Shown: piece after piece, positions 1 to 64,000 of the stretch
Layout: the number at the start of each line of letters is the position of its first letter
How positions within the stretch are numbered: position 1 is the first letter of the stretch
Assembly (NCBI GenBank): GCA_031387975.1
Contig: JANNDV010000008.1
Span: 1-64,000, forward strand
Length of the DNA: 64,000 bases
DNA from: Acaryochloridaceae cyanobacterium OTE_75_metabat_521
Lineage (GTDB): Bacteria; Cyanobacteriota; Cyanobacteriia; Thermosynechococcales; Thermosynechococcaceae
Direction: 5' to 3'
Program-made: the position numbers and the translations under genes
Notes under the pieces: generated by a model
Seen by the model: only the letters and a program-made list of their open reading frames with translations
Told to the model about the DNA's origin: nothing
Databases searched by the model: none

Positions 1-345
1 CACTCTCTCCCATCAAGTCTTCAGGGTTACGGTAGTCTTTGAGGAGTTCATCAATCAGTTCGGGTCGAAAGGTCATGGGTCGTGTCTCCCTTAGTTTGTT
101 CATTAGGTCTTCTTTTGACCTTTGACACAAATTAATTTACACTCCCCAGGAAGTCTAAATTTGGTGGAAATCCAACCGTTTACTTAATAAGTGGTTAGAG
201 TAATGGCTTTTACACCACCTAGAGTAAGTATTATGCGCTTTGCCAAAAAGGTTGAGGGAGCCTATCCATAGCCAAAGTCATGACCAAAGTCATCGTTGTT
301 GCAACACAAGTCCATGCAAAATAAGAGAACTTATTTTGTCTAGGC

Positions 346-1542
346 TTGATAATGGGTTCTAATTCTCTCGCCTCATTGCAAAGAACAGTTCGATTTATTG
401 AGTGGGCAGTTTTACTCGCAGATCTAGCATCAAATCTACTAGGAGGTCACTTTCAAGACAGACCCCAACTTTTGCCAATATTCTGTATTTACGTGGGCAT
501 ATTTTTTCTGTTGAGCTGTAAACTGCCCATAGATCGTCCTATTTGGCAGCGTCGCACCTATATCCTGGTCGAGATTCTTCTGATTCTGTCAGCTAACGGG
601 ATGCAGTTTTGGTTCGAGATTTTACAGTATTTTGTGTTGATTAAAAGCTGCTTATTGCTCCGAAAACGCGAAGTCATTTTAGTGGCACTCATCCTTGGTA
701 TCGGCAGGGTTTCAATCATAAACTGGATATTGCCGGAACAAATTGTAAAGATGGTCGCTCAGATTCAGCGGGGTGATATTAATGCCGTTTTTAATCCACA
801 ATCCATCGTACAGATTCATGCGATCGGCTTCCTCGGAACCAGTTTGTTTGCCATTTGCTTTGGCTTTGTTTTAGTGGCTGAGCGTCAAAGCCGTCAACGA
901 TCTGAGTTTTTGGCACAGCAGGTAGAGACGCAAGCTGCCACGCTAGAGCGGACTCGCATTGCAAGGGAAATTCATGATTCATTAGGCCATTCTCTAGCGA
1001 CTTTAGGTGTGCAGCTTGAGTTAGCACAGCGTTTATTCGATCGCGACCGAACCCAGGCTGGGAATGCCCTCGTCATTGCCCAACAGCTTACCAACCAATG
1101 CTTACAGGATGTGCGGCGATCGGTACAAACAATTCGGCAGACTGATTTTGACCTCAATCAGTCCCTTCAGGTGCTGGCGGCACAAGTGCAACAGAATCAG
1201 CCCCTACAGGTTCAACTTAATTTGCAATTACCCAGGCTTTCGGTACAGGTGAGCCATCAGCTTTATTGCATTGTTCAAGAAGGACTGACAAATATCCAAA
1301 AGCATTCTCAGGCAACCCTTGTGCGTCTGAACGGATGCGTGACAGCGGCTGAAATTAAGATCGATCTTTGGGATAATGGCATTGGCTTTAATCCCAATAT
1401 TCCCTCAACTGGCTTTGGCCTCTCTGGTATTCAGGAGCGGATTCAATTGCTGCACGGACAGGTCAAGATTTACAGTGCTGACGGTCAAGGAACTCACATT
1501 CAGGTCAAAATTCCCCATGATTCGTCTACTTCTAGCGGATGA
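346..1542 (+). CDS. Sensor histidine kinase, NarL-partner type (HisKA_3 + HATPase_c), multi-TM N-terminus
   Basis: The H-box REIHDSLGHSLATLGVQLELAQ is typical of the HisKA_3/NarX-like family. The C-terminus has the GxGxG ATPase motifs (DNGIGF, GFGLSG). The N-terminal ~200 aa are hydrophobic. The gene overlaps the downstream response regulator. Confidence 0.8.
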   Translation: MIMGSNSLASLQRTVRFIEWAVLLADLASNLLGGHFQDRPQLLPIFCIYVGIFFLLSCKLPIDRPIWQRRTYILVEILLILSANGMQFWFEILQYFVLIKSCLLLRKREVILVALILGIGRVSIINWILPEQIVKMVAQIQRGDINAVFNPQSIVQIHAIGFLGTSLFAICFGFVLVAERQSRQRSEFLAQQVETQAATLERTRIAREIHDSLGHSLATLGVQLELAQRLFDRDRTQAGNALVIAQQLTNQCLQDVRRSVQTIRQTDFDLNQSLQVLAAQVQQNQPLQVQLNLQLPRLSVQVSHQLYCIVQEGLTNIQKHSQATLVRLNGCVTAAEIKIDLWDNGIGFNPNIPSTGFGLSGIQERIQLLHGQVKIYSADGQGTHIQVKIPHDSSTSSG

Positions 1543-2149
1543 TCAATCCTTATTTCGTCAAGGACTTGCAGATTTGCTGGCGCTAGAACCCGAACTAGAA
1601 GTCGTTGGGCAGGCGGCTCAGGGTCGAGAAGCGATCGCCCTTACCGAGCAACTGCAACCCGATGTCATCTTGATGGATGTGCGAATGCCAATTTGCGATG
1701 GCGTTACGGCAACCCGCGAAATCCATCAGCGCTTCCCCTGGATTCGCATCCTTGTGTTGACCACGTTTGATGAAGATGAATACATTAAGGATTCTCTCAG
1801 GGCAGGGGCGCTGGGCTATTTGCTCAAGAGTACGCCATCTCAGCAACTCGCAGAAGCCATTCGTACGGTGTATCAAGGACACGGGCATTTGGGACCTACG
1901 ATCGCCCTTAAGGTGTTTTCTCAAGTTGATTTTTTGTCCAAGCAAAAGGAAGACTTCAGCCATCGGTTTAGCGATCGCGAACTGGAAGTGTTGATGCTGT
2001 TAGGCCAAGGTAAAAGCAATCGTGAAATTGCTTGGTCGCTACATCTGACGGAGGGAACGGTGAAGAACCGTGTCACTCGGATCCTAAGTCAACTTGGAAT
2101 GCGCGATCGCACTCAAGTGGCGCTATGGGTACAGCAAAATATGGGGTAA
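1517..2149 (+). CDS. Response regulator, NarL/LuxR family (REC + HTH_LuxR)
   Basis: MIRLLLADDQ...ILMDVRMP is a receiver domain. The C-terminal LSDRELEVLMLLGQGKSNREIA...TVKNRVTRILSQLG is a LuxR-type HTH. The ORF track starts at 1376, but the likely start is the ATG at 1517. The gene overlaps the kinase by 26 nt. Confidence 0.8.
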   Translation: MIRLLLADDQSLFRQGLADLLALEPELEVVGQAAQGREAIALTEQLQPDVILMDVRMPICDGVTATREIHQRFPWIRILVLTTFDEDEYIKDSLRAGALGYLLKSTPSQQLAEAIRTVYQGHGHLGPTIALKVFSQVDFLSKQKEDFSHRFSDRELEVLMLLGQGKSNREIAWSLHLTEGTVKNRVTRILSQLGMRDRTQVALWVQQNMG

Positions 2150-2277
2150 TCAGCAAAGACAATCGAAGCAATAAAGAGAGTGACCAAAGTCATTTTCATG
2201 AATGACTTTAGGCGAAGATTTGAGGTGGACTATCCCGTTATTCTCAAGGTGAAATCTTTCATTTGTAGCGATTTTCT

Positions 2278-2700
2278 ATGAAAAACCGTTGGATGGTGTG
2301 GATGATTGCCCCTAGCGTCTTGGGACTAACGCTAGGGCGAACAGAGATTGCTCAAGCAGGGGCTGAGCCTTGTTTGAGAAGTACGTGCGTTGCTGCTGTT
2401 GACTTTAGCGATGAAGCACCAGTCATATTTTTTGGCAAATCCTCAACGGATAGTGCGCTATTTAAGTTGAGCCTGACGCGGAAGCTTCCTGCTGCGATCG
2501 CTCAGTACAATACGAACTTTGCTGTTGCCCATGCACCGCGATCCGTCAATGGACTCATTGCCCTTCGCTATGAATCGCGCCCAACGCAGGTTGCCTCATC
2601 GACCCTTAGCATTCAATGTCTAACAGCGTCTGGTGAAGCGCATTGGATTGGTTGCAAACCCATCTCAAAAATTTTGGCATTGCGTCTTGTGCTCAAATAA
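2278..2700 (+). CDS. Hypothetical secreted protein (N-terminal signal peptide)
   Basis: 140-aa ORF with a hydrophobic N-terminus (MVWMIAPSVLGLTLG...AQA). No recognisable family. Confidence 0.4.
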   Translation: MKNRWMVWMIAPSVLGLTLGRTEIAQAGAEPCLRSTCVAAVDFSDEAPVIFFGKSSTDSALFKLSLTRKLPAAIAQYNTNFAVAHAPRSVNGLIALRYESRPTQVASSTLSIQCLTASGEAHWIGCKPISKILALRLVLK

Positions 2701-2782
2701 ACCAAAATTATTTGCCTGCTTTACCCCATATGAAAAAGCATGAAGTATTTAATTGTTACTTACAAAGTGAGGGAAAACGGTC

Positions 2783-3184
2783 GTGAATCGAAATATGATT
2801 AGTCCAATCCTAGGCGCTTTATTTTTAGGGTTACTCATCGCTCAAACTCCTTTTTCAGCGGCAAAAGCTCAGCCCATCCCAGAAACGATAATCGATCTGT
2901 TTCTCCGTTCAAATGTGCCAATTCCAGTTGCTGATTCTAAGACTCAGCAACTGTACGTGAGTATGAGAAATTGGCTAGGGTCTTATCAAGGTGTACGAAG
3001 AGTAGGAAACGAATACCTTGCTACGTTTAAGTATGCTTTACTTCCAGTGGTAGTTCAACTCAATAGCAGTGGGCAAATTGAGGGTATCGGTACAGGCTGT
3101 CCTCGTTCTGAGTCGCTCTCGTTGCGTCAGGCTCCAAATAATCTGAGGCAGGCATGGTCAAAATGCACCTCTCTTAAACAGTAG
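2783..3184 (+). CDS. Hypothetical secreted protein
   Basis: 133-aa ORF with a signal-peptide-like N-terminus (ILGALFLGLLIAQTPFSAAKA). An RBS-like GGGAAAACGG lies upstream. Confidence 0.4.
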   Translation: MNRNMISPILGALFLGLLIAQTPFSAAKAQPIPETIIDLFLRSNVPIPVADSKTQQLYVSMRNWLGSYQGVRRVGNEYLATFKYALLPVVVQLNSSGQIEGIGTGCPRSESLSLRQAPNNLRQAWSKCTSLKQ

Positions 3185-3517
3185 CAAAAGCAGCTGACAT
3201 TGCAACCTTCTCAGTCTTAGTTAGTATCCTAGAGTTTGTGCCAGTCTTAAAATGAAAACTCTAGAACGCCTGCACATCTGAAAACCAAGAAGTTAATGGG
3301 ATTCAGTTACAAAAATCTATGGACATTCTCACAAGCACTGTAGCTGGAGGCAAACATATCCAATTTAATCCACTCATTACAACCTAGAGAATGTGATCGC
3401 CCATCAGCCACCAACGCATCTGCCGTTATGGCGATCGCCTACTTTTGAAACTGCGATCGCGCTGAGATCATGATGGTGTAGAGAGGGCGATCGCCGACAA
3501 AAAAATCCAATACCATA

Positions 3518-3823
3518 TCAGGCTGCTTTTTTATCCACCTCAACCCGAACATTCATTCCTGCACGGGATAGCATCTGAACCAGCTTATCGATACTAAACC
3601 GCTCAATGTCGCCATTCATTAAGTCGCTAATCCGAGGTTGCGTTTCGCCAAAGAACAACGCAGCCTTCTTCTGTGTCCATCCCTGAGCCTTGATAAAACG
3701 CCTAATATTCAAGATCAGGTCAGCCCTGATCTTGAGATTCAATGCTTCCTCTGGCTCAAAGCCTAGATCCTCAAATACATTTTTGCTGCCCTGTGTAACC
3801 TCTAGAGCCTTTGTTTGTATCAT
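3518..3823 (-). CDS. higA: HigA-like antitoxin (XRE-family HTH, addiction module antidote)
   Basis: 101 aa. LKIRADLILNIRRFIKAQGWTQKKAALFFGETQPRISDLMNG is a classic HigA/XRE HTH. It lies immediately downstream of a small toxin-like ORF on the same strand. Confidence 0.75.
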   Translation of the reverse strand: MIQTKALEVTQGSKNVFEDLGFEPEEALNLKIRADLILNIRRFIKAQGWTQKKAALFFGETQPRISDLMNGDIERFSIDKLVQMLSRAGMNVRVEVDKKAA

Positions 3824-3897
3824 TTGCCATTACTCCTTCTATTCAAATTTCCGATATTCCAACATTTGCTGATATCGCCTTTGCCCAGTTTCAATAT

Positions 3898-4173
3898 CTA
3901 GCCTTGAAGTCTTCCGAGTCTTTTTCCCAAATGCATGGAGAACATAAACCGCCTCCTTAAACCGTGCGACATAAAAATTCGATAAGCATCATCAGCCCGA
4001 ATCCGAATTTCCTCAACACCAGAACCCACAATGGACATTGGCTTAAAATCTGAAGGTTCCTCCCCACCCTGAATCAGACGAAGCTGAAACCCCGCCTTAC
4101 GACGAGCAGACTCTGGAAAGTCTGACAAATCTTCAAGAGATGAACTCATCCAACAAATTGGCTTATTGGTCAT
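3898..4173 (-). CDS. higB: HigB-like toxin (RelE/ParE superfamily, phage Gp49-like)
   Basis: 91 aa. The toxin-first arrangement with a downstream HTH antitoxin is typical of HigBA. The motif IRIRADDAYRIF resembles the Gp49/HigB core. The C-terminal tail is atypical and may be degenerate. Confidence 0.55.
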   Translation of the reverse strand: MTNKPICWMSSSLEDLSDFPESARRKAGFQLRLIQGGEEPSDFKPMSIVGSGVEEIRIRADDAYRIFMSHGLRRRFMFSMHLGKRLGRLQG

Positions 4174-4430
4174 ATCTCATTATATATCTAATTTGGCATA
4201 TTTCCCAAGCCGCTACAAATTGCCAATTGTTCCTCAACTAGTCTCACTCACCAAAATAAAAGCGTAAAATTCAAGTGACGGGCAGATATAAGGTTAAATC
4301 TGAAGCAATTACCCTACAAATTCCAGATCCCCTCTACCAACGCCTAGCAAACACAGCCCAAGCCACCCATCGTCCCATCGAAGACGTTGTCCTCCATTTC
4401 GACGAAAGGGTTTCTTGAATTGTTGGTCGA

Positions 4431-5550
4431 TTATTCCCCAACCGCCGCGACCTGATTTTCCTTTCGTAGATAGGCTTCAATAAAGGGGTCTAATTCACCA
4501 TCCATAACATTTTCAATTGCGGTGGTTTCTACGCCCGTCCGCAGGTCTTTCACCATTTGGTAGGGGTGAAAAACATAGTTGCGGATTTGGGTGCCCCAAG
4601 CTGCCTCAACAATATCGCCGCGAATATCCGCAATTTCGCGGGCGCGCTGCTCTTGCGCCACAATCAGCAGCTTGGCCTTCAAAATGACCAGGGCTTTCTC
4701 TTTGTTTTGGAGCTGCGATCGCTCTTGGGTACAGCGCACTGCCAACCCCGTCGGCAGGTGAACAATCCGTACCGCCGTCTCGACCTTATTGACGTTTTGA
4801 CCGCCCTTACCCCCAGCGCGAGTCGTGGTAATTTCTAAATCTTTATCAGGGATATTTAGCTCCACGCCGTGGTCTAGTTCTGGCATCACCTCAACGCCAG
4901 CAAAACTGGTTTGGCGCTTGCCGTTGGCGTTAAAGGGCGAAATGCGAACCAGTCGGTGCGTCCCTTTCTCAGCCTTTAGGTAGCCGTAGGCATAGAGACC
5001 AGAGATTTCAAGGGTAACGGATTTAAGACCCGCCTCATCCCCCTCAGAAATTTCGGCTAACTGTACCTTATAGCCCTGCTTTTCGGCCCAGCGCGTATAC
5101 ATTCTCAGCAGCATTTCTGCCCAGTCTTGGGCATCGGTTCCACCTGCGCCTGCATTAATGGTGAGGACTGCGCCACCTTTGTCGTAAATGCCTGACAAAA
5201 GCTGCTGAAGCTCCCACTGATCGAGCTGGTGTGCTAACTGCTTGAGGCTTGTTTGGGCTTCGTTGAGTAAACCTGAATCATCCTCAAGCTCTAATAGTTC
5301 TAAGACCGTCTTTGCATCTTCTACTGTGGTGCGCCAACGCTGTAGGCCATCTAGATGCGCTTTGAGTTCGTTGAGAGCCTGAAGCGCGGTTTGTGCCGTA
5401 GCCTGGTTGTCCCAAAAGCTGGGCTGGGCGGCAACTTGCTCTAAGTCAGAAATTTTTGCATTAAGTGCAGGAACGTCAAAGATACTCCTGGGTTTTACCC
5501 AGGCGCTCAGACAACAGCTCAATATCTCGTTTTAAATCAACAACATCCAT
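4431..5550 (-). CDS. prfB: Peptide chain release factor 2, with programmed +1 ribosomal frameshift
   Basis: The body has the GGQ motif ([18 protein letters not shown]) and the SPF region. The short upstream frame [24 protein letters not shown] ends at CTT TGA C (minus strand, + coordinates 5475-5481). An internal SD AGGAG lies upstream, matching the canonical RF2 autoregulatory frameshift. The ORF track shows only the downstream frame, 4431..5522. Confidence 0.9.
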
Positions 5551-5719
5551 GAACCTTAGCGTTACTCCTCGTTTCTTTTAGGATGTTTGACTGAATACGA
5601 AAAATTTGGAGGGGCAGGTTTTGTAGAGAGGCGCTGTACATCACTCATACAGCACTATCGCAACCTGTCCCCACCGCACAATGGAATGAATTCACGATCC
5701 TTCGCAAAATCGAATGAAG

Positions 5720-5956
5720 CTAAAACTTGTTTAAGTTAAGACCAGCTTGTCTTGCTAGGGCATCAATACCTTGAAGTTGAATTGTTTTAATGGCTTTGGT
5801 TGAGAGGCGGAGCTTAACCCAACGCTTGCCTTCAGGCCACCAAACTCGTTTCCACTGCAAATTGACTTCTTGCAGTTTTTTGGTGCGATGGTGAGAGTGA
5901 GAAACCGCGTAGGCGTTATTCGCTTTTCTACCGGTCAGTTGACACTTACGACTCAT
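5720..5956 (-). CDS. rpmB: 50S ribosomal protein L28
   Basis: 78 aa. [27 protein letters not shown]...[12 protein letters not shown] matches the conserved L28 N-terminus. Confidence 0.85.
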
Positions 5957-6198
5957 TGAAAATGCTCCGAGGATCTGTGAGATGGTGCGATCTACTTTTA
6001 TACACTAGGCACAGCCAAGGTGCAAATCAGTACTCAACCCATTTTAATGCAGATTGGCTGCTGAAACGGTATTTTGGTCAGCATCTTTCAAAATCAAACC
6101 CTCAACGAAGGGCTGTTTTCTTCTTTAAGGCTGACGCGCTATGGTTGACTACAGCGTGACGGCGCAACTTAACCACGCCAATCCAGCAGAAATCAGCT

Positions 6199-8367
6199 AT
6201 GCATATTGTTGTTCTTATCCTCATTGAGCTATTGGTTGTCATTGGGCTATCTCGGCTCATGGGGCTTGGCTTTGAGCGCATTAAACAGCCCCTTGTGATT
6301 GGAGAAATTGTGGCTGGCATTATGCTGGGCCCGTCGCTGCTAGGGTGGTTAGCCCCTACCTGGAAGGCTGCGCTGTTTCCCGCAGAGGCGTTGCCCTCGT
6401 TGGGGGTGCTGGCTCAGATCGGCCTCATCTTTTTTATGTTTTTGATTGGCCTAGAGCTAAACCCAAAGTATTTGCGCGGCAACCTTAATATCGCGGTGCT
6501 GGTTTCTCATGTCAGCATTTTGGTGCCGTTTTCTTTGGGCTGTTTACTCGCGCTGCTGCTCTATCCGCTACTTTCTAATGGTGACGTGAGTTTTACGGCG
6601 TTTGCCCTATTTCTGGGGGCGGCAATGTCGATTACGGCGTTTCCGGTACTGGCGCGCATTATTACAGAAAACAACCTCCAGAGCAGTCGGCTGGGGACTT
6701 TAGCGCTCACCTGTGCTGCGGTGGATGACGTGACGGCTTGGTGTGTACTGGCACTGGCGATCGCCGTAACTCGCACCAACAGTATGGCGGGTGCCATTCC
6801 GACCATTCTGTTCTCCATTGTCTACATCGGGGTGATGGTGACGATTGGGCGGCAGTTCCTCAAAAACTTGTCCAAATACTATGACCGTAAAGGGAAGCTC
6901 CCTCAGTTTTTGGTGGCGATTATCTATATGGGTGTAGTGGCTTCTGCCCTCATCACGGAAGTTATCGGCATTCACTTCATTTTTGGCGCTTTTCTGCTGG
7001 GGGCGGTGATGCCCAAAAATGCAGGGCTGACCCGTGAGCTAGCGGAAAAAACCGAAGATTTTGTTTTAGTCTTTTTGCTGCCGCTCTTTTTTGCCTACAG
7101 CGGCCTCAAAACCGAAGTGGGGCTACTCAATAGCCCTGACAAATGGCTATTGTGCCTTGCGGTGGTTGGGGTTGCCATTATTGGTAAGTATGTGGGCACC
7201 TACATTGCGGCTCGCGTATCTGGCATTGATAAACGCGAATCTGCGGCGCTGGGCTGGCTAATGAATACCCGTGGACTCACGGAGCTGATTGTGCTCAACA
7301 TTGGGCTAGAGCTGAAGGTGATTTCGCCGCTGCTGTTTACCATGCTGGTGATCATGGCGCTTGTGACCACCTTTATGACCTCTCCACTGCTGGAATGGAC
7401 GTACCCTAAGCGGCTGATTCGGTTGGATGTGACGGACACCGAAGCAGCAGAAGCGTCTTCTGAACCTCAGCCGATCTACCGTGTGCTGGTGCCTGTGGCA
7501 AACCCGAAGACGCAAAAGGGGTTGATCAACTTGGCCTTGGCGATCGCAGGCACCCGTCAAAACGCGATTGTGCATCCGCTCAGCCTCGTCGAAATCCAGG
7601 AAAACTATGCCTTTGCCAGTATGCCCATTGAAGCGGATCGGCTGGTAGAGCAGCGTCGTATTCAGATCGAGAGTTTGGTGCAGAGCATCCAACCGCCTGA
7701 GGTCAGAGCGCGGCTGCGTCCTATCGTGCGGGTTTCGAGCGACATTGCTCGAGAGACAAGCAGAATTGCAGCCCTCGATCGCACAGACTTAGTGCTGGTG
7801 GGCTGGCATCGACCCGTCTTTGATCAAAATCGACTGGGGGGTCGTGTGGGTCAGATCTTGAGTTCAGCCCGTGCGGATGTTGCAGTTTTTGTGGATCGAG
7901 GATTGCAGCAAATTTCCAAGATTTTAGTGCCCTATGCACCTAGCCTCCATGACGAGTTGGGGTTAGAACTGGCGTTACGGCTGCTCATTAATGCAGAACA
8001 TATTCAGCTTCAGATCTTACGAGTGACTAGCCCTGGCACCCCTGCCGGGGAATTGAGTCGTGAGTTTATGGAGGTTTTGGCTCAGCTTGCGCCCTCAGTC
8101 CGTAGCCGCATAGAGATGCCTATTCTAGAAACTTATTTAGACCCGCTTCAGGCTGTGGTCGATCATTCCGTTACGGTTGATTTAACCATTGCGGGAGCCA
8201 GCCGCGCCTGGGGTTCTGAACGGCAAACCTTAGGTCGCTATGCCGATGCGCTGGTTACGCAGTGTGTCTCTTCCCTGCTCATTACCCGTAAATATAGTCA
8301 GGTCACGTCCCATCTCGCATCTGTACTAGACATAAACCCCAACGAATCGCAGGTGGAGCAGCTATGA
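6199..8367 (+). CDS. Cation:proton antiporter (CPA2/Kef-type) with C-terminal UspA-like tandem domains
   Basis: 722 aa. About 400 aa form a polytopic membrane domain typical of Na+(K+)/H+ exchangers. The soluble C-terminal half resembles universal-stress-protein domains, as in cyanobacterial NhaS3-5-like proteins. Confidence 0.75.
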   Translation: MHIVVLILIELLVVIGLSRLMGLGFERIKQPLVIGEIVAGIMLGPSLLGWLAPTWKAALFPAEALPSLGVLAQIGLIFFMFLIGLELNPKYLRGNLNIAVLVSHVSILVPFSLGCLLALLLYPLLSNGDVSFTAFALFLGAAMSITAFPVLARIITENNLQSSRLGTLALTCAAVDDVTAWCVLALAIAVTRTNSMAGAIPTILFSIVYIGVMVTIGRQFLKNLSKYYDRKGKLPQFLVAIIYMGVVASALITEVIGIHFIFGAFLLGAVMPKNAGLTRELAEKTEDFVLVFLLPLFFAYSGLKTEVGLLNSPDKWLLCLAVVGVAIIGKYVGTYIAARVSGIDKRESAALGWLMNTRGLTELIVLNIGLELKVISPLLFTMLVIMALVTTFMTSPLLEWTYPKRLIRLDVTDTEAAEASSEPQPIYRVLVPVANPKTQKGLINLALAIAGTRQNAIVHPLSLVEIQENYAFASMPIEADRLVEQRRIQIESLVQSIQPPEVRARLRPIVRVSSDIARETSRIAALDRTDLVLVGWHRPVFDQNRLGGRVGQILSSARADVAVFVDRGLQQISKILVPYAPSLHDELGLELALRLLINAEHIQLQILRVTSPGTPAGELSREFMEVLAQLAPSVRSRIEMPILETYLDPLQAVVDHSVTVDLTIAGASRAWGSERQTLGRYADALVTQCVSSLLITRKYSQVTSHLASVLDINPNESQVEQL

Positions 8368-8870
8368 ATCACTTTCAGCCTAAATCTCTCGTCTTTTATG
8401 GCGGTGCGATCGCCTTTGTGGTGGGCCTATTTGGGGTCGTCACAGCCTATGGCGAAGCAAACCTTAAAGCGGCTCAAAGTATTGGGGGAGAGTATCAAAT
8501 CAGTCTGCCCGTTTCTGCGCCCTGCGGTGGTGGAAAATCTGTTTTACTCTCGGTGCAGCAATCAGGCATATATGTGGCAGCAGCGCTGACCAATCCAGCC
8601 TTAATGCGGAGTCCATCGGTTTCTAAGTCGATGACGTTAAGCGGTCAATGGCAAAATCAACGGCTCAGTCTTACCGGACAGGTTCCAGTGGGAGTGCTGT
8701 GCGATGGGTCGAAAGAAGCTGCGCCTATCGCGGTCAAAATTGACGGGGAGATTTCCCCAACCTCAGCATCCACCAAGGCTACGACCTTAACGGGCGCAAT
8801 CTCTCTCAATGCAGCAGCCAGCCCGTTGATGGCTCAACGCCAGCCCGTTGCCAAAGATGAGGCGAAGTAG
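8364..8870 (+). CDS. Hypothetical protein (membrane-anchored)
   Basis: 168 aa. The start overlaps the antiporter stop (ATGA). The N-terminus is a TM helix. No recognisable family. Confidence 0.35.
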   Translation: MNHFQPKSLVFYGGAIAFVVGLFGVVTAYGEANLKAAQSIGGEYQISLPVSAPCGGGKSVLLSVQQSGIYVAAALTNPALMRSPSVSKSMTLSGQWQNQRLSLTGQVPVGVLCDGSKEAAPIAVKIDGEISPTSASTKATTLTGAISLNAAASPLMAQRQPVAKDEAK

Positions 8871-8995
8871 ATCGAATACATCACAGTAATTTTTGCAGTG
8901 ATGGATCGCATTACTTTGCATCGCTTTAGATCACCGATATCCCCTCTGTTGAAGTGCTAGAGTCGATCTGCTAAGTAGTAATGGCTTAAGGCTAT

Positions 8996-11071
8996 ATGAA
9001 TCGTTTTTTGAGACTTGTGAAGCCGCATAACGCTCATCGGTCTTTAAAGTTTATGGCGTCAATGCTGGCTCCGTTGGCGATCGCCACAGCAATATCCCAG
9101 CCCAGCACTGCCTCACCCCCGTCTGTTAAAGCTCCCGTTACTCAGACTGTCAATCTGCCCATCGCCGCACAGCCTGCGGTTGCTGAGATGGGTTTTCTGC
9201 CATTACCGCTGATCGTTGTGCCCATTCTGCTGGGCGGTGGCATTGTTGGCATTATCTTTTTCTTTGGCCTCGTCATTGTGAGCGAGCAAGAAGTTGGCAT
9301 CGTTGTAAAGAAATTCTCAAGCAAAGGCTTACCACCCGGTCAAATTATTGCCCTCAACGGCGAAGCTGGCTATCAGGCGGATACGCTGGCACCCGGATGG
9401 CACTGGGGGTATTGGCCGCTAAAGTTTGACGTGCGCAAAGAAAAGGCGATTGTGGTGCCCCAGGGCGAAATTGCTCTGATTGTTGCGGCAGATGGACAGC
9501 CCATTCCCCCAGAGCGCCTTCTAGCAAAAGTTATCGAGTGCGACAACTTTCAGGATGCCCGTAAATTTCTGACCAAGGGTGGCGAGAAAGGGCGGCAAAT
9601 GAGTTTTCTGACCGCTGGAACCTACCGCATCAATACCGCACTCTTCACAGTCATCACAGCAGCCAACGCCAACAAAAATGGGATTGCTGCCGAACGGATG
9701 AAAATCCATACCGTTTTGCCAGATCAGGTGGGCATTGTGACCGCCTTAGATGGCACCCCCATTAGCCCTGGCGAAATTGCGGGGCCACTGGTTCCAGGTC
9801 ACGAGAATTTTCAGAATGGGCAAACATTTATTAGCAGTGGGGGGCGACGCGGACTTCAAGAACAGGTTTTGCTCTCTGGGTCTTGGAATCTCAACCCTTG
9901 GTTTGCTCAAGTTGAGCAGGTGCCCATGACCGAAATCCCCATTGGCTATGTGGGAGTTGTGATTTCCTACGTGGGGCAAGCCCATGAAGACGTGAGCGGC
10001 AGTGACTTTACCCACGGCGACTTAGTGCGTCCAGGTCATAAAGGCGTATGGACAGAACCGCTTTACCCAGGCAAGCATCCGCTCAACTCTAGAGTGATGA
10101 AGATCGAGCTGGTGCCCACCACCAATATTGTGCTCAACTGGTCTAACCGAACCGAAGGCCATCGCTACGATGACAAACTCAATACGTTGAAGGTGCGTTC
10201 TAGGGATGGGTTTGCCTTTGAGCTGCAAGTAGCTCAAATTATTCATGTGGGCGCACTGGATGCGCCCAAGGTAATCTCCCGCGTCGGCTCTATGCAAAAT
10301 CTGGTAGACCACGTTCTAGAACCCACCATCGGCAACTACTTCCGCAACTCGGCTCAAGACTACACCGTGCTAGATTTTTTAAGCGCCCGCAGCGAACGCC
10401 AGTCAGAGGCAGCGGAATACATTCGGCAGGCGTTGCGGATCTATGACGTTCAGGCGATCGATACTTTAATCGGCGAAATTCAGCCCCCCGCTGAGCTAAT
10501 GGTGACGCAGACCGAGCGCAAAATTGCCGAGGAGCAGCGCAAAACCTATGAAACCCAGCAGGCGGCGCAAACCCAGCGTCAGCAGCTTGTGCGCGAAACG
10601 GCCTTAGCCGAAATCCAGCAGGAGATGGTGAAGTCTGAGCAGAGCGTCCAGATTTCTCGACTCAAGGCCGATGCCCACGTTCAGGAAGCCACGGGCGCGG
10701 CGGAATCCACCAAACTCAGGGCGGTCGGGGAAGCCGAAGGGATTCGAGCCATTGGTCAGGCCAAAGCCGAAACCTATCGGGCTGGGGTAGAAGCGATTGG
10801 CGGACAGGGCTTTACGGCGATGCAGCTCATGCAGATTATTGGCGATCGCCAAGTTCGGCTCATCCCCGATGTGCTGGTGGGCGGCGGCGGCAATGGCGGC
10901 ACCAGCGGCGGGTTAGTCGATGGCTTACTTTCGATGCTGCTGTGGAATCAGTCCGGCAAAGACTGGCATCACCCCACGCCCAATGGTGCTGTCATCCAAG
11001 AACCCAGCGTTTTATCAGACGTTGAAATCGCGAACGTTATACCGCCGACCGAACCGATTGAGCCGACTTAA
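8996..11071 (+). CDS. SPFH/band-7 (flotillin-like) domain protein with long C-terminal coiled-coil
   Basis: 691 aa. An N-terminal TM segment is followed by an SPFH-like region (VGIVVKKFSS...VVPQGEIALI). A Q/A/E-rich coiled-coil follows (QQAAQTQRQQLVRETALAEIQQEM...), typical of flotillin/YqiK family proteins. Confidence 0.6.
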   Translation: MNRFLRLVKPHNAHRSLKFMASMLAPLAIATAISQPSTASPPSVKAPVTQTVNLPIAAQPAVAEMGFLPLPLIVVPILLGGGIVGIIFFFGLVIVSEQEVGIVVKKFSSKGLPPGQIIALNGEAGYQADTLAPGWHWGYWPLKFDVRKEKAIVVPQGEIALIVAADGQPIPPERLLAKVIECDNFQDARKFLTKGGEKGRQMSFLTAGTYRINTALFTVITAANANKNGIAAERMKIHTVLPDQVGIVTALDGTPISPGEIAGPLVPGHENFQNGQTFISSGGRRGLQEQVLLSGSWNLNPWFAQVEQVPMTEIPIGYVGVVISYVGQAHEDVSGSDFTHGDLVRPGHKGVWTEPLYPGKHPLNSRVMKIELVPTTNIVLNWSNRTEGHRYDDKLNTLKVRSRDGFAFELQVAQIIHVGALDAPKVISRVGSMQNLVDHVLEPTIGNYFRNSAQDYTVLDFLSARSERQSEAAEYIRQALRIYDVQAIDTLIGEIQPPAELMVTQTERKIAEEQRKTYETQQAAQTQRQQLVRETALAEIQQEMVKSEQSVQISRLKADAHVQEATGAAESTKLRAVGEAEGIRAIGQAKAETYRAGVEAIGGQGFTAMQLMQIIGDRQVRLIPDVLVGGGGNGGTSGGLVDGLLSMLLWNQSGKDWHHPTPNGAVIQEPSVLSDVEIANVIPPTEPIEPT

Positions 11072-11112
11072 ATCCTTTAGAAAAGTCAGTCTATTTTGGA
11101 TCTAAATACCGC

Positions 11113-11853
11113 ATGAAGCATTTGATCCCTGCCGATGCCCGTCGCACATTCCGAATTGCCACCCGCTGGCTAAAGGATGTTGCTAATGGACAGCGATCGC
11201 AGTTTGTCAAACCCGCCGCAGCCTCTGCGCTGAACGCAGGTCAACATTGGCCTGTTCAGCTAGAGCTAACTCAGGCCATTAAGGTCACAGATTTTTCTGA
11301 AAACAAAATCCATAACCTGGCTTTAGCGGCTCAATCCATTAACGACGTGATCATTACCCCCCAGCAAATCTTTTCGCTGTGGGTGTTAATTGGCGCACCC
11401 ACTCAGCAACGGGGCTACTTACCAGGGCGATCGCTTGTCAAGCAGCAGCTCCAGGCAGAATACGGCGGGGGGTTATGCCAGCTCTCGGGGTTGCTGTATC
11501 ACCTCGCGCTTATTGCAGGGTTAACCGTCTTAGAACGCCATCCCCACTCTGTGGATCTCTATACCGATGAAACTCGCTTTGCGCCCCTCGGCTCCGACGC
11601 AACGGTGGTTTACGGGTATAAAGACTTTCGATTTGTCAATTCGCTGCCTCAGCCTATTCGCGTACAGATTGTAGTGGGGACAGACTTTGTGACGGGGCAG
11701 ATCTGTGGGGAAGGGGTGATCGCAGAACATCAGATTGAGTTTATTTCTCAACCTTCTGAACATGGCGTTACCGTCGAGACAATTCAGCGATGTTTTGGCA
11801 GTGAAAAGCCCTTGAGCTTAGGTAAATCCTGCTACCAAAAACCATCACAGTAA
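11113..11853 (+). CDS. VanW-like domain protein
   Basis: 246 aa. GGGLCQLSGLLYHLALIAGLTVLERHPHSVDLY matches the conserved core of VanW family proteins (GGGVCQ.S..LY.A...GL...R..H). Confidence 0.55.
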   Translation: MKHLIPADARRTFRIATRWLKDVANGQRSQFVKPAAASALNAGQHWPVQLELTQAIKVTDFSENKIHNLALAAQSINDVIITPQQIFSLWVLIGAPTQQRGYLPGRSLVKQQLQAEYGGGLCQLSGLLYHLALIAGLTVLERHPHSVDLYTDETRFAPLGSDATVVYGYKDFRFVNSLPQPIRVQIVVGTDFVTGQICGEGVIAEHQIEFISQPSEHGVTVETIQRCFGSEKPLSLGKSCYQKPSQ

Positions 11854-13122
11854 ATGAACATAGGATAAATTTTGAGCGCTAAAGTGCGCAGTCCAAGCCA
11901 GATTAAGCTTCTCTAAACAGCGAACTAACCAGTCTACAGATCCACGGGCTTGTAGCTCATAGTGCTGAAACAGAAGAGATATCCGCCGTTCTAAATAAGG
12001 CTTCACCTTATTGCAGAGCAGCACGACCTTTAGCAGCAGCCCTACGGTTACGGTAGACCCTAAATTATTTAATAAATCCATAAACACAGAGTGATTGGGC
12101 CGCTGCTTACTTTCAATCACCATAAAATTGAGCACCTGATTGCAGGTGCGCACCAACAGAAAATCATTCATCGCAGCAGTATTACTCTCGGGGTGAAGGC
12201 TATTGAGATACCCCCGAAACTGATCATTAAATCGGCACTGCCCAAACTTTGACGGAATGCTGCTGGCAATATAATCGGTCAACTCCACCTTAAAACGGCC
12301 ATAGGTTTGAGGCTGCTCCCCTGGCATCCAAAACTGCTGCGCCATATCTTTATAGGTGCCGCGCGAGTCTACTTTTGCGACGTAGTGCTTTAGGCTTGAG
12401 CACATATCTTGGTGGGTCAACAGCGTCGGGTTCTTTGAGGGTTCTGTAGAGATAACTTGCCGCTGCTTTTCTTTATTGATCATCGAATACGTTAGATAGC
12501 TAGATAAATCCTGCTGAAACTTCTGACTCGCATTGCGTTGGGTCACGACAATCAGTTTTTGGTAGTCTTCGCCATCATCTTGATTGGTTAGACAGTGCGG
12601 GTAAAGATACGGATAACGGTGCAGAAGGGTAGATAAAGGTCGCTGTTTATCAGCATCGTTATTCGGGTTTAGCAGGTCAGCTAACTGGCGAATCCGCTGA
12701 AAGTAGGGGCTTCGCACATACTCATGCACCGAAAACCGTAGGCGTCCGGCTGGGCTGGGCTGTCCGCTAATCACTGATGCGCCACGGCATTGGTGGAGGA
12801 GATCAACTAACGCTACGATGGCCTCTCGATGGAGAACATTCATCTGCCAGCGGTTGATCAAGATAAAGCAGCAGCGGTTAAAAAACGGCTGAAAACTATG
12901 CCTTAGGTTCCCACCTCGCATGAGTTCATGCAGGGTCGTGCGGATGCTGGGTTCAGGGTACATTCCACCCTGAACAAACAAAAGTTGAAATCGCTGGAGT
13001 ACCTGTTCTGGCAACTCCGTACGGACGCACTGGAGCAAATGATCATAGATGTCTTGCTCTAGCGCTTCAACAGATCGATGGGTATGAGTGTCTAAGACGT
13101 TCACGGCAGTTTCCACCGTCAC
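11845..13122 (-). CDS. Hypothetical protein, no recognisable family
   Basis: 425-aa ORF in a coding-like context. It is soluble, and Cys/His residues are scattered through it. No motif that I can assign. Confidence 0.4.
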   Translation of the reverse strand: MTVETAVNVLDTHTHRSVEALEQDIYDHLLQCVRTELPEQVLQRFQLLFVQGGMYPEPSIRTTLHELMRGGNLRHSFQPFFNRCCFILINRWQMNVLHREAIVALVDLLHQCRGASVISGQPSPAGRLRFSVHEYVRSPYFQRIRQLADLLNPNNDADKQRPLSTLLHRYPYLYPHCLTNQDDGEDYQKLIVVTQRNASQKFQQDLSSYLTYSMINKEKQRQVISTEPSKNPTLLTHQDMCSSLKHYVAKVDSRGTYKDMAQQFWMPGEQPQTYGRFKVELTDYIASSIPSKFGQCRFNDQFRGYLNSLHPESNTAAMNDFLLVRTCNQVLNFMVIESKQRPNHSVFMDLLNNLGSTVTVGLLLKVVLLCNKVKPYLERRISLLFQHYELQARGSVDWLVRCLEKLNLAWTAHFSAQNLSYVHLL

Positions 13123-13418
13123 TGTAACGAAGGGTTTATAACTAATTAAGGCTTCGCTGTCAGAGAATAACTTACTTCAAATGGCTCTAAAGAGATTTCA
13201 CTTGGGTAGAGTCTTAGTCGTAAAACGAACCTAATCTAGAGTGCCCTTCTGATTTCCCATTTCTTACATTCACCTCAATTTAATTTTCAAAGAGATAAAT
13301 AGTGAAAAAGACACGGTGTACAAAGAGACATATGCTACAAAGAGACACGGAGTGTGACGAACTGCTGCAACCCTGTAATGGTCAGTAACGTACCGTCATA
13401 AAATGAAAATGCCCAATC

Positions 13419-14354
13419 TTGTGCAGAACGACCCGTTTGAGCAGCATAACGACAGAAGCACTCCCCCTTTCTAGACGTAAGCTATGGCTGGCAGCGATTA
13501 AGCCACCCATGTATAGCGTTGCTGTGGTGCCAATTTGGGTGGGCACTGCGATCGCCGCACACCAAGGGGCGACTCCACATCACATCAATGGCTGGATTGC
13601 CTCAACGTTTTTGCTCTCTGCCATCAGCATTGTGGCCTGGAGTAATGTCAGTAACGATGTCTACGACGCGGAAACCGGAATTGATCAAAACAAGCACCAT
13701 TCGTTGGTAAACCTGACGGGCAATCGCCCCCTTATGTTTTGGATCGGCAATACTTTACTCGCGCTGGGCGTGCTGGGCATTGTGGCAATTTCTGTCATGC
13801 AACAAGACCTCACGGTACTGGGGCTGGTACTGCTGTGCTGTTGTTTGGGCTATCTCTATCAAGGGCCACCGTTCCGGTTGGGGTATAAAGGCTTAGGCGA
13901 ATTTTTGTGCTTTTTTGCCTATGGGCCATTAGCACTCTCGGCGGTGTACTACAGCCAAACGAAAGGCTGGTCAGCGACTGTTCTGTGCGCCTCTGTGTTT
14001 TTGGGCATTATCACCAGCATCATTTTGTTTTGTTCCCATTTTCATCAGGTCGAAGATGACATTGCCGCAGGGAAGCGATCGCCCATCGTCCGTCTGGGCA
14101 CAAAGCGCGGTGCAGCTTTACTGCCGTGGCTCTGTGGTACCGCCTATGCTTCAGTCCTGCTATCTGTGATTTTTGGGTTTATGCCCGTGGGTTCTCTCCT
14201 CACCTTGGGCAGTTTGCCGTTTGCCGTTAAGCTGTGTCAGTTTGTCGGGCAATACCACGACCAACCCCAGCGCGTTAATAACTGTAAATTTATTGCCGTG
14301 GCGCTACATTTTTGGAGTGGGCTGCTGCTGGGGCTAAGCTTTTTGGTACTATGA
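13419..14354 (+). CDS. menA: 1,4-dihydroxy-2-naphthoate phytyl/prenyltransferase (UbiA superfamily)
   Basis: Polytopic membrane protein. NVSNDVYDAETGIDQNKHH is the MenA-type Asp-rich prenyl-diphosphate binding motif (NDxxDxxxG.D). An OSB synthase gene follows. Confidence 0.8.
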   Translation: MCRTTRLSSITTEALPLSRRKLWLAAIKPPMYSVAVVPIWVGTAIAAHQGATPHHINGWIASTFLLSAISIVAWSNVSNDVYDAETGIDQNKHHSLVNLTGNRPLMFWIGNTLLALGVLGIVAISVMQQDLTVLGLVLLCCCLGYLYQGPPFRLGYKGLGEFLCFFAYGPLALSAVYYSQTKGWSATVLCASVFLGIITSIILFCSHFHQVEDDIAAGKRSPIVRLGTKRGAALLPWLCGTAYASVLLSVIFGFMPVGSLLTLGSLPFAVKLCQFVGQYHDQPQRVNNCKFIAVALHFWSGLLLGLSFLVL

Positions 14355-15271
14355 GCGGCTATCGCTTGCTGCTCAAGCCCTATGAATGGGAATTTGAGCA
14401 GCCCCTTCGAACCCATCATGGGCGATGGAAAGTCCGGCAAGGACTGATCATTGGTCTTGAGCGGGAGGATGGTGTGATCGGCTGGGGAGAGATTGCGCCT
14501 ATTCCTTGGTTTGGCACAGAAACCTTGGCAGCGGCGATCGCCTTTTGCCAAACCCTTCCCGTTCTGCTTACAGAAGCAGACATTCTTTGCGTCCCCAACG
14601 CTTTGCCAGCCTGTCAGTTTGGGTTTGGCAGCGCCTGGGAATCTTTTTCTACGCCGCCATCTGCCATAGAACTTAAGCCTTCGCAGGTCAGCGCGCTGCT
14701 GCCTGCGGGGACGGCGGCACTCTCCAATTGGTCTGCCCTTTGGGAAAAAGGGCACCGTACTTTTAAATGGAAGATTGGGGTTTTAGACGTGCCACAAGAG
14801 TTAGAGCTGTTCCAACAATTAGCGACAGCATTGCCCAAAGATGCAAAACTACGCCTAGATGCAAACGGTGGCCTGACGTTAGAACAGGCGAAGCAGTGGC
14901 TAGAGACCTGCGATCGCAGTTCCCGTCTCAGCATCGAATATCTAGAGCAGCCACTCCCACCCGATCAGTTTGAAGCGATGACGCAACTTGCTCAAGCCTA
15001 CAGAACCCCGCTGGCTCTGGATGAATCTGTAGCAACGGTGGCTCAACTTCAGCAGTGTCATGCGCGTGGATGGCGTGGGGTGATGGTAGTTAAGGCGGCG
15101 ATCGCCGGATATCCTCAAGCGCTTAGAGATTTCCTCAATACCCATACAGTAGACGTGGTCTTTTCTTCTGTCTTTGAAACTAAGGTGGGTCGCAGGGCAG
15201 CATTGGCATTAGCCCAAGCCCTTAACGCGAGCGATAGAGCCATTGGATTTGGGGGTGAATCGAAGCTTTAG
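14351..15271 (+). CDS. menC: o-Succinylbenzoate synthase (enolase superfamily)
   Basis: YRLLLKPYEWEFEQPLRTHHGRWKVRQGLIIGLEREDGVIGWGEIAP is a MenC-like N-terminal capping/barrel domain. It overlaps menA, so translational coupling is likely. The probable start is the MSGYRLL at 14351 rather than the ORF-track start. Confidence 0.7.
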   Translation: MSGYRLLLKPYEWEFEQPLRTHHGRWKVRQGLIIGLEREDGVIGWGEIAPIPWFGTETLAAAIAFCQTLPVLLTEADILCVPNALPACQFGFGSAWESFSTPPSAIELKPSQVSALLPAGTAALSNWSALWEKGHRTFKWKIGVLDVPQELELFQQLATALPKDAKLRLDANGGLTLEQAKQWLETCDRSSRLSIEYLEQPLPPDQFEAMTQLAQAYRTPLALDESVATVAQLQQCHARGWRGVMVVKAAIAGYPQALRDFLNTHTVDVVFSSVFETKVGRRAALALAQALNASDRAIGFGGESKL

Positions 15272-15389
15272 GGTGATTTTCTAAAAATAGGACTTTGGGG
15301 GATTAAGCCTTGTTTATGACGCTCGCGCTACAATCAAGACTACTTAATGTCGCTGGATTGTATCCAGCATTTCACTGTTGTTTTAACGA

Positions 15390-16256
15390 TTGTGCATAAT
15401 GTGGCCGTTTAAATCCGCTGCTCGAAAACAAATTGCCAAAATTGAAGTAAAAGGGGCGATCGCCGGAGGAACCCGAACCTCAGTCCTCAAAGCCCTCAAG
15501 ACCGTCGAAGAAAAACAGTATCCCGTCTTGCTGCTGCGGATTGATAGCCCTGGTGGCACCGTCGTTGACTCCCACGAAATTTATAGCGCCCTCAAACGGC
15601 TCCAAAAAAAGGTCAAAATTGTCGCCAGTTTTGGCAATATTTCGGCCTCTGGTGGCGTTTATATCGGCATGGGTGCCCAGCACATCATGTCAAACCCAGG
15701 CACCATTACGGGCAGCATTGGCGTAATTTTGCGGGGCAATAACCTAGAGCGGCTGCTCGAAAAAGTAGGCGTGTCTTTTAAGGTGATTAAATCTGGCCCC
15801 TACAAAGATATTTTGGCCTTTGACCGCGAACTCACCGAGCCAGAACAGCACATCCTGCAAGACCTGATTGACACCACCTACGGACAGTTTGTCCAAACCG
15901 TCGCTGAAGCCCGAAAACTAGAGATAGACGCAGTCAAAAGCTTTGCCGATGGACGCGTTTTTACAGGTCAACAGGCGCTTGACCTTGGGCTAGTCGATCG
16001 CCTGGGCACCGAAGAAGACGCACGATGTTGGGCCGCAGAGCTAGCGGGTCTAGATCCAGACAAAGTTAAGTGCATAGACATTGAAGACCCCAAGCCGTTT
16101 TGGAGCCGCTTTATCCCAGGGAACCAGAGCGCTAAGACTTTAGATCTTGCAATACCCATGACAATAATACCCGTTGAAATGCAAACTTGGCTCAACTTTG
16201 AAATGGCTTCTAATGGGTTGCCATTGTGGATGTATCACCCGTCTGGACGTCTATAA
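15390..16256 (+). CDS. sppA: Signal peptide peptidase SppA (36K type, ClpP/crotonase fold)
   Basis: 288 aa. LLRIDSPGGTVVDSHEIYSALKRL...ISASGGVYIGMGAQ carries the catalytic Ser-containing motif of SppA/protease IV. Confidence 0.8.
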   Translation: MCIMWPFKSAARKQIAKIEVKGAIAGGTRTSVLKALKTVEEKQYPVLLLRIDSPGGTVVDSHEIYSALKRLQKKVKIVASFGNISASGGVYIGMGAQHIMSNPGTITGSIGVILRGNNLERLLEKVGVSFKVIKSGPYKDILAFDRELTEPEQHILQDLIDTTYGQFVQTVAEARKLEIDAVKSFADGRVFTGQQALDLGLVDRLGTEEDARCWAAELAGLDPDKVKCIDIEDPKPFWSRFIPGNQSAKTLDLAIPMTIIPVEMQTWLNFEMASNGLPLWMYHPSGRL

Positions 16257-16391
16257 ATTAATTAGGACGTCTACAGATAGGACAGATGTAGAATAGACTC
16301 TGAACCGCCCCCCGTAAGATGTCAAGTTTGCTAACAGGATGCAGATAGCGGCCTTATTCTGGGGCATGATGAACCTAAGGAGGATGCTGTA

Positions 16392-16796
16392 GTGACCTGG
16401 AAAGTAAAGGCAATTCGTGGGGCAACCACTGCCACTGAAAATTCAATGGCGGCCATTCGAGAAGTTGTACACGAACTCCTCGACGAGATCGAGGCTCGTA
16501 ATGACCTGGATTTGTCTGAGGTGGTGAACGTGACGTTTTCTGTTACGCGAGATTTAGATCGGGTTTTTCCGGCGGCGATCGCCCGTCAGCGCTCCCATTG
16601 GCAAAGTGTGCCGTTACTAGACGTACAGCAGATGTACGTCATCACCGATTTGCCCTACTGCATACGGTGCCTCATTCAGTTCAATACGCCAGATCCTGCC
16701 CTTGAAGTTCAGCATGTGTATCTACGGCAAGCCAAAACCTTAAGACCTGATCGCAGTCTTTCAGAAGCGGGTCTTAGTGCTGCTACAGCAGGGTAG
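16392..16796 (+). CDS. aroH: Chorismate mutase, AroH class
   Basis: 134 aa. VKAIRGATTATENSMAAIREVVHELLDEIEARNDL...VVNVTFSVTRDLDRVFPAAIAR matches the B. subtilis-type AroH (IRGIRGATT...ATPDL.AVFPA). GTG start with a strong SD AAGGAGGA upstream. Confidence 0.75.
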   Translation: MTWKVKAIRGATTATENSMAAIREVVHELLDEIEARNDLDLSEVVNVTFSVTRDLDRVFPAAIARQRSHWQSVPLLDVQQMYVITDLPYCIRCLIQFNTPDPALEVQHVYLRQAKTLRPDRSLSEAGLSAATAG

Positions 16797-16849
16797 CATT
16801 GCGAATCAAACGCATCAGCAGCCTTTTTATCTAGTACCGGAGAAAATTT

Positions 16850-17335
16850 ATGTCCATCACAACTGCTCTCGTGAAGGATTTTATGACTCCTAACCCCGTG
16901 GTGATTCAGCCCACGGAATCGGTTGAGGCGGCCATTCAGCTGATGGAAGAACGTCGCATTAGTGGACTGCCTGTCACGAACGATCAGGGAAAGGTCATTG
17001 GCATTCTGTCAGAAGGCGATTTGTTGGTGAGAGAGTCGCCCGTGCAGCCGCCGCTGTATATGACGCTGTTGGGCAGCATTATTTATTTTGAATCGCCGCT
17101 ACACTTTCATCAGCACATGAAAAAGGCGCTCGGGATGTTTGTCCAAGATGCCATGACAGAAAACCCAGTTACCATTGGCCCTAATGCGCCATTGGCAGAT
17201 GCCGCACATCTCATGCTAGATAAGAAAGTGAATCGCTTACCCGTTGTGGATGAACAGCAAAAGCTGATTGGCATTCTCACCCGTCATGACCTATTATTTG
17301 CGCTAAAGCCCCAGGCTGAGGTCAAAAATCGCTAA
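16850..17335 (+). CDS. CBS domain pair protein
   Basis: 161 aa with two CBS repeats (FMTPNPVVIQP...ISGLPVTN; AMTENPVTIGP...VNRLPVVD). Confidence 0.75.
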   Translation: MSITTALVKDFMTPNPVVIQPTESVEAAIQLMEERRISGLPVTNDQGKVIGILSEGDLLVRESPVQPPLYMTLLGSIIYFESPLHFHQHMKKALGMFVQDAMTENPVTIGPNAPLADAAHLMLDKKVNRLPVVDEQQKLIGILTRHDLLFALKPQAEVKNR

Positions 17336-17718
17336 CCCAGAGACTTTTCAGGCGTACTTTTAATGAGATTCCAGCCCTTGTTGTCGGCGATCGCCTGATT
17401 GAGTTTTTCGTACATTTGATAGCAGTGGTTGTTAGCCTGGAGCGGCAATTCTTCATTTTTGACCACCACGCTAAGGTGCGTAATATCTTGGGTGGCGCGG
17501 GTGCTGTCTACAAAAATTTCGACGGTCACAAGCCTAGAAAACGGGATGTTTCCAGGTGTTTCCCTTGCCACCACAAAATCTTCTTTGAAATAGAGAACTT
17601 CAAAGCTACAGGCTTTCAATACCTCTTTGACTTGCTCGTAGAATTGGCTGAGGGGAACAGCCACGGTTAAATCATGCGTGTATCGAGCCATACTCAAACT
17701 TTGAGTTAAAAACGCCAT
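17332..17718 (-). CDS. Hypothetical protein
   Basis: 128-aa ORF convergent with the CBS gene. No family assignable. Confidence 0.35.
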   Translation of the reverse strand: MAFLTQSLSMARYTHDLTVAVPLSQFYEQVKEVLKACSFEVLYFKEDFVVARETPGNIPFSRLVTVEIFVDSTRATQDITHLSVVVKNEELPLQANNHCYQMYEKLNQAIADNKGWNLIKSTPEKSLG

Positions 17719-17772
17719 CTATTTTGCCTATGATACTCAATATTGATCGGCGTTTTATAATTTGAGGCAGAG

Positions 17773-18501
17773 ATGGACGTGCGAAGGGGACGGTTCATCG
17801 TTTTTGAAGGGACGGAAGGCGCAGGTAAATCAACGCAACTGAAGCGTTTAAAGCAGTGGTTGGCAGACAGCGGATGGCTTCACCATTTGCAGCAGTTTTT
17901 GCCACCAGAAGTATCGCCCGTCTTGGTCACGCGAGAGCCAGGGGGAACCGACTTAGGCCAGCGACTGCGACTCCTGTTACTAGATAGTTCTCTTACTGAA
18001 GCACAGGGGCTACCCAGCATTACAGAACTGCTGCTGTATGCCGCCGATCGCGCTCAGCATGTCTTCACCACCCTCAACCCTGCCCTAGAGAAAGGCACGC
18101 TGATTTTGTGCGATCGCTATACTGCCTCTACGGTGGCCTACCAAGGCTACGGGCGAGCCTTGGATCTCGCCCTGATTCAGCAGCTCAATGCGATCGCCAC
18201 CTGTGGTCTAACCCCCGATCTCACCCTTTGGTTAGACTTAGATGTTGAGCAGGGTCTACGTCGCGCCCGTCAGCGTCAGCCTAAAGTATTAGAACTCGCA
18301 GGCGCAGATCGGATGGAAGCGGCTGACTTGGCCTTTCATCAGCGGGTGCAGCAGGGCTTTGCCGCTCAAGCAAAGGCCAACCCTCAGCACATGATCCGGA
18401 TTGAGGCAGGATGCTCAGAAGATCAGGTGGCAGCACAAATTCAAACGATGATGGAGCAGTATTTACAGCAATGGTATCCGCAGCCTTTAACGACCTTGTA
18501 G
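17773..18501 (+). CDS. tmk: Thymidylate kinase
   Basis: GRFIVFEGTEGAGKSTQ P-loop, a DRY-like motif (LCDRYTAST) and lid-region Arg residues. Confidence 0.85.
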   Translation: MDVRRGRFIVFEGTEGAGKSTQLKRLKQWLADSGWLHHLQQFLPPEVSPVLVTREPGGTDLGQRLRLLLLDSSLTEAQGLPSITELLLYAADRAQHVFTTLNPALEKGTLILCDRYTASTVAYQGYGRALDLALIQQLNAIATCGLTPDLTLWLDLDVEQGLRRARQRQPKVLELAGADRMEAADLAFHQRVQQGFAAQAKANPQHMIRIEAGCSEDQVAAQIQTMMEQYLQQWYPQPLTTL

Positions 18502-19412
18502 AGCAAACCCAGGCCGCTGAACTGCTGACTCAGGCCATTGAACGCGATCGCATTGCACCTGCCTACCTTTTTGTCGGCCCAGAGGGCGTGGGGCGCAAGC
18601 GAGCCGCCCGTTTTTTCTTAGATGCCTTACTTGGGCAGTCGCCGCCGTCATCAGCTAGGGGACGCGCCTCCCAAGACAACCATCCCGATATTCTTTGGGT
18701 AGAGCCAACCTATCAGCATCAGGGCAAAGCCATGAGTGCAGCGGCGTTGATTGAAAAAGGCGTTGCGCTCCCAAAGGGTCGCCCTCAAGTGCGCTTAGAG
18801 CAAATCCGCAGTATCACCCGCTTTGTGAGCCAAGCGCCCATGGAAGCACCGCGTTTGCTCGTCATTTTAGATGAAGCACAAACCATGGGGGAATCTGCCG
18901 CCAATGGGCTGCTCAAAACCTTAGAAGAGCCTGGAAACTGCACGTTGATTTTGATTGCCCCCAGCGTGGATTCCCTCTTGCCGACGATCGTATCCCGATG
19001 CCAGCGCATTCCGTTTCGTCGGTTGAGCGCTGAGGGATTAAGTGCGGTGCTGCAACGGCTAGAACTGCATGAGATTTTAGCCCATCGCCCCATTTTGACA
19101 ATGGCGCAGGGCAGCCCAGGTTGCGCTATCCAGTATTGGGAAAAATTACAGGCCATTCCGGCTGAAGTGTTAACAGCCTGCCAAACCCCTCCTTCCACCG
19201 CTAGCAGTTGCCTTGCCTTGGCACGAGAGATTGATAAAGCCCTTGAGCTTGAGTCTCAGCTTTGGCTGTTAGATTACCTCCAGCAGCAATACTGGGATGC
19301 CGGCTTAACGGCCTCGCTTGCGCCCTTAGAGCAGGCTAAGGCCTATCTGATACAGTATGTTCAGTCTCAATTGGTTTGGGAGGTCACGTTGTTGAAGCTA
19401 GCAAACCTTTAG
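18471..19412 (+). CDS. holB: DNA polymerase III delta-prime subunit
   Basis: RIAPAYLFVGPEGVGRKRAARFFLDALL is an AAA+ clamp-loader N-terminus, and SRCQRIPFRRL is sensor-1-like. It overlaps the tmk 3-prime end, a gene pairing conserved in cyanobacteria. The start is uncertain; the ORF track begins at 18411. Confidence 0.75.
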   Translation: MVSAAFNDLVEQTQAAELLTQAIERDRIAPAYLFVGPEGVGRKRAARFFLDALLGQSPPSSARGRASQDNHPDILWVEPTYQHQGKAMSAAALIEKGVALPKGRPQVRLEQIRSITRFVSQAPMEAPRLLVILDEAQTMGESAANGLLKTLEEPGNCTLILIAPSVDSLLPTIVSRCQRIPFRRLSAEGLSAVLQRLELHEILAHRPILTMAQGSPGCAIQYWEKLQAIPAEVLTACQTPPSTASSCLALAREIDKALELESQLWLLDYLQQQYWDAGLTASLAPLEQAKAYLIQYVQSQLVWEVTLLKLANL

Positions 19413-19500
19413 ACTGAAGGAGAGATTTTGCAAAATCTCTATTAAAAGGCTTGCCAAGTCCTCAACAGTCCGTTACGATAGTGAAGCTAAAATTCAATTC

Positions 19501-19573
<73 letters not shown>

Positions 19574-19596
19574 TTTTACTAAATTGTGATCAGAGT

Positions 19597-20679
19597 TTAG
19601 TCAATTGCAGCGGTCGTGGGACTGAGGGGCGATAGCTCCACATCAGGAGTCCGCATAATATCCGTCATGCGCTTAATCACGCTGGCAATAGGAACCGCAA
19701 TCACCAAGCCCAGAACCCCCGCAACTTTGCCGCCAATAAATAGCGCAATAATCAGCCAAATAGGATTTAGCCCAATCGAGCTACCGACCAAACGTGGAGA
19801 CACCACATTATCGTTAATTAGGCCAATCATAATTGCGGAGGCCAATACCTTTAGCCCCAAAGTAAAATCTTGGAGCGCAACCAGCACGCTAACCACCACC
19901 ACCATGACGGTGCTGGCATAGGGAATGAGCGTGGTTAAGCCAATGCTAACCCCAAATAAAACTGCGTAGGGAACCCCTAATGCCAGAAAAATTGCGGTTT
20001 GGGCGACGCTCAAAATGCCAGCCAGTAACGCCTGCGCCGCAAAGTAATTTTGAAACGTCTGCTGAAGCGAAGTTTGCAGCGGCTGGCTCCAGTTTAGGGG
20101 CAGCCAGCTAAAAATGCCCTGCCAAGATCGTTCGCCATTAAACACCATAAAAATGGTCAGCACTAACAGCAGAAAAATGTTGAATAGGCTATTGATGGTG
20201 CCCAAAATAAAGCTAAGAAGCTGACTGCTGGTGGCCTGAAGGATACCCGATAGCTGTTCAATTTCACGGGCAGCCACATCCCCAATGTTGGAAGGGAGCT
20301 TTTGGGCGATCGCCCACTTTTGAATTGCCGCTAGCTGTTGGGTACCGGAGTCAATTAAGGCGGGCAGACTGGTGACAAGTCCACTCAACTGCTCAACAAT
20401 CAGCGGCACTAACGTTAAGCCCAAAACGCCTAGGGCAAGCAGCGCCAACGTTAAGACAATGCTGATGGCAACAAACCGCTGAATGCCCCGTTGCTGAAGC
20501 AGCTGAATGGGAAAATTGAGTAAAAACGCCAAAATAATGGCCGTAACTAGCAGGCTGGCAAGGGGCTGAAGGTAGCTTAACAGCAGCAAAAATAGCCAGC
20601 CATTTAAAAATGCTAGCGGGAAAATGAGCCAGAGTCTGAGCCAGAAGGGAATCTCTTTCGGCAATTGGAGCATGGGCAC
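19597..20679 (-). CDS. AI-2E family transporter (UPF0118/PerM-like)
   Basis: 360 aa and polytopic. Its organisation and conserved C-terminal region resemble AI-2E/TqsA family transporters. A paralog lies at 42928..44079. Confidence 0.7.
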   Translation of the reverse strand: MPMLQLPKEIPFWLRLWLIFPLAFLNGWLFLLLLSYLQPLASLLVTAIILAFLLNFPIQLLQQRGIQRFVAISIVLTLALLALGVLGLTLVPLIVEQLSGLVTSLPALIDSGTQQLAAIQKWAIAQKLPSNIGDVAAREIEQLSGILQATSSQLLSFILGTINSLFNIFLLLVLTIFMVFNGERSWQGIFSWLPLNWSQPLQTSLQQTFQNYFAAQALLAGILSVAQTAIFLALGVPYAVLFGVSIGLTTLIPYASTVMVVVVSVLVALQDFTLGLKVLASAIMIGLINDNVVSPRLVGSSIGLNPIWLIIALFIGGKVAGVLGLVIAVPIASVIKRMTDIMRTPDVELSPLSPTTAAID

Positions 20680-20699
20680 CCTTTAGGACTTATGCCAGA

Positions 20700-21923
20700 T
20701 TAGCATCTCAATAAAACGTCCTTCAGGCCATCTCGAACTTGTTCTTGCTCAGCAACCGTCAGTTCAGGAAACATCGGCAAAGATAAAACCTCCAGTGCAG
20801 CTTTATCCGCTATGGGCAACTGACCGAGTTCATAGCCAAGATGCGCATAGACAGGCTGAAGATGCAGCGGTAATGGGTAGTACACCATCGACTGTATGCC
20901 TTGCTCTGCTAAAGCTGCCCGAACCTGATCGCGCCGAGGGGCTGGGGGTTCAATCCCGCTGGCGCTGAGAACCACATCTGCCGCTGAGGTAAGGGCGCGA
21001 TCGCGGCTTCTGCTGAGGTAATGCAAATCGCCGTCGTGGCTGACGCGAATGGTGTACTGATTCCATACGCTGTCTTGGTGCGCTTGGGGAATAGTAATGC
21101 CTGGGATATTGCCCAGAAGCTGAGCATAGTGCTGAGCAACCGCTTTTCGCTGAAGATTCCAATGGTTTAAATGACGCAGTTTAACGCTTAAAATTGCCGC
21201 CTGAATCGCATCTAGACGACTGTTCATGCCAATGGCTTCGTGGATATAGCCGCTGCGTCGCCCGTGGTCGCGCACAATCCGCATTTTTTCGGCGAGTGCG
21301 GCACTGTGTGTTGTAATCGCACCGCCATCACCGTAGCCCCCTAGGTTTTTGCTGGGGTAAAAGCTAAAGCAGCCAATCTCTCCAATGCTGCCTACTTTTT
21401 GCGTTTGCCCAGTTGAGTTTTGCCAAACTGCTCCTGTGGCCTGGGCGCAGTCTTCAATGACAGGTAGCGAGTATGCCTGGGCGATTGCCATTACCCGCGC
21501 CATATCTGCGGTTTGCCCAAAGAGGTGAACGGGCATAATGGCTTTTGTGCGTGGGGTAATTGCCGCCTCTAGCTGCTCGGCATCTAGGTTAAAGGTTTCG
21601 GGCGCAATATCGACAAAAACGGGCGTAGCCCCCGCCATGCTGATCACCTCTGCGGTGGCAATAAACGTAAAGGGGCTGGTGATGACCTCATCTCCTGGGC
21701 CAATATCAAAGGCGCGTAGCGCTAAATAGAGGGCATCGGTACCAGAATTACAGCTAATGCAAAACGGGGTCTGAGTATAGTCTGCGAATGCCTGCTCAAA
21801 TTGGGCAACCACGGGGCCGCCAATATACTGACTGGACGCTAATACTGCTAAAACTGCTGCATTGATATCGTCTTGAAGGGCTTGATACTGTCGGGCAAGG
21901 TCAAGGGGGGGAATGGTGTTCAC
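20700..21923 (-). CDS. DegT/DnrJ/EryC1/StrS-family PLP-dependent sugar aminotransferase
   Basis: 407 aa. The motifs match nucleotide-sugar aminotransferases, with the FSFYPSKNLG lysine motif and GDEVITSPFTF. Confidence 0.8.
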   Translation of the reverse strand: MNTIPPLDLARQYQALQDDINAAVLAVLASSQYIGGPVVAQFEQAFADYTQTPFCISCNSGTDALYLALRAFDIGPGDEVITSPFTFIATAEVISMAGATPVFVDIAPETFNLDAEQLEAAITPRTKAIMPVHLFGQTADMARVMAIAQAYSLPVIEDCAQATGAVWQNSTGQTQKVGSIGEIGCFSFYPSKNLGGYGDGGAITTHSAALAEKMRIVRDHGRRSGYIHEAIGMNSRLDAIQAAILSVKLRHLNHWNLQRKAVAQHYAQLLGNIPGITIPQAHQDSVWNQYTIRVSHDGDLHYLSRSRDRALTSAADVVLSASGIEPPAPRRDQVRAALAEQGIQSMVYYPLPLHLQPVYAHLGYELGQLPIADKAALEVLSLPMFPELTVAEQEQVRDGLKDVLLRC

Positions 21924-22160
21924 TCAATCGGTTCCTAACAATTTAAAAGGGCGCAGCCCAGAACAGACCTATACCCACTGGGGAATTGAAAGATTGCTCT
22001 ACGACTTGGATGCCACAGAATCTTTGAGCAATCGAAGAATCATTTCAGACACAAGCCTTAATGTACCGTGATCGGCTCAAATGTTCTACCGTGAGCCGCT
22101 AGTTTTTAGCAAACGTTAAGTTCATAAGCAACAATTGGGTAAGACACGCTGATTTCTCTC

Positions 22161-22856
22161 TCAATTGCTAACGCTCATTTCTTCAGCACGAGTCCCTTCA
22201 TATCCAAAAAATCTAAGTCCTTTGATCCCTGCTTCCTCAAGCGTTTCTTTAGCAGTAGGTGAGACAAAAAGAGCGGTTGTTGCTCTATCTGTAAGTCTAA
22301 ATATGGGTGGAAATCCACCAACTGGTTCCCTCAAAACAAGCTTTGGAATATAGGTGTAGACAGGATCCTCATTAAATTTAAATTCAGTCCGGTCATAGTC
22401 AATAACATCCAAATGCTCTAAGAGTTGTAAGCCTACATAATCCTCATTAAATTCCCCCATTAGAGGAACTGTTTGTCCCTTTAAGTTATACCTGCCTTGG
22501 TCTAGAAATCTGTAGTCATAAATTCGAGTTGGGATTGCTTTATAGGAAAAACTTCCTACAGAATGCAACGTGTACAGCATCCGCTTGGAAATCAAAGTCC
22601 AACCTAAGTCACATTCGAGGAAGTCAGTTTGATGAAACCGATCAAAAAAACCTAACCACTCGACAGGCTCAGGCTCATCGTAAGGTTTAGAAAAGGTAAG
22701 TTCATCACCAGAAAATCTACTTTGCCTATGAGAATTGTAAATCAACACGTCACAACTCTCTGCTTCGCCGTACTCTCGATCTAGCGGATCTTCAGGTAGT
22801 TCATGAATGCGATCAAGTTGTTGGAAGACTATATAAGCAACAATCGAATCAGTCAT
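22161..22856 (-). CDS. Putative polymorphic-toxin immunity protein, paralog 3 of a tandem array
   Basis: 231 aa. It is paralogous to 22866..23429 and 23658..24371. Shared blocks are IVAY, EDPLDREYGEAE, ISKRMLY.L.S.G.F..K, EFNEDYV.LQLLEH.D.IDYD, LVL.EPVGGFPPIFRL and EEAGIKGL.F. It sits downstream of and co-oriented with the candidate toxin gene. Confidence 0.5.
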   Translation of the reverse strand: MTDSIVAYIVFQQLDRIHELPEDPLDREYGEAESCDVLIYNSHRQSRFSGDELTFSKPYDEPEPVEWLGFFDRFHQTDFLECDLGWTLISKRMLYTLHSVGSFSYKAIPTRIYDYRFLDQGRYNLKGQTVPLMGEFNEDYVGLQLLEHLDVIDYDRTEFKFNEDPVYTYIPKLVLREPVGGFPPIFRLTDRATTALFVSPTAKETLEEAGIKGLRFFGYEGTRAEEMSVSN

Positions 22857-22865
22857 TTTTACCTC

Positions 22866-23429
22866 TTAGCTAGCCGTACTGACTTCTTGAGCGCGGGTGC
22901 CTTCATACTCAGTAAATCTAAGCCCTTTGATACCTGCTTCTTCTAAAGCTTCTTTCGTAGCAGAGGAAACGAATAACGAACCATCTTCACCGATTCTATC
23001 GAGTCTAAAAATCGGTGGAAACCCGCCAACTGGCTCTTTTAAGACAAGATTTATAACGTAGGGGGGCATATTCGGATTTAGGCGGAATCTGAAGTCAGAC
23101 TGGTCGTAATCGATACCATCTACATGTTCTAAAAGCTGCAATCCAACATAGTCTTCATTAAATTCACCTCCAGGTGCAATAGAAGGCCCTTCATAGTCAT
23201 GTTTCCCATAGCTTCCTTTACCTTGGTCTTGAAAGCTATAGTCATAAATCCGGGTAGATATTGCCTTATGGGGAAACTCACCTACAGAGCGCAATACATA
23301 GAGCATTCGTTTAGAAATAATCGGTTCAAAGCCATCGGTGCTCAAGAAATCTGTTTGATGAGGCAAACGATCCAGAAAACCTACAAAGTCAATAGGTTCT
23401 GGCCCAGGATAGGGAATCGTGTCACTCAT
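22866..23429 (-). CDS. Putative immunity protein paralog 2, N-terminally truncated by an upstream in-frame TAG
   Basis: 187 aa. The reading frame continues upstream in-frame to ATG 23583-23585, encoding MSYSIVAYK...EDPLDREYSEAEDYD, the same N-terminal module as paralogs 1 and 3. It is interrupted by TAG at 23436-23438. That stop aligns with a Trp codon in paralog 1, consistent with TGG to TAG. The ORF as called reinitiates two codons downstream. Confidence 0.5.
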   Translation of the reverse strand: MSDTIPYPGPEPIDFVGFLDRLPHQTDFLSTDGFEPIISKRMLYVLRSVGEFPHKAISTRIYDYSFQDQGKGSYGKHDYEGPSIAPGGEFNEDYVGLQLLEHVDGIDYDQSDFRFRLNPNMPPYVINLVLKEPVGGFPPIFRLDRIGEDGSLFVSSATKEALEEAGIKGLRFTEYEGTRAQEVSTAS

Positions 23430-23657
23430 GCCGCCCTAAGACAGACCTCTTGGTCTCGTAGGTTTATGAGTAATCGCATCATAATCTTCCGCCTCACTAT
23501 ACTCTCTATCCAGCGGGTCTTCAGGTAGAGAATCTAGGCGTTCGAGATTATGACCTATTTTGTAAGCAACAATCGAGTAAGACATAATGATCTCTTCTTC
23601 TAAGCAACTTCAGAATGATCTAGAGACTCACCCTGAGCAAGGCTGCCTATTTGATAT

Positions 23658-24371
23658 CTAACTAGCTGTACTGGCTTCTTGAGCGCGAGTGCCTTCGTAC
23701 TCAAGAAAATCGAGTCCTTTGATGCCTGCTTCTTCAAGGGCTTCTTTCGCAGCAGGGGAAACGAATAACGAACCATCTTCACCGATTCTATCGAGTCTAA
23801 AAATAGGTGGAAACCCGCCGACGGGTTCCTTTAAGACAAGACTTGTAACGTAGGGGGGCATATTCGGATTTAGGCGGAATCTGAATTCAGACTGATCGTA
23901 GTCAATGCCATCCACATGTTCTAGAAGCTGCAAACTCACGTAATCTTCATTAAATTCACCCGCTGGTGGAGTCGTATTCCCCTCATAATGATTTTTTCTA
24001 CCTTGATCTTGAAAGCCATAATCATAAATCCGCGTAGAAATTACCTTATGCGGAAACTCACCAAGAGAACGCAGTACGTACAGCATTCGCTTGGAGATGA
24101 TTGGCTTTAAGTCAAGATCATCTACATACAAATAGTCCGTTTGATGAAGTCGCTCATCCAGAAACCCAACAAAATCAATAGGTTCAGGGCCAGGGTAAGG
24201 TATCGTTCCTCTCGTACCGCTCCAAGGAATTTCCTTTGGCTCTGTAGGTTTATAAACCCAGGCATTATATGTTTCTGCTTCGCCATACTCCCTGTCCATT
24301 GGGTCTTCAGCTAGTGAATCTAGAAAGTCAAGACTAGGAGTCATTTTATAGGCAACTATTGGGTAAGACAC
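23658..24371 (-). CDS. Putative immunity protein paralog 1 (full length), translationally coupled to upstream toxin gene
   Basis: 237 aa. The GTG start lies 14 nt after the toxin stop, with AAGGAG in between. It is paralogous to the two downstream genes. Confidence 0.5.
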   Translation of the reverse strand: MSYPIVAYKMTPSLDFLDSLAEDPMDREYGEAETYNAWVYKPTEPKEIPWSGTRGTIPYPGPEPIDFVGFLDERLHQTDYLYVDDLDLKPIISKRMLYVLRSLGEFPHKVISTRIYDYGFQDQGRKNHYEGNTTPPAGEFNEDYVSLQLLEHVDGIDYDQSEFRFRLNPNMPPYVTSLVLKEPVGGFPPIFRLDRIGEDGSLFVSPAAKEALEEAGIKGLDFLEYEGTRAQEASTAS

Positions 24372-24385
24372 GCTGATTTCTCCTT

Positions 24386-26599
24386 TTACGCAACTTCAGA
24401 ATTATCTGAATTCTCGCCCTGAGCAAGACTCCCAGTTGGTCTGGTTATCTTCTTGAGGTCTTTATAAAGCGCTTTATCCTCATTCATTAATCCATCCCTC
24501 ATCCGTGTAAGTGATTCATCCCATACAGCCTTTATTTCCTCCTTCGTCATTTGCGGTATGAATTTTTCATTTTTACCAGAAATCCCTTTTGCCTCTCTAA
24601 TCGCGGTGATTTCATCGTCAACCACTGTCTGCATCAACGCATCAAACTTCTTGTGCTGAGTATTGTGAACAAAATCAGAGAACTGCACATTCCGATGCGC
24701 TTGCCTTGCCGCCTTGAGACTATCGAGACTATTCGCCAACTCAATGAGATTCATTGCATCGTCAGGATTCACCGCACCCAACCGTAACGCCCGCTGCCCA
24801 AAGGGCGTTGAGCGCAGCATATTGTCCGCATACAGGTGATGCACCTGAGAACCCTTTCCCAAAATCTTTCCAGGCTCCCCTGGAATCGTCTCTACATTTT
24901 TGGGATATGCGCCATCATCGACAATGCGATACTCACCCTTCGCCCCCATCTGAATTTTGCCCTTACTATCCACCTTCAAAGGCACCATCGTTTTATCAGA
25001 ACCCGACATATAAACCACCTCTCGAAACGTGCCATCCTTGAGCGGAATCTTGCCATATAGATAGCCCTCCGGCAGGTTATTCGGGTCAACCTTCGTCCCA
25101 ATAAACGACTTCACCGACCCTGCATTGGCATAATCGCCCAGCACATGCTTCTTTGCCTTCGCTGTCTTCAGCGCCTCTTCCGTCGTCATCTGCGCCGTCT
25201 GCCCTCTCATCTCACTACGCGACAGCTTACCAACCCCCACAATCTCCTGAGACGGCCTCAGCACCTCCATCACCTCATCCACCATTGATTGGGGCACCCC
25301 CTTCGCCTTCATCAAAAGTTCTCGCGCCCTCTCCAAACCTGCATCTCCCTGACGCGCCAAACTCATAACCTGCACCCACGTCTGGCGTAACACCTGCGCA
25401 CCTTGCACACTCCCCTGACCCACCAGCCGCTCCAGACCCCGAATTACCCCAACCTCAGCCCCCACATCCAGACCCGCCAGCGCCACATTCGCATAGCCCA
25501 TCACCAAATTAAACCGCGCCTGCTCCAGTGACTGACTTGTGAGCTGCCCTGCACCCCCACGCCCCGACTGTGCCGCCGCATTCAACAGCATCAAATCCGG
25601 TACATCATAGGCAAACGTCGCGCTCATCGTCCCCGCACCCACCATTCGCAGTAATGCAGCACCCCCGCGCAACTGCGGAATAAACGACGCCAGAAATAAC
25701 CCACCCCCAACGGCCTGGCCTAACTGCGACAAGCGCTCCTTATTGCCACGCTCATCCTCTAACCAACTCGTCAGATCCTTGCGTTGTGCTTGGTTATGAC
25801 CTTCCTTCAACAGCTCACTCGTCACCACAGAATCAAACAGCAGCGCTGTCGATGGATCCTTTGTTACCTCAGCGCTAAGCTTGTTGATATTGCCTCGTAT
25901 CCCATCAAACTCTTCGGGCAAACGCCTCTGCACACGCTTAATATCTTCAGGATTCGCCCCCATCTCATTCTTCACCGCAGACAGCGCCGGATACAAATAT
26001 TCGAGCGATACCTGCATCTGTTTGGCAACCGCAATGCGCTCCCCTAGCCGCTTCTTCTGCTCACTCAATGCCAACAGTCGCTTATTTTTAAAGCTGTTTT
26101 GCCTCTCTTGAGGGGTTGCCATTAAACCCATTCCATCTGGGATATCGCTGAGGTTATGAATCTCAGCCGTCGTAAATTCGAGCTGCTGCAGTAAATTCGC
26201 ATGTTGAGCCTGAAACTCACGGCGTTGTGCTGCCACCTGCCAGAGGCGTGACCAGCGATCGCTCTTAGGGTTGTTGTCCTGAAGGTATTGCGTTTGTTCT
26301 GCATTGAGACGGTCTTTGTTGGCCTTCAGCAACCCCTGTGCTCTGGCGGCAACATTGGCTTCAAACTGATGGTGAATCTGTGTTTGGGGCTGTTTACTCT
26401 TCGGTTCTGTCTCAGAAGGCTCGGATTCTTTCGCTTTTGCATCTGCACGCAGTTTCGCCTTTCGCTTTTCTTCTTCGCGAATCTTGGCTTTTCGTTTTTC
26501 TTCTTCTAGACGTAGTTTCTTCTGACGCTCTTGTTCAGCTCGGATTTTGAGTTGACGTTCTTGTTCTTCGCGACGTGCTTTCTGCGGGTCTACAAACAT
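24386..26599 (-). CDS. Candidate polymorphic toxin: KR/E-rich coiled-coil N-terminus, Gly/Ala-rich central region, C-terminal xHH-type (HNH/EndoVII-like) nuclease-like domain
   Basis: 737 aa. The C-terminal ~150 aa contain GSQVHHLYADN and a downstream HNTQHKK motif. Both motifs are shared with the orphan toxin fragment at 32736..33800. Three paralogous small genes follow on the same strand, and a copy of this gene's last ~50 nt reappears within that array. Confidence 0.5.
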   Translation of the reverse strand: MFVDPQKARREEQERQLKIRAEQERQKKLRLEEEKRKAKIREEEKRKAKLRADAKAKESEPSETEPKSKQPQTQIHHQFEANVAARAQGLLKANKDRLNAEQTQYLQDNNPKSDRWSRLWQVAAQRREFQAQHANLLQQLEFTTAEIHNLSDIPDGMGLMATPQERQNSFKNKRLLALSEQKKRLGERIAVAKQMQVSLEYLYPALSAVKNEMGANPEDIKRVQRRLPEEFDGIRGNINKLSAEVTKDPSTALLFDSVVTSELLKEGHNQAQRKDLTSWLEDERGNKERLSQLGQAVGGGLFLASFIPQLRGGAALLRMVGAGTMSATFAYDVPDLMLLNAAAQSGRGGAGQLTSQSLEQARFNLVMGYANVALAGLDVGAEVGVIRGLERLVGQGSVQGAQVLRQTWVQVMSLARQGDAGLERARELLMKAKGVPQSMVDEVMEVLRPSQEIVGVGKLSRSEMRGQTAQMTTEEALKTAKAKKHVLGDYANAGSVKSFIGTKVDPNNLPEGYLYGKIPLKDGTFREVVYMSGSDKTMVPLKVDSKGKIQMGAKGEYRIVDDGAYPKNVETIPGEPGKILGKGSQVHHLYADNMLRSTPFGQRALRLGAVNPDDAMNLIELANSLDSLKAARQAHRNVQFSDFVHNTQHKKFDALMQTVVDDEITAIREAKGISGKNEKFIPQMTKEEIKAVWDESLTRMRDGLMNEDKALYKDLKKITRPTGSLAQGENSDNSEVA

Positions 26600-26868
26600 C
26601 GTGCCAGCCTTAGTCTGTCGTCAACCGTTTATGATTTGGAAAATTAGCCCCATTTTAGTCCTACTCTCCTCGAAAAGCTTAGCGCCTTTAGTTTTATTTT
26701 TTAAGGGGGGTGCGCTATTTTCCTGGCATCCTCTGTTACTGTCAAAATCTGAATGTGTAATTGCTGCAACGGTTCAGTCCGAATACATAAGGTTCAGCGC
26801 TAAGCTTAGGATCTCAAACTGTAGCTTCAAATGAGCATTTTCCTTCACGTCTCTTTCCTTTAGGTGCC

Positions 26869-27654
26869 ATGACCAACCTGATTCAGCTACAGCCTACAGA
26901 TTTTGTGGGTGCCGTTGGCATGATGGCGATCGCAGTCGCCCTTTCCGCATGGCAGCGGCTCAACCTAGAACGGGATCTCATGGTCGCCACTGCTCGAACC
27001 ACCATTCAGCTTGTAGTGGTGGGCTATATTCTGTGGTTTGTGTTTGACCTAAAACATCCCCTCGCAGTTTTAGGGGTAATTGCCGCAATGCTGGTGATTG
27101 CCACCCTCGAAACCCGTAACCGCATTGGTAAAACGATGCCTAATGAGCTATGGCTGCTGGGCGGCTCTCTCTTGACGAGCCTCGTGATTACCCTTACCTA
27201 TACCACCGTATTGGTGATTCGCCCTGCGCTTTGGTACGACCCGCAGTATCTCATTCCCCTGGCTGGCATTGTGTTGGGGAACGTCATGAATGGGGCGGCG
27301 ATCGCCGGAGAGCGGCTGATGCAGATGGTGCAAACCCACCGCGCTGAAATCGAAACGCATCTGTGCCTGGGCGCGACCCCAGAGGAGGCGATCGCACTCT
27401 ATCGCAGAACCGCCATCCGCACTGGACTGATTCCTACCCTGAACGCCATGATGGTGGTGGGTGTAGTGACCCTACCTGGCATTATTACAGGGCAGCTCTT
27501 GAGCGGCGTCAATCCGCTAGATGCAGCGTCTTATCAAATGTTGATTATGTTTATGCTGGCCTTCTCAACCCTGGTGACAACGGTACTCGTGGTGCAGGGC
27601 TTAGCAAAGCAGTGTTTTAATGCAGCCGCCCAACTTGTCGTGCCGCAGTCTTAG
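26869..27654 (+). CDS. ABC transporter permease, FetB/YbbM (UPF0014) family
   Basis: 261 aa and polytopic. The N-terminal region (MMAIAVALSAWQRLNLERDLMVATARTTIQLVVVGYIL) resembles the FetB-type iron-export permease. No cognate ATPase lies adjacent. Confidence 0.6.
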   Translation: MTNLIQLQPTDFVGAVGMMAIAVALSAWQRLNLERDLMVATARTTIQLVVVGYILWFVFDLKHPLAVLGVIAAMLVIATLETRNRIGKTMPNELWLLGGSLLTSLVITLTYTTVLVIRPALWYDPQYLIPLAGIVLGNVMNGAAIAGERLMQMVQTHRAEIETHLCLGATPEEAIALYRRTAIRTGLIPTLNAMMVVGVVTLPGIITGQLLSGVNPLDAASYQMLIMFMLAFSTLVTTVLVVQGLAKQCFNAAAQLVVPQS

Positions 27655-27671
27655 AAGCAGATCCAACGCTC

Positions 27672-28502
27672 ATGGCAGAAAGACTCCAAAAAATTCTGGC
27701 TCAGTGGGGCATTGCCTCTCGCCGTCGTGCAGAGCAGCTCATCTTAGAGGGGCAGGTACGGGTGAATGGCCGCATTGCGGTCTTGGGTCAAAAGGCAGAT
27801 CCTAATGCAGATTTGATTGAAGTGAATGGGAACTGTGTAGGGCGGACTCTTGGCGCGGACTCTTGGTGCGAAGCTAAGCTATCGCCGTCTCGCCCCACCC
27901 ACATCTATCTGCTGCTCCATAAGCCCTTGGGCGTTGTGAGTACCTGTGCTGACCCCCAAGGGCGACCCACTGTTTTAGCGCTGCTGCCGTTAGAGTACCA
28001 AAACATCGGGCTGCACCCCGTTGGGCGACTGGATGTACAAACAACCGGAGCGCTACTGCTCACCAATGACGGTGAGTTTACGTTTCACCTCACCCATCCG
28101 AGGCACCAAGTCACCAAAACCTATGAAGTATTGGTGCAGGGTAATCCTAGCCCGAGAACCCTTAACCAATGGCGAATTGGAATTTTACTAGATGGGCGAC
28201 AAACGCGGCCTGCCCAAGTGCAGGTTTTACGGCCTTGGACAACATCGCAAAATAATGTATTACTTCAGGTTATTTTACAAGAAGGGCGCAAACGTCAGAT
28301 TCGGCTTGTTGCAAAAGCGCTAGGCCATCGGGTGCTGAAGCTCCATCGAAGTCATATTGGATCCATTGCGCTACAGGATATTGATGGATGTATATTAAGC
28401 CCAGGGCAATATCGATCCCTAACGTCTTCTGAAACTTCGGCGTTGCATCCTATTATCAATATCAAGGATCGCGCTGCACCCCTAAAGGAACCCACCCCAT
28501 GA
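27672..28502 (+). CDS. rRNA pseudouridine synthase (RsuA/RluB family; S4 + PseudoU_synth_2)
   Basis: The N-terminal S4 domain (ERLQKILAQWGIASRRRAEQLILEGQVRVNGR) is followed by the catalytic motif HPVGRLDVQTTGALLLTNDG. Confidence 0.8.
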   Translation: MAERLQKILAQWGIASRRRAEQLILEGQVRVNGRIAVLGQKADPNADLIEVNGNCVGRTLGADSWCEAKLSPSRPTHIYLLLHKPLGVVSTCADPQGRPTVLALLPLEYQNIGLHPVGRLDVQTTGALLLTNDGEFTFHLTHPRHQVTKTYEVLVQGNPSPRTLNQWRIGILLDGRQTRPAQVQVLRPWTTSQNNVLLQVILQEGRKRQIRLVAKALGHRVLKLHRSHIGSIALQDIDGCILSPGQYRSLTSSETSALHPIINIKDRAAPLKEPTP

Positions 28503-29251
28503 GTAGCCCTAGCCCTACTAGCTTCGACCAAGAGCAAGTTCAAAAACTGACTGAAATTGGTACACATCTACGCAATCTCCGCGCTAAAAAAGGGCTGTCC
28601 CTTGAAGAAATCGCAACCAAAACAATGGTGCAGCAGCGTTTTCTAGATGCCATTGAAAAAGGAGATATCGAACAGCTCCCAGAACCGCTCTATATTCGCG
28701 GCTTTATTCGTCGCTTTGCAGACACTTTAGGCATTGACGGTACGCCCCTCTCCGAGTCTTTCCCCTTGGGCAACGCCCAGGTTGGCTCTGCTAACGCTAA
28801 GTTTTCAAACGGGGGCAGTACGCCGCTACGGCCTTGGCATCTCTATGCAATTTACTTGGCAGCCGTGTTGGGGGCTGTCGCATTGCTATACGCGTTGTTT
28901 AAGCCCGCAGAGTCCCCTTCTGGGACGCTAAGTAGCCGCCCTTCTCCTGCCGTCGCTTCCTCTAGCCCTTCTCAAAAGGCAGTCGCCAAGCCGCCCGTTA
29001 AAACCGCCCCTGTGCAGGCTCAGCTTAATATCAAAGCGGATTCTTATCTCACCATTCAGGCCGACGGGCAGCCCAGCTATGACGGCATTCTGAAGGCTGG
29101 TGAAGCCAAAACAATTACGGCGAAACAATCTATTCAGCTTTTTGCTGGCAATGCTGGGGGCGTGATGCTGGGTATCAATGGTCAACCCGCAAAGCTCATG
29201 GGTCAACCCGGTGAGGTCAAGGATGTAACCCTGACCCCCACCAGCAAATAG
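28499..29251 (+). CDS. rodZ: RodZ-like cytoskeleton protein (HTH_25 + Pro/Ser-rich linker + DUF4115)
   Basis: The N-terminal HTH is LTEIGTHLRNLRAKKGLSLEEIATKT. A TM segment and a Pro/Ser/Ala-rich spacer follow. The conserved C-terminal domain matches RodZ architecture. Confidence 0.6.
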   Translation: MSSPSPTSFDQEQVQKLTEIGTHLRNLRAKKGLSLEEIATKTMVQQRFLDAIEKGDIEQLPEPLYIRGFIRRFADTLGIDGTPLSESFPLGNAQVGSANAKFSNGGSTPLRPWHLYAIYLAAVLGAVALLYALFKPAESPSGTLSSRPSPAVASSSPSQKAVAKPPVKTAPVQAQLNIKADSYLTIQADGQPSYDGILKAGEAKTITAKQSIQLFAGNAGGVMLGINGQPAKLMGQPGEVKDVTLTPTSK

Positions 29252-29287
29252 TTGGGTTGAATAGAGACTGTGACGGCTTTTTCTAAT

Positions 29288-30196
29288 CTAACGTCTAGCT
29301 TGAGCCGCAGCGGGTGCCGTTATGATTGAGCGCCCAATGGGAAGAATGCGATCGCCGTCAGAAGCCACTGTCGTGCCGTCACGATTGACTGCTACAAGGG
29401 CAGTATTTTGCTCCCCTAAGATAGCAGTGCGAAATAGAATCTGATCGGGATTGCGATGACTCCAGCCCAGCAGAATTGCGGTGTCATAGTCTTGTGGGAC
29501 TGGCGCAACGGTTTTGAACTGCTGGGTGTTTCGATTCCAGACGAGGGCGTAGTCTGAAGAGACGTCTGACCCAAAGACGGCCTCAAACTGTCGAGCCAAA
29601 AGCTGCTGTCCGTCTTTAGACCAAGTGGCAGGCATCAGAATACTCAGGGTGCCGATGGCTGCGGTGCCTGAAGTTTCTTTTACCATTCCATCTCCTAAAT
29701 GCATGGAGGAGGCGATGTTCTGGACCTCAGCGCCCTTTGCATTGGTAATAATGAGATGACTCACCACACGACTTTGTGTCACCACTGGATGCAGCTCAAG
29801 GCTAATCTCTGAATGTGCGTTTCGTTGACCATCTGGAGAGGCGATCACCCCGCTGATAGACCGTAGTGTGATCACTTTTCCGGTCTGAGTCGCCTGAGTC
29901 TGGTTCTGCCAGATCATGCCCCAAGGGATAGGGTAGGCACTCTGGAGTGGATCTTGCGCTTGCGTTGCAGGAGCTGCTTGAGATGAATTTCGCACCGGAG
30001 CAGTGCGTGAAACTGGCGATGAGACTGGGGGTGCAGATTGAATCAGCGAGAGGGGCGTCACTAAAGACTGCGACCTTGCTGGGAACTGCATTAAGCCTTG
30101 CAGTCCTGATGTCAAAAGAATAGAAGCCGCTAAAAATCCACACACAAACTGGGGACAGCGTCCCCACTGAAGCAGCACGACGCGAGGCGAAATCAT
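29288..30196 (-). CDS. Hypothetical secreted protein
   Basis: 302 aa with an N-terminal signal/TM. No assignable family. Confidence 0.4.
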   Translation of the reverse strand: MISPRVVLLQWGRCPQFVCGFLAASILLTSGLQGLMQFPARSQSLVTPLSLIQSAPPVSSPVSRTAPVRNSSQAAPATQAQDPLQSAYPIPWGMIWQNQTQATQTGKVITLRSISGVIASPDGQRNAHSEISLELHPVVTQSRVVSHLIITNAKGAEVQNIASSMHLGDGMVKETSGTAAIGTLSILMPATWSKDGQQLLARQFEAVFGSDVSSDYALVWNRNTQQFKTVAPVPQDYDTAILLGWSHRNPDQILFRTAILGEQNTALVAVNRDGTTVASDGDRILPIGRSIITAPAAAQARR

Positions 30197-30452
30197 GGTG
30201 AAGTCTCAAATGAAGTGTCGCGCTTGGGAGACCTGTTGCAAAGGCCAACGCGCTCTATATCCGGTATAGCAATCCTGAGAGGGAAACGCAATGGTTAATG
30301 GCACTCGTTCACGAGATTTAATTTAGCTGTATAAATCCGTCACAAATCTACGTGTAAATGAGAGACCATCCAGGACGGATATCTCTCCAGTTTTGGGGCA
30401 ATTCCATCGGTTTTCTGGGACAATCTAAACCAAGGGAGAACCGTACAATAAA

Positions 30453-30497
30453 GGCAACCCCATCAGGCAGCCCCATCAGGCAACCCCATCAGGCAAC
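30453..30497. repeat. Tandem 13-bp repeat, 3.5 copies (GGCARCCCCATCA)
   Basis: ggcaaccccatca ggcagccccatca ggcaaccccatca ggcaac is read directly from the sequence. It is intergenic, ~90 nt upstream of the 30587 ORF. Confidence 0.7.
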
Positions 30498-30586
30498 AAT
30501 TTCCTTTTCGCTCTCGTCAAGTTAGCGATAAAGCCTTTCTGATTAAGAACTCTCATTAAGAATTTTTTCTTACCCCCATACCTCCT

Positions 30587-31084
30587 ATGTTCAGTCGTCT
30601 TTCTCAATGGGTTACAGTCAGCCTTCTGGTTTCTGGCACGGCGACAGGATTATTTGCTGCCGCTCCAGCAAGGGCTGAACTAGAGCAGGGGACAACTTTA
30701 GTGCTAGCTGCTCCGGCTCAAAATGTAGATATGCGAGGCTATGTGAAAGGAGCAGTGGCGCTTTTTAAGACCGTGGGCGATCGCGACAGTAATCAAAAGC
30801 GCTGCATGGGCTACGGATCTTTGACCCCAGACCACACGCTGCAAGTTTCGCAAAAAACGTCTCAGGTGACGCTTCAAGTTAGAAGCAAACAGCAGCAAGA
30901 CACAACGCTAGTGGTCGAAGGGCCAGACAATCGGCTGTACTGCTCCGATGATTCTTCTCAGGGCGGCAAAGAAGCAAGGCTGGTGCTAACAGACCTTAAA
31001 GCTGGAAACTATCGGGTCTGGATTGGCGCTTTTGAGCCAGGCGCAGGATTCCGATACACTCTTAATGTTAAATCTCAACCCTAA
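30587..31084 (+). CDS. Hypothetical secreted protein
   Basis: 165 aa. Signal peptide (LLVSGTATGLFAAAPARA). No family. Confidence 0.4.
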   Translation: MFSRLSQWVTVSLLVSGTATGLFAAAPARAELEQGTTLVLAAPAQNVDMRGYVKGAVALFKTVGDRDSNQKRCMGYGSLTPDHTLQVSQKTSQVTLQVRSKQQQDTTLVVEGPDNRLYCSDDSSQGGKEARLVLTDLKAGNYRVWIGAFEPGAGFRYTLNVKSQP

Positions 31085-31358
31085 GGTTTTCGGGATTCTC
31101 GATGATTTAGAACATCAACCCATATTCCAGTAACAATAGTTCGAGCAGAATTTTGGCAGGTTCTGAGGCTCAAACTTTTATCCAGCAATAAGCAGGATTT
31201 TTTGTCAGAGCTTTGTAAACCCATTCAGAAAACTGTCTATGGTATTGCCATAAGGATTTCAATGGAACGGATAATCACGATATCCTTATGTTGCAAGTTC
31301 GTCCGCTAACACGCAATTCGTCAAAAAAATAATATTTCTAAAGAAGAGATATTTAAAA

Positions 31359-32015
31359 ATGAGTGTTAAGTATAACTTTACGGGCTTAAAAAATATCTAT
31401 TTAGAGGCTCTCATACGAGCTGACCCAACATTAGTATTTGAGATAGTGCAAGGGCGTGGTCGATTTGTTTTTATGATGTTTTTCTCTAGCGAAGATAAAG
31501 AATCAAAAGATAGATTGTTCATTCAATTGAGGAATACAAAGGTATTCTTAGAGCTGAAGGTGTATGGCAGTCACAGAAACGGTGACTTCCTAATTTATTT
31601 GGATGACAGTAATCAACAAAAAATCATTAATGAGTTGCAGCTTGAAAAAAGTGGAGAAGGATTTTTCTTTGACAACTTTTTGTCACAATTGAATCAGCAA
31701 ATTCCAATTAAGCTAACTCTTCAAACCAAATTAGTGAAGGTTAGGGAAGTCTGGCCAGAAGTGGGACATCGCTTGAGTAGCGTAGTTGATGAAGCAGACA
31801 AAAATATCTTAATGGGTATCAAGAAATTACCGGAGGGCAAGAAACCTCAGGATAAAACCCTCAGAAAGCTATATATTTACACTAATGGTCATGCTGATGT
31901 CATTACGAATCTGATTTCTTCACTCAAAGCTGCAAGAGTAACCCTAGCATGGACTCATAGGCAAGATGTTGCAGAAAAAAGTCTCTCAGAGATCATGGCT
32001 ATGATAAATTCTTGA
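31359..32015 (+). CDS. Hypothetical protein in AT-rich island
   Basis: 218 aa. Its AT-rich composition contrasts with the flanking chromosome. No family. Confidence 0.35.
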   Translation: MSVKYNFTGLKNIYLEALIRADPTLVFEIVQGRGRFVFMMFFSSEDKESKDRLFIQLRNTKVFLELKVYGSHRNGDFLIYLDDSNQQKIINELQLEKSGEGFFFDNFLSQLNQQIPIKLTLQTKLVKVREVWPEVGHRLSSVVDEADKNILMGIKKLPEGKKPQDKTLRKLYIYTNGHADVITNLISSLKAARVTLAWTHRQDVAEKSLSEIMAMINS

Positions 32016-32200
32016 CACTATGTTAAATTTTTCAAAACTTAGGTCTAATAACCCCACTAAGGGCTGCTCAAAATACCTTGCCATTTAGTCTATTTGATAT
32101 TTTTACTAACGCTCTTTATGACGGATCGTTAATCTAGTCTCTTTTCTAACTCAACTTCATATCTATTCTTTGTCTGTATTTTCTTGACTTCTTTTATACT

Positions 32201-32734
32201 TCAAAAGAAGGCTTCTAACCCAAGCTCTTTCGCTGAATCTTTTGCACTCGGTACTGATTGTACATATCTTTCAACAGCAGCAGCCATGTATTCCTCGGAA
32301 GGCCAATACCCTTCGACAAAAGTAACAATTGATTCTGCTACTTCAATTCCTGATTCTTCGTCTAACTTTGGACCTGTAGAAATCTTAAGTACATGACTAA
32401 TAAAAGTGTCATCTCTAATATCAAGATGTGGATCATTTTCCAGCATCCAGCTAAAAAGACGTTCCCAACTTAGACTAAGAAGATCTATATTCTGATATTT
32501 ATCTTTGTAAATTAATTCTGAGTCACTAATTTCTATGGCAAGGCATATTTCGGTGTTAGTATTATAGTCTATACGAAGCCTACTGAAATCATAGTAATCT
32601 GACAAATATAAATTGTCTGAATAAGAAGACTTTGGTTCTCCAAATATAGATATGACTTCCTGGCGAGCCATTCCTAATTTGATTAGTCCTACTCCTTTGC
32701 CTAATTCAATTTCATATCTATTTTTTGCTTGCAT
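32201..32734 (-). CDS. Putative immunity protein of degenerate toxin module
   Basis: The ATG at 32732-32734 lies 1 nt after the stop of the upstream toxin-like ORF, with AAGGAG 8 nt upstream, as in the 24.4-kb locus. A truncated paralogous N-terminus (QTKNRYEVELEKRLD*) lies just downstream at ~32150-32200. The ORF track's longer version (to 32800) overlaps the toxin ORF. Confidence 0.4.
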   Translation of the reverse strand: MQAKNRYEIELGKGVGLIKLGMARQEVISIFGEPKSSYSDNLYLSDYYDFSRLRIDYNTNTEICLAIEISDSELIYKDKYQNIDLLSLSWERLFSWMLENDPHLDIRDDTFISHVLKISTGPKLDEESGIEVAESIVTFVEGYWPSEEYMAAAVERYVQSVPSAKDSAKELGLEAFF

Positions 32735-32735
32735 T

Positions 32736-33800
32736 TTATTGACTCCTTCTATATTTTTTGAGCATTTGTCGAATTGAAATATCGTACAAGCCTGGAGCAA
32801 CTCTATTTACATCTTTTATATCCTCGATGATTGCTTCATCTGTCTTGCCATGATCTATCAATGATTTCTGGTTGGCGCGATAACGAACAGCTCTAGGGCC
32901 TCTTCCATTGCTGGCAGTTTCCTTATGATGTTCGGTATACATCCAAATTGCAGAACCTTGAGCCGTCGGAAGCAGATTCACAGAGTCTGCTGGCATGTGA
33001 TGCACCTGACCGCCTACCGTATTGGCTCTCACCTCGCCATGCGTCCCACCCAGTTTTGCCTCAATAATTTTTATTCCTGGAGGAGCATTCACTAGACCGT
33101 TATTCACCCACTGCACTAAATCCGCATCCGGTATGGCTACCCTCATGCCATACCCGCACTGATTGGCAATAATTGACTGTCGCTCTCACTCTGGAAGTTT
33201 GCCTTTAATAAACTTTTGCGCTTTGGCCTCTTCCACCTTGCTTGATGGCGGCATAATCGGCTCAACTTCATACACCTGCTTTTTTAGCCCTTGGTGCTTT
33301 TTCTCGTCTCCGCGATACATTCCGTCGAATAAGGCGGAATGACCGTTTGGGTCAACAATTAAGGTTGGGTTATCGGATCCGGTTAGAGCTTTCACTATCA
33401 TCGATTTAGGTTGTCCACCATTGCCAATCCCCAACTGCATGACCGTACAGAAGCGATCATTTCTGAAACTGCCATCGGCGTATTTGAGTGCTTCTTTATG
33501 CTTACTGTTCTCTAGTCCTTTAATTTGTTCTGCCGTCAAATTCTTGAATGCTTTTTTCTCAGCTTCGCTGCCGATGGTTTCGCCCGTTAGGGGATTCTTA
33601 CCCATCTTCTGCATGTTGTAAATTTTCTTAAAATCCTCTTGGGTCATCCAAGGAATTTTAGGGATAGGAAAGGGAAAGGGAAGACCGCGCGGAATCGGAA
33701 CAGCCTGGGCAATCTGTTGAGGTTTAGCTTTTGGAATTTGCTTATGAAAGTCATTGTTACGATTGTTATCTGGGCGTTTGCCGGAATCGAAAACCATCAC
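32736..33800 (-). pseudogene. Orphan toxin C-terminal module of the same xHH family as 24386..26599, interrupted by an in-frame TGA
   Basis: ORFs 33186..33800 and 32736..33146 are in the same frame, separated only by TGA at 33186-33188 (…KGKLPE*ERQSII…). The downstream part contains GGQVHHMPADS and TEHHKET. These are homologous to GSQVHHLYADN and HNTQHKK of the 737-aa protein. There is no long N-terminal delivery region. Confidence 0.5.
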
Positions 33801-34083
33801 CTAAGCCCTGGATAAATTGCCTGAGTAATAGTTTGACAAAAAATGGTGCTTTTGAGCTACTGAATACCCAAGTTGATGTTCCGATATTTTTGCCCCCTTG
33901 AAATGAACACCCTAGAATGACGATACAGCAAGCGTCTTTGAGTCCTTTAGGTTAGCATCTGCGATTATTAAGCAAGTAAAAATCACAATGCTGGCGGTAA
34001 AATAACTTCAGCGGTTCAGGTCACTATCCTTAGTCTGTCTGGCTCCTGCATATACTGCAATAGAGCGTTATGCTATTTCATGC

Positions 34084-34731
34084 TTATTTTGCAAGTCCAT
34101 CCGGTGATGCAGATGATGGTAGTGGTGTTGAAGTAGAGACTGATTTAGGCGCAACCGCCGCCTTGACCTGCCATTCCGATAAAGGGCGATTCACTGCATC
34201 TAGAAACCCTGTGGGCACTAGAACAACCTCTATTTTTTTTGTCGCAGCAGCAGAACCTGGATCAATTTGGGCATACACCGCGCTCTGATTAAAATTTTGG
34301 ATGCCCAACATGATTTGGTGAGTTTTTTGGTCTTTAAGCTTTAGAACAAGGGTTGCGGTGGGCTTGTCTAGACCAAATTCTTTGAGCTGAGCTGGCTCAA
34401 CCTGAAGGGTGCGCTCACTGGTGCCTGTTGCTAAAAGATTTAGCAACAAGGTGACAGCGCCTTCATCGGCAGCACCAGCCTTAGGAGCCTTGAGCTGCCA
34501 GCCTTTATCCGTTTTTTCTAGCTTTAGACTTTGGTTTTTAGCTTCAATAGTGAGCTGCGTAACGTCGGCTTCTTTGAGCGCGAAGATCGGTTTCGCTGCC
34601 TTTTTTGCCTCAGAAGTTTGAGGTTGCCCAGAGCGGGATTGATCCCACGCATAGATGCCGATCGCCGATAAGAGGGCGATCGCCAGCATTACCACCGTGC
34701 TTAATTTCAGTTTCATCGGCGTTTCCACCAT
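34084..34731 (-). CDS. DUF4340-like protein (GldG-associated)
   Basis: 215 aa with an N-terminal TM anchor. It is the last gene of an ABC ATPase / ABC-2 permease / GldG operon, the position DUF4340 proteins typically occupy in cyanobacteria. Confidence 0.5.
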   Translation of the reverse strand: MVETPMKLKLSTVVMLAIALLSAIGIYAWDQSRSGQPQTSEAKKAAKPIFALKEADVTQLTIEAKNQSLKLEKTDKGWQLKAPKAGAADEGAVTLLLNLLATGTSERTLQVEPAQLKEFGLDKPTATLVLKLKDQKTHQIMLGIQNFNQSAVYAQIDPGSAAATKKIEVVLVPTGFLDAVNRPLSEWQVKAAVAPKSVSTSTPLPSSASPDGLAK

Positions 34732-36332
34732 AGGTAAGCGGCGGAACCAAAGGCGGATAGAGGTAGAAATCCTAGACCCACCAGCGTTAAAATCCGCCAG
34801 TTGGTTGGGTTTAGCTCAATGCGACGATCTTTGAGTTCTTTGGGACGAATAGAGAGGCTCGGGTCGTCGGCACCGCTGCCCAGCCACGTAACTGCGTTCA
34901 GAAATAGGTCGCTATTGAGGACTTGAGGATTGGCTACGGTGGCAAAGTCAGAATCTCCAATCACCACCATCTTGGCCTGTACTTTTGTCGGAGATGGCTT
35001 TGCGGCAGCGCCAGCTTTGGCCTTATCGGTCACAGCAGGCGTCGTCTCAAAGGTGCGGGTAATGGCAACACCCACGGTTAAAGGTCCCTTGCGATCGCGG
35101 GCTGCATCAAACTGAAGTTTCGGCTGATTAGAGTCGGCCTCTGCCCAGCTTTGAGGGCTGGTCTTGAGCAATTCTGTAACCTGCTCCTCGGCAGAAGGCG
35201 GCTGAACCGTGATGGCCTGTACCAGCGGAAAGAACGATGGCCCTTGTCCAAAATCTTTGGTGATGGGGTGTGCGCCATACTGCGTCACGAGGGGGATGGC
35301 AGGCCCTAAGCCCAAGAGCTGACCAGAGCCAGAGGCATCGACCACCACGCGGTTGTCGAGGGTAACACCCCAGTCTTTGAGCAGTGGGTCAAGCCCCGTC
35401 TTGACGGCGGGGTCTAGCATTAGCATGAGCGCTCTACCCTGCTTGAGATAGTCCTGAAGCAGTTTAACTTCACCCTCTAAATACACGCGCTTTGGTCCTG
35501 TAATCACCAGCACGTTTGCGTCGGTCGGAATCTGCTTTTGCTCTAGCAAATTAAGCACATTAACGTTAAAGTCTCGTTTTTTTAGCTCTGTAATTGCGCC
35601 GTCAATATTGCCCTGTCCGCCATTGATGGGCGCTTCGCCGTGCCCCTGAAGAATGTACGCATTGGCTTTGCGATCGCGCAGTAGAGAAGCCACCGCAGGG
35701 GTGAGGTTGGTTTCGCTGAGGTCGCCTTCTAAGGTTTTGGTGCGATCGCCTGTTTCCAAAACAACCTCACCCAGGGCGCGCACCTTATACTTTTCGGCAA
35801 GTGTCGGCTGGGCTTGGGGGTCAATAAATTCAAAGCTGAGGCGATCGGGGTTTTGGCGACGGTACTGCTCGAGTAGACCCTGCTGAACGGGGGTCGGCTG
35901 ATTGCTAAAAACGCGCACCTTCAGGGGCTGCTTGAGGGTTTTGATGAGCTGTTTGGTTTGGGGCGCTAAAGAAAACTGCTGGTTCTCGGTGAAGTCAATT
36001 TGGCCTGGAATCCGCACCGCCAAAAAATTGAGTCCGCCCAAAATGACCACCACTGCAATTGTGGTGAGTAGCGCGTTGGTACCCGTCTGGACAGAGCGCT
36101 GCCGCCACCAAGGAGACGCGGAGTCACTGGCATTCATCCAGCGCAGAGAGAGCCAAAGGGCGATCGCCACCAGCCCTGCTACCACTAACCCAATCCCCAC
36201 GGGCGACCAAGCGCCAGAGATTAAACTCGCGCTCCCCCCCGCAATCATTAGCCCAAGACCCACCCAAAAAAGTGGATTGACCAGCTTTGGATTGAGATTT
36301 AGCTTTGGCTTTGCCAACAAACGTTTCACCAC
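34713..36332 (-). CDS. GldG-like ABC-transporter auxiliary component
   Basis: 539 aa. An N-terminal TM pair and a large periplasmic domain match the ABC-type uncharacterized transport system auxiliary component (GldG family) architecture. It overlaps the downstream gene. Confidence 0.65.
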   Translation of the reverse strand: MVKRLLAKPKLNLNPKLVNPLFWVGLGLMIAGGSASLISGAWSPVGIGLVVAGLVAIALWLSLRWMNASDSASPWWRQRSVQTGTNALLTTIAVVVILGGLNFLAVRIPGQIDFTENQQFSLAPQTKQLIKTLKQPLKVRVFSNQPTPVQQGLLEQYRRQNPDRLSFEFIDPQAQPTLAEKYKVRALGEVVLETGDRTKTLEGDLSETNLTPAVASLLRDRKANAYILQGHGEAPINGGQGNIDGAITELKKRDFNVNVLNLLEQKQIPTDANVLVITGPKRVYLEGEVKLLQDYLKQGRALMLMLDPAVKTGLDPLLKDWGVTLDNRVVVDASGSGQLLGLGPAIPLVTQYGAHPITKDFGQGPSFFPLVQAITVQPPSAEEQVTELLKTSPQSWAEADSNQPKLQFDAARDRKGPLTVGVAITRTFETTPAVTDKAKAGAAAKPSPTKVQAKMVVIGDSDFATVANPQVLNSDLFLNAVTWLGSGADDPSLSIRPKELKDRRIELNPTNWRILTLVGLGFLPLSAFGSAAYLWWKRR

Positions 36333-36418
36333 TGAATTTTCCTATTTTGTGAATCAGCCAATCATGCAGTTTCTATACAAGGCGCAAAAGCCCTGCTAGG
36401 CTTCGTTTAAGTCATCCG

Positions 36419-37222
36419 TCAAGACTGCTGAAAGCGAATAAGATCAATCGACTGAGCCGTCAAGAACAGCCCTAAGACCACATAGCTGACAAATAAGACC
36501 ACGCTGGAGCTATCGAGCATCCCTTGGGTCAAACTGGTGTAGTGCTTGAGCAGCGAAAGATGCTTTAAAATCTCTCCTCCTGCGCCCCCCAGGGTCTGAC
36601 CCAGAAAATCTAGAATCCACAGCACCAGTACCAGCACAAAGGTTAAAAATGCTGCCACAATGGCGCTGTCATTGAGAGAAGAAATGAACATCCCCAAAGA
36701 AAGCACTGCTGCCGCCAGCAAAATAATGCCAAGATGCCCCACAAAGAAAATTTGTAGCGGAAATGCAGGTTTGGCAGCGTTCAGCAAAAACAGCTCCAGC
36801 ATCGCAATCGGGAAAATTAGTGTGATCACAAAGACCAGTACCGCCATCAGCTTGCCCACGGCAACCGCCCAATTGGTAATGGGGGACGTAGCTAAAAGCT
36901 CTAAGGTGTGGCGCTTACGCTCCTCGGTATAGAGATTCATCGACAGCACGGGCAGAATAAACAGCAAAATGGAACCCATCACCGACAAGAAATTTTGCAA
37001 AACGAGGGTGGGCACATCAAGGGGTGCGCCGCCGCCTTGCCCCATCTGCCGCCCCAAATCGTTTTGAGTGGCGTACTGAATCACCTGCTGAGACACCAGC
37101 ACCAGAAACAGCGCTGTCAAAATCCAAAAGAAGCCAGCGATGATGTACGACAGCGGCGACTTAAAGTAGCTTTGCAGCTCCTTGCGGAAGATGGCGTCAA
37201 TATTAGCCAATACCGTAATCAT
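36419..37222 (-). CDS. ABC-2 family transporter permease
   Basis: 267 aa with six predicted TM segments. It overlaps the ATPase gene (ATGA-type coupling). Confidence 0.75.
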   Translation of the reverse strand: MITVLANIDAIFRKELQSYFKSPLSYIIAGFFWILTALFLVLVSQQVIQYATQNDLGRQMGQGGGAPLDVPTLVLQNFLSVMGSILLFILPVLSMNLYTEERKRHTLELLATSPITNWAVAVGKLMAVLVFVITLIFPIAMLELFLLNAAKPAFPLQIFFVGHLGIILLAAAVLSLGMFISSLNDSAIVAAFLTFVLVLVLWILDFLGQTLGGAGGEILKHLSLLKHYTSLTQGMLDSSSVVLFVSYVVLGLFLTAQSIDLIRFQQS

Positions 37223-38247
37223 TCTGTTTCCCCCGTCTGTATGTAATCGGTTTGGATGGTTTCTGCCATAGCGTCTGTTTCAATGGTAGATGCAGCCTCA
37301 ACAGCCGTTTCTTCGGTGGTGAGCTGTAAAAATACGTCCTCTAGGCTCGCGCCGACTTTCCGCATTTCATAAAGTCCCACATGGTCAGAGACTAACGCTG
37401 CGGCTAACTGTTTCCCAAAGTCTGCATTGGTTTCGGTACTTACTCGCAGCCTGTGGCGCTGTTCGGGTAGCTCATCGGCAGCAAGCCAGTGGAGTTCTTT
37501 GAGATCTGCCACACGCTGAAGTCGCTCGGTGATATAGCTGCGATCGCCCTCCACCTCTAGCTCATAGCGCATGCCGCCCGAGAGCTGAAGCATCAGGTCA
37601 TCGGGTGTCCCAGAGCTGACCACGCGACCTTTGTTAATAATGGCAACGCGATCGCAGGTCATACTTACTTCTGGCAAAATGTGGGTCGAGAGAATGACGG
37701 TGGTTTGCCCTGCCAAATTTTTAATCAGGTTGCGCACCTCAATAATTTGGCGCGGATCTAACCCAACGGTCGGCTCATCCAAAATAATGGCAGGTGGGTC
37801 ATGCACGATCGCCTGGGCAATGCCTACGCGCTGCCGAAAGCCCTTAGACAGCTTGCGAATGATCACCTTACGCTTTTCTTGCAGATTGCAGCGCTCAATG
37901 GCAGAAGTGATTTTAGTGGCGCGATCGCCCGCCGCAACGCCCTTAATACGAGCGACAAAGTTGAGATAGTCCTCAACGGTCATGTCTGTATAGAGCGGAG
38001 GCGTTTCGGGGAGATACCCAATGCGTTGACGCACCGCCATCGGGCTTTCATGAACCTCATAACCTGCCACTCTCGCCGTACCGTGACTGGCGGGGAGGTA
38101 CCCCGACAAAATTCTCATGGTGGTGGTTTTACCCGCACCGTTTGGCCCCAGTAACCCTAAGATTTCTCCAGGTTCCGCCTGAAATGTAACATCATTAATA
38201 GCAGTGGTTGAGCCATAGGTTTTGCTCAAGTGCTCAACATCAATCAT
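37219..38247 (-). CDS. ABC transporter ATP-binding protein
   Basis: Walker A GPNGAGKTT, signature LSKGFRQRVGIA, Walker B ILDEPTVGLD and H-loop STHIL. Confidence 0.85.
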   Translation of the reverse strand: MIDVEHLSKTYGSTTAINDVTFQAEPGEILGLLGPNGAGKTTTMRILSGYLPASHGTARVAGYEVHESPMAVRQRIGYLPETPPLYTDMTVEDYLNFVARIKGVAAGDRATKITSAIERCNLQEKRKVIIRKLSKGFRQRVGIAQAIVHDPPAIILDEPTVGLDPRQIIEVRNLIKNLAGQTTVILSTHILPEVSMTCDRVAIINKGRVVSSGTPDDLMLQLSGGMRYELEVEGDRSYITERLQRVADLKELHWLAADELPEQRHRLRVSTETNADFGKQLAAALVSDHVGLYEMRKVGASLEDVFLQLTTEETAVEAASTIETDAMAETIQTDYIQTGETE

Positions 38248-38379
38248 GATTTAACCCCAGTTATTTGACCTTAGCTGCTTGACCTAGCTGCTGTGGCTAC
38301 GTCCTTTCTACCACCATTGTGTCTCTGTGATCACATTTCGGAGAATGTCGTGGTTTCAATTTTGTCGGTCACGACCTAG

Positions 38380-39201
38380 ATGAACCTATCAAAAAAACAC
38401 GATCCGCATTGGCTGCACTGGCTAGAGACCTGCCCCAGCACCAACACTTGGGCGATACACAATGCAGCCCATCTCAATCATGGGGATGTTGTCTTTACCC
38501 AAAACCAAACGGCTGGCAGGGGGCAGAATGATCGGATCTGGCATTCCCCTGCTGGGGTATTGACCGCAAGCGTGGTATTAACGCAAATACCTTCAGCACA
38601 ACTCCCTGAACTCAGCTTGGCGGCAGGGCTTGCAGTCATTTATGCCGTTGAAGATTTGGTCATAGACCGTCAAAACGGCTTCCGCCTAAAGTGGCCTAAT
38701 GACATTCTATTTAATGGGCGTAAGCTGGCAGGCATTTTATGCGAAGCCAGCTCTCTTGGCGCAGAAGGTCGCGTTGTCGTGGGGATTGGACTCAACCGTT
38801 GTGTCGCGATCAAGCACGAAACGCTTGAGGCAATCTCTCATCAAATCGTGAGCCTCCATCAAATTTCGGCGACCGTACCCACCGAATTAGAACTATTAGA
38901 AAAATTTCGCAGCTATCTTATGCAGTTGGCGGGGCTACTGCGGTACAAAAATAATGGGCCTGATGATCAGGCCCATTATCAAACCCATTATCAAGCCCAT
39001 CATGGATTCAGCGCATTATTGCCCTCTCTGCGCAACCGAGACGCACTGAACGGGCAACCGATTACCCTAGCGGTGGGTCAGCAGAGCATTATGGGTCAGG
39101 CTGCGGGTATCAGCGATCGCGGTCATCTGCTGCTTCGCCTTCAGAATGGGGATATCCAGGCATTTGCCTCAGGGCACATCGTGTCTGATGGCTGCATTTA
39201 G
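38380..39201 (+). CDS. birA: Biotin--[acetyl-CoA-carboxylase] ligase (group I, no HTH)
   Basis: TQNQTAGRGQNDRIWHSPAG (GRGRxGR.W biotin-binding motif) and KWPNDILFNGRKLAGIL. Confidence 0.8.
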   Translation: MNLSKKHDPHWLHWLETCPSTNTWAIHNAAHLNHGDVVFTQNQTAGRGQNDRIWHSPAGVLTASVVLTQIPSAQLPELSLAAGLAVIYAVEDLVIDRQNGFRLKWPNDILFNGRKLAGILCEASSLGAEGRVVVGIGLNRCVAIKHETLEAISHQIVSLHQISATVPTELELLEKFRSYLMQLAGLLRYKNNGPDDQAHYQTHYQAHHGFSALLPSLRNRDALNGQPITLAVGQQSIMGQAAGISDRGHLLLRLQNGDIQAFASGHIVSDGCI

Positions 39202-40703
39202 ACAGACGCGAGCGCCGTTTCCCCTGCTGGTTTTAACCGATGCAGCGTCTGCTGTACCAAATGCTTAAACACCTCAAGCCGCTGATGTTGCCCAAAAACA
39301 CGCTGAACAATCTGCCCTAAAGTGCCGTTATCCAGCCGCCATCCAGCCTCAGCGGTACGATACACCTCAAACAGTTCAATCAGACTCAGTCCGGCAATGC
39401 GCGTAAAGTAGGCTGCACCCACACCCTGAATGCTTCCACCCACCATAAACGTCGCGGCATTGCCCTTTAATACAGCGCTTATCAGCTGACTCGAAGCTTC
39501 GACTAAACCCATCTGAATCATGATTTTGGCTAACACGCCAGCAATCTCCGTGGCACGATCTAACGAAAGCTGAATCTGATAGTTTTGGGCTAAATCCTGA
39601 ATCATTTTGCCCGTAATGGCAGCGGTTGCCACCATATCCAGGGACGGCAGTGGGTTTGCAAAGGCGGCTCCTGCTGCAATCCACTGGTAGCGCTCAATCA
39701 GGGGCACTGCGCGATCGCGCCGAATCTGGTTCAGCTCCTGCTGGATCTGTGTCTGTAATGCCAGCGTCTGCTGATGGGCACGCTGAAGCACGAGCTGCTT
39801 GACTTCTTGGGCTGCCACTTCCTGCATCTGGTCTAGCAACGGCTGAATCTGTGGCGGTGGCGTTTCCCAATGGTCTTCATACGCGCCATCGGTTTGATAG
39901 CGCCTTACCTTGAGGGGCTGAGGAGACGTGGAGATCGCCATTACATCTTTCGCCCCCACTATGCTCTGCACCCGCTGCTTAATTTGCGCCAATAACAGCT
40001 CGGCTTGAGCGGGTAAATACTGGTCTTGCTTATTGAGCAGCAGCAGCACCCGCTTATGCTGTGCCTGGATCTGCTGGAGTGCCACCCATTCACCCTGGGT
40101 TAAATCTCCCTGCACCACAAATAAAACAACATCTATATCACTAAGGGCTGCTGTACCGTCAGGCTGAACAGATTCTGCGGCAATCGCCTCAGATCCTGCC
40201 AGGCTCCACTGCATTGAATACGGTTCAGAGCACTGCTGGGCTAAAAGCTGCCGCAAAGTGGTTTTACCTACGGCGCGGGTGCCTACAATCTGAAGTTCTA
40301 GGGTTTGACGACTCAGGCTTTGCTCAATCTCTAGCAGCGTAGCGGCATAGTGTTCTCGTACCGTTTGCCCATCCAGAGATTCGGCCACAAGCTGTTCAAG
40401 CTGGGCTTGCGTTTGGGCGATCGTCTGTTTGAGCAGATCTAGCGTCAGCGATCGCACTACAGCCGAGTCCAGCACATCTGACGAGCGCCAAAACCGACGG
40501 ACTCCCCAGAATCCAGCGCCAGCCAGCCCAGCCCAGCTCAATAGCTCAATGGGTGAAGGCAGATGGGTCATACCGTAAGCTGCAAATGCTAAGCCTGCCC
40601 CACCCCAAACAAGAAGTCGTTTTGAAGATGGGGGCGAACCAAACCACTGCTGCATCAGATTTTGGGATAAAGGCGCTTGGGCAGACATAGCAGACTCAAC
40701 CAT
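39198..40703 (-). CDS. GTPase-domain protein with C-terminal DUF697-like region
   Basis: 501 aa. P-loop-like VGTRAVGKTTL and NKQD (NKxD G4 motif). The N-terminus has a TM pair. The C-terminus resembles YcjF/DUF697. Confidence 0.5.
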   Translation of the reverse strand: MVESAMSAQAPLSQNLMQQWFGSPPSSKRLLVWGGAGLAFAAYGMTHLPSPIELLSWAGLAGAGFWGVRRFWRSSDVLDSAVVRSLTLDLLKQTIAQTQAQLEQLVAESLDGQTVREHYAATLLEIEQSLSRQTLELQIVGTRAVGKTTLRQLLAQQCSEPYSMQWSLAGSEAIAAESVQPDGTAALSDIDVVLFVVQGDLTQGEWVALQQIQAQHKRVLLLLNKQDQYLPAQAELLLAQIKQRVQSIVGAKDVMAISTSPQPLKVRRYQTDGAYEDHWETPPPQIQPLLDQMQEVAAQEVKQLVLQRAHQQTLALQTQIQQELNQIRRDRAVPLIERYQWIAAGAAFANPLPSLDMVATAAITGKMIQDLAQNYQIQLSLDRATEIAGVLAKIMIQMGLVEASSQLISAVLKGNAATFMVGGSIQGVGAAYFTRIAGLSLIELFEVYRTAEAGWRLDNGTLGQIVQRVFGQHQRLEVFKHLVQQTLHRLKPAGETALASV

Positions 40704-40782
40704 AGAACTGGAGACATTGTCCCTGAAAGCGCGGCAATCTGACCAGGGTTGTAATACCCCTTCATGGATATAGCTAAAATGA

Positions 40783-40817
40783 AAAAAACCGCACCTGTTA
40801 ATTTAGGTGCGGTTTTT
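40783..40817 (-). terminator. Rho-independent terminator downstream of tRNA-fMet
   Basis: The stem is an 8-bp perfect inverted repeat, CCGCACCT with an 8-nt loop and AGGTGCGG. An A-run (+) and T-run flank it, so the minus strand reads hairpin plus TTTTTTT immediately 3-prime of the tRNA. Confidence 0.55.
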
Positions 40818-40822
40818 ATGGG

Positions 40823-40896
<74 letters not shown>

Positions 40897-41183
40897 TCGC
40901 TTTACTAAATATAGCGCACATATTCTAAAAGTGGGAATCTTTTTTAGAAATGAGCTGCCCAGCATTAACGCAGCCCACAAGAAACCGTAGATAACGTCTA
41001 GTTTTGAAGGCATTGAGCGTTTCTCCTCATTCAAAACTTAAATCAAATCGTCCTTGGAATCGCTGATCGCATCTGCGTTAGACTTTTTGTAGCAGAGTGA
41101 ACCAGGGGTGTGCAGCAATTGCCCCCCATCTTAGAGCCACGACCTGCTGCCTGCATCCAAACTGCTGATATTAGAGACTCAGA

Positions 41184-42365
41184 ATGCGCGTAATTTTAAT
41201 GACTGGCAAAGGTGGCGTCGGTAAAACCTCCGTCGCGGCTGCCACAGGCTTGCGATGTGCCGAACTAGGCTACAAAACCCTCGTCTTGAGTACAGACCCA
41301 GCCCACTCCCTTGCCGATAGCTTTGACCTACCCCTAGGGCATGAGGCCGTACAGATTAAGCCCAACCTCTGGGGTGCAGAGCTAGACGCGCTGATGGAGC
41401 TAGAAAGCAATTGGGGAGCTGTCAAGCGCTATATCACGCAGGTTTTACAGGCACGGGGATTAGATGGCATCCAGGCCGAAGAACTTGCCATTTTACCTGG
41501 AATGGATGAGATTTTTGGCCTTGTTCGCATGAAGCGTCACTATGACGAAGACCAGTACGATGTCCTCATTATTGATTCTGCCCCAACGGGTACTGCGCTT
41601 CGGCTGTTAAGCCTGCCAGAAGTGGGCGGTTGGTACATGCGCCGCTTCTATAAGCCCTTCCAAAAAATGTCCGTGGCGCTACGCCCCCTGGTTGAGCCAT
41701 TCTTTAGGCCGATCGCCGGATTTTCGCTGCCCGACAAAGAGGTGATGGATGCACCCTATGAGTTCTATGAGCAGATCGAGGCGTTAGAAAAAGTCTTAAC
41801 GGACAACACTCAGACCTCTGTGCGCCTAGTGATGAACCCCGAAAAAATGGTCATCAAAGAATCGCTGCGCGCCCATGCCTATTTGAGCTTGTACAACGTC
41901 TCCACCGATATGGTGGTTGCCAATCGGATTATCCCCGATCACGTCACTGACCCATTCTTTATGGGCTGGAAGGCTACCCAGACCATCTACCGCAAAGAGA
42001 TTCACGAAAACTTTCACCCGCTGCCCATCAAAGAAGTACCGCTGTTTCAAGAAGAAATGTGCGGACTGGCAGCCCTAGAGCGCCTGAAAGACATTTTGTA
42101 TGAGGGGGAAGATCCGGCTCAGGTTTACTACAAAGAAAACACTCTGCGCGTGGTGCAGCACGATAAAGAATACAGTCTTGAAATTTATCTGCCTGGAATC
42201 CCCAAAGATCAGGTTGAGTTAAGCAAGTCTGCCGATGAGCTAAATATTCGGATTGGCAACCATCGCCGGAATCTGGTCTTACCTCAGGCGTTAGCCGCCA
42301 TGCAGCCCGCTGGCGCAAAAATGGAAGACGACTACCTGAAAATTAGGTTTGCAGCCATGACTTAG
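41184..42365 (+). CDS. ArsA/GET3-family anion-transporting ATPase
   Basis: [17 protein letters not shown] deviant Walker A, DTAPTGH-like [12 protein letters not shown], and the DPAHSL motif. Confidence 0.8.
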
Positions 42366-42589
42366 GAATGAGAATAAAATAACATGCAGGTTTTGTAGGG
42401 GCAGGTTTTTCCAATAAATCTAGGATTCTCCAATTCAGTATTAGCCAAACCTGCCCCTACGTACATGAGGGTTTTCTAAAAATTGGACTTTACTAAATTC
42501 ACGATCCTTCGTTCAAATTCAGTGCAAAACGGTGCTCTTTTTCAGCACCGTTCAGGTTTCAACTGTCAGTGAAACGATTGATGTTGAAG

Positions 42590-42766
42590 TTAGGCCGGAA
42601 ACATTTCGCTTTTTGCCATCGCCCTAACGGCGTTATCTTTCATCATGATGATTTGAGACAGATGGACGATCATTTCTTTCATCTGTTGAGGATCCATGCG
42701 CTCAACGGAACTCTCAACCAGTTTCATCTGAAACTGCTGCTCTAATGTCAAGTTGGATTTTTCCAT
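42590..42766 (-). CDS. nblA: NblA-like phycobilisome degradation protein (58 aa; below ORF-track cutoff)
   Basis: Translation: MEKSNLTLEQQFQMKLVESSVERMDPQQMKEMIVHLSQIIMMKDNAVRAMAKSEMFPA. The LSLEQQF N-terminal motif and the helix with MxKDN match cyanobacterial NblA family proteins of ~60 aa. The gene is intergenic and has its own start and stop. Confidence 0.55.
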   Translation of the reverse strand: MEKSNLTLEQQFQMKLVESSVERMDPQQMKEMIVHLSQIIMMKDNAVRAMAKSEMFPA

Positions 42767-42927
42767 GGTTTAACCGAGAAACTCAATTTGCTCTGCTTTA
42801 CCTTATGTTGCCCATCATAGCAAACTTTTGTTAAATATTGTTACCTTTGTGCGCAGGTGAGTTTTTGGAGCCAGACCCCAGGCTAGGGAAAAGAAGACGT
42901 GACCTAGGGGCTGGATTTTTGAGAACC

Positions 42928-44079
42928 CTATGAGAAGGGGACTTTAGAGAGCTTTTCTGGCTCTGAAGCAGTAGGCACAATTTCAATCGTGGTTTCTGGC
43001 TGTGGTAATGTCATCTGCGATCGCAGATTCATAAGGCTGGTCTTCGCAACGACCGCCATGGGCACCGCCACCACCACACCAATGAGTCCTCCGGTTTTTG
43101 CGCCCACCAGTACAGAAATAAAGACCCAAACAGGGTTTAGCCCTGTTACGCTGCCCAAAACACGCGGAGCCACTAGATTTTCAAGCACCTGCTGCACAAT
43201 CGCCGCCGCAATCAGAACCTTTAGCCCCAGCCAAATATTTTGGAGCGCCACCAGCAGCGTGACCGAAATAATGCCCACCGTCCCCCCAAAGGGAATCAGG
43301 GCCATGGTGCCAATGGTCAGGCCAAACAGGAGGCCAAAGGGTACTTTTAGCACCAAAAAAGTAGGAATTAGCGCGAAGGCCATGCAGCTACCCAAGATGA
43401 GCTGCCCAATGAAGTAGTTTTGAAAACTTAGGCGCAATAGATTAGAAACGCTCTTGCGTCTAGATTGGGGCAGCCACTCAACCAAGCTTCCCCATAGTTC
43501 GTCGCCGTGCTGCAAGAGGTAAAACGTCAGAATGGTGGTGATAAGAATTGCAATAGCAGATTCAAAGAGGCTGCTGACGGTGCCGAGGGTCAGATTGACG
43601 AGACTTTTGGTGAGGGACTGGATTTGTCCCTGTAGTCGATCGACAATCTGAGCGGTCATGCCGTCTAGGTTGAGATGAATGCCGCGTTCTTCGGCCTCCA
43701 TGCCCAGCACAATGAGCTGCTGACGACCGGATTCAATCCAGTCGGGCAGGCGCACTGCTAACTGCTGCACCTGGGCATAGGCAAGTGGAAACAGCGTGAT
43801 GCCTAGACCCAATAGCACCGAGAGTGCCAGCAAAAAGATAATGATAGAAGCAGGTTCGCGTTTAAGGTTGCGGTCTACACACCAGCTGACTGGATAGTTG
43901 AGCAAAAAAGCCAGCAGTGAAGCGACGATGATGATGCCGATGAGTGCGCCAAAAAATTTGGAAATGGACGCCACCGCCCAAAAGTTCAGCACCAATATAG
44001 GAGCCGACAAACCTATCATCAGAAGCCGCGCGGGAACTGTAAGTTGGTTCCACCACTGAAAATAGTTGGATCGATTCAT
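42928..44079 (-). CDS. AI-2E family transporter (second paralog)
   Basis: 383 aa and polytopic. Similar over the C-terminal half to 19597..20679 (…PRLVGSSIGLNPIWLIIALFIGGKVAGVLGLVIAVP vs …PRVLGSVTGLNPVWVFISVLVGAKTGGLIGVVVAVP). Confidence 0.7.
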   Translation of the reverse strand: MNRSNYFQWWNQLTVPARLLMIGLSAPILVLNFWAVASISKFFGALIGIIIVASLLAFLLNYPVSWCVDRNLKREPASIIIFLLALSVLLGLGITLFPLAYAQVQQLAVRLPDWIESGRQQLIVLGMEAEERGIHLNLDGMTAQIVDRLQGQIQSLTKSLVNLTLGTVSSLFESAIAILITTILTFYLLQHGDELWGSLVEWLPQSRRKSVSNLLRLSFQNYFIGQLILGSCMAFALIPTFLVLKVPFGLLFGLTIGTMALIPFGGTVGIISVTLLVALQNIWLGLKVLIAAAIVQQVLENLVAPRVLGSVTGLNPVWVFISVLVGAKTGGLIGVVVAVPMAVVAKTSLMNLRSQMTLPQPETTIEIVPTASEPEKLSKVPFS

Positions 44080-44120
44080 GGTTCGGTTTGACCGCGAATG
44101 ATGTCATTATCTCTATCATT

Positions 44121-45125
44121 TTACGGTTTTGTTGGGGGCATCGCCCGTGCCACAATAATGCCGATCGCATCTTTAACACGGCTGGTATAGGTTTGCAGGT
44201 CTATTGCTCGCCTTACAACGCCCCCTGGCGACGCATGGATAAAGCCCACGCCTCCATCGGAATGCCGTTCGGCAAAGCCCGTGTGGGTTACGTCTAGTCC
44301 TGGTTCTGCGGTGGCGATCGCTACAATATCCCCAGGCCGCAGTTGAGAATAAATGCGGTGGATCTGTGCGGTCGGAATATAAGTGAGGGGGAGGGTCTTG
44401 AGGTTTGCTTCGACCGACTGGATGCATCGAAAGGCTACGTCATCAGACTTAAGCTGCCCATAGCTGCTGCGGTGGGCAGACATAAAATTGAGGGTTTTGT
44501 TGAACGGTACACCGCCCAAGGTTGGGGTTAAGTTTGTGACTAAGCCCCGTTTTTCACCATCGGCAATCCAGTCGCTAAAGTAGTGCAGACGGCTACAGTA
44601 ATTTTGTAGTTGCCCGTTGCGATAGCGCTGAGCCTCTACCTGCTGCACAAAGTAAGCACTGGAGGGGGTGGGCTGAACGATGGTTCGGGCTAGAGCGACG
44701 ACGGCTTCAAGCAGCAGTACACAGTCAAACTGCTGTAGAGAAACGATCAACTGTTCCGTTGGGGTTTGATCCAGTAGCCCCGCTTTATATTCGGCACCCA
44801 AAAACTCAAGGGCGATCGCCTGAATTCCGTTTCCCATTGGTTTGGCGGAAAGTTTTTCTTGACGCGCCAAGGCCAAAATCTGATTCAGTCGAGTTTGATC
44901 GAGGGGCGAAAATTGAGCCAAAGGGCGAGCCAGTGCCACAGCACCATTCAAAGAAACCTTCGGGAACTTCAGCGTATGAGAAGGGTCTGGCTGAAACATC
45001 ACCTGTTTTGGAGCTGCTTTGAAAGCGACCGGATTCTCTTGATTAAGATTCAAAAAACACCATAAACTCCAAAGGCAGCCTGCTCCGGTAAGGCTCCCCA
45101 ACAACACTGAGTTCCAACGCCTCAT
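44121..45125 (-). CDS. Hypothetical secreted protein, possibly DUF1460/amidase-like
   Basis: 334 aa with an N-terminal signal peptide. The family assignment is tentative. Confidence 0.35.
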   Translation of the reverse strand: MRRWNSVLLGSLTGAGCLWSLWCFLNLNQENPVAFKAAPKQVMFQPDPSHTLKFPKVSLNGAVALARPLAQFSPLDQTRLNQILALARQEKLSAKPMGNGIQAIALEFLGAEYKAGLLDQTPTEQLIVSLQQFDCVLLLEAVVALARTIVQPTPSSAYFVQQVEAQRYRNGQLQNYCSRLHYFSDWIADGEKRGLVTNLTPTLGGVPFNKTLNFMSAHRSSYGQLKSDDVAFRCIQSVEANLKTLPLTYIPTAQIHRIYSQLRPGDIVAIATAEPGLDVTHTGFAERHSDGGVGFIHASPGGVVRRAIDLQTYTSRVKDAIGIIVARAMPPTKP

Positions 45126-45240
45126 AAGTTAAAAATTAAAAGTTAAAAGCTAAATGGTTACTGTTTTGGTAACTTCGTGACGGTCACCAATGGGTTTGTG
45201 CGATGTTCTTAGAACAGAATTCCCTAAATGTTATTGAACC

Positions 45241-46041
45241 ATGCAAAACCAATCTCTACGCCCCCTCTCTGTAAAGAACAATGTAGTTTCTACATGGAAG
45301 CAATGGTCTGTTGCTGCGATCACCACTGTCTGCACGTTAGGGTCCCTAGGGGTTAGCATGACACCCTTACCCGTTTTGGCACAGTCGCGTTTCCCTCAGC
45401 CCACCTCAGAAAGAATGTTGCGGACACTTACCGTTACAGGTCAATGCACCGAAAAAATTCCGTCAACCCTGGCCCAAGTCCAGCTTGGCGTTGAGGCTCA
45501 GGGCAAAACTGCCCAGCAGGTGCAGCAAGAAGTTGCCAGGCGCTCTAGTGCAGTGGTGGCGCTGCTCAAGTCTCGTAGCGTTGAGAAGCTGCAAACTACA
45601 GGCATTAACCTCAGCCCCCAGTACAGCTACGACAACGGTAAACAGACCCTGACGGGCTACCAAGCCAGCAATACTGTCAGCTTCCGCGTCCCGACGGGTC
45701 AAGCTGGAGTGATTATGGATGATGCGGTTAAGGCTGGAGCCAGTAAGATTGACAGCGTTTCGTTTGCGGCGACAGATCAGGCGATCGCCGATGCCCAAAA
45801 AGTAGCCCTTCGCAAGGCTACCCAAGATGCCCAAGAACAAGCCAAGGCGGTGTTGAGCGCACTCGGCTTTACCCCTAAAGATGTCGTTGGTATTCAAATA
45901 AATGGCGCTGAAACACCAGCACCCAGACCGTATTTGATGCTTCAAGGCAGAGCAAAGAGTGCAGATTCTGCTTCATCGACCCCTGTGGAGGCTGGAGAAC
46001 AGCCAGTGCAGGCTTCTGTTACGCTACAAATTAGCTATTAG
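45241..46041 (+). CDS. SIMPL/DUF541 domain periplasmic protein
   Basis: 266 aa with a signal peptide. The core RTLTVTGQ...VQLGVEAQGKTA...GYQASNTVSFRV is typical of the 26-kDa periplasmic immunogenic protein (SIMPL) family. Confidence 0.6.
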   Translation: MQNQSLRPLSVKNNVVSTWKQWSVAAITTVCTLGSLGVSMTPLPVLAQSRFPQPTSERMLRTLTVTGQCTEKIPSTLAQVQLGVEAQGKTAQQVQQEVARRSSAVVALLKSRSVEKLQTTGINLSPQYSYDNGKQTLTGYQASNTVSFRVPTGQAGVIMDDAVKAGASKIDSVSFAATDQAIADAQKVALRKATQDAQEQAKAVLSALGFTPKDVVGIQINGAETPAPRPYLMLQGRAKSADSASSTPVEAGEQPVQASVTLQISY

Positions 46042-46074
46042 ATCTGTTTCAAAAATGGAAACGATAACCATTTC

Positions 46075-46103
46075 GTAGGGGCGAAAGGTATGTGCGCCCC
46101 TAC
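46075..46103. terminator. Possible bidirectional terminator hairpin between convergent SIMPL gene and ssb
   Basis: GTAGGGGCG plus an 11-nt loop plus CGCCCCTAC, a 9-bp perfect stem. It is followed on + by AATTCGGTAATTTT. The termini GTAGGGGC/GCCCCTAC are shared with the palindromic element at 42394-42460. Confidence 0.35.
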
Positions 46104-46132
46104 AATTCGGTAATTTTGGGTCTAGAAATTAC

Positions 46133-46507
46133 CTAAAACTCTTCCATGTTGCTGGGTGCGTTTGCAGCTCCGGCCTCATTGTCTCGCTTAGAACCCAGCA
46201 AATCGAGACGATCGACGCGCACTACAGGCTGATTGCGATCCATGCCCGTGCTGCGATCTTTCCAGTGGTCAAACTTGAGGGACCCCGTAATGCCCACTAA
46301 GCTGCCCTTGCGGACATACTGAGCAGCAATTTCGGCATTTTTGCCCCATAGCTCTAAGTTAAACCAGTCGGGCTGGTCATTATTGCGGGTGCGACGATCT
46401 ACTGCCAGCGTTAACTTGCAAACCACGCTGCCAGATTCAAAATAGCGCACGTCGGGTTCTGTCCCAACGCGACCGACTAAGCTGACTACATTTAGACTCA
46501 TACCCAC
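46133..46507 (-). CDS. ssb: Single-stranded DNA-binding protein
   Basis: LNVVSLVGRVGTEPDVRYFESGSVVCKLTLAVDRR...WFNLELWGKNAE is an OB-fold SSB. The acidic C-terminal tail ends ...NMEEF (DIPF-like). Confidence 0.85.
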   Translation of the reverse strand: MGMSLNVVSLVGRVGTEPDVRYFESGSVVCKLTLAVDRRTRNNDQPDWFNLELWGKNAEIAAQYVRKGSLVGITGSLKFDHWKDRSTGMDRNQPVVRVDRLDLLGSKRDNEAGAANAPSNMEEF

Positions 46508-46689
46508 CTAATCTGGTTTACGCGTCAGATTTTACGCACAATTTCTTCCCTATCCTAAACTACGGTTTGCCTCTGAGGCTAAAGTCCTCAGGTGAATGAG
46601 CTACTTTATTGACCCAAAAGAACCTCGATTTTCATACCAGACGAGGATCTATTAAAAGCATTCCCGCTTGAAGCCACTCGTTGAAGCCA

Positions 46690-46977
46690 TTAGTTGAGGC
46701 GGGAGGCATCTCGTTCTAAAGTCCAGATGGCATAGGCTTTAGGCGTTTGAGTAATAACGCCATCGTTGCCGTTGTCATAAAGCCGACCGACGATGTCTAA
46801 AGCTTTATTGCGATCTGAGACGGTTTTAAAAAAGCTGTAGAGCTGAGAACCGAATGCGATCGCCGCCAGTCGCTCTTGGGTATCGCTGATCTGAATGTGG
46901 CAGGTTTGATAGTCTTCTTTGGTCAAGAACAGCTTACGTTTCATGGCTGACGCGGGGGACTGAAGGACTAAACTCAT
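46690..46977 (-). CDS. Hypothetical protein
   Basis: 95-aa ORF. No family. Confidence 0.35.
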   Translation of the reverse strand: MSLVLQSPASAMKRKLFLTKEDYQTCHIQISDTQERLAAIAFGSQLYSFFKTVSDRNKALDIVGRLYDNGNDGVITQTPKAYAIWTLERDASRLN

Positions 46978-47273
46978 AACTTCCTTATTTTGCTTGCTTT
47001 GCTGTGTGGCTGTGATTTAACTCGAATGAGGCGCGGAAGAAGCCGTGTAGTGTGGCCTCTCTATTAAGATATGTAACTTATTTTAATTTGAACACCGTAT
47101 TTTTGCTGAGATGTTTGCTGCGCTAAGGTTTTAGGCTTAAGACAAGATCAAGTGCTCAAGGGGGGATAGGGTGTGACATTTAGACCGAGATCGCCCATAC
47201 TAAAGGTGAGTAGCGCATCATAACTAGGTAATGCTGTGGCAATTTGAGCCGTTTTTTACCGTTTTAATGACCC

Positions 47274-47603
47274 ATGGCACAAATCCGAATTGTTGAAAGC
47301 TTTGATACTAGTTTTACCCTTAACCCTGAAGCGAAGGCTGCCCTATTTGAGCTTTTGCGGGGTGAAGTATTTTTGGGGCAGCTCACCGCACAGCTTCAGT
47401 GCAAAAGCGTCGAGTTTACTGAACTGCTCTTTCAGCCTGTTCCCTATAGTGCAAATACCCCCAAAGGAATGCCGTCGGAGTTTGAACCGTATTTTGAATC
47501 GGCTGATCACGCTATTGTGAATGTGCCGCCTAACTTTATGTTTAAAGCGAAGGTATTTAGCCCGAGCCGCCTCTGTGCGGTCTATCGACTGATCCAAAGC
47601 TGA
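47274..47603 (+). CDS. Hypothetical protein
   Basis: 109-aa ORF. No family. Confidence 0.3.
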   Translation: MAQIRIVESFDTSFTLNPEAKAALFELLRGEVFLGQLTAQLQCKSVEFTELLFQPVPYSANTPKGMPSEFEPYFESADHAIVNVPPNFMFKAKVFSPSRLCAVYRLIQS

Positions 47604-47819
47604 TAACTGTTTTTACTTTTGGCTTTATGTTGGTCTTACTTTGGCTTTGTCTGGGCACAGGTTGCCTTGGGTAGTCTAATAACGGATACAGACGAGTGAG
47701 TTTGTCTTTAGAAACTGGGTTTTGCCCTAAAAATAGGGCTTAAACAAGGTTTAAATTGACAGACCTTCAATTTTCGCGTCAAGATTGAGATGTGTAACAT
47801 TACTTAAAGGCAAGCCGAA

Positions 47820-48467
47820 ATGTCCTTGGAGTTGATCCCCCTCGAACAGTTAGAAGAATTTGCCCGAACCTATGGTTACTGGGCGGTTCTGTTTGGGATC
47901 ATGCTCGAGAATCTAGGCATTCCTTTGCCTGGAGAGTCGATTGTCTTGGTCGGCGGTTTTTTGGCAGGTCGGGGAGACTTAGGCTTTTGGCAGGTTTTAG
48001 CCTGCGTTATTTTTGGCGGCGTTGTCGGCAACACCTTTGGCTATTGGGTGGGTGTCTACGGCGGTTGGCCTTTGGTATTACGGGTTAGCCGCTGGTTTCG
48101 GATCGATGAACAGAAGCTGCTGGATATTAAGCAGCGCTTTAGCTTAAACGCAGCGAGAGCGGTCTTCTTTGGACGCTTTATTACCCTTCTCCGGATCTTT
48201 GCAGGGCCGCTGGCGGGAATTGTTGAAATGCCCTTTGCACAGTTTATGCTCTACAACGTTTTGGGTGCTGTGCTGTGGTCTTCGGTGATGGTGAGCGGGG
48301 CTTATTTTGCGGGTCAGTGGGTGGACTTAACCCAGCTCATTAAATGGGTAAGCCAGTTTAGCGTGGTGGTACTGGGGGCGATCGCCGCTTGGTTCCTCGT
48401 ACCCATTGCGGTTAAGACCATTCGCAAGACTTGGTTTAAGCCCATCAGCGAATCTGAAACGCCTTAG
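47820..48467 (+). CDS. DedA/SNARE-associated family membrane protein
   Basis: 215 aa. GYWAVLFGIMLENLGIPLPGESIVLVGGFLAG is the characteristic DedA N-terminal motif. Confidence 0.75.
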   Translation: MSLELIPLEQLEEFARTYGYWAVLFGIMLENLGIPLPGESIVLVGGFLAGRGDLGFWQVLACVIFGGVVGNTFGYWVGVYGGWPLVLRVSRWFRIDEQKLLDIKQRFSLNAARAVFFGRFITLLRIFAGPLAGIVEMPFAQFMLYNVLGAVLWSSVMVSGAYFAGQWVDLTQLIKWVSQFSVVVLGAIAAWFLVPIAVKTIRKTWFKPISESETP

Positions 48468-48477
48468 AGAAAGCGCC

Positions 48478-48900
48478 ATGACGACAGTTGCAGAGCGGAT
48501 AGAGTCGCTAAAGGCAGGGCTGATTGCTGGCGGTATAGCAGCAGGGACAGAGGGCACTATTCAACTGGTTCAGCGTTTCTCTAGCATCAGTGGATTCGCC
48601 GCTGATGCATTAGACATGGGGTATTGGGTGGGTGTGGCGATCGCCGCTTTTTCAGGTTTCCTCTTTGGCGTGACCTGTCGCTATGCCATCCGCAAAGATG
48701 AAAACCCCCATCTGTCATCGGGGGTAGTGCTGGCCTTTGGGCTAGTGCGGGGGCTGGCGCAGGTGAATTGCACAGATTTGAGCGTTTCTGTCGTGCCACT
48801 GATCTTGTTTGCGGTACTGGAGAGCATTTTGCTGTTTGCCGTTGCCTACCTTGGGTTATCTATTGCAATGCGATTAAGCTGGGTTAAGCCTTGTCTATGA
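48478..48900 (+). CDS. Hypothetical membrane protein
   Basis: The probable start MTTVAERIESL lies 10 nt after the dedA stop (the ORF track starts earlier, inside dedA). Four hydrophobic segments. Confidence 0.35.
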   Translation: MTTVAERIESLKAGLIAGGIAAGTEGTIQLVQRFSSISGFAADALDMGYWVGVAIAAFSGFLFGVTCRYAIRKDENPHLSSGVVLAFGLVRGLAQVNCTDLSVSVVPLILFAVLESILLFAVAYLGLSIAMRLSWVKPCL

Positions 48901-49211
48901 GGATTTAGGCGGCTGCGCACCAAAGAACAGATTACCTCCAACAACTCAAAGCGCATGACGATGCTCAGTATATCTCCGAGCTTCAATTGGGGCAGAAGAC
49001 CATTCTCTAGCTACATCTCAAATAAATCTCGATTGCAGGTACCTTCAAACGTCATCGGAGCAAAGGTGCTTTTTTGTCTTAACGCAGCGATTTAACTGAC
49101 GCGTTCGGTGCGTTTGCCTGATTTGAGAGCATGGAAGCGTTCGCCAACTTCACAGTAACCATAAGGATAATTTTCTTGGTTATCACGTCCTATGACAGCC
49201 CCGTAGTGATA

Positions 49212-49787
49212 TTAGTTCAGGCTTAAGGGCTGCGTGAGCGCATTCGATTTCAACACCTTCGGGATTTCTGTAATAATCTGATGGGCGACTTCTTCTATAG
49301 AGATTTGGGGTTCTATTAACACCCGCAGATCGGCTTGGGCATATAAATGCTGTCGCTGTTGTAATAGATCTTCTAGCTTTTGCAGGGGATTGGAGTCTTG
49401 TAAAAGTGGACGAGACTGATCTTCTTTAAGTCGTTCCCACAGCGTTTGAGAGGATGCATCTAGCCAAACGACGATCCCATGATGGAGGTAGCTCCAGTTC
49501 ATTTGCTGGGTGACAATACCGCCCCCCGTTGCCACCACAAGGCGCGTATGGGCAGAAAGTTGACCTAAGGTTTGAGTCTCAATTTGCCGAAAGCCAGCCT
49601 CGCCAGAGTCTGCAAAAATCTCAGGGATGGAGAATCCGGTGGCTTGGGTAATAACGGCATCGGTATCAAAAAAGTGATAGCGAGGTAGCCGCTGGGCGAG
49701 CAGATGACCGACGGTGCTTTTACCCGCTCCCATCATACCGATCAGGTAAATATTGGCACCTTGTAGGCTCAATTCAAGGGCTGTCAT
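49212..49787 (-). CDS. aroK: Shikimate kinase
   Basis: [16 protein letters not shown]-loop. It overlaps the dapB stop. Confidence 0.85.
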
Positions 49788-50605
49788 AGAATTTTCTCAA
49801 GGCCATAAACCAGGGTTTGGAGCTGAGTCACTTTACGAATAGAGAGCAATACCCCCGCCATATAGCAGGCGCGATCGCTGGTGTCGTGGCGCAGGGTATA
49901 GAGCTGCCCTGGCGCACCAAACAGCACTTCTTGATGAGCAATCAATCCTGGCAGCCGCACGCTGTGGATGCGGATGCCTTCGTCGGCGAGGCTCCCCCTT
50001 GCTCCAGCGATAAGCTCTTTTTCTTCGACCATTGCAGGGTTATAGGTTTTGCCGAGTTCTGCCAACATTTGAGCGGTTTGGATGGCTGTACCGCTGGGGG
50101 CATCGGCTTTTTGGTTGTGGTGAAGCTCAATAATTTCGACGTGGTCAAAGTACTGAGAGGCGGCGATCGCCGCTTGTTGCAGCAATACCATCCCAATCGA
50201 AAAGTTAGGAATCACCAGACAGCCTGTGCTGGCCTTGTCGGCAAAGGCACTTAAGGTGCCCAGCTGTGCGGCACTGAGTCCTGTGGTACCTACCACAGGG
50301 CGGATTCCGTAGGCGATCGCCGAGCGCACATTTTCGTACACTGCATTGGGGTGAGTAAAGTCCACCATGACGCCAAGCTGTTTTTCTTGGGCGGCTGCTA
50401 CCAACACAGATTCTAGGTCACTGAGCATCGGAATCTCTAATGGCTCAAGGCCACAAACCTCACCAATATCTTGACCTTGGAGTTCGGGGTTACGATCAAT
50501 CGCACCAAATAGAATCAAATCATCGGCTTGGGCAACGGCCTTAATGACCTCACGACCCATTTTGCCAGCCGCTCCGTTGACAATGACAGGAATTTTAAGG
50601 GTCAT
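49784..50605 (-). CDS. dapB: 4-hydroxy-tetrahydrodipicolinate reductase
   Basis: [20 protein letters not shown] Rossmann N-terminus. [18 protein letters not shown] is the DapB catalytic motif. Confidence 0.85.
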
Positions 50606-50657
50606 GCTGAATTGCGTTCCTTTTTTGCAAACATAATTATCTTAATTGGATGACGCC

Positions 50658-53399
50658 CTAAAGATAATCTTTAACTTTTTGAGCCGCAATCATCATGAGC
50701 AACATAATGCCGATAAACGAACTGAAGATCAGTAAATGAGTCGTGATGTTGACATCAAAAGCTTGCCCAAATTTCTCTCTAATCCCATTAATATTACCTT
50801 CGGCTTCGCTAATCGCTCTGCTATTGTTTACACTCCAATCCGTATAGACCTTACTCCATTTTTTGCTATCGTCTGGGTATTTCTCTATATCTTTCTTGTA
50901 AGCAATCTGCTCTTCAGCAGTAGCATTTTCAGGGCGCGTTGGCTGCACAGGCTGTATTGGTTCTGGTTCGTCAATTGCAGCATTCTTAAATGCTCTTACT
51001 CCGGCAAAATTACACTGCTTAAATACATTTGTTCCCATGCAGTTGCAGTCTTTTTTATCCTCTTTGGTCAGAGCATCCCGTTCTTTTTTGGTTTCTAAAG
51101 CCCAACAACTTTTCTTGGCTGGATCTTTTCCGGTATCTCTAGCAACGTCTCTCCCAAAGGCTGTTAAAGTTACAAGGGTTTCAAAAGGCCATTTAGTAAG
51201 AGATGTATTGTTCAATAAAATTCCGGGTGGCCCAAAGGTTTGGATGGGCAGAACACCACCGCCAAACAAGATCTGAGGAATCAGGAGCATCAGCACCAGC
51301 ATCGGCGCAACGCTTTGATTGGGTGAAATCGCTGAACCCAACAGACCCATCATCATGCCGCTTAGGGTTGCTAAGGTGAGGGTTAAAAACATTCCACCAA
51401 TAAAGGCTGGGGTATGCGGTAGGTCGATGGCGAGATTTTTGAATAAGACGAAAATGATGCCTTGATAGATTGATAAAATCACCGCAACCCAGACTTTAGA
51501 AAAGACGTAGGGCGCAATTTGAAGACCAATCATTCGCTCTCGTTTATAGATATCCATCTCTTTGACGATCTCACGCATCATGGAGACGCTGCCCACCATG
51601 AGCGTGAGCAGAACGGAGGTAAATAACATCGAAATAGTCAGGCTGGGGTTGCCCTTATTAATGTCGAGCAGGGTGCTCGGCCATGCCACTTTATCCAATA
51701 ACCCCAGCATGGGCGCTACCGCCAGCATCAGCATGAGACTAATGCGATCCCGCGATAAAATCGCAAGATTTCGCTGAGACAAAATCATAAACTGTCGCCA
51801 GCTAGAGGTGCGCTTAACCTTTGCCCCAGACTCTACTTTGCGCTGACGTTTTTTATCTTTGAGATTATCACCTTTGACGTTCAGGGACTGCTGGCGGCTG
51901 ACGATATATTTTTGGTAATAGGGAGACTGAAGATATTTGTTCCGCCATTCCTCAGGCGATCGCTCATTTTCAACCTTTTTGTAAATATCATCAAATCCCT
52001 CCACCCCAAAATATTTAAGGGCTTCCTGGGGCGGCCCAAAGAAGGCCAAATTCCCCCCAGGAGCCATGAAGACCACTTGGTCGCAGAGTTTCACGTTTGT
52101 AGTGGCATGGGTAATCAGCAAAACGGTACGGCCTTGATCCGCCAGAACCCGTAACAGCTCCATGAGATCTTTCTCGGTGCCAGGGTCTAATCCAGAAGTG
52201 GCTTCATCTAGAAAGAACAGACTGGGTTTGGTCAGTAGCTCTACGCCAATGGAAACCCGCTTAAGCTGACCGCCGCTCAACTTCTTAATCTGGACATCCC
52301 GTCGCACCGTGAGGTTTAGCTCACCCATCACCTCTTCAACCCGCTGATGGCGTTCGGCACGGGTGGTGTCCATCGGCATGCGCAGCTTGGCCGCATACTG
52401 AAGCGACTCTTCGACGGTTAACTCCATGTGAACAATGTCCTTTTGGGGGACATAGCCAATCTCAGTCCGGTAGGCGTTGAAGTTTTTGTACAGATCGATG
52501 CCATTGACATAGACTGAACCGCTGGTGGCAGGCCGGAACCCACTGATGGCGTCCATTAACGTTGACTTACCGCCGCCGCTCACCCCTGCGATCGCCACAA
52601 ATTCTCTCGGCTGAATCGAGAGCGAAATATCGTTAAGTAAATTGAGTCCCTTTGCCACCACCTTATTGATACGTAGGGCATCAATGCGAAGGTTGCCTTC
52701 CTCATTGGTTTTGACAAGGGTTTCATCTACATTAAAGGCAAGCTGCGTTGAACCAATCCGAATCGTGTCTCCCACTTTAAGCGCATGGCTACCTGCCACT
52801 AGCTCACCATTGAGAAAGGTTCCGTTTGTGGAGTTGAGATCGTACAGAACGTAGTTTCCTTGTTCCAGCTTAATTTGGCTGTGGAACCGTGAAGACGAGG
52901 GGTGATTGATCACCAAATCATTCGTCGCGTCGCGTCCAATATTAAGAAGGTTGCGTCCCCGCAGATTCATGCGCTGAGAAGACTCCAGCGCTTGGACGGG
53001 GAACGCATTAAACGGCAACACAACCGTTTTGTCAGAAGGCGGCAAATTATTGGGGGCTGGAGGCGCTGACACGGGAACGGCAGCCTCCGTTGCCTTAAAC
53101 GCAAACTGACAGACAGACCCAATTAAGATCTGGTCTCCATCTTTAAGTGGGTGTGGAATATACGCCTGAATGCGCTGGTTATTTAAGTAAGTGCCATCGG
53201 AACTGCCAACATCCGTTAAAAGGTAAACGCCATTCCCTAGGGCAACTTGGGCATGATGTCGAGATACCGTCAGGTCATCGCTAAGACAGAGAAGGTTATC
53301 GGGCGCACGCCCAATGGTGACAATGGTTTCATTCAGCCATAGATCTTGAAAAAACTGACCTTCGCTGTGAATGACAAGTTTGGCATTGGTTTGGGACAT
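50658..53399 (-). CDS. FHA-FHA-ABC(G-type) transporter: two N-terminal FHA domains, NBD, C-terminal ABC-2-like TMD with Cys-rich extracytoplasmic insert
   Basis: 913 aa. FHA-like TIGRAPDNLLCLSDDLTVSRHHAQV...SDGTYLNNQRI and IGRDATNDLVINHPSSSRFHSQIKL...NGTFLNGELV. NBD motifs GVSGGGKSTL and LSGGQLKRVSIGVELL, with Walker B FLDEATSGLD. The membrane domain carries CNCMGTNVFKQC. Confidence 0.8.
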   Translation of the reverse strand: MSQTNAKLVIHSEGQFFQDLWLNETIVTIGRAPDNLLCLSDDLTVSRHHAQVALGNGVYLLTDVGSSDGTYLNNQRIQAYIPHPLKDGDQILIGSVCQFAFKATEAAVPVSAPPAPNNLPPSDKTVVLPFNAFPVQALESSQRMNLRGRNLLNIGRDATNDLVINHPSSSRFHSQIKLEQGNYVLYDLNSTNGTFLNGELVAGSHALKVGDTIRIGSTQLAFNVDETLVKTNEEGNLRIDALRINKVVAKGLNLLNDISLSIQPREFVAIAGVSGGGKSTLMDAISGFRPATSGSVYVNGIDLYKNFNAYRTEIGYVPQKDIVHMELTVEESLQYAAKLRMPMDTTRAERHQRVEEVMGELNLTVRRDVQIKKLSGGQLKRVSIGVELLTKPSLFFLDEATSGLDPGTEKDLMELLRVLADQGRTVLLITHATTNVKLCDQVVFMAPGGNLAFFGPPQEALKYFGVEGFDDIYKKVENERSPEEWRNKYLQSPYYQKYIVSRQQSLNVKGDNLKDKKRQRKVESGAKVKRTSSWRQFMILSQRNLAILSRDRISLMLMLAVAPMLGLLDKVAWPSTLLDINKGNPSLTISMLFTSVLLTLMVGSVSMMREIVKEMDIYKRERMIGLQIAPYVFSKVWVAVILSIYQGIIFVLFKNLAIDLPHTPAFIGGMFLTLTLATLSGMMMGLLGSAISPNQSVAPMLVLMLLIPQILFGGGVLPIQTFGPPGILLNNTSLTKWPFETLVTLTAFGRDVARDTGKDPAKKSCWALETKKERDALTKEDKKDCNCMGTNVFKQCNFAGVRAFKNAAIDEPEPIQPVQPTRPENATAEEQIAYKKDIEKYPDDSKKWSKVYTDWSVNNSRAISEAEGNINGIREKFGQAFDVNITTHLLIFSSFIGIMLLMMIAAQKVKDYL

Positions 53400-53656
53400 T
53401 GGTGTGTCGATACCTTTAACACAATTATTTTTTATCCCTGAAAGATTTTCTAGGGATTTTTCGCTGAACTTATCTTGACAGAAGTTTATCTATTTCGATA
53501 CTGGCTTATTCTTGCACTTTATGTATTTTATTTCTGAAGCTGTAAAGCGATCATTGACTTGAGCGGCAGCAAGAAAATTTGTGCCCGCCTGAGGAATTAC
53601 CTACAAACAGTGTTTAATGGGGTTAATCTTGACCTCTTCGCCTCTGTGAGACGCTC

Positions 53657-56413
53657 ATGACGTCTAGCCTAGCCCGTTTGCAAATCTTGTCAGATTCTGG
53701 TGATGATCAGCGTCAAATACCGCTACATCCCCAGAGCGTTACCTTAGGCCGTGGCTACGATAATCACTTAGTGATTAATGAAACCTTTGTCTCTCGCTAC
53801 CATGCCCGTATTGACCGAGGCGAAAACGGATACACCATTATCGACCTGGGTAGCGCCAACGGCACTAAGGTGAATGACCAAAACATTACGCCCCAGGTGC
53901 CGCTACCGCTAAATCATGGCGATCGCATCGAGATTGGCGGCCTAAAAGTCTCTTTTTTAGTCAACGAAGCTACTGCCATCGCGCCCAGCGATTTAACGTC
54001 TCAACGGACTGTCCTGGCACCGACAGACATGGATTCGAGGCTAAAGTTAGGCGTACCGCCTGAAACGCTGTCATTAAGGGGGCGCGATAGCTTTACGATG
54101 GGTCGTGATCCTAAAAACGATCTCTCTATTCCCCATCCCATCGTCTCTCGTTTCCATGTCCGTATTCATCGGCGAGATGGTGCATTTATTATTACTGACC
54201 TCAACTCCAGTAACGGCACCTTCGTCAACGGTAAAGCGGTCAAAGGCTCGGTTGCCCTACGCCCCAACGATACGATTCAGGTGGGTCCTTGCAGCCTTGT
54301 TCTCAACCTCAACGAAACACTGACGCAGAATTTTGAAGAAGGCAATCTGCGGCTAGACGGCGTTCGACTGGGTAAGGTGGTGGGCAAAAATGTGAAACTG
54401 CTCAATGATGTTTCGCTCTCCATTTTGCCCCGAGAATTTGTGGCGCTGCTTGGCTCTAGTGGGAGTGGTAAATCAACGCTTCTAGACGCTTTGAATGGGC
54501 TTAGACCCGCTACTTCGGGTCAGGTACTCGTGAATGGCATGGATTTGTACAAAAACTTCCAAGTTTTTGCCACCCAAATGGGCTACGTGCCTCAGCAAAA
54601 TATCATCCATGCCGATCTCACGGTCGAACAGGCCATGTCTTTTGCGGCCCAGATGCGGATGCCGTCAGACACCACCCCCGCCGAACGTCAGCAGCGCATC
54701 CATGAGGTTTTGGATGACGTTGGGCTGTCTCACCGACGTAAGGTGCAAATTAAGCTCCTGAGTGGCGGTCAGCAGCGGCGGGTTTCGATTGGTGTGGAGC
54801 TGCTCAATAAGCCCAGCCTTTTCTTTTTGGATGAGGCTACCTCTGGGCTAGACCCTGGCACCGAGGCAGACATGATGGTGCTGTTGCGACAGTTGGCCGA
54901 CCAGGGGCGCACTATTCTGCTGATTACCCACGCCACCCAAAATATTCGGCAGTGCGATCTGGTGCTGTACCTGGCGGAGGGGGGGCGGATGGCCTACTTT
55001 GGCCCACCGGACAAAATCCTAGAATACTTCCGACATTACTTCCCCAAGGAATGCGAAGGGTTTGGGCTAGATGATTTCTCTGGCATTTATCGCTTTCTAG
55101 ACCCAGAGAAAAATCCTCAGGCTCCATCGGCAGAGCGCCTAGAGCAGCAGTTCCGCGACTCGCCGCTGTACCAACAGTATGTGGTTGAGCGTCAGCGCGA
55201 AGTGTTGCCCAATGCAGAAGAACGCTCTGCGAAAGTTGGCCGCAGGGCTGGCGGTAAGGCTGGCGGCAAAAGCAAGGTTCAAAATCGGATTTCGGGTTGG
55301 CGACAGTTCAGAATTTTGTCTTCGCGCAATTTGGCGGTGTTGGCAAAGGATAAGGCGACGCTGGCGCTCATGTTTGCGATCGCCCCGCTCCTCGGCATGC
55401 TGGACTTTATCACCTGGAAGTCTGACCTTTTCAGTGTTCAAAACGGCAGCGCTACCCAGTCCACTACCATGCTCTTTGTCAGCGCCCTGATTGCGGTGAT
55501 GATTGGCGAAATTACGACCATGAATGAGCTGGTCAAGGAAGATGAAATCTACCGTCGGGAACGACTGTATGGACTCAAGGTCGTGCCTTATATTTTGTCA
55601 AAGGTGTGGATTGCCTTTTTGTTTTCGGTGTATCAAGGGGCGGCGTACCTGCTCGTCAAGATGATTGCGGTGCAGTTCCCGGGTGGTTGGGAGGTGCTAT
55701 TCCATTTTTACCTAGACTTCACCATTGCCATTATGGCAGGGGCAATGCTGGGGCTGTTGGTGTCGGCAATCGCCCCCAACCAAAGCATGTCTCCGTTACT
55801 CATGATTATGGTGCTGGTGCCCCAGATTATCTTTAGCGGTGGCATCCAGCCCGCCAGCAACTTTGGGCCACCGGGTCAGCTCCTCAACCGAGTCAATGTG
55901 ATCAAATGGCCCTTTGAGCTGCTGGTGACGCATTCCGGCTTAGGGCAAGATGTGGCGAAAGATCCCTGTCTCAAAAAGACAACCGATGAGCGCGAAAAAT
56001 TTACGGCGGCAGAGTTAGAGCAATGTCAGTGCATTGGACCAAACGTCTTTAAAAGCTGCCGTTTTCCAGGCATCTTAACCAAATATGTGCCTGAAATTGA
56101 TCAGACCGAACCGTTACAGCCAAAGCTAGCGAAGCCCCCCAGCGATCCATCACCGGAGGCTCAACTCGCCTCTCAAAAAAAGGCAGCGATATTTCAGGTC
56201 AAGCTTAAAGCGTGGCAAAAAGACTATCAAACCTGGCAGCAAAAACGCCAAAAAGCCATCAGCGAAGCCGAAGGGGTCATCACCAAAACTTACGATGAAT
56301 TGGGCTATCTCTTTAACATCAATCCATTAGCTCACTTTGCCACTCAGGGGCTACTCATCCTCAGCATTCTGATTGCGCTGCCGTTTGTGCAAAAGCGCAA
56401 AGACGCAGTGTAA
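53657..56413 (+). CDS. FHA-FHA-ABC(G-type) transporter, divergent paralog of 50658..53399
   Basis: 918 aa with the same architecture. FHA: LGRGYDNHLVINETFVSRYHARI...NGTKVNDQNI and MGRDPKNDLSIPHPIVSRFHVRI...NGTFVNGKAV. NBD: GSSGSGKSTL and LSGGQQRRVSIGVELL. The TMD carries CQCIGPNVFKSC. It is divergently transcribed from its paralog across a ~260-bp intergenic region. Confidence 0.8.
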   Translation: MTSSLARLQILSDSGDDQRQIPLHPQSVTLGRGYDNHLVINETFVSRYHARIDRGENGYTIIDLGSANGTKVNDQNITPQVPLPLNHGDRIEIGGLKVSFLVNEATAIAPSDLTSQRTVLAPTDMDSRLKLGVPPETLSLRGRDSFTMGRDPKNDLSIPHPIVSRFHVRIHRRDGAFIITDLNSSNGTFVNGKAVKGSVALRPNDTIQVGPCSLVLNLNETLTQNFEEGNLRLDGVRLGKVVGKNVKLLNDVSLSILPREFVALLGSSGSGKSTLLDALNGLRPATSGQVLVNGMDLYKNFQVFATQMGYVPQQNIIHADLTVEQAMSFAAQMRMPSDTTPAERQQRIHEVLDDVGLSHRRKVQIKLLSGGQQRRVSIGVELLNKPSLFFLDEATSGLDPGTEADMMVLLRQLADQGRTILLITHATQNIRQCDLVLYLAEGGRMAYFGPPDKILEYFRHYFPKECEGFGLDDFSGIYRFLDPEKNPQAPSAERLEQQFRDSPLYQQYVVERQREVLPNAEERSAKVGRRAGGKAGGKSKVQNRISGWRQFRILSSRNLAVLAKDKATLALMFAIAPLLGMLDFITWKSDLFSVQNGSATQSTTMLFVSALIAVMIGEITTMNELVKEDEIYRRERLYGLKVVPYILSKVWIAFLFSVYQGAAYLLVKMIAVQFPGGWEVLFHFYLDFTIAIMAGAMLGLLVSAIAPNQSMSPLLMIMVLVPQIIFSGGIQPASNFGPPGQLLNRVNVIKWPFELLVTHSGLGQDVAKDPCLKKTTDEREKFTAAELEQCQCIGPNVFKSCRFPGILTKYVPEIDQTEPLQPKLAKPPSDPSPEAQLASQKKAAIFQVKLKAWQKDYQTWQQKRQKAISEAEGVITKTYDELGYLFNINPLAHFATQGLLILSILIALPFVQKRKDAV

Positions 56414-56421
56414 GCCAGCTT

Positions 56422-56829
56422 CTAATGGTCTTTCCCTTTCCATTCTCCGCTGGCAATCCATCTGCCGTCATACTGCTCAACCTTGGGCAGCGTCATAAAA
56501 TAAGTCCAGGCTAAATCCAGCGATCGCCCTTCCGCTTCAAACACCTCAACTTCTCGGCGCTGGTACTCATTTTGAGCTTCAGCACGATGCGGCTGATAAT
56601 CTTCTAGCCCGTCTAATGCTGCCAAAATGCTTTCGTCCGCCAGCTCTAGTAAATAGCCTTTGACCCACATCTCACCCAAGGTCATACCAGGGTAGCCTAG
56701 CGAGAGTTCAAAGAGTTTGCCCCGCACTTGGGCTGGTAGAGGAGAGGCTAGGGTGCGATCGCCCCCACAATAGCGTTCAAAATTGACCTGTCCAGGCTTC
56801 AGCGTCCCGTAGACAAACACCCTTAGCAT
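56422..56829 (-). CDS. Gamma-glutamyl cyclotransferase-like (AIG2/GGCT fold)
   Basis: MLRVFVYGTLKPGQVNFERY is the canonical YGTL N-terminus. Confidence 0.7.
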   Translation of the reverse strand: MLRVFVYGTLKPGQVNFERYCGGDRTLASPLPAQVRGKLFELSLGYPGMTLGEMWVKGYLLELADESILAALDGLEDYQPHRAEAQNEYQRREVEVFEAEGRSLDLAWTYFMTLPKVEQYDGRWIASGEWKGKDH

Positions 56830-56831
56830 GG

Positions 56832-57782
56832 CTAATTGTCGGCCTTCACCACATCTAATAATTCGAGAGTAGACACATTGCGGATATCAAACGTGATGAC
56901 ATCGGGATGATCGGGAAGCCTCAGCTCTCCTAACCCAATCCAGCCTTGATGCTGCAACACATACTCTTCGCGATGAATAAAGGCTTGAGTTTGGTCTTTT
57001 GCCACAATAAACGTGCCGTTGGTACTTTGGTCAATCAGCACAAACTTTCCCTTACGAAAAATAATTTGCACATGGTGGCGAGAGGTATAGTCATCGCAAA
57101 TCGACAGATCGTTCTCTGAGTTGCGTCCAATCGTAAAACCGCTTTGCTCGGGCCTCAGCTGTACCACCTGATCATGGTGCTTGAGCTGAAGCACGATTGT
57201 AAACACGGCAGTGTTTGGAATGTAGGTTCTCGCCGTTGTTAATTCTCGCCGCTCCCAAATAATTTGATGTACGCTAATGCGCCCGGTCTTACCAGGGCTG
57301 GGGATGCGCTCCATCGGTCGCGTTTGCATCTGAAGCGGAACCGACAGTGCCTGTACCGTTTCTTGACTCGTGAGAATCTGACCTGATTGTGCAAAGGCTA
57401 CGATTCGCGCAGCGGCATTAACCGTACCGCCAAAGATATCATCATTTTCTGTGATAACGGAGCCAAAGTTTAGCCCAATTCTTAAACCCAACTGAAGATC
57501 GTTAGTGGCGGCATACTGCGTGATGTTTTCCTGCATCTTGCAAGCCGCCCACACGGTCTTGTCCACCTGGGGAAAAATCGCCATAATCTCATCCCCAATC
57601 ACTTTAATCACCTGACCCTCGTGCTGCTGCACGATCTCAGTCAAACGCGTTAAGCAATTTTCGATAATGGTCTTAGCGGCTTCATCCCCCAGAACTTCGT
57701 AAAGTCTGGAGCTACGGCTAATGTCGGCAAACAGAACGGTTTGAAACAAGCTCATAGCCAGGTCACGCGCGAAAGCCGGCAA
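56832..57782 (-). CDS. Class III adenylate/guanylate cyclase fused to C-terminal FHA domain
   Basis: The N-terminal CHD is VLFADISRSSRLYEVLGDEAAKTIIENCLTRLTEIVQQHEGQVIKVIGDEIMAIF...GLNFGSV. The C-terminal FHA is FTIGRNSENDLSICDDYTSRHHVQIIFRKGKFVLIDQSTNGTFI. Confidence 0.7.
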   Translation of the reverse strand: MPAFARDLAMSLFQTVLFADISRSSRLYEVLGDEAAKTIIENCLTRLTEIVQQHEGQVIKVIGDEIMAIFPQVDKTVWAACKMQENITQYAATNDLQLGLRIGLNFGSVITENDDIFGGTVNAAARIVAFAQSGQILTSQETVQALSVPLQMQTRPMERIPSPGKTGRISVHQIIWERRELTTARTYIPNTAVFTIVLQLKHHDQVVQLRPEQSGFTIGRNSENDLSICDDYTSRHHVQIIFRKGKFVLIDQSTNGTFIVAKDQTQAFIHREEYVLQHQGWIGLGELRLPDHPDVITFDIRNVSTLELLDVVKADN

Positions 57783-57995
57783 ACGTTAGCGCTCATCCAC
57801 CCACCCTTGCCAGATAAAGTCTGTTGACGACAGCTGCAAATGGGGTCAATCTTTGGCTTCATGTTAAAGAAAGGCACAAGTTTATAGGTGAATCATCCAG
57901 GGTTAAAAGGGAAGATTCGTCACCGATAGCCTCTAAAACAATAGCCTATTCACCCTGCCTGTGTCAGTAGCTTAGGGTCAGTAGATTAGGCTGTT

Positions 57996-59306
57996 TTAGA
58001 GGGTTTTTGTCAGGTCTTGAAACACGCGCTCAAGAATAGAGATAGCTTCTGCGACTTCTGCCCCGCTCACAATCAACGGCGGCACAAAGCGCACAACTTT
58101 AGGCCCGGCTGGCACGAGTAACAGCCCTTTTTCCATCGCTGCTTTGACCACTTCTGGCGCAGTAAGAGCCACATCGGCGCTAATCTCCAGGCCGTTAATG
58201 AGTCCCCAACCGCGCACTTCGGTCATCAAGGTTGGGTACTGATGAGCCATCGCCCTTAACCCTTCTCTCAACTGTTCGCCGCGCGCCAGCACGTTTGCCA
58301 GCAGATTTTCTTGGGTGAGGGTTTGGCAAACCGCCAAAGCTGCCGCGCAGGCAAAGGGGTTGCCGCCAAAGGTGCTGGCGTGATCCCCAGGGGTAAATAC
58401 ATTACAGAAGGCCTTACACAGCATTGCACCAATGGGGATACCGCCCGCTAAGCCCTTGGCGGATGTAAAAATATCGGGTTCAATCCCTAAGTTTTCGTAG
58501 CCCCAGAGTTGACCACTGCGGCCTATGCCGACCTGTACTTCATCGAGCATGAGCAAAATGCCCTTGTCGCTACAGAGCTGACGCACCTTCTGGAAGTAGC
58601 TCACCTCTCCAGGTCGCACGCCGCCCTCGCCTTGCAGTGGCTCTAGCAGAATAGCGGCAACTTGACGTTCGGAAGCATCGAGTTGGGCGATCGCCGCTTC
58701 TAATGCCGCAATATCGTTATAGGGCACGTAGTGAAACCCTGGCACCAGCGGTGAGAAATTTTGATGGTACTTAGGCTGCGCCGTAGCCGTGACGGTGGCA
58801 AGGGTACGACCGTGAAAGCTGGCATTTGCCGTAATAATGACGGGGTTATGAATGCCTAACACCGTATGGGCGTACTTACGCGCTAACTTGATGGCCCCTT
58901 CATTGGCCTCAGCGCCAGAGTTGCAGAAAAATGCAAAATCTGCACAGGAGTTCTGGGTGAGCCACTGGGCTAAGTCCCCCTGTTGCGGAATGTAGTAAAG
59001 GTTTGAAACATGATGCAGCGTCTGAATCTGTTTCGTCACTGCATCCACCAGTGCCGGATGGGCATGACCCAAAGTGCAGGTGGCAATGCCTGCCACAAAA
59101 TCAAGGTAGCTGTTGCCGTCTGTATCCCAAAGGCGGCAGCCCTCTCCACGGGCGATCGCCAACGGAAACCGACCGTAGGTGGACATAACGCAGCGGTCAA
59201 AGGCAGCAGCGTCAAACCCTGAATCGGATGATATCGCCGCAGCAGGAGAGAGGGTTTCAAGACTCACAAGACTATCCTCGACTGGAATAATGGCTATGTG
59301 CTTCAA
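57996..59306 (-). CDS. argD: Acetylornithine aminotransferase (class III PLP aminotransferase)
   Basis: NSGAEANEGAIKLARKY, LLMLDEVQVGIGRSGQLWGYE and FTSAKGLAGGIPIGA, with the pyridoxal-Lys motif. Confidence 0.85.
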   Translation of the reverse strand: MKHIAIIPVEDSLVSLETLSPAAAISSDSGFDAAAFDRCVMSTYGRFPLAIARGEGCRLWDTDGNSYLDFVAGIATCTLGHAHPALVDAVTKQIQTLHHVSNLYYIPQQGDLAQWLTQNSCADFAFFCNSGAEANEGAIKLARKYAHTVLGIHNPVIITANASFHGRTLATVTATAQPKYHQNFSPLVPGFHYVPYNDIAALEAAIAQLDASERQVAAILLEPLQGEGGVRPGEVSYFQKVRQLCSDKGILLMLDEVQVGIGRSGQLWGYENLGIEPDIFTSAKGLAGGIPIGAMLCKAFCNVFTPGDHASTFGGNPFACAAALAVCQTLTQENLLANVLARGEQLREGLRAMAHQYPTLMTEVRGWGLINGLEISADVALTAPEVVKAAMEKGLLLVPAGPKVVRFVPPLIVSGAEVAEAISILERVFQDLTKTL

Positions 59307-59519
59307 ATTGTATTATGCGCATAATACAATTTGCAAGGCAAACTTTCTTCGATCATGGCACTTTTTTGAAAATCTTAAGCCGAAGATCTCAGGAGAGAGC
59401 GGGAGATCGCGCCCAAGACTGTAACAAAACACAGGTCTAACTGATCTCGATCACATCACTCAAAGATAGAAATGATACTCTAATAGCATCTCAAAAATGA
59501 TCAAATTTGGACTCGCTGT

Positions 59520-59864
59520 ATGCGTCACCTTAATTCTTTATGTGCTGCATGTTCGGGGTTTGCGGTTGCAACCACCCTCCTGATATCTTTTCAGGCTGCT
59601 GCTGCTGTCCCTACTGAAATGAAAGGAACTCAGATTGCTGCTGTAGAACAAGAATCTCAATCCACAGCCGTGTCCCCCAACCAAACGAAAGTTGTTTGCA
59701 GCCGCAATAAGCCACTGTCTTTGACTGCCGAAGGGGTCAAGGTTGCTTCAGGTATTGCCCCTACAAGTGCAGATTGGCTGCCTAACGTGGTTCAGCTTTT
59801 TTGTCGAGATGTACGCATCAATACGATTGTGGTTCGTGATTATTGCGCGGTCATTCGTAACTAG
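59520..59864 (+). CDS. Small secreted protein sharing a Cys-bracketed motif with adjacent protease
   Basis: 114 aa with a signal peptide. The C-terminal FCRDVRINTIVVRDYC matches VCKDVRINTIVIKRC in the C-terminal region of 59967..61538. The match is also visible at the nucleotide level. Confidence 0.4.
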   Translation: MRHLNSLCAACSGFAVATTLLISFQAAAAVPTEMKGTQIAAVEQESQSTAVSPNQTKVVCSRNKPLSLTAEGVKVASGIAPTSADWLPNVVQLFCRDVRINTIVVRDYCAVIRN

Positions 59865-59966
59865 CGACTTGTTCTAGTTTTTCAGTGATCATTCTCTAAA
59901 CAGCATCTTTAAACACAACTCTCTACACAGCCAATCTATTCCTTTACAACAGATCAACGTTTAGCC

Positions 59967-61538
59967 ATGAACGCCTCCTCCCGCCTAACTGCCCTACTTT
60001 TGGGAACAACCGTAATGGTGGCTCAGCCTTTCCATTGGGAAAAGGCCATAGCAGGGGCTTCTATTGGCAAACTTGCCCCTGAAGTAACCGTTTTTATTCA
60101 GGGGGTTAATAACCCTGATAATTTTGGCTCTGGCGTTGTGATTGGACGCACTGGCAAAAACTATCTCGTTTTAACCGCAGCCCACGTCGTTGCAGCGGCA
60201 GATCGATACACTATTCAGGCCAGTGACGGTGTCCAGTACACGCTGCAAAACATTAGAAGGCTCCCTAATGTTGATATGGCAGTCGTTCAGTTTGAAAGCA
60301 GTAGCAGCTATACCGTTGCTCAGATGGGCAACTCCGATGAAGTTAGCTTAACCACTGGCGTATATGTGGCGGGGTACCCGAAACCAGGGCAAAACATTAG
60401 AGTGCCTGTACTCACCATTACAAACGGTGAAATTGCCCAGGTTCTTCCAGCCAATGCTTCTGTTGATGGTTATGGGTTTGCCTATACAAACTCAACCCGC
60501 GCTGGCATGAGTGGTGGGCCTGTGTTTAATAGCCTTGGAGAAGTGATCGCCATTCACGGACGAAAAGAAGGCGAAGCGGGCGGTGGGGCAACCAATGGTG
60601 CTTGGCTGAATCTTGGTATTCCCATTAATCGCTATAAGGGAGCAGGGACAGGCGGCATTCAAATGGCGGCAGCATCCAATGTCGATCTTCAGCAAAAGGC
60701 ACGGGAATCTGCCCAGCGCCAAGCCCAAGAGCAAGCCAAACGCCAAGCTCAGGAACAAGCTCAAGAGCAAGCTCAGCGCCAAGCTCAAGAGCAACAAGCT
60801 AAAGAACAACAAGCTAAAGAACAAGCACGGCAGCGAGCGGCGGCATCAGAAGCGGCTCAGCGCCAAGCGCAAGAACAGGCTCAACGTCAGGCGACAGAGG
60901 CTCAGCGCCAAGCGCAAGCACAACAACAAACTGCTTTGGCGGCGCGGCAGGCGCAGGCGCAAGCCCAACAAAGAGCGGCAGCATTAGAAGCGGCTCAGCG
61001 CCAAGCGCAGGAGCAAGCCCAACAAAAAAATATCCAGGCACAGCAAGCCAATGCCCAACGGCAAGCTCAGATTTCCGCTTCCGCAAAGAACCTTTTGGCA
61101 AGTGCTTCACCCTTTGCGGCCTCTGCAATGTCAGCCCAGCCTTCTAGCATCTCGTCTACGCGAGAAGTTTGTAAGGATGTTCGCATTAATACGATTGTGA
61201 TTAAGCGCTGTAGTACCGAAGTGGTTAATCAAATTCAAGAATCCGCCTCTTCGCCTTCGTCTAACAGTTCAGGGAATGCGGTCAATAGCGGGAATGCGCG
61301 GGCTGCAAGTGGTAATTATCAAGCGGCTGTAGATGAGTATAATTCGGCAATTCAAGGTAATTCTGGCCTTGCGATCGCATTTTTCAATCGCGGTTTAGCC
61401 CACTACAACTTAGGCCAAAAAGATCGGGCGATCGCAGACTTTTCTAAGGCCGCAGAGTTATTTAGATCCCAAGGAGACTCTCAAAAATTCCAAAAAACAC
61501 AGGATATTCTACAGGCGCTTACCCAGGCTAATTCTTAG
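59967..61538 (+). CDS. Secreted trypsin-like serine protease domain + Q/A-rich low-complexity linker + TPR-like C-terminus
   Basis: 523 aa. The protease domain has a His motif (VLTAAHVV), an Asp, and a Ser motif (GMSGGPVF), a chymotrypsin-fold triad order. About 120 aa of AQRQAQEQA repeats follow. The C-terminus (AIQGNSGLAIAFFNRGLAHYNLGQKDRAIADFSKAAELF) is TPR-like. Confidence 0.65.
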   Translation: MNASSRLTALLLGTTVMVAQPFHWEKAIAGASIGKLAPEVTVFIQGVNNPDNFGSGVVIGRTGKNYLVLTAAHVVAAADRYTIQASDGVQYTLQNIRRLPNVDMAVVQFESSSSYTVAQMGNSDEVSLTTGVYVAGYPKPGQNIRVPVLTITNGEIAQVLPANASVDGYGFAYTNSTRAGMSGGPVFNSLGEVIAIHGRKEGEAGGGATNGAWLNLGIPINRYKGAGTGGIQMAAASNVDLQQKARESAQRQAQEQAKRQAQEQAQEQAQRQAQEQQAKEQQAKEQARQRAAASEAAQRQAQEQAQRQATEAQRQAQAQQQTALAARQAQAQAQQRAAALEAAQRQAQEQAQQKNIQAQQANAQRQAQISASAKNLLASASPFAASAMSAQPSSISSTREVCKDVRINTIVIKRCSTEVVNQIQESASSPSSNSSGNAVNSGNARAASGNYQAAVDEYNSAIQGNSGLAIAFFNRGLAHYNLGQKDRAIADFSKAAELFRSQGDSQKFQKTQDILQALTQANS

Positions 61539-61689
61539 AGAATGCCTGTGTCTAAGGGGTCTGAATTAAATAATGCGGCCTGCGTGGCTATCTTCAAACT
61601 TTTGTGATACATGATCGATTTTAAATAAAAGATTCCCATACTAGGGATATAAGCATTTATCTTAATTCCGTATAGCTTATCTATAAAAT

Positions 61690-62553
61690 ATGCGTTTAAA
61701 CGGTTTGACGATTGGGATTGTATTGTGCGGCAGTTTGTTGACGTTTGCGTGTCGATCCACTTCAGCGACAGCACCTGATCGCATTAAAACAAGCAATCAA
61801 ATCGCGCCGTCGCCTTCACTGCATAGTTTTGCGCTAACTCAGAACAAAATTCAGCTTTTACAGCGGCATGCTCGTGGCATTACCGTAAAGGTTATTTCTG
61901 GAGATGACTGGGGTTCTGGGATCTTAATTCGGCAGCAGGGACAGCGCTATACCGTCTTAACCAATGAGCATGTTTTGTGGATCGGCGATCGCTACACGGT
62001 TCAGACCTATGACGGAAAGCAGCACCTGGCACAACGACAATCCTCAGGCAAGTTTGGCAAAAATGACTTAGGGCTACTGGAATTTAGCAGTACCCCATCC
62101 ACGATCTATCCGGTTGCTGCGATCGGCTGCTCTCTAGAACTATCGGCGGGTACCCCTGTCTATGCCGCAGGGTTTCCACTGCCACTCATGGACACTGCTG
62201 TCAAAGGGTTCAAATTTACAACGGGAAAAATCTCGCTCATTGCGTCTAAAGCCCTAGAAGGCGGCTATCAGGTCGGCTACTCTAACAATATTGAAAAAGG
62301 CATGAGTGGCGGCCCAGTGCTCAATGCGCAGGGTGAAGTGATTGCCGTTAACGGCATGCATCAAGAGCCATTATGGGGCGACCCCTACATTTACCAAGAT
62401 GGTTCTAAGCCGAAGTCAAGCTTATTTTCGATGTTTTCGCGCTCAAGCTGGGCGATTCCGATGGAGACTGCCCTCCAAACTAAAGCCCTAACCGCAGCAC
62501 ATTTTGCTCGCCAGTGCCCTACCGCTAGCTCCGTTAAACAGGCTCAAGGCTGA
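61690..62553 (+). CDS. Secreted trypsin-like serine protease (paralog)
   Basis: 287 aa. VLTNEHVL and GMSGGPVLNAQGEVIAVNG parallel the upstream protease (GMSGGPVFNSLGEVIAIHG). Confidence 0.65.
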   Translation: MRLNGLTIGIVLCGSLLTFACRSTSATAPDRIKTSNQIAPSPSLHSFALTQNKIQLLQRHARGITVKVISGDDWGSGILIRQQGQRYTVLTNEHVLWIGDRYTVQTYDGKQHLAQRQSSGKFGKNDLGLLEFSSTPSTIYPVAAIGCSLELSAGTPVYAAGFPLPLMDTAVKGFKFTTGKISLIASKALEGGYQVGYSNNIEKGMSGGPVLNAQGEVIAVNGMHQEPLWGDPYIYQDGSKPKSSLFSMFSRSSWAIPMETALQTKALTAAHFARQCPTASSVKQAQG

Positions 62554-62639
62554 AGTCTTAGAAATCAATACTCCAGGCACTGCTAAGCACGTAGCTGTAA
62601 GGCTTATGCTTTGGCTGGATTAGACCATTCTAATCGCTT

Positions 62640-63155
62640 CTAATGTATTTTTGTCACCGTTTTAGTGTGAAGCAGAGGCATAATATAAGCCCCTAACCCT
62701 AACCCAGAGACGAGTCCAAAGGCCGTCACAATCGGGTTGCTGTAGCTCCACCAGCCCCAGTATTGTGCCCATAGTTCCGCTGGGTAAGCGAGGCAAAGCA
62801 AGACCGTTAGGCAAAATCCGGCGATGCCGTATTGGTTGAGCCAGTAAGCCTCGCGCCCCGAGTTACGGCTAATCAGCCAGCGCATTAGGACAAGCCCCAT
62901 CAAGGTGCCATAGCAGCGCATACAGACTGCCATAATGTATGGCGGAGACAGCACCAGCCCCATCTCTGGCTGGGGGCAAACGTGATCGCCCATGAAGTAA
63001 ATAATGTTGGCAATGAGCGGCAGCAGCGGCAGTGAGGTAGAGGCTAAAAAGGGCGCTGCCAATGGCCCCCCCACAAGCGCCACTAATACAATATCTGCCA
63101 CCATACTCTTACGAGGGCGCTGCTGTGCTGTTGATTGACTTTGCCAAACCGTCAT
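62640..63155 (-). CDS. DUF2085-like membrane protein
   Basis: 171 aa. A Cys-x-x-Cys-like pair (HVCPQ...CMRC) sits within a 4-TM protein, typical of the DUF2085 family. Confidence 0.45.
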   Translation of the reverse strand: MTVWQSQSTAQQRPRKSMVADIVLVALVGGPLAAPFLASTSLPLLPLIANIIYFMGDHVCPQPEMGLVLSPPYIMAVCMRCYGTLMGLVLMRWLISRNSGREAYWLNQYGIAGFCLTVLLCLAYPAELWAQYWGWWSYSNPIVTAFGLVSGLGLGAYIMPLLHTKTVTKIH

Positions 63156-63196
63156 GTTGCTTTTGCCTTAATTTTTTAGCCTTAAAAGCTCTAGCC

Positions 63197-63859
63197 TTAA
63201 AACTCAATACCCGCCTGTGCCTTAACCCCTTGCTCTCGAAATGGGTGCTTTACCAAAGTCATTTCTGTCACCAAGTCTGCGGCTTCAATGAGAGCAGCAG
63301 GCGCACCGCGTCCCGTTAAGATGACGTGAGACTGCTCGGGCTTTTGGCCTATCCCTGCCAAAATCTCGTCGAGCTTTAAATACTCAAGCTTGAGCGCAAT
63401 ATTGATTTCATCTAACAATACAAGCTGATAATCTGGATTCTGGATATATTCTAAAGCTTTAACCCAAGCCTCTTGAGCTTTTAAAATGTCTCGCGCCCGA
63501 TCCTGTGTTTCCCAGGTGAACCCTTCGCCCATCGCGTGGAACTGGATCTGGTCAGGCCATAGGGCAAATACCGATTTCTCTGCGGGTTCCCAGCCGCCTT
63601 TAATAAATTGAATAATGGCAACCTTATGACCGTGACCCAGCGATCGCAGCACCATCCCTAATGCCGCCGTGGTTTTGCCTTTACCATTACCTGTATGGAC
63701 AATAATTAGACCTTTTTGCTGCGATCTCGCGTCTAGCCGCTGTTCTTGAACCTCTTTGCGGCGCTGCATTTTTTTACGATACTGTTCTTCGCTCAAGCCT
63801 TCGTACTGCTTAGGGTCTAGGGTATTAAGCGAACCCGTTTTATCTTCAGAAAAAGCCAT
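63197..63859 (-). CDS. cobO: Cob(I)yrinic acid a,c-diamide adenosyltransferase
   Basis: GLIIVHTGNGKGKTTAALGMVLRSLGHGHKVAIIQFIKG is the CobA/CobO/BtuR P-loop. The C-terminus carries DEINIALKL. Confidence 0.85.
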   Translation of the reverse strand: MAFSEDKTGSLNTLDPKQYEGLSEEQYRKKMQRRKEVQEQRLDARSQQKGLIIVHTGNGKGKTTAALGMVLRSLGHGHKVAIIQFIKGGWEPAEKSVFALWPDQIQFHAMGEGFTWETQDRARDILKAQEAWVKALEYIQNPDYQLVLLDEINIALKLEYLKLDEILAGIGQKPEQSHVILTGRGAPAALIEAADLVTEMTLVKHPFREQGVKAQAGIEF

Positions 63860-64000
63860 CGGTTTAGCAATAAAGAGCTGCCTTCTTTAAGATATAGCAG
63901 TTTTAGAATGATGTCTGTGATGCCTGACTTAAGCATTTGGGTTGCATCATGATGTTCAACAGCGGTCTTAAAGCTGTAATAATTAGAAGGTTTTCTAAAA

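Follow-up and report, generated by a model that had tools for sequence, protein, structure and literature searches.

A probable horizontally acquired polymorphic-toxin island with an AHH nuclease gene and an Imm11 immunity array in an Acaryochloridaceae cyanobacterium

The stretch at positions 22121..26788 (~4.67 kb) of the 64-kb window, i.e. the whole piece of DNA that was analysed, is best explained as a horizontally acquired polymorphic-toxin island with an exported AHH DNase and an array of Imm11 immunity genes, and a probability of about 75% is given to this explanation as a whole. The island and all its features lie on the minus strand. The initial annotation had described the locus as polymorphic-toxin-like, and the four open reading frames on which it was based (24386..26599, 23658..24371, 22866..23429, and 22161..22856) are located as it claimed. 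The locus is not a product of chance, since every reading frame gives a Pfam match above the curated cut-off and the homologues of the toxin reach E = 0.

The insertion and its site

The insertion itself is established by the empty sites of six relatives. Six Thermosynechococcaceae/Acaryochloridaceae relatives have 208–492 nt between the flanking genes, versus 4945 nt here, and in the alignment with the empty UPF0014-DegT intergenic sites of relatives L008–L011 the homology ends at about 26789 and restarts at 22120. The GC content of the island is 46.7%, compared with 49.4% for the window. The minimal unit of the toxin and one Imm11 gene was found at a different genomic site, and some family members occur in mobile-element-like contexts, either with ParE, ParA, and integrase (L005) or with ParB and methylase (L092).

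The junction alignment also reveals an imperfect 12-nt direct repeat, whose left copy CTGAACCGTTGC is placed at the island edge (26766..26777) and whose right copy CTTAACGTTTGC (22109..22120) runs on into the flank, while the empty sites contain a single copy, CTTAACGGTTAC or CTTAACGTTTGC. This repeat could perhaps represent a target-site duplication or a microhomology. A promoter-like element, TTGACA-17-GAAAAT (26717..26745), precedes the toxin ATG by ~118 nt and is itself part of the island; it is a consensus match only, the best in the region (10/12), and the number of such sites does not exceed the shuffled expectation.

The toxin and its exchangeable C-terminus

The toxin gene (24386..26599) encodes a protein of 737 aa with 30 word-indexed homologues, and its start codon is backed by homologue P0014, where the N-terminus reads MEYIDPQKARQ versus MFVDPQKARRE here. 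Of the first ~72 aa (26384..26599), 55% are charged; the short conserved start motif MFVDPQKAR opens this region, and the K/R/E-rich low-complexity stretch behind it is probably disordered. As similar start motifs recur in family members devoid of DUF4157, this region may be considered a candidate signal for export or loading. The conserved core (aa ~75–460; 25220..26377), delimited by the conservation profile, consists of a long-helix bundle, a Gly/Ala-rich and moderately hydrophobic segment (aa ~288–400) containing AAQSGRGG and ARFNLVMGYANVALAGLDVG, and further helices. Its AlphaFold model is all-helical with pLDDT 69 and low confidence at aa 288–353. The core has no match in Pfam, PHROG, or PDB, and its family is rare: of 1.84 billion cluster representatives, 168 are relatives. 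No similarity of the toxin to phage tape-measure families was detected. The maximal 19-residue hydropathy is 1.28, and no classical transmembrane helix is present.

In the Pfam scan of the whole protein AHH was the sole match, in agreement with the earlier statement that no RHS, CdiA, LXG, PAAR, or MafB architecture was recognised. The killing module was proposed at first to be approximately 150 aa long; it is in fact ~260 aa (aa ~480–737; 24389..25162) and includes a beta-rich subdomain ahead of the AHH core and a helical tail (AlphaFold pLDDT 86, pTM 0.84). By profile score the toxin belongs to the AHH family (PF14412; aa 581–667, 24599..24859) with 25.1 bits versus the gathering threshold of 22.3 and E = 1.8e-5, which is just 2.8 bits over the cut-off, and other relatives, both closer and more distant, score far more strongly, down to 3.5e-12. 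The two histidine motifs noticed initially, GSQVHHLYADN (aa 583–593) and HNTQHKK (aa 645–651), are present and supply part of the signature residues H587-H588, D592, D613, N617, H645, and H649. All of these except H587 are conserved without exception across an alignment of 17 AHH-type relatives. In the signature as published, [AG]HH, N, H, H (PMC3482391), the first position is A or G; here it is V. The expected beta-beta-alpha fold was not recovered, and no nucleases were retrieved in the fold searches. Taken from the sequence, the module is predicted to be a DNase that depends on metal and belongs to the AHH branch of the HNH/EndoVII superfamily, with catalysis presumably via H587/H588, N617, H645, and H649.

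Homologues sharing aa ~75–460 end in different toxins, namely AHH, EndoU, RNase A-like, WHH with colicin-DNase, ART, Ntox47, or PT-HINT with GIY-YIG, and those with other toxins split off past an E.VGV(G/P) junction at about aa 455–480. The downstream immunity gene switches together with the toxin (WHH to SUKH, GIY-YIG to Imm26), and two AHH subtypes are accompanied by two Imm11 subtypes with a mutual identity of just 33–38%. This polymorphism and co-variation of toxin and immunity genes, with an N-terminal ~460 aa in common, bears out the reading of the locus as a polymorphic toxin system. A conserved non-catalytic N-terminus combined with exchangeable C-terminal toxins is a hallmark of exported polymorphic toxins and not of toxin-antitoxin pairs (PMC3482391). 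The toxin would be exported and would kill related cyanobacteria without a matching Imm11.

The immunity array

The toxin stop codon TAA is followed by a 14-nt Shine-Dalgarno-like spacer AAGGAGAAATCAGC (24372..24385) and the GTG of imm1, just as first read from the sequence. The gene imm1 (23658..24371) encodes 237 aa and is 78% identical to the lone immunity gene behind toxin P0002, which itself is 77% identical to the island toxin; imm1 is probably the cognate immunity gene. The next copy, imm2 (22866..23585), has 239 codons from the ATG at 23585 and is broken by an in-frame TAG at 23436–23438, and the divergent imm3 (22161..22856; 231 aa) is 54–56% identical to imm1 and imm2. Of the three paralogues named initially, the supposed 187-aa gene (22866..23429) is the part of imm2 downstream of the stop, restarting at ATG 23429. 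The guess of Imm11/DUF1629 proved correct by profile score for all three small proteins, which reach 32–34 bits in PF07791 versus a threshold of 22.1 (imm1 32.2, the downstream imm2 frame 34.3, imm3 33.5), with matches that span only model positions ~100–192 of 194, its C-terminal half. The shared blocks LVLKEPVGGFPPIFRL and EFNEDYVGLQLLEH were likewise found in these proteins.

Besides the imm2 stop codon, two elements of the array had been missed by the initial annotation. The first is a 48-nt remnant of the toxin 3'-end (23600..23648) between imm1 and imm2, which corresponds to the last 15 toxin codons, ends in SLAQGESLDHSEVA and the stop, and is included in direct repeat D2 with 786-nt spacing; this remnant makes visible how the array was built. 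The second is the stub of a fourth immunity gene at the right edge of the island (22121..22158), composed of an RBS-like spacer, GTG, and ~8 codons (SYPIVAYE) before truncation; it matches 24345–24382, where imm1 starts, with 92% identity (repeat family D6).

Among the paralogues dS ranges from 0.84 to saturation and dN/dS is 0.10–0.27 (0.10–0.17 for imm3 versus the other copies), and by these estimates they are old and constrained. The predicted role of the translationally coupled imm1 is neutralisation: it most likely blocks the nuclease inside the producer by binding it. Protection from related toxin variants of neighbour strains (polyimmunity) is the most likely role of the stop-broken imm2 and of the old imm3, which is under purifying selection. 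Zhang et al. 2012 (PMC3482391) catalogued both the Tox-AHH/Imm11 pairing and tandem Imm11 "homogeneous polyimmunity loci" and explicitly listed Imm11 as polyimmunity-forming and as present in cyanobacteria. As in those loci of tandem SUKH or Imm11 genes, diverged copies of one family are placed here beside a polymorphic toxin, although the island array is small and is limited to two intact copies, one with a stop codon, one stub, and the toxin 3'-end remnant.

Route of export and relation to known systems

The export route is the least certain step of the explanation. A phage-tail-like contractile injection system, into which the toxin would be loaded through its N-terminal region, is proposed tentatively, as a route rated less likely than not, because the core domain also sits downstream of the cargo marker DUF4157 in distant relatives. 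PF13699 (eCIS_core/DUF4157) is N-terminal to the core in 16 of the 56 long family members, and their C-terminal toxins vary. The alignment extends across >300 positions of the profile and takes in the AAQAGxGG and ARFN…LAGLDVG motifs. One such member has Tail_P2_I and Baseplate_J-like genes at a distance of ~8 kb, and another has the order DUF4157-core-AHH followed by Imm11. Extracellular contractile injection systems carry PVC-metallopeptidase/DUF4157 toxins as cargo (Zhang 2012; Geller 2021), and this group of toxins includes Cgo1/Cgo2 of AlgoCIS and Tme of Streptomyces davawensis, a DUF4157/coiled-coil/hydrophobic/C-terminal-endonuclease cargo (PMC11126660). The island toxin shares the general plan of Tme and of the published cargo model, that is a disordered N-terminus, a long linker or coiled-coil that includes hydrophobic segments, and a C-terminal nuclease. 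Injection-system cargo has been shown to be loaded through a disordered N-terminal sequence specific to each system, a step for which DUF4157 is not required (bioRxiv 10.64898/2026.05.27.728243). Unlike the DUF4157 cargo, the island toxin and its entire close clade are devoid of this domain, and genes for a sheath, tube, or baseplate or for any other secretion apparatus are absent both from the 64-kb window and from the surroundings of five DUF4157-less relatives; delivery by an injection system is therefore put forward as a hypothesis only. Also, many PVC-type toxins have no immunity genes (PMC3482391), whereas the island toxin has an array.

A diffusible bacteriocin of colicin or S-pyocin type, freed by lysis or an unlinked exporter and entering target cells by itself, is an unlikely reading. 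Nuclease colicins and pyocins possess a disordered N-terminus, long helices, a C-terminal HNH-type DNase, and a tightly linked immunity gene. The island mirrors this layout; in this reading the N-terminal motif and disordered region would serve as translocation domain, the helical core as receptor-binding or membrane-crossing part, the HNH-superfamily DNase as killing domain, and Imm11 as counterpart of the colicin immunity protein. A modular N-terminal delivery region is a further feature in common with the nuclease colicins (E7/E9) and S-type pyocins, and, as in these, killing domains are exchanged between relatives, one of which bears a colicin-DNase domain; the moderately hydrophobic core segment could act on membranes, and a linked secretion apparatus is lacking in every DUF4157-less context examined. 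However, Pfam finds in the toxin neither a translocation nor a receptor domain of colicin or pyocin type, the island has no lysis gene, the immunity proteins are Imm11 and not of the colicin Im family, the toxin has no classical transmembrane helix, and the one structural similarity to a colicin translocation domain, 7nna, lacks significance (E = 2). In injection-system-type toxins the part that follows DUF4157 is homologous to the core, which points elsewhere.

A toxin-antitoxin (addiction) or abortive-infection module that is not exported is still less probable; in it the nuclease would be let go by Imm11 under stress or phage attack, and the island would persist as its loss kills the cell. 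The absence of a signal peptide or recognisable secretion domain, the translational coupling of toxin and antidote genes, and the mobility of the island between sites and mobile-element-like contexts are compatible with this explanation, yet the ~460-aa non-catalytic region with exchangeable toxins is typical of exported proteins, diverged immunity arrays under purifying selection fit incoming foreign toxins rather than self-addiction, and the experimentally studied AHH/Imm11 pairs pass between cells (PMC12077181). A structural or housekeeping coiled-coil protein with a spurious AHH match and functionally unrelated small genes, for which the near-threshold AHH score and the fold searches without nucleases could be adduced, is strongly disfavoured by the intact empty site in the closest relatives, the rarity of the family, the relatives' strong AHH scores with invariant catalytic residues, the unrelated toxin domains at the equivalent position in other relatives, and the Imm11 assignment of 3/3 small proteins.

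The exported polymorphic toxin reading has a close counterpart in Myxococcus xanthus DK1622, where AHH (PF14412)/Imm11 (PF07791) pairs of the same Pfam families serve as type VI effectors and SitA5 lipoprotein toxins. An imm11 gene is always found behind the AHH toxin gene, often with 1–2 extra copies, and cross-protection was demonstrated at 46% identity (PMC12077181); the island likewise has an immunity gene directly 3' of the toxin and extra imm11 copies. Type VI secretion or outer-membrane exchange delivers the M. xanthus toxins, which carry matching N-terminal modules, whereas the island toxin has neither and carries an unnamed module in its N-terminal 460 aa, in a Thermosynechococcaceae/Acaryochloridaceae host. 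The AHH/Imm11 type of weapon is already well known.

The toxin gene and its immunity array

The four minus-strand open reading frames of the initial annotation are placed exactly, and the sequence motifs quoted for them are present: the 737-aa toxin at 24386..26599 (-) is followed by imm1 at 23658..24371 (-) (237 aa, GTG start), imm2 at 22866..23429 (-) (a 187-aa frame), and imm3 at 22161..22856 (-) (231 aa). The nuclease-type C-terminus proposed for the toxin was recognized by Pfam profile search as an AHH domain (PF14412) at residues 581–667, above the gathering threshold (25.1 bits versus a cut-off of 22.3, E = 1.8e-5), and in relatives of the toxin the AHH scores reach 3.5e-12. The Tox-AHH signature is published as [AG]HH … N … H … H (Zhang 2012, PMC3482391); the toxin carries V586-H587-H588, N617, H645, and H649, where the first position is V versus A or G in the published form, and alignment with 16-17 AHH-type relatives indicated H588, D592, D613, N617, H645, and H649 as invariant. 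The conserved residues match the signature, and the nuclease role of the protein is predicted from its sequence. NCBIfam search gave only sub-threshold noise (5'-3' exonuclease, SMC), sequence search of its C-terminus against PDB gave nothing meaningful, and exact look-ups returned no record for either this toxin or its homologue P0014.

Beyond the nuclease core the extreme C-terminus of the AHH toxins of this clade is also conserved, reading …SLAQG..D.SEVA-COOH, or …LSEG.SDPDFVA in the other subtype. It is found at 24389-24433 and 23600-23648 of the window and at the C-termini of the homologous toxins P0002, P0003, P0007, P0010, P0012, and P0014. Its conservation could reflect a recognition tag, a contact with the immunity protein, or constraint from the coupled imm start.

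The guess that the small genes belong to the Imm11 family was correct for all three proteins, which exceed the threshold of Imm11/DUF1629 (PF07791; 32.2, 34.3, and 33.5 bits for imm1, imm2, and imm3 versus 22.1), with matches spanning just model positions ~100-192 of 194; sequence search against PDB with imm1 found nothing meaningful. The tight link between toxin and imm1 is likewise read directly from the DNA, where AAGGAGAAATCAGC separates the toxin TAA from the imm1 GTG. The description of three immunity-like genes needs amendment in one part, as the 187-aa imm2 is the remainder of a longer gene: its true start is the ATG at 23585 (MSYSIVAYK…), an in-frame TAG at 23436-23438 interrupts it, and the 187-aa frame is the portion downstream of an internal ATG. 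The stretch 23600-23648 copies the last 15 codons of the toxin (…SLAQGESLDHSEVA versus …SLAQGENSDNSEVA), so the unit from which the array was built contained the toxin 3' end. After imm3 a 38-nt stub at 22121-22158, 92% identical to the imm1 ribosome-binding site and start, is the beginning of a fourth imm copy.

The imm paralogues arose by old duplications and evolve under purifying selection, with dS from 0.84 to saturated and dN/dS of 0.10-0.27. Recent in-place duplication of the array was rejected because of these dS values, and the age and constraint of the paralogues fit a maintained polyimmunity array instead. Imm11 is a listed partner of Tox-AHH, is listed for cyanobacteria, and is known to form homogeneous polyimmunity loci (PMC3482391). 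In Myxococcus xanthus, where AHH/Imm11 pairs were studied experimentally, additional downstream imm11 copies are common and cross-protection was observed at 46% identity (PMC12077181).

Insertion of the island

The toxin and its array lie in an inserted island of ~4.67 kb (22121..26788). Protein identity of the DegT-type aminotransferase beside the island is 95% with the homologue in a Thermosynechococcaceae MAG, 94% with that in “Thermosynechococcus sp. WC_1,” 89% with that in an Acaryochloridaceae MAG, and 82% with that in Altericista sp. CCNU0014, and in six such genomes the gap between the UPF0014 (FetB-like) and DegT genes is 208-492 nt versus 4945 nt here. DNA homology to the empty site ends at ~26789 and restarts at 22120, and the insert is bordered by an imperfect 12-nt repeat (left CTGAACCGTTGC, right CTTAACGTTTGC), of which the empty sites have a single copy; on the right, the junction lies within the imm4 stub. 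The GC content is 42.5% in the imm array and 51.4% in the toxin gene versus 49.4% in the whole window. Relatives of the cassette occupy unrelated chromosomal sites, two of them in mobile-element-like settings (ParE, ParA, and integrase in one case, ParB and methylase in the other). A tRNA-Phe gene at 19501-19573 (+) is 2.5 kb from the right edge of the island, with the AI-2E transporter and DegT genes between them, so it was rejected as an integration site and the island is not tRNA-linked. Within the island a promoter-like TTGACA-17-GAAAAT is present upstream of the toxin, such matches being no commoner here than in shuffled sequence, and Rfam scan of 20-29 kb found no RNA family.

Several other features of the window were recorded. 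A HigB/HigA-like toxin-antitoxin pair is encoded at 3518-3823 (-) and 3898-4173 (-) (Gp49/DUF891, E = 1.7e-8, then HTH_37, E = 4.6e-24). Six ORFs of 136-302 aa, none of them matched by Pfam at E <= 0.01, lie in a low-GC patch at ~29288-33800 (36-38% versus ~50%, minimum at 31.0-33.0 kb), which may be another acquired stretch. Two divergent genes of ~915 aa each, at 50658-53399 (-) and 53657-56413 (+), probably encode FHA-domain ABC transporters, judging from the Pfam census of the whole third of the window that holds them (FHA 3, ABC_tran 2, ABC2_membrane 2, Yop-YscD_cpl 2).

Exchange of C-termini and immunity genes among relatives

The proposal of a polymorphic toxin agrees well with the comparison of relatives, which keep one part of the protein, differ in their C-termini, and switch the downstream immunity gene together with the toxin. 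Word-indexed search found 30 relatives that conserve residues ~75-460 (the core) and diverge past a junction at ~E.VGV(G/P), after which two AHH subtypes, EndoU, CdiA-CT RNase A-like, and WHH plus colicin-DNase modules follow; one C-terminus was recorded as PF26324, which the Pfam copy used did not recover. Of 1.84 billion cluster representatives, just 168 were matched in an exhaustive search with the trimmed-core profile. Among 56 long members ART, Ntox47, and PT-HINT+GIY-YIG were further C-termini, and in the full-length proteins C39 peptidase and LysM gave a single Pfam match each.

The neighbourhood of the relatives, which the initial annotation suggested checking, follows the toxin type. 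The WHH C-terminus is accompanied downstream by SUKH and then Imm11, GIY-YIG by Imm26, and the query-type AHH by one to three “MSYPIVAY”-type Imm11 genes. The P0012-type AHH is followed by Imm11, Imm11, DUF1963, and Imm11, and at the P0012 locus itself (L001/L002, 12762-15639), where the last of these is a short 139-aa Imm11, the array is a heterogeneous polyimmunity locus. As expected of a family encoded downstream of AHH, HNH, or SHH toxins, Imm11 lies directly 3' of the toxin here as well as in the loci L001, L004, L088, and L092 of relatives. The two AHH subtypes pair with two Imm11 subtypes whose mutual identity is only 33-38%, while immunity proteins of the query subtype are 53-80% identical among themselves, and imm1 is 78% identical to the one immunity gene that accompanies P0002, the closest toxin. 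Of the evidence at hand, this co-variation of AHH and Imm11 subtypes speaks most strongly for imm1 as the probable cognate immunity protein, and the sequence comparison as a whole identifies the locus as a polymorphic toxin system in the sense of Zhang et al. 2012.

The proposed trafficking region and possible routes of delivery

The first ~72-75 residues of the toxin are of low complexity and consist of K/R/D/E by 55%. The predicted structure of the core that follows (aa ~75-460) is helical throughout, with a Gly/Ala-rich, moderately hydrophobic stretch modelled at low confidence; classical transmembrane helices were rejected since the maximum 19-residue hydropathy is only 1.28. By sequence, profile, or fold nothing matched the core in Pfam, PHROGs, or PDB: Foldseek of the core model against PDB gave generic helical bundles only, with no match below E 0.8, the core profile found nothing meaningful among PDB sequences, and in HMMER search neither tape-measure nor any other phage family of PHROGs matched, which leaves a Tme-like tape-measure relationship unsupported by this method. 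Relatives of the core are absent from GTDB representative genomes, IMG/VR viral contigs, JGI metagenome_contigs (two scans), and, by tblastn, PLSDB plasmids and INPHARED phages.

The initial annotation noted no RHS, CdiA, LXG, PAAR, or MafB architecture, and Pfam likewise shows no such domain, so these candidates were rejected. There is no Pfam or NCBIfam match N-terminal of residue 581, and in these searches the N-terminal domains of known secretion routes (TPS, PAAR/VgrG, LXG/WXG, MafB-N, SpvB, PrsW, PVC-metallopeptidase) and a signal peptide are absent. The main competing explanation is a self-delivering bacteriocin of colicin or pyocin type; against it, no translocation or receptor domain of colicins or pyocins is matched by Pfam in the toxin, and the island holds no lysis gene and no additional ORF. 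That the pair is a non-exported addiction module is unlikely.

Contractile injection systems are brought into consideration by the relatives. DUF4157 (PF13699; eCIS_core, the “PVC-metallopeptidase”), the published marker of proteins that extracellular contractile injection systems carry as cargo (PMC8213781; PMC3482391), is present in 16 of the 56 long family members and is always N-terminal to the core. Seventeen proteins with DUF4157 are matched by the core profile across >300 positions (E = 1e-27 to 1e-8), the alignment taking in the YPAL, AAQAGxGG, and ARFN…LAGLDVG motifs, and one such relative has the order DUF4157-core-AHH followed by Imm11. The DUF4157-bearing P0064 (1400 aa), a distant relative, has Tail_P2_I and Baseplate_J-like genes at a distance of ~8 kb. 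In its locus (L094, 1-3327 and 10001-14203) a Tail_P2_I ORF (E = 6.5e-11) and weak Baseplate_J ORFs lie upstream of it, with genes for a DDE transposase and a protein kinase between, and the tail-type ORFs may represent the 3' terminal part of a contractile-injection-system cluster. Tme is a characterised cargo with DUF4157, coiled-coil, hydrophobic, and endonuclease parts (PMC11126660).

Compared with DUF4157-type cargo, the query has the common core but a different N-terminus, and the local DUF4157 model has no match in the query or in its whole close clade. The 64-kb window holds no DUF4157 (HExxH) gene, no injection-system genes (sheath, tube, baseplate, AAA+), and no other secretion genes, and no injection-system or secretion genes adjoin the DUF4157-less relatives examined. 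Since the link through relatives is set against the absence of both DUF4157 and apparatus genes here, delivery by a contractile injection system is given a probability of about 0.35.

Such cargo has been shown to be loaded by way of a disordered, system-specific N-terminal sequence, DUF4157 being dispensable (bioRxiv 10.64898/2026.05.27.728243). In the close clade short N-terminal motifs recur: the proteins begin with MEFADPQKRP, MDFAEQxRKP, MxxKDFARGE, or MVYANQGPQ (MFVDPQKAR in the query, 26573-26599) and continue with low-complexity sequence. The start motifs of DUF4157-less members fall into few classes, in which one of residues 2-6 is aromatic and disordered-type sequence comes next (P0003-P0005, P0007, P0010, P0013, P0016, P0017, P0024-P0026, P0032, P0041, P0049, P0051-P0054, P0056, P0068), and no DUF4157-bearing member has such a short motif, which may be a signal for export or loading. 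A further, tentative proposal is that this motif (M-x-[FY]-[AVI]-[DNE]-x-Q-[KR]-like), the disordered stretch, and the ~390-aa core together form an undescribed trafficking module of cyanobacterial polymorphic toxins, either a DUF4157-independent address for injection-system loading or a self-contained route outside the catalogued secretion systems, in which the AAQAGRGG…ARFNLVMGY…LAGLDVG segment would ferry the nuclease across the target membrane.

In summary, the AHH/Imm11 pair is of a known kind that belongs to textbook interbacterial warfare and adds just a new member to it, and the novelty lies in the trafficking part, where an unnamed, rare core shared with DUF4157-type cargo is combined with a different N-terminal address. 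To our knowledge very little has been learned about the delivery of polymorphic toxins in cyanobacteria, because these organisms are without type VI and type VII secretion. The toxin family, which is rare and compact and has an unnamed conserved core, is useful for the question of delivery, and the locus offers a natural comparison with close relatives that have an empty site and flanking genes of ~95% protein identity. Should this N-terminus turn out to direct loading or export, it would help to explain how contractile injection systems select their cargo and could find use in engineered protein delivery.

What the first reader, a model, noticed from the sequence alone, without database searches (positions are those of the whole stretch)
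23436..23655. Displaced copy of the toxin gene 3-prime end plus a nonsense-disrupted immunity paralog: recombination scar of cassette duplication
The last approximately 50 nt of the effector gene, including its stop codon (24386..24440), recur at 23600..23655 between immunity paralogs 1 and 2, at about 38 of 45 identities. The recurring copy encodes …GSLAQGESLDHSEVA*, against …GSLAQGENSDNSEVA* in the intact gene. Directly after it, an ATG at 23583-23585 opens the frame of paralog 2. That frame encodes the same N-terminal module as paralogs 1 and 3 (MSYSIVAYK…EDPLDREYSEAEDYD). It is cut by TAG at 23436-23438 exactly where paralog 1 has Trp, consistent with TGG to TAG. The ORF resumes at an ATG two codons later. 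This indicates duplication of a toxin-tip-plus-immunity unit followed by decay, as in Rhs/CDI orphan arrays. It also raises the question of whether the N-terminally truncated paralog 2 is still made and functional.
Basis: seen in the sequence. Interest (0 to 1): 0.6.

Follow-up and report, generated by a model that had tools for sequence, protein, structure and literature searches.

The report
Toxin-tail relic and newly broken immunity gene
A cyanobacterial nuclease-toxin island carries a row of immunity genes; the 58-base stretch between the first two is the last remnant of a former, different toxin gene, and the second immunity gene was very recently broken by a stop codon. This is a clear but ordinary example of how such toxin loci turn over.

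Summary
The last 47 nt of the toxin gene recur at 23600..23647, with 38/47 identities; no shuffle out of 5000 scored as well. The frame opened by the ATG at 23585 is a full Imm11 immunity gene cut by TAG at 23436..23438. Three sister metagenome contigs carry the same array with TGG at that codon and an intact 239-aa gene. The nonsense change, and a Gly30-to-Ser change at an invariant residue, are therefore recent and strain-specific.

The locus is a 4.6-kb island (22121..26765) that is absent from three related Thermosynechococcaceae/Acaryochloridaceae MAGs. It holds an AHH-nuclease polymorphic toxin, three Imm11 genes and the 5' stub of a fourth.

The relic is not a copy of the resident toxin tip. 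It matches the tail of another toxin allele better (45/51 against 39/51, with an identical peptide), and that allele's adjacent immunity gene is imm2's closest relative. Related contigs show every stage of decay, from 612-aa orphan toxin fragments down to such relics.

The reading as an orphan toxin-immunity module in an Rhs/CDI-like array holds. The reading as a duplication of the resident unit does not. This is a known kind of system (Zhang et al. 2012). The interest is moderate to low.

The parts
24386..26599 (-). Polymorphic toxin gene, 737 aa. It has a Lys/Glu-rich N-terminus, a conserved central region with no known domain, and a C-terminal AHH (HNH/EndoVII) nuclease domain at residues 581-667, with the motif QVHHL. 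It ends in the tail ...TRPTGSLAQGENSDNSEVA*.
   Evidence: Pfam AHH 25.1 bits, cut-off 22.3; homologues share the N-terminal part but carry AHH, EndoU, WHH, RNase-A-like or PF26324 C-termini; the tail is conserved only in AHH-type members.
24386..24433 (-). Resident toxin tail: the last 15 codons plus the stop codon. This is the sequence that recurs as the relic.
23658..24371 (-). imm1: an Imm11 immunity gene of 237 aa with a GTG start, 14 nt after the toxin stop. By position it is presumably the cognate immunity gene.
   Evidence: Imm11 32.2 bits, cut-off 22.1.
23600..23657 (-). Relic of the 3' end of a former, different-allele AHH toxin gene. About 19 codons remain, including the TAG stop at 23600..23602. 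It begins directly after imm1's stop codon.
   Evidence: for the statistics; best match is the L014 toxin tail; homologous relics occur in L009, L014, L018 and L001; a MITE-like element is inserted inside it in L006/L008.
23586..23599 (-). Short spacer with a degenerate Shine-Dalgarno sequence (AAGAAGAG). It is homologous to the toxin-imm1 intergenic spacer (AAAGGAGAAATCAGC).
23436..23585 (-). imm2 N-terminal fragment: 49 codons, then TAG at 23436..23438 (Trp50 to stop, G-to-A at 23437). It also carries G-to-A at 23498 (Gly30 to Ser, at a residue invariant in 87 homologues).
22866..23429 (-). imm2 C-terminal ORF of 187 aa, starting at Met53, 6 nt after the TAG. It holds the part of the protein that matches the Pfam Imm11 profile, and it is identical in sequence to the intact sister alleles.
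   Evidence: Imm11 34.3 bits; P0033 is 99.6% identical to the repaired imm2.
22161..22856 (-). imm3: an Imm11 immunity gene of 231 aa, 55% identical to imm1 and imm2. It lies 9 nt after imm2 with no toxin relic in front.
22121..22160 (-). Stub of a fourth immunity gene: an RBS spacer plus GTG TCT TAC CCA ATT GTT GCT TAT GAA (MSYPIVAYE). It is cut at the island's right end.
   Evidence: 31 nt, 97% identical to 24352..24382.
22121..26765 (.). Toxin-immunity island of about 4.6 kb, between the DegT-family aminotransferase gene and the permease gene at 26869. It is absent from three related MAGs. It is flanked by an imperfect 12-bp direct repeat, at 26766..26777 (CTGAACCGTTGC) and 22109..22120 (CTTAACGTTTGC). 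The immunity array is 42.5% G+C, against about 50% in the flanks.
26717..26745 (-). The best sigma-70-like promoter match in the region (TTGACA-17-GAAAAT). It lies inside the island, upstream of the toxin gene. This is a consensus match only.

Best explanation
The element is the last remnant of an orphan toxin-immunity module inside a polymorphic-toxin island.

The island encodes an AHH nuclease toxin followed by its cognate Imm11 immunity gene (imm1). Behind that lie older immunity genes (imm2, imm3 and an imm4 stub) left over from earlier states of the locus.

imm2 once followed a different allele of the toxin, the type now seen in contigs L014-L016. When the toxin tip and a new immunity gene were recombined in ahead of it, or when an orphan toxin fragment was later deleted, everything of the old toxin was lost except its last ~19 codons, its stop codon and its ribosome-binding spacer. 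Those now sit between imm1 and imm2.

The 5' half of the relic is inert, because sister strains tolerate a MITE-like insertion in it. Its 3' ~35 nt plus the spacer probably still serve as imm2's translation-initiation region.

The retained immunity genes most likely protect against non-cognate toxin alleles made by neighbouring strains. That is inferred from Imm11 cross-immunity shown in Myxococcus.

In this particular genome imm2 has just been hit by two G-to-A changes, Gly30Ser and Trp50stop. As a result the full protein is no longer made. At best a 187-aa product lacking the conserved N-terminal strand and helices could arise, by re-initiation at the ATG 6 nt after the stop.

What is shown: the homology, the alleles, the mosaicism and the island boundaries. 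What is inferred: the order of events, the protective role, and the loss of function.
For: - **Homology of the relic.** 38/47 identities, and 0 of 5000 shuffles reach the score.
- **Match to another allele.** The relic peptide GSLAQGESLDHSEVA* is identical to the L014 toxin tail. At the DNA level it matches that tail 45/51, against 39/51 for the resident tail.
- **imm2's relatives.** imm2 is 85-86% identical to the immunity gene directly after that toxin (P0041), against 77% to imm1.
- **Shuffled arrays.** imm1, imm2 and imm3 lie in separate deep clades, and the array order differs in L017 and L018.
- **Cognate pairs.** Toxin-CT identity and position-1 immunity identity correlate (r = 0.73).
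- **Recurring relics.** Relics with the same junction, a stop codon followed by GTATYARATAG, precede interior immunity genes in L009, L014 and L018 and follow the lone immunity gene of L001.
- **Decay series.** Orphan toxin fragments of 612, 440 and 159 aa lie between immunity genes in L101-L106.
- **Recent break.** Sister contigs L006, L007 and L008 carry TGG and differ from the window's imm2 at only 2-3 of 720 nt. pN/pS against L009 is 0.15. Gly30 is invariant in 87 homologues.
- **Tolerated insertion.** A MITE-like element sits inside the relic in L006/L008.
- **Ongoing exchange.** L007 differs from the window by a ~900-bp replaced patch covering the toxin's AHH half and the imm1 5' half. 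The imm2-imm3 block is 99.8-100% identical to L006, whose housekeeping flanks are 88-96% identical. There is also an imm2-to-imm1 conversion tract.
- **Island.** It is absent from L021, L022 and L023.
- **Experimental anchor for AHH-Imm11.** The immunity profile and the AF2 model both match MXAN_0049 (PDB 6a4c). MXAN_0049 neutralises the AHH nuclease MXAN_0050 (PMC12077131).
- **General model already stated.** Zhang et al. 2012 describe it (PMC3482391).
Against: - The comparison loci are short metagenome contigs, which can be chimeric or strain consensus. The mosaic and sweep patterns, and some array orders, therefore need long-read confirmation.
- The relic-versus-tail comparison rests on about 50 nt (45 against 39 matches).
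- The shared junction implies a single old event that then spread by recombination. The window alone cannot tell whether this locus gained imm1 in front of imm2 or gained the relic and imm2 behind imm1.
- There are no expression or activity data. The protective role of imm2 and imm3 and the loss of function of the truncated imm2 are inferences.
- A single-base assembly error at 23437 cannot be excluded.
Confidence: 0.75

Rival explanations
1. Local tandem duplication. A segment running from about 45-60 nt before the resident toxin's stop codon to the end of imm1 was duplicated in place. The copy (relic plus imm2) then diverged and is now decaying.
For: The architecture toxin-imm-[tail]-imm is what such a duplication would give. 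imm1 and imm2 share 77% DNA identity overall, and 89% over their last 300 nt. The very first junction of this kind in the family must have arisen by some such illegitimate event.
Against: - imm1 and imm2 fall in different deep clades, each with many closer relatives elsewhere.
- The relic is closer to the L014 and L009 toxin tails than to the resident tail.
- The same junction occurs in arrays with other immunity clades and in other genomic contexts.
- The high 3' similarity is explained by gene conversion, which is seen directly in L007/L008.
- imm2 has been under purifying selection, not decay.
Confidence: 0.12
2. The relic is kept because it works. It would be a conserved 5' leader (ribosome-binding context, translational coupling, or a small RNA or peptide) needed to express the downstream immunity gene, and not a mere scar.
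For: The 3' part of every relic (GAYnAYTCTGAAGTTGCnTAR plus AAGGAGA) is much better conserved than the 5' part, even in the decayed L009 and L014 copies, and the stop codon is nearly always kept. In L006/L008 the MITE-like element went into the 5' half and left the 3' 35 nt next to imm2.
Against: - imm3 and all of the L017 array do without any relic.
- There is no Rfam match, and the RNA folding energy is no better than shuffles (z = 0.32).
- There is no promoter-like site in the relic.
- Conservation of the last 15-20 nt before an RBS is also expected simply from recency and from hitch-hiking with the start region.
- This reading explains retention of the relic, not its origin, so it complements the main explanation and does not replace it.
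Confidence: 0.1
3. The stop codon does not inactivate imm2. Either it is an assembly error, or termination at the TAG followed by re-initiation at the ATG 6 nt downstream yields a 49-aa piece and a 187-aa piece that together, or the 187-aa piece alone, still give immunity.
For: - The break lies in the least confident, unstructured stretch of the AF2 model (residues about 40-64; pLDDT 56 for residues 41-50).
- An in-frame ATG follows immediately.
- A second lineage (L009-L013) independently lost the normal start codon (ATG to ATA) and leaves the same 187-aa ORF open.
- The Pfam Imm11 match lies wholly in the 187-aa part.
Against: - The N-terminal 52 residues contain invariant or near-invariant positions (A7, Y8, L14, L20, R27, Y29, G30, E33, A37, P42) and a confidently modelled beta-strand at residues 4-12.
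- The Foldseek alignment to MXAN_0049 spans the whole length.
- The window allele also carries Gly30Ser at an invariant residue. That fits relaxed selection better than a maintained split gene.
- Two lineages are too few to argue for convergence.
Confidence: 0.08

Closest known systems
Strings of immunity genes behind full-length polymorphic toxin genes, and toxin-tip replacement by recombination (Zhang, de Souza, Anantharaman, Iyer & Aravind 2012, PMC3482391)
   Same: The gene order is toxin then immunity, and the toxin gene is followed by several same-strand immunity genes with short spacers. [quoted passage not shown] It lists Imm11 as partner of Tox-AHH and as occurring in homogeneous polyimmunity loci.
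   Different: Here the leftover of the replaced toxin is physically visible as a 58-nt tail relic whose source allele can be named. The toxin's N-terminal region matches none of the trafficking domains catalogued there. The host is a Thermosynechococcaceae/Acaryochloridaceae cyanobacterium.
Rhs and CdiA orphan toxin-immunity arrays of Enterobacteria and Burkholderia
   Same: Downstream of the full-length toxin gene lie displaced C-terminal toxin fragments, each with its own immunity gene. Relatives of this locus (L101-L106) show exactly that, with fragments of 159-612 aa.
   Different: There are no Rhs/YD or filamentous-haemagglutinin repeats and no VENN or PxxxxDPxGL demarcation motif. In the window the orphan toxin part is reduced to 19 codons and lacks any stretch of the conserved region that could recombine with the main gene to swap toxins.
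AHH-Imm11 pairs of Myxococcus xanthus (MXAN_0050/MXAN_0049 and homologues; PMC12077131, PMC12077181; PDB 6a4c)
   Same: The toxin domain family (Pfam AHH) and the immunity family (Pfam Imm11) are the same. [quoted passage not shown] Cross-protection between immunity homologues of 46-86% identity has been shown experimentally. The window's immunity profile and model match 6a4c.
   Different: The Myxococcus toxins are delivered by the T6SS (PAAR-linked) or by outer-membrane exchange (SitA lipoproteins). The window toxin has neither signature. Sequence identity to MXAN_0049 is only about 18%.

Membership tests
Polymorphic toxin system (sensu Zhang/Aravind) | Homologues share the N-terminal/central region but carry different C-terminal toxin domains | tested here: met
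   the same N-terminal region carries AHH, EndoU, WHH, CdiA-CT RNase-A-like and PF26324 C-termini.
Polymorphic toxin system (sensu Zhang/Aravind) | Immunity gene immediately downstream on the same strand | tested here: met
   imm1 starts 14 nt after the toxin stop. The same arrangement is seen in L001, L005, L007, L009, L014, L017 and L018.
Polymorphic toxin system (sensu Zhang/Aravind) | Recognisable N-terminal trafficking or secretion domain (T5SS, T6SS, T7SS, MafB, signal peptide and so on) | tested here: not met
   No Pfam or NCBIfam domain other than AHH in the window toxin or in five homologues. The delivery route is unknown.
Polymorphic toxin system (sensu Zhang/Aravind) | Toxicity of the C-terminal domain and its neutralisation by the adjacent immunity protein | not testable with these tools
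   This needs co-expression or competition assays. The only support is by analogy with MXAN_0050/0049.
Tox-AHH nuclease (Pfam PF14412) | Profile match above the curated cut-off, and the [AG]HH motif | tested here: met
   25.1 bits against a cut-off of 22.3, residues 581-667. The motif reads QVHHL: the HH dyad is present, but the first residue is Val, not Ala or Gly.
Imm11 immunity family (Pfam PF07791 / DUF1629) | Profile match above the curated cut-off | tested here: met
   imm1 scores 32.2 bits, the imm2 C-terminal ORF 34.3 and imm3 33.5, against a cut-off of 22.1. Only profile positions of about 100-192 are matched.
Imm11 immunity family (Pfam PF07791 / DUF1629) | Fold like the prototype MXAN_0049 | tested here: met
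   The profile against PDB 6a4c gives E = 6.7e-5. The AF2 model (pLDDT 82.8) against 6a4c gives Foldseek E = 5.3e-7, probability 1.00 and TM 0.44-0.48 over the full length.
Rhs/CDI-type orphan toxin-immunity array | Orphan modules made of a C-terminal toxin-coding fragment plus its immunity gene, downstream of the full-length gene | tested here: inconclusive
   In the window only a 19-codon relic plus imm2 remains. Full orphan fragments occur in relatives L101-L106.
Rhs/CDI-type orphan toxin-immunity array | The orphan keeps part of the conserved pre-toxin region, which allows recombination with the main gene to switch toxins | tested here: not met
   The relic covers only the extreme tail. 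The longest perfect match to the resident gene is 13 nt.
Rhs/CDI-type orphan toxin-immunity array | Rhs/YD repeats, or CdiA FHA repeats with a VENN motif | tested here: not met
   No such Pfam hits.
Stand-alone polyimmunity locus (Zhang et al. 2012) | An array of immunity genes never interrupted by toxin genes or cassettes, and not attached to a toxin | tested here: not met
   The array is attached to a full-length toxin gene and contains a toxin relic.

The most novel reading that the evidence does not exclude
The immunity block, and not the toxin, may be the unit under strongest selection and exchange in these cyanobacterial populations.

The relic-imm2-imm3 block (about 22150..23800) is 99.8-100% identical between this genome and a contig whose flanking housekeeping genes are 4-11% diverged. 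Meanwhile the toxin tip and the imm1 5' half are swapped as a ~900-bp patch among the same strains.

If the contigs are not chimeric, this is a gene-specific sweep of orphan immunity genes across lineages. It would sit in a polymorphic toxin family whose N-terminal delivery region is undescribed.

A bolder add-on is that N-terminal knock-outs of imm2 are recurrent: TAG here and ATG-to-ATA in L009-L013, both leaving the same 187-aa ORF. They might be selected, and would then yield a truncated or split but working immunity protein.
Probability: 0.25. Interest if true: 0.55.

Novelty: new member of a known kind. Interest (0 to 1): 0.33.

Why it matters
It gives a concrete, base-level example of the toxin-tip replacement model for polymorphic toxin loci. 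The scar of the displaced toxin is present, its source allele can be identified, and intact and broken alleles of the orphan immunity gene coexist in nature. It also shows that AHH-Imm11 warfare loci with Rhs/CDI-like orphan arrays exist in Thermosynechococcaceae-related cyanobacteria, on a toxin scaffold with no recognised secretion domain. For annotation, 23436..23585 plus 22866..23429 should be called one pseudogene (an interrupted Imm11 gene), and 23600..23657 should not be called a gene. None of this changes current understanding of such systems.

Tried and rejected
- **Related-locus scans.** Scans of genome contigs and metagenome contigs with the immunity alignment returned no relatives. 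The relatives came instead from the protein database and exact look-ups.
- **Exact look-ups.** Look-ups of the window toxin, of P0001 and of the 187-aa ORF found nothing on record. I could therefore not check whether the TAG allele exists in other assemblies, nor name the source record.
- **Regulatory RNA reading of the relic.** There is no Rfam match at E <= 1 in 21900..26900. The fold energy equals that of shuffles. No promoter-like or terminator-like site lies in the relic, and the counts of such sites in the region are at shuffle level.
- **MITE-like element in the window.** No copy was found of the element seen in L006/L008.
- **Toxin domain searches.** A sequence search of the toxin C-terminal 237 aa against the PDB gave only noise. 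NCBIfam gave nothing for the toxin, for imm1 or for the 175-aa gene upstream of the toxin in L018.
- **Relic as a handle for toxin switching.** I considered that the relic could recombine with the resident tail. I rejected this: the longest perfect match is 13 nt, and a crossover there would delete the cognate immunity gene.
- **Synonymous-only differences.** The window relic and the L014 tail differ by 4 changes, all synonymous. I considered this as evidence that the relic was recently coding. I did not rely on it, because the differences may all have arisen on the still-coding L014 branch.

Full report
**1.

All the genes below are on the minus strand.

| Feature | Coordinates | Notes |
|---|---|---|
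| Toxin ORF | 24386..26599 | 737 aa |
| imm1 | 23658..24371 | 237 aa, GTG start |
| imm2, first fragment | 23436..23585 | 49 codons, ends in TAG |
| imm2, second fragment | 22866..23429 | 187 aa |
| imm3 | 22161..22856 | 231 aa |

- The 72-nt spacer between imm1 and the ATG at 23585 contains a gap-free match to the toxin's last 47 nt, with 38/47 identities (23600..23647 against 24386..24433).
- The local score is 29. Over 5000 dinucleotide shuffles of the spacer the mean is 7.5, the sd 1.4 and the maximum 17. No other tile of the window approaches it.
- The frame opened at 23585 aligns over its whole length with imm1 (75%) and imm3 (55%). The TAG falls on the column where imm1 and the L001 immunity protein have Trp.
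Directly after imm3's stop codon lie an RBS spacer and the first nine codons of a fourth immunity gene (22121..22160). A 31-nt stretch here is 97% identical to the toxin/imm1 junction.

**2. What the genes are.**

- The toxin's only recognisable domain is a C-terminal AHH nuclease of the HNH/EndoVII superfamily (25.1 bits, cut-off 22.3).
- Database homologues share its N-terminal and central parts but end in AHH, EndoU, WHH, RNase-A-like or PF26324 domains. It is therefore a polymorphic toxin.
- No secretion or trafficking domain is detectable.
- The tail ...SLAQGExxDxSEVA* is specific to the AHH-type members.
- All three downstream genes pass the Pfam Imm11 threshold.
- A profile of 87 homologues matches MXAN_0049 (PDB 6a4c) at E = 6.7e-5.
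- An AlphaFold model of the intact imm2 allele (pLDDT 82.8) matches 6a4c over its full length, with Foldseek E = 5.3e-7.
- MXAN_0049 is the experimentally shown immunity protein of the AHH nuclease MXAN_0050 (PMC12077131). Zhang et al. list Imm11 as a partner of Tox-AHH (PMC3482391).

**3. The nonsense mutation is real, derived and recent.**

- Protein P0033 is 99.6% identical to imm2 with the stop codon read as Trp.
- Its three contigs (L006, L007, L008, from three JGI samples) carry the same array, and L007 carries the identical relic. All three have TGG where the window has TAG.
- Over 720 nt the window differs from L006 and L008 at only two sites, both G-to-A. These are 23498 (Gly30 to Ser, a residue invariant in 87 homologues) and 23437 (Trp50 to stop).
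- Against a more distant ortholog (L009), pN/pS is 0.15 overall and 0.26 in the first 52 codons. imm2, including its N-terminal module, was therefore a selected gene for most of its history.
- That second population has its own lesion, start codon ATG to ATA. Gene callers report the same 187-aa ORF there.

**4. The relic is not a copy of the resident toxin tip.**

- In an NJ tree of 119 family members, imm1, imm2 and imm3 fall in three deep clades.
- The closest non-orthologous relative of imm2 is P0041 (85-86% identity, against 77% for imm1). In L014-L016 it lies directly behind a toxin.
- That toxin ends in SGSLAQGESLDHSEVA*, the relic's exact peptide. At the DNA level the relic matches it 45/51, against 39/51 for the resident tail.
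- Toxin-CT identity and position-1 immunity identity co-vary across nine loci (r = 0.73; the pairs are not independent).
- imm1-clade genes sit in position 2 or 3 in L017 and L018, so arrays are shuffled.

**5. Relics are a family-wide feature with a common junction, and they end a decay series.**

- Homologous tail relics precede interior immunity genes in L009 (two), L014 (two) and L018, and one follows the single immunity gene of L001.
- In several of these the relic starts right after the upstream stop codon with GTATYARATAG, as in the window (TAG ATATCAAATAG).
- Other junctions lack any relic: imm2 to imm3 in the window, and all of L017.
- In L101-L106, immunity genes alternate with orphan toxin fragments of 612, 440, 439 and 159 aa. 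These align to window-toxin residues 175, 340, 368 or 580 through 736, and each ends in the tail and is followed by an immunity gene.
- The window's 19-codon relic is thus the end state of an Rhs/CDI-like orphan module.

**6. Recombination is ongoing and the whole unit is an island.**

- Three related MAGs lack window 22121..26789. They are Thermosynechococcaceae JTS-AC461, Thermosynechococcus sp. WC_1 and an Acaryochloridaceae MAG, with DegT 89-95% identical.
- The island (22121..26765) is bounded by an imperfect 12-bp direct repeat that is present once in the empty sites. Its right end cuts the imm4 stub.
- Against L006, the block of about 22150..23800 is 99.8-100% identical, while the adjoining housekeeping genes are 88-96% identical per 200 nt.
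- Against L007, a patch of about 900 bp (24200..25099) is 10-21% diverged between near-identical flanks. It covers the toxin's AHH half and tail and the imm1 5' half.
- L008 is almost identical from about 24600 to 22150 but 5-8% diverged further into the toxin.
- In L007 and L008, imm1 nt 527-567 carry imm2's sequence, which is a conversion tract.
- These patterns match tip-plus-immunity replacement and paralog conversion. They rest, however, on metagenome contigs that could be chimeric.

**7. How it most likely works.**

*Shown:* homology of the relic to a toxin tail; its closer match to another allele; the derived TAG; the island status; the mosaicism.

*Inferred:*
- imm2 was the cognate partner of an L014-type toxin. 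It became an orphan when a new toxin tip and imm1 came to lie ahead of it, or when an orphan toxin fragment was deleted down to its tail.
- The relic's 5' half is functionless. A 129-nt MITE-like element with a 16-bp perfect TIR and a CTCAG duplication sits in it in L006/L008.
- The relic's 3' part and the spacer probably still provide imm2's ribosome-binding context, since that part is the best conserved in all relics.
- There is no RNA family match, no unusual fold and no promoter signal in the relic.
- Orphan Imm11 genes plausibly protect against neighbours' toxin alleles. Myxococcus Imm11 homologues cross-protect at 46-86% identity.
- In this genome, full-length imm2 cannot be made. A 187-aa product could arise by re-initiation 6 nt after the TAG. 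It would lack a confidently modelled strand (residues 4-12) and ten invariant or near-invariant residues. The extra Gly30Ser change fits relaxed selection. I rate residual function as unlikely but untested.

**8. Comparison with what is known, and verdict.**

- The situation is the one described in general terms by Zhang et al. 2012. They describe strings of immunity genes behind a full toxin gene, each the remnant of a tip-replacing recombination.
- The orphan fragments in relatives parallel Rhs/CDI orphan arrays (this rests on my own knowledge). However, the repeats and demarcation motifs that define those families are absent.
- The finding is therefore a well-documented new member of a known kind.
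- Its modest added value is threefold. The scar is identifiable and has a nameable source allele. Intact and broken alleles occur together in nature. The setting is cyanobacterial, on a toxin scaffold with no known delivery domain.

**9. Caveats.**

- The comparison contigs are short. The window's own record could not be located by exact look-up.
- Two collection scans with the immunity profile found nothing.
- No expression or activity data exist.

Noticed in passing
window 22121..22160 (minus strand): An RBS spacer plus the first nine codons (GTG, MSYPIVAYE) of a fourth Imm11 gene lie directly after imm3's stop codon. A 31-nt stretch is 97% identical to the toxin/imm1 junction at 24352..24382. 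The stub ends exactly at the island boundary.
   Followed up: yes
window 22121..26765, with repeats at 26766..26777 and 22109..22120: The whole toxin-immunity unit is an insertion relative to three related MAGs (L021, L022, L023). It is flanked by an imperfect 12-bp direct repeat (CTGAACCGTTGC / CTTAACGTTTGC) that occurs once in the empty sites. No integrase or transposase lies inside. Homologous modules sit in at least four other genomic contexts (L001, L005, L017, L018).
   Followed up: partly
L006:237-365 and L008:1291-1419: A 129-nt MITE-like element is inserted inside the toxin-tail relic of two sister contigs. It has a 16-bp perfect terminal inverted repeat (AGGCTGTTTGAAAAG...), a CTCAG target duplication and a DNA fold z-score of -4.0. 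There is no copy in the window or in any other fetched locus.
   Followed up: partly
L101:685-2004, L101:2681-3997, L104:2588-4423; window ORF 23600..23782: Three long orphan toxin fragments begin at an ATG in the +1 frame of the upstream immunity gene's conserved 3' end (MKALVLKK...). The window relic lies in the same frame, although the ATG there reads ACG. This could mean that orphan toxin fragments are translatable, or it may only reflect a shared ancestral junction.
   Followed up: no
window about 22150..23800 against L006; window 24200..25099 against L007: The imm2-imm3 block is 99.8-100% identical to a contig whose housekeeping flanks are 88-96% identical. A ~900-bp patch covering the toxin's AHH half and the imm1 5' half is 10-21% diverged in L007, between near-identical flanks. 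This suggests recent exchange of immunity and toxin-tip segments between diverged lineages, unless the metagenome contigs are chimeric.
   Followed up: partly
L007/L008 imm1 nt 527-567 (window 23805..23845): The sister alleles of imm1 carry imm2's nucleotides at about 7 clustered sites. This looks like a short gene-conversion tract between paralogs of the array.
   Followed up: partly
L009:2253-2255 and the same position in L010-L013: A second population has lost imm2's start codon (ATG to ATA) while keeping TGG at codon 50. Its tail relic is more decayed, with an in-frame stop and an indel. This is an independent lesion in the same N-terminal module.
   Followed up: partly
window 24386..26599 (toxin residues 1 to about 550); L018:6155-6682 and L005:5722-6249: The toxin family's conserved N-terminal and central region has no Pfam or NCBIfam match, so the delivery route is unknown. 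It includes hydrophobic stretches such as GGGLFLASFIPQLRG and FNLVMGYANVALAGLDVG. In two relatives an uncharacterised 175-aa gene sits just upstream of the toxin. It is absent from the window.
   Followed up: partly
window 22073..22098 (minus strand): A hairpin-forming sequence, CGGCTCA-CGGTAGAACATT-TGAGCCG, is followed by a repeat of CACGGTA. It lies just outside the island and is conserved in the empty-site genomes, so it belongs to the core genome, in the region upstream of DegT.
   Followed up: no

Follow-up and report, generated by a model that had tools for sequence, protein, structure and literature searches.

Introduction

In polymorphic toxin systems, C-terminal toxin tips are exchangeable and immunity genes form arrays (Zhang et al. 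2012, PMC3482391). The Tox-REase-5 effectors TseT/PA3907, which are paired with TsiT/PA3908 (PDB 7DYM, 9OZ0; Pfam PF15648), adopt a restriction-endonuclease fold, whose signature residues are Y, FDG, EAK, Y, Q and W (PMC3482391), and toxins of this class are reported to occur as toxin–antitoxin (TA) systems or as T6SS effectors (bioRxiv 10.1101/835710). TseN and TsiN of Acidovorax citrulli form a T6SS DNase effector–immunity pair (PDB 9J9W), in which the DNase activity of TseN has been demonstrated experimentally and is blocked by TsiN (PMC12574953). TseN carries a FIX motif and nucleolar localisation signals, is loaded on VgrG/PAAR, uses H254 as its catalytic histidine, and was published in 2025 as a DNase without relatives (PMC12574953).

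Here, we analyzed a 64,000-nt stretch of an Acaryochloridaceae cyanobacterium genome (hereafter "the window"), which contains a strain-specific island of ~3 kb (Table 1). We assign a probability of roughly 0.8 to the reading that this island carries a two-gene toxin–immunity module from an uncharacterised, mostly cyanobacterial family, in which a TGG-to-TGA change has removed the full toxin while immunity was kept. A pseudogenised toxin with a retained immunity gene is ordinary in kind; the toxin family itself is undescribed.

Table 1 Features of the island, with coordinates given as positions in the window.
Feature	Position	Strand	Basis
Strain-specific island	31091..34143	.	blastn synteny with L012, L013 and L014; GC profile
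Left copy of conserved imperfect palindrome, same orientation as the right copy	31233..31327	-	nhmmer; covariance model, 54.6 bits
orf218, third island gene, convergent with the toxin–immunity pair	31359..32015	+	widely transferred family
Stub of a second, tandem immunity paralog	32134..32201	-	repeat family D1, 78% over 68 nt; tandem paralogs elsewhere
Immunity gene, 177 aa, intact	32201..32734	-	homolog directly 3' of the toxin in 12/12 distinct loci
Toxin gene, pseudogene here, 353 codons, one TGA as sole interruption	32736..33797	-	intact homologs cover 100%, up to 79% identity
C-terminal toxin tip, 111 aa, GGxVHHMPA ... DHxxT	32739..33071	-	predicted TseN-like DNase fold, no Pfam coverage
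Middle domain, residues ~100-245, predicted PD-(D/E)xK restriction-endonuclease fold, Tox-REase-5-like	33063..33500	-	
In-frame TGA at invariant Trp204 codon	33186..33188	-	alignment, L153 comparison, Logan assembly L001
Right copy of the palindrome, degenerate	34031..34123	-	nhmmer; covariance model, 74.5 bits

Results and discussion

The toxin family and its domains

The original prediction joined two ORFs (33186..33800 and 32736..33146) in one minus-strand frame with a single TGA between them. This arrangement was confirmed: the coding stretches 33797..33189 and 33185..32739 share a common frame, and the TGA is the sole stop separating them. The upstream ORF measures 204 aa if counted from a GTG; homologs place the real start of the toxin at the ATG at 33797 (MVFDSGKRP). 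The reconstructed product, expected at about 354 aa, is 353 aa long and includes both motifs that had been singled out, GGQVHHMPADS and TEHHKET.

Database searches identified 37 homologs, and the full-length members (353-372 aa) cover both halves of the broken gene, with the N-terminal 245 residues conserved together with the tip. The gene had been described as an orphan toxin tip, a view that this conservation pattern contradicts. The toxin instead represents a complete, stand-alone family in which both the N-terminus and the middle domain are conserved, and is not a displaced fragment of a longer effector.

In the middle domain, F157-D158-G159, E179 and K200 are invariant and E177 is nearly so. 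The predicted fold is most like that of Tox-REase-5 effectors, yet the EAK motif of that family is represented here by E-V-E plus an invariant Lys in the next helix, the domain lies internally, ahead of a second nuclease domain, and the PF15648 model did not match the toxin family. Similarly, Tox-REase-5 toxins have an Imm52-type partner, whereas the 177-aa protein encoded next to the toxin gave no Imm52 match and displays a weak BamE-like similarity. For the C-terminal domain (~105 aa), a profile search detected C-terminal copies in proteins of 100-4375 aa, ending a median of 1 residue before the protein terminus across the 182 match segments examined, and grouped into ~1500 clusters at 50% identity. 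These copies sit on Rhs, haemagglutinin-repeat (Fil_haemagg_2) and PT-HINT N-terminal regions.

The C-terminal domain was assigned a TseN-like fold, the TseN DNase domain being its sole structural neighbour. Sequence identity to TseN is 9%, the family profile search of PDB sequences misses 9J9W, and, unlike TseN, the toxin described here has no T6SS context and a different N-terminal architecture. From this likeness we infer that the C-terminal domain is a DNase, and the family is thus linked by fold to TseN. Neither this C-terminal family nor its immunity family has a Pfam model. Pfam, NCBIfam and PADLOC gave nothing useful for either toxin half, for the immunity protein or for orf218, PDB sequence searches with the full-length and C-terminal profiles gave no match, and Foldseek of the whole toxin model against the PDB gave no significant match.

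The C-terminal domain had also been called clearly related to the C-terminus of a 737-aa effector encoded at 24386..26599. However, the alignment of the two, set beforehand as the refuting test, yielded no significant similarity: the best BLASTP match spans 12 residues (E 0.039 for the single pair), and the hhalign probability is 2.2%. The two proteins do share the pattern G-x-Q-V-H-H-hydrophobic-x-A-D, and the 737-aa effector is a true member of the AHH family with three Imm11 genes behind it, so that a tip homologous to this AHH domain and displaced from such an effector could be imagined. We consider this origin highly improbable, given that at most 12 residues align, that the Pfam AHH model (PF14412) matches none of 39 family members (29 + 10) at E up to 10, that the full-length homologs have a conserved start and middle domain, and that the immunity proteins of the two modules are unrelated. 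A search of the window halves for AHH or other HNH-type Pfam domains at E up to 1 was also negative, and the predicted fold seems to point to a TseN-like domain plus a restriction endonuclease rather than to an HNH nuclease. The AHH/Imm11 module (24386..26599 and 22161..24371) lies in the same genome, is likewise a strain-specific insert, and shares with the island an AAGGAG-N8 coupling and an HH dipeptide in a G-x-Q-V-H-H context, but its toxin and immunity genes belong to other domain families with no detectable homology.

The intact toxin lacks a signal peptide, and its residues 1-42 are disordered with no hydrophobic stretch. Pfam and NCBIfam revealed no domain for trafficking or secretion at the N-terminus, and the surroundings of the copies, examined in 12 contexts, contained no secretion genes. 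The architecture is best explained as a disordered N-terminus, a restriction-endonuclease-fold domain and a ~105-aa tip of the exchangeable type. As in polymorphic toxin systems, the C-terminal domain is found on Rhs, haemagglutinin-repeat and PT-HINT scaffolds with an immunity gene directly 3', and extra tandem or degraded immunity genes occur; in contrast, the cyanobacterial proteins are short, stand-alone and without a recognised trafficking domain. This combination of two nuclease-fold domains with no known export signal raises the question of how the stand-alone form is delivered. One answer, compatible with the pseudogene reading, is that the intact module acts inside the cell as a toxin–antitoxin or abortive-infection system, as could be suspected from the lack of a signal peptide, trafficking domain and secretion genes in 12/12 contexts, from one copy that adjoins TerB_C and BrxC/BrxD-like genes, and from the use of Tox-REase-5 toxins both in TA systems and as T6SS effectors (bioRxiv 10.1101/835710). 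This seems doubtful, however, as Rhs and CdiA-like proteins, which are secreted, use the same C-terminal domain and immunity family, as polymorphic toxin loci typically contain tandem immunity paralogs, and as PADLOC gave no match.

The immunity gene and its tandem stub

The 177-aa gene starts 1 nt past the toxin TAA with the predicted AAGGAG-N8-ATG arrangement, and is translationally coupled to the toxin; the 737-aa gene and the first Imm11 gene show the equivalent AAGGAG-N8-GTG. A homolog (145-182 aa ORF) lies directly downstream of the toxin in every distinct locus, while the other neighbours differ. These 12 loci include an Rhs toxin locus (L029) in which a member of this immunity family is encoded after an Rhs protein that carries the same C-terminal domain (hhalign 90.8%, hmmsearch E 6e-9). 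This conserved pairing, together with a tip that is modular on Rhs, haemagglutinin-repeat and PT-HINT proteins, bears out the proposal of a toxin–immunity module. By its genomic position, the 177-aa protein is in all probability the cognate immunity protein, and we infer that it neutralises the C-terminal nuclease by binding. As had been anticipated, the protein is not similar to the Imm11 paralogs; it gave weak BamE (Pfam) and BLIP (PDB) signals.

A stub ending in QTKNRYEVELEKRLD and a stop had been noted after the immunity gene and is indeed present. It is a copy of the last ~6 toxin codons and the first ~16 immunity codons, with the ATG changed to ATA. A second tandem immunity paralog occurs in loci L150 and L151 and a broken one in L152; because of these three cases, we interpret the stub as the remnant of a second immunity paralog. 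The associated repeat, reported as 48 nt and near-identical, does exist, but it shows 78% identity over 68 nt (32134-32201 vs 32689-32756; 83% in the best 48-nt window), and the second of the coordinates first given was ~10 nt out of register. As a further point in common with polymorphic toxin systems, DNA similarity to L002 falls at ~32904, ~55 codons before the toxin stop, where the megablast match (84.6%) ends, while blastn runs on past this point at lower identity into the immunity gene.

The in-frame TGA and its consequences

The position of the TGA is occupied by Trp in 20/20 aligned homologs, and the codon is TGG in 9/9 loci. A sister dataset (L153, SRR20217195) contains the same island with TGG at this codon and no other difference in ~2.3 kb, and its intact allele (P0188) is identical to the window toxin except for W204. 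The changed base is window position 33186. Since all intact homologs have TGG and the L153 island is otherwise identical, the TGA is a very recent G-to-A nonsense mutation (TGG to TGA) and not a product of decay. The locus thus displays a single disabling change, in a conserved codon, while a near-identical genome retains the intact allele, as would be expected of a recent pseudogene, and the suggestion that the TGA is a recent inactivating mutation stands.

That SRR20217195 has TGG in an otherwise identical island could also mean that the stop arose in sequencing or assembly and that the organism has an intact gene. This is very unlikely: the TGA is found both in the window and in a separately assembled Logan contig of run SRR20217213 (L001, 100% identical over 3496 nt), although the NCBI assembly and SRR20217213 possibly derive from one read set. 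In addition, the host flank displays 18 further differences between L153 and the window, which shows L153 to be a different strain or population. A 203-aa fragment from an NCBI assembly is also present in the protein collection. We further considered recoding of TGA as Trp or Sec, and rejected it because TGA serves as an ordinary stop in the window, where it ends 10 of the 34 long ORFs as well as the immunity gene itself.

The TGA falls in the core helix of the middle domain, directly after K200. The stop would therefore cut the toxin inside the endonuclease-fold core, upstream of the entire C-terminal nuclease. Because the change at Trp204 truncates the protein, the cell would retain immunity while having lost the full toxin, and the TGA allele is presumably no longer toxic. 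Loss of the toxin is nevertheless not proven, because the ORF 3' of the TGA (136 aa from Met219) keeps the complete C-terminal domain, and UGA can be misread by tRNA-Trp. The module might accordingly be an attenuated allele that is still partly active, either because low-level UGA read-through by tRNA-Trp restores the wild-type protein or because translation re-initiates 39 nt past the stop at Met219 (ATG 33146) and gives a 136-aa product; in both cases immunity would still be needed. One UGA at a Trp codon is the only lesion, the intact downstream ORF holds the entire C-terminal domain, which on other scaffolds serves as a stand-alone tip, and near-cognate decoding of UGA by tRNA-Trp is established. 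On the other hand, no recognisable ribosome-binding site was found before ATG 33146, and the mutation is too recent for the intact downstream frame to inform on selection, so that we regard residual activity as unlikely. Under the preferred reading, i.e., loss of the full toxin with immunity kept, the locus would represent a clean natural case of the transition from "armed" to "immune only", caught after a single base change. Since sister datasets provide both alleles, the consequence for fitness of toxin loss with retained immunity is directly testable.

Island insertion and composition

In three related cyanobacterial genomes (L012, L013 and L014), blastn synteny revealed 47-103 bp of intergenic DNA in place of the island, between two convergent host genes. 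These empty sites support the ~3-kb island as a horizontally acquired insert, in line with the acquisition proposed originally. The stretch had also been described as AT-rich throughout, which holds in part: windowed GC is clearly low over 31000-33000 (0.34-0.38, vs ~0.50-0.55 in the flanks), but the toxin gene, at 0.45, is only mildly below the flanks. It is the immunity gene (0.35) and orf218 (0.37) that are truly AT-rich. A promoter and terminator scan gave no excess over shuffled sequences, and an Rfam search of the island gave no match. An 18-nt inverted repeat (I1) was evaluated as a candidate for the island ends and discarded, since it is near chance by estimate and located outside the real boundaries.

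Boundary palindromes and orf218

The island is bounded by two same-strand copies of an imperfect palindrome, 2.8 kb apart and each ~95 nt. The right copy supplies the last codons and stop of a host 215-aa gene, and the left copy ends ~30 nt before the orf218 start codon; a further ~60 nt beside the palindrome are also conserved. Loci L003 and L007 likewise have two copies each. In the best related copies, the outer arms read GTCTAAC/GTTTAAC ... GTTAGAC (RYYYAAC ... GTTRRRY), which matches the attC boxes exactly in both L007 copies and with one mismatch in the L003 copies. In L002 and L008, GTTAGAC is retained but the 5' box is degenerate; the two copies of the window are degenerate as well.

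Base pairing in the palindrome is supported by covariation, with 78.5% of cells pairing vs 34-44% in slid controls, seven pairs changing on both sides, and a covariation score above all 500 shuffles. RNAfold z-scores of the L007 copies are -5.2 and -3.0, and, read by eye, one arm of the stem carries bulged bases, the unpaired spacer is asymmetric and the loop is large. The likeness to attC was judged on consensus boxes and hairpin; Rfam has no attC model. CALIN are defined by two or more attC sites that share a strand and lie <4 kb from each other (Cury et al. 2016, PMC4889954), and the spacing and shared minus strand of the window copies agree with this definition.

These features raise the possibility, which we put forward tentatively and rate below even odds, that the toxin–immunity pair and orf218 are integron-type gene cassettes and the bounding palindromes attC sites. 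The arms in related loci match the attC consensus of integron cassettes and CALIN (PMC4889954; Nivina et al. 2016, PMC5027507), but in contrast to integrons no IntI-like gene was detected in the 64-kb window or in the loci (tblastn with one IntI1 sequence as query). In the covariance-model search, the stretch separating the immunity gene from orf218 yielded no third palindrome, and L009, L010, L150, L151 and the empty-site relatives had no copies at all; a metagenome scan with a degenerate 20-nt palindrome core returned chance matches only. On the cassette interpretation, the toxin-sense strand would be the bottom strand, the pair would lie in inverse orientation with its own promoter, and an integrase-less array in a cyanobacterium would move the stand-alone dual-nuclease toxin and its immunity gene between genomes. 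If the palindromes are attC sites, integron-like cassettes would thus carry toxin–immunity exchange in cyanobacteria.

The third island gene, orf218, is absent from the other toxin loci, and a 224-aa ORF in L003 was dismissed as a relative after BLASTP found no similarity. Plasmid copies of orf218 were considered as cassette support and set aside: they lie near ArdC-like and PLD genes, not in integrons. Across genomes, orf218 homologs are 60-74% identical in Methylobacter, Xanthomonas, Aeromonas and Salinivibrio, ~50% identical in Paenibacillus, and ~44% identical on enterobacterial plasmids.

A single TGA in an otherwise intact toxin gene

The observation is real, and the original central prediction, a toxin-immunity module recently inactivated by a TGA and sitting on an acquired island, is correct. 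The find is ordinary in kind, and its value lies in an armed and a disarmed allele separated by a single base change, in undescribed toxin and immunity families with a fold link to TseN, and in island boundaries that resemble attC sites. Translation of 33830..32733 bore out the predicted pair of minus-strand ORFs in one frame, with one TGA as the sole stop between them, and contained both motifs that had been read there, GGQVHHMPADS and TEHHKET. A protein search with the joined ORFs returned 37 proteins; full-length homologs (353-372 aa, 100% query coverage, identity up to 79%) all come from metagenomes, bear no protein name and have no Pfam domain. Since homologs begin with MVFDSGKRP, the true start of the toxin is the ATG at 33797. 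At the TGA position, 20/20 aligned homologs carry Trp within a motif E-W-E/Q-R-Q, and the codon is TGG in 9/9 homolog loci, the closest of which read GAG TGG GAG where the window reads GAG TGA GAG.

Positions of the features discussed (window unless another locus is named; L-numbers other than L012 and L013 denote loci with toxin homologs).
Feature	Locus	Position	Strand	Remark
Island	window	31091-34143		
N-terminal ORF	window	33186..33800	-	204 aa from GTG
C-terminal ORF	window	32736..33146	-	
TGA	window	33186-33188	-	
Toxin pseudogene	window	32736..33797	-	
Immunity gene	window	32201..32734	-	177 aa
orf218	window	31359..32015	+	
~155-nt element, right copy	window	34140-33986	-	nhmmer; covariance-model core 34031-34123
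~155-nt element, left copy	window	31340-31184	-	nhmmer; covariance-model core 31233-31327
Palindrome copies	L007	5771-5866, 7653-7749		
Palindrome copies	L003	5772-5867, 4936-5032		
Palindrome copy	L002	7770-7866		
Palindrome copy	L008	5759-5854		
Palindrome copy	L152	5679-5771		

An intact allele, P0188 (353 aa, Logan assembly, run SRR20217195), falls in the same 90% cluster as the N-terminal fragment and differs from the reconstructed window protein solely by W at position 204. The contig that encodes it, L153, shares its host surroundings with the window, from which it differs at a single base inside the island (window 33186) and at 18 further positions in the host flank. Another Logan assembly, made separately from SRR20217213, also has the TGA allele and is 100% identical to the window over 3496 nt. 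TGA is an ordinary stop in the window, where it terminates 10/34 long ORFs as well as the immunity gene, which rules out recoding; long-term decay is ruled out by the one-base difference from the L153 island. Because homologs have TGG at an invariant Trp codon, L153 differs by one base, two assemblies share the TGA allele and TGA is a normal stop, the TGA is a real, very recent G-to-A nonsense mutation or a population polymorphism. Sixteen of the 18 host-flank differences are packed into 70 nt (window 34737-34806), the overlap of the 215-aa and 539-aa genes, and may be the trace of a short recombination event or an artefact of assembly.

A full-length toxin with an endonuclease-like middle domain

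The intact homolog P0003, modelled with AlphaFold from 29 aligned sequences (pLDDT 84, pTM 0.79), begins with a disordered N-terminus (residues 1-42), passes through a helical region into an alpha/beta middle domain and ends in a small C-terminal domain, the tip. The middle domain is ordered helix-three strands-helix-strand, as in the restriction-endonuclease fold, with F157-D158-G159, E179, K200 and W204 fully conserved and E177 and Q207 almost fully. Tox-REase-5 domains have the signature 'Y, FDG, EAK, Y, Q, W' (Zhang et al., PMC3482391). The window family shares its FDG, W and Q but has E-V-E instead of EAK. BamHI likewise has an acidic residue where Lys otherwise stands.

Start, middle domain and tip are conserved together in the full-length homologs, which does not support the 'orphan toxin tip' originally proposed, and nothing like a longer parent gene was found in the window or related loci. 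The family is a full-length stand-alone protein. It may instead act inside the cell, in toxin-antitoxin fashion or in defence, a role claimed for some Tox-REase-5 toxins (10.1101/835710).

The TGA is located in a core helix, directly past K200. On the simplest reading, the cell would be immune but unarmed, because the truncated 203-aa product stops short of the final strand in the endonuclease core and of the whole tip. There are two caveats on the loss of toxin: a 136-aa ORF from Met219 still codes for the complete tip, and misreading of UGA by tRNA-Trp would give low-level wild-type protein.

The N-terminus of the 737-aa AHH effector encoded elsewhere in the window (start 26599, MFVDPQKARREEQERQ) is loosely like that of the window toxin (start 33797), as are those of the distant members P0028, P0034 and P0036 (MAYADWEEERRRK or MEYADWEEEQRRK). 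The likeness among all these N-termini could reflect a shared export signal or chance. Four other distant relatives with an endonuclease-fold domain and tip (P0047, P0049, P0050 and P0068; 533-564 aa) have the tip internally, with a further ~200-aa C-terminal extension after it.

The tip as a widespread toxin domain

Searched against 1.84 billion representatives, a tip-containing profile gave 1487 matches at E<=1e-3, of which 910 reached E<=1e-10; most of the matches are confined to the last ~105 profile positions. There the tip closes the chain, with a median of 1 residue behind it, in proteins that range from 100 to 4375 aa and include haemagglutinin-repeat, Rhs and PT-HINT proteins, and no Pfam model matched it at E<=10 in the family members scanned. 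These sequence matches point to a genuine, widespread toxin domain. At locus L029, a Rhs protein with the tip is followed by an immunity gene of the same family (hhalign 90.8%, hmmsearch E 6e-9), suggesting that the immunity protein is tied to the tip and not to the middle domain.

The predicted kinship with the C-terminus of the 737-aa effector did not hold, by the refuting test originally named for it: the tip and the AHH region are alike over 12 residues (BLASTP E 0.039, hhalign 2.2%), and neither this nor the Pfam result supports an AHH domain. The modelled order strand(VHH)-strand(AIWM)-helix(DHxxT) would fit a His-Me finger, and a very distant tie to HNH-type nucleases is conceivable. 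TseN, an Acidovorax T6SS effector reported without close homologs, degrades DNA, has one essential His and is blocked sterically by TsiN (PMC12574953). The toxin and immunity families of the window are undescribed, and their link to TseN is one of fold.

The immunity gene and its paralogs

The immunity gene starts 1 nt past the toxin TAA, with AAGGAG-N8-ATG ahead of its start, and AAGGAG-N8-GTG is found at the 737-aa gene and the first gene downstream of it, so that the coupling originally noted can be read directly in both modules. A homologous immunity ORF (145-182 aa; gap 0-26 nt or overlap; 24-54% identity to window 32204..32734) lies behind the toxin in 12/12 distinct loci, which makes the pair a conserved two-gene module: the window, its sister contig L153, L002, L003 (the same place as L004-L006), L007, L008, L009, L010 (the same place as L011), L150, L151, L152 and L029. 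Neighbours beyond the pair differ from locus to locus, and none in the 12 loci are secretion genes. In L008 (2582-4734), TerB_C and BrxC/BrxD-like genes stand ~1.3 kb upstream of the pair, which may place it in a defence island.

At three loci the immunity gene has a further paralog in tandem: L150 and L151 have it intact, L152 has it broken. The window stub (last toxin codons plus first 16 immunity codons, ATG changed to ATA) is therefore what is left of a paralog of this kind, as it had been taken for. The accompanying repeat is real but weaker than the near-identical 48 nt first described, with 78% identity over 68 nt (32134-32201 vs 32689-32756) and 83% in the best 48-nt window. Weak BamE-like matches (11/15 members, best E 5e-4) and weak BLIP-like PDB matches hint at compatibility with TsiN, described as an alpha/beta protein (PMC12574953).

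An inserted island bounded by palindromic elements

The host is a cyanobacterium near Acaryochloridaceae, Thermosynechococcaceae and Altericista. Three of its relatives, ~81-87% identical to the window in the flanking DNA, have just 47-103 bp in place of the island, flanked by a convergent pair of host genes, and in the related genomes L012 and L013 about 10 bp stand where the window has the AHH/Imm11 module (737-aa gene plus three Imm11 genes, 22121-26788). Both modules are strain-specific insertions, in line, for the island, with the predicted horizontal acquisition. The AT-rich stretch was also recovered, with windowed GC of 0.34-0.38 at 31000-33000 vs about 0.50-0.55 in the flanks (toxin 0.45, immunity gene 0.35, orf218 0.37). 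Homologs of orf218, the third gene of the island, are 60-74% identical across Cyanobacteria and several gammaproteobacterial orders (Methylobacter, Xanthomonas, Aeromonas, Salinivibrio), ~50% in Paenibacillus (Firmicutes) and ~44% on enterobacterial plasmids, adjoining ArdC-like and PLD genes; orf218 is, by this distribution, a promiscuous gene.

Just inside the island ends, the 64-kb window has two copies of a ~155-nt element, which bound the island as direct repeats (chance expectation for the 21-nt core of the element, 0.00); the element is absent beside the AHH/Imm11 module. A copy also precedes the toxin gene in L002, L003, L007, L008 and L152; L007 has a second one past the immunity gene, and L003 a second one next to a 224-aa ORF that is unrelated. 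The core of the element forms an imperfect palindrome of ~95 nt in which 78.5% of cells pair vs 34-44% in slid controls, seven pairs have changed on both sides, and covariation exceeds 500/500 shuffles. The two L007 copies gave RNAfold z of -5.2 and -3.0, and those in the window are degenerate.

The outer arms of the best copies, GTCTAAC or GTTTAAC ... GTTAGAC, follow the attC R-box consensus RYYYAAC ... GTTRRRY exactly. Read by eye, the arms lead into a spacer that is unpaired and asymmetric and a stem in which one arm has bulged bases, both attC features (Nivina et al., PMC5027507). On the toxin-sense strand it is the 3' arm that carries the bulges; this would make that strand the bottom one, with the array running along the window + strand. 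This direction agrees with the start of orf218, about 30 nt after the left palindrome and 19 nt after the ~155-nt element, and with the position of the L003 ORF, which has a copy on either side, the two lying about 825 bp from each other. Integrons do occur in cyanobacteria, and a CALIN is defined by >=2 same-strand sites <4 kb apart with no integrase (PMC4889954). At somewhat less than even odds, the palindromes may be attC sites of such an integrase-less cassette array. Counting against attC sites, tblastn with an approximate IntI1 query found no integrase in the window or loci, ~60 nt adjoining the palindrome are also conserved, and a covariance-model search found no copy between orf218 and the immunity gene; alternatively, the palindrome could have a regulatory role and be carried along with the DNA upstream of the module, or be a small mobile repeat of some other type.

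The element also touches the host 215-aa gene (DUF4340 family), whose last ~15 codons and stop (34084-34140, minus strand) differ from those of relatives, the final ~8 codons and stop coming from the palindromic element. A + strand ORF (34070..34288) that starts with MLFHAYFASPSGDADD reads the element in reverse complement and is probably spurious, and the same peptide recurs in a called 55-aa 'gene' of L007.
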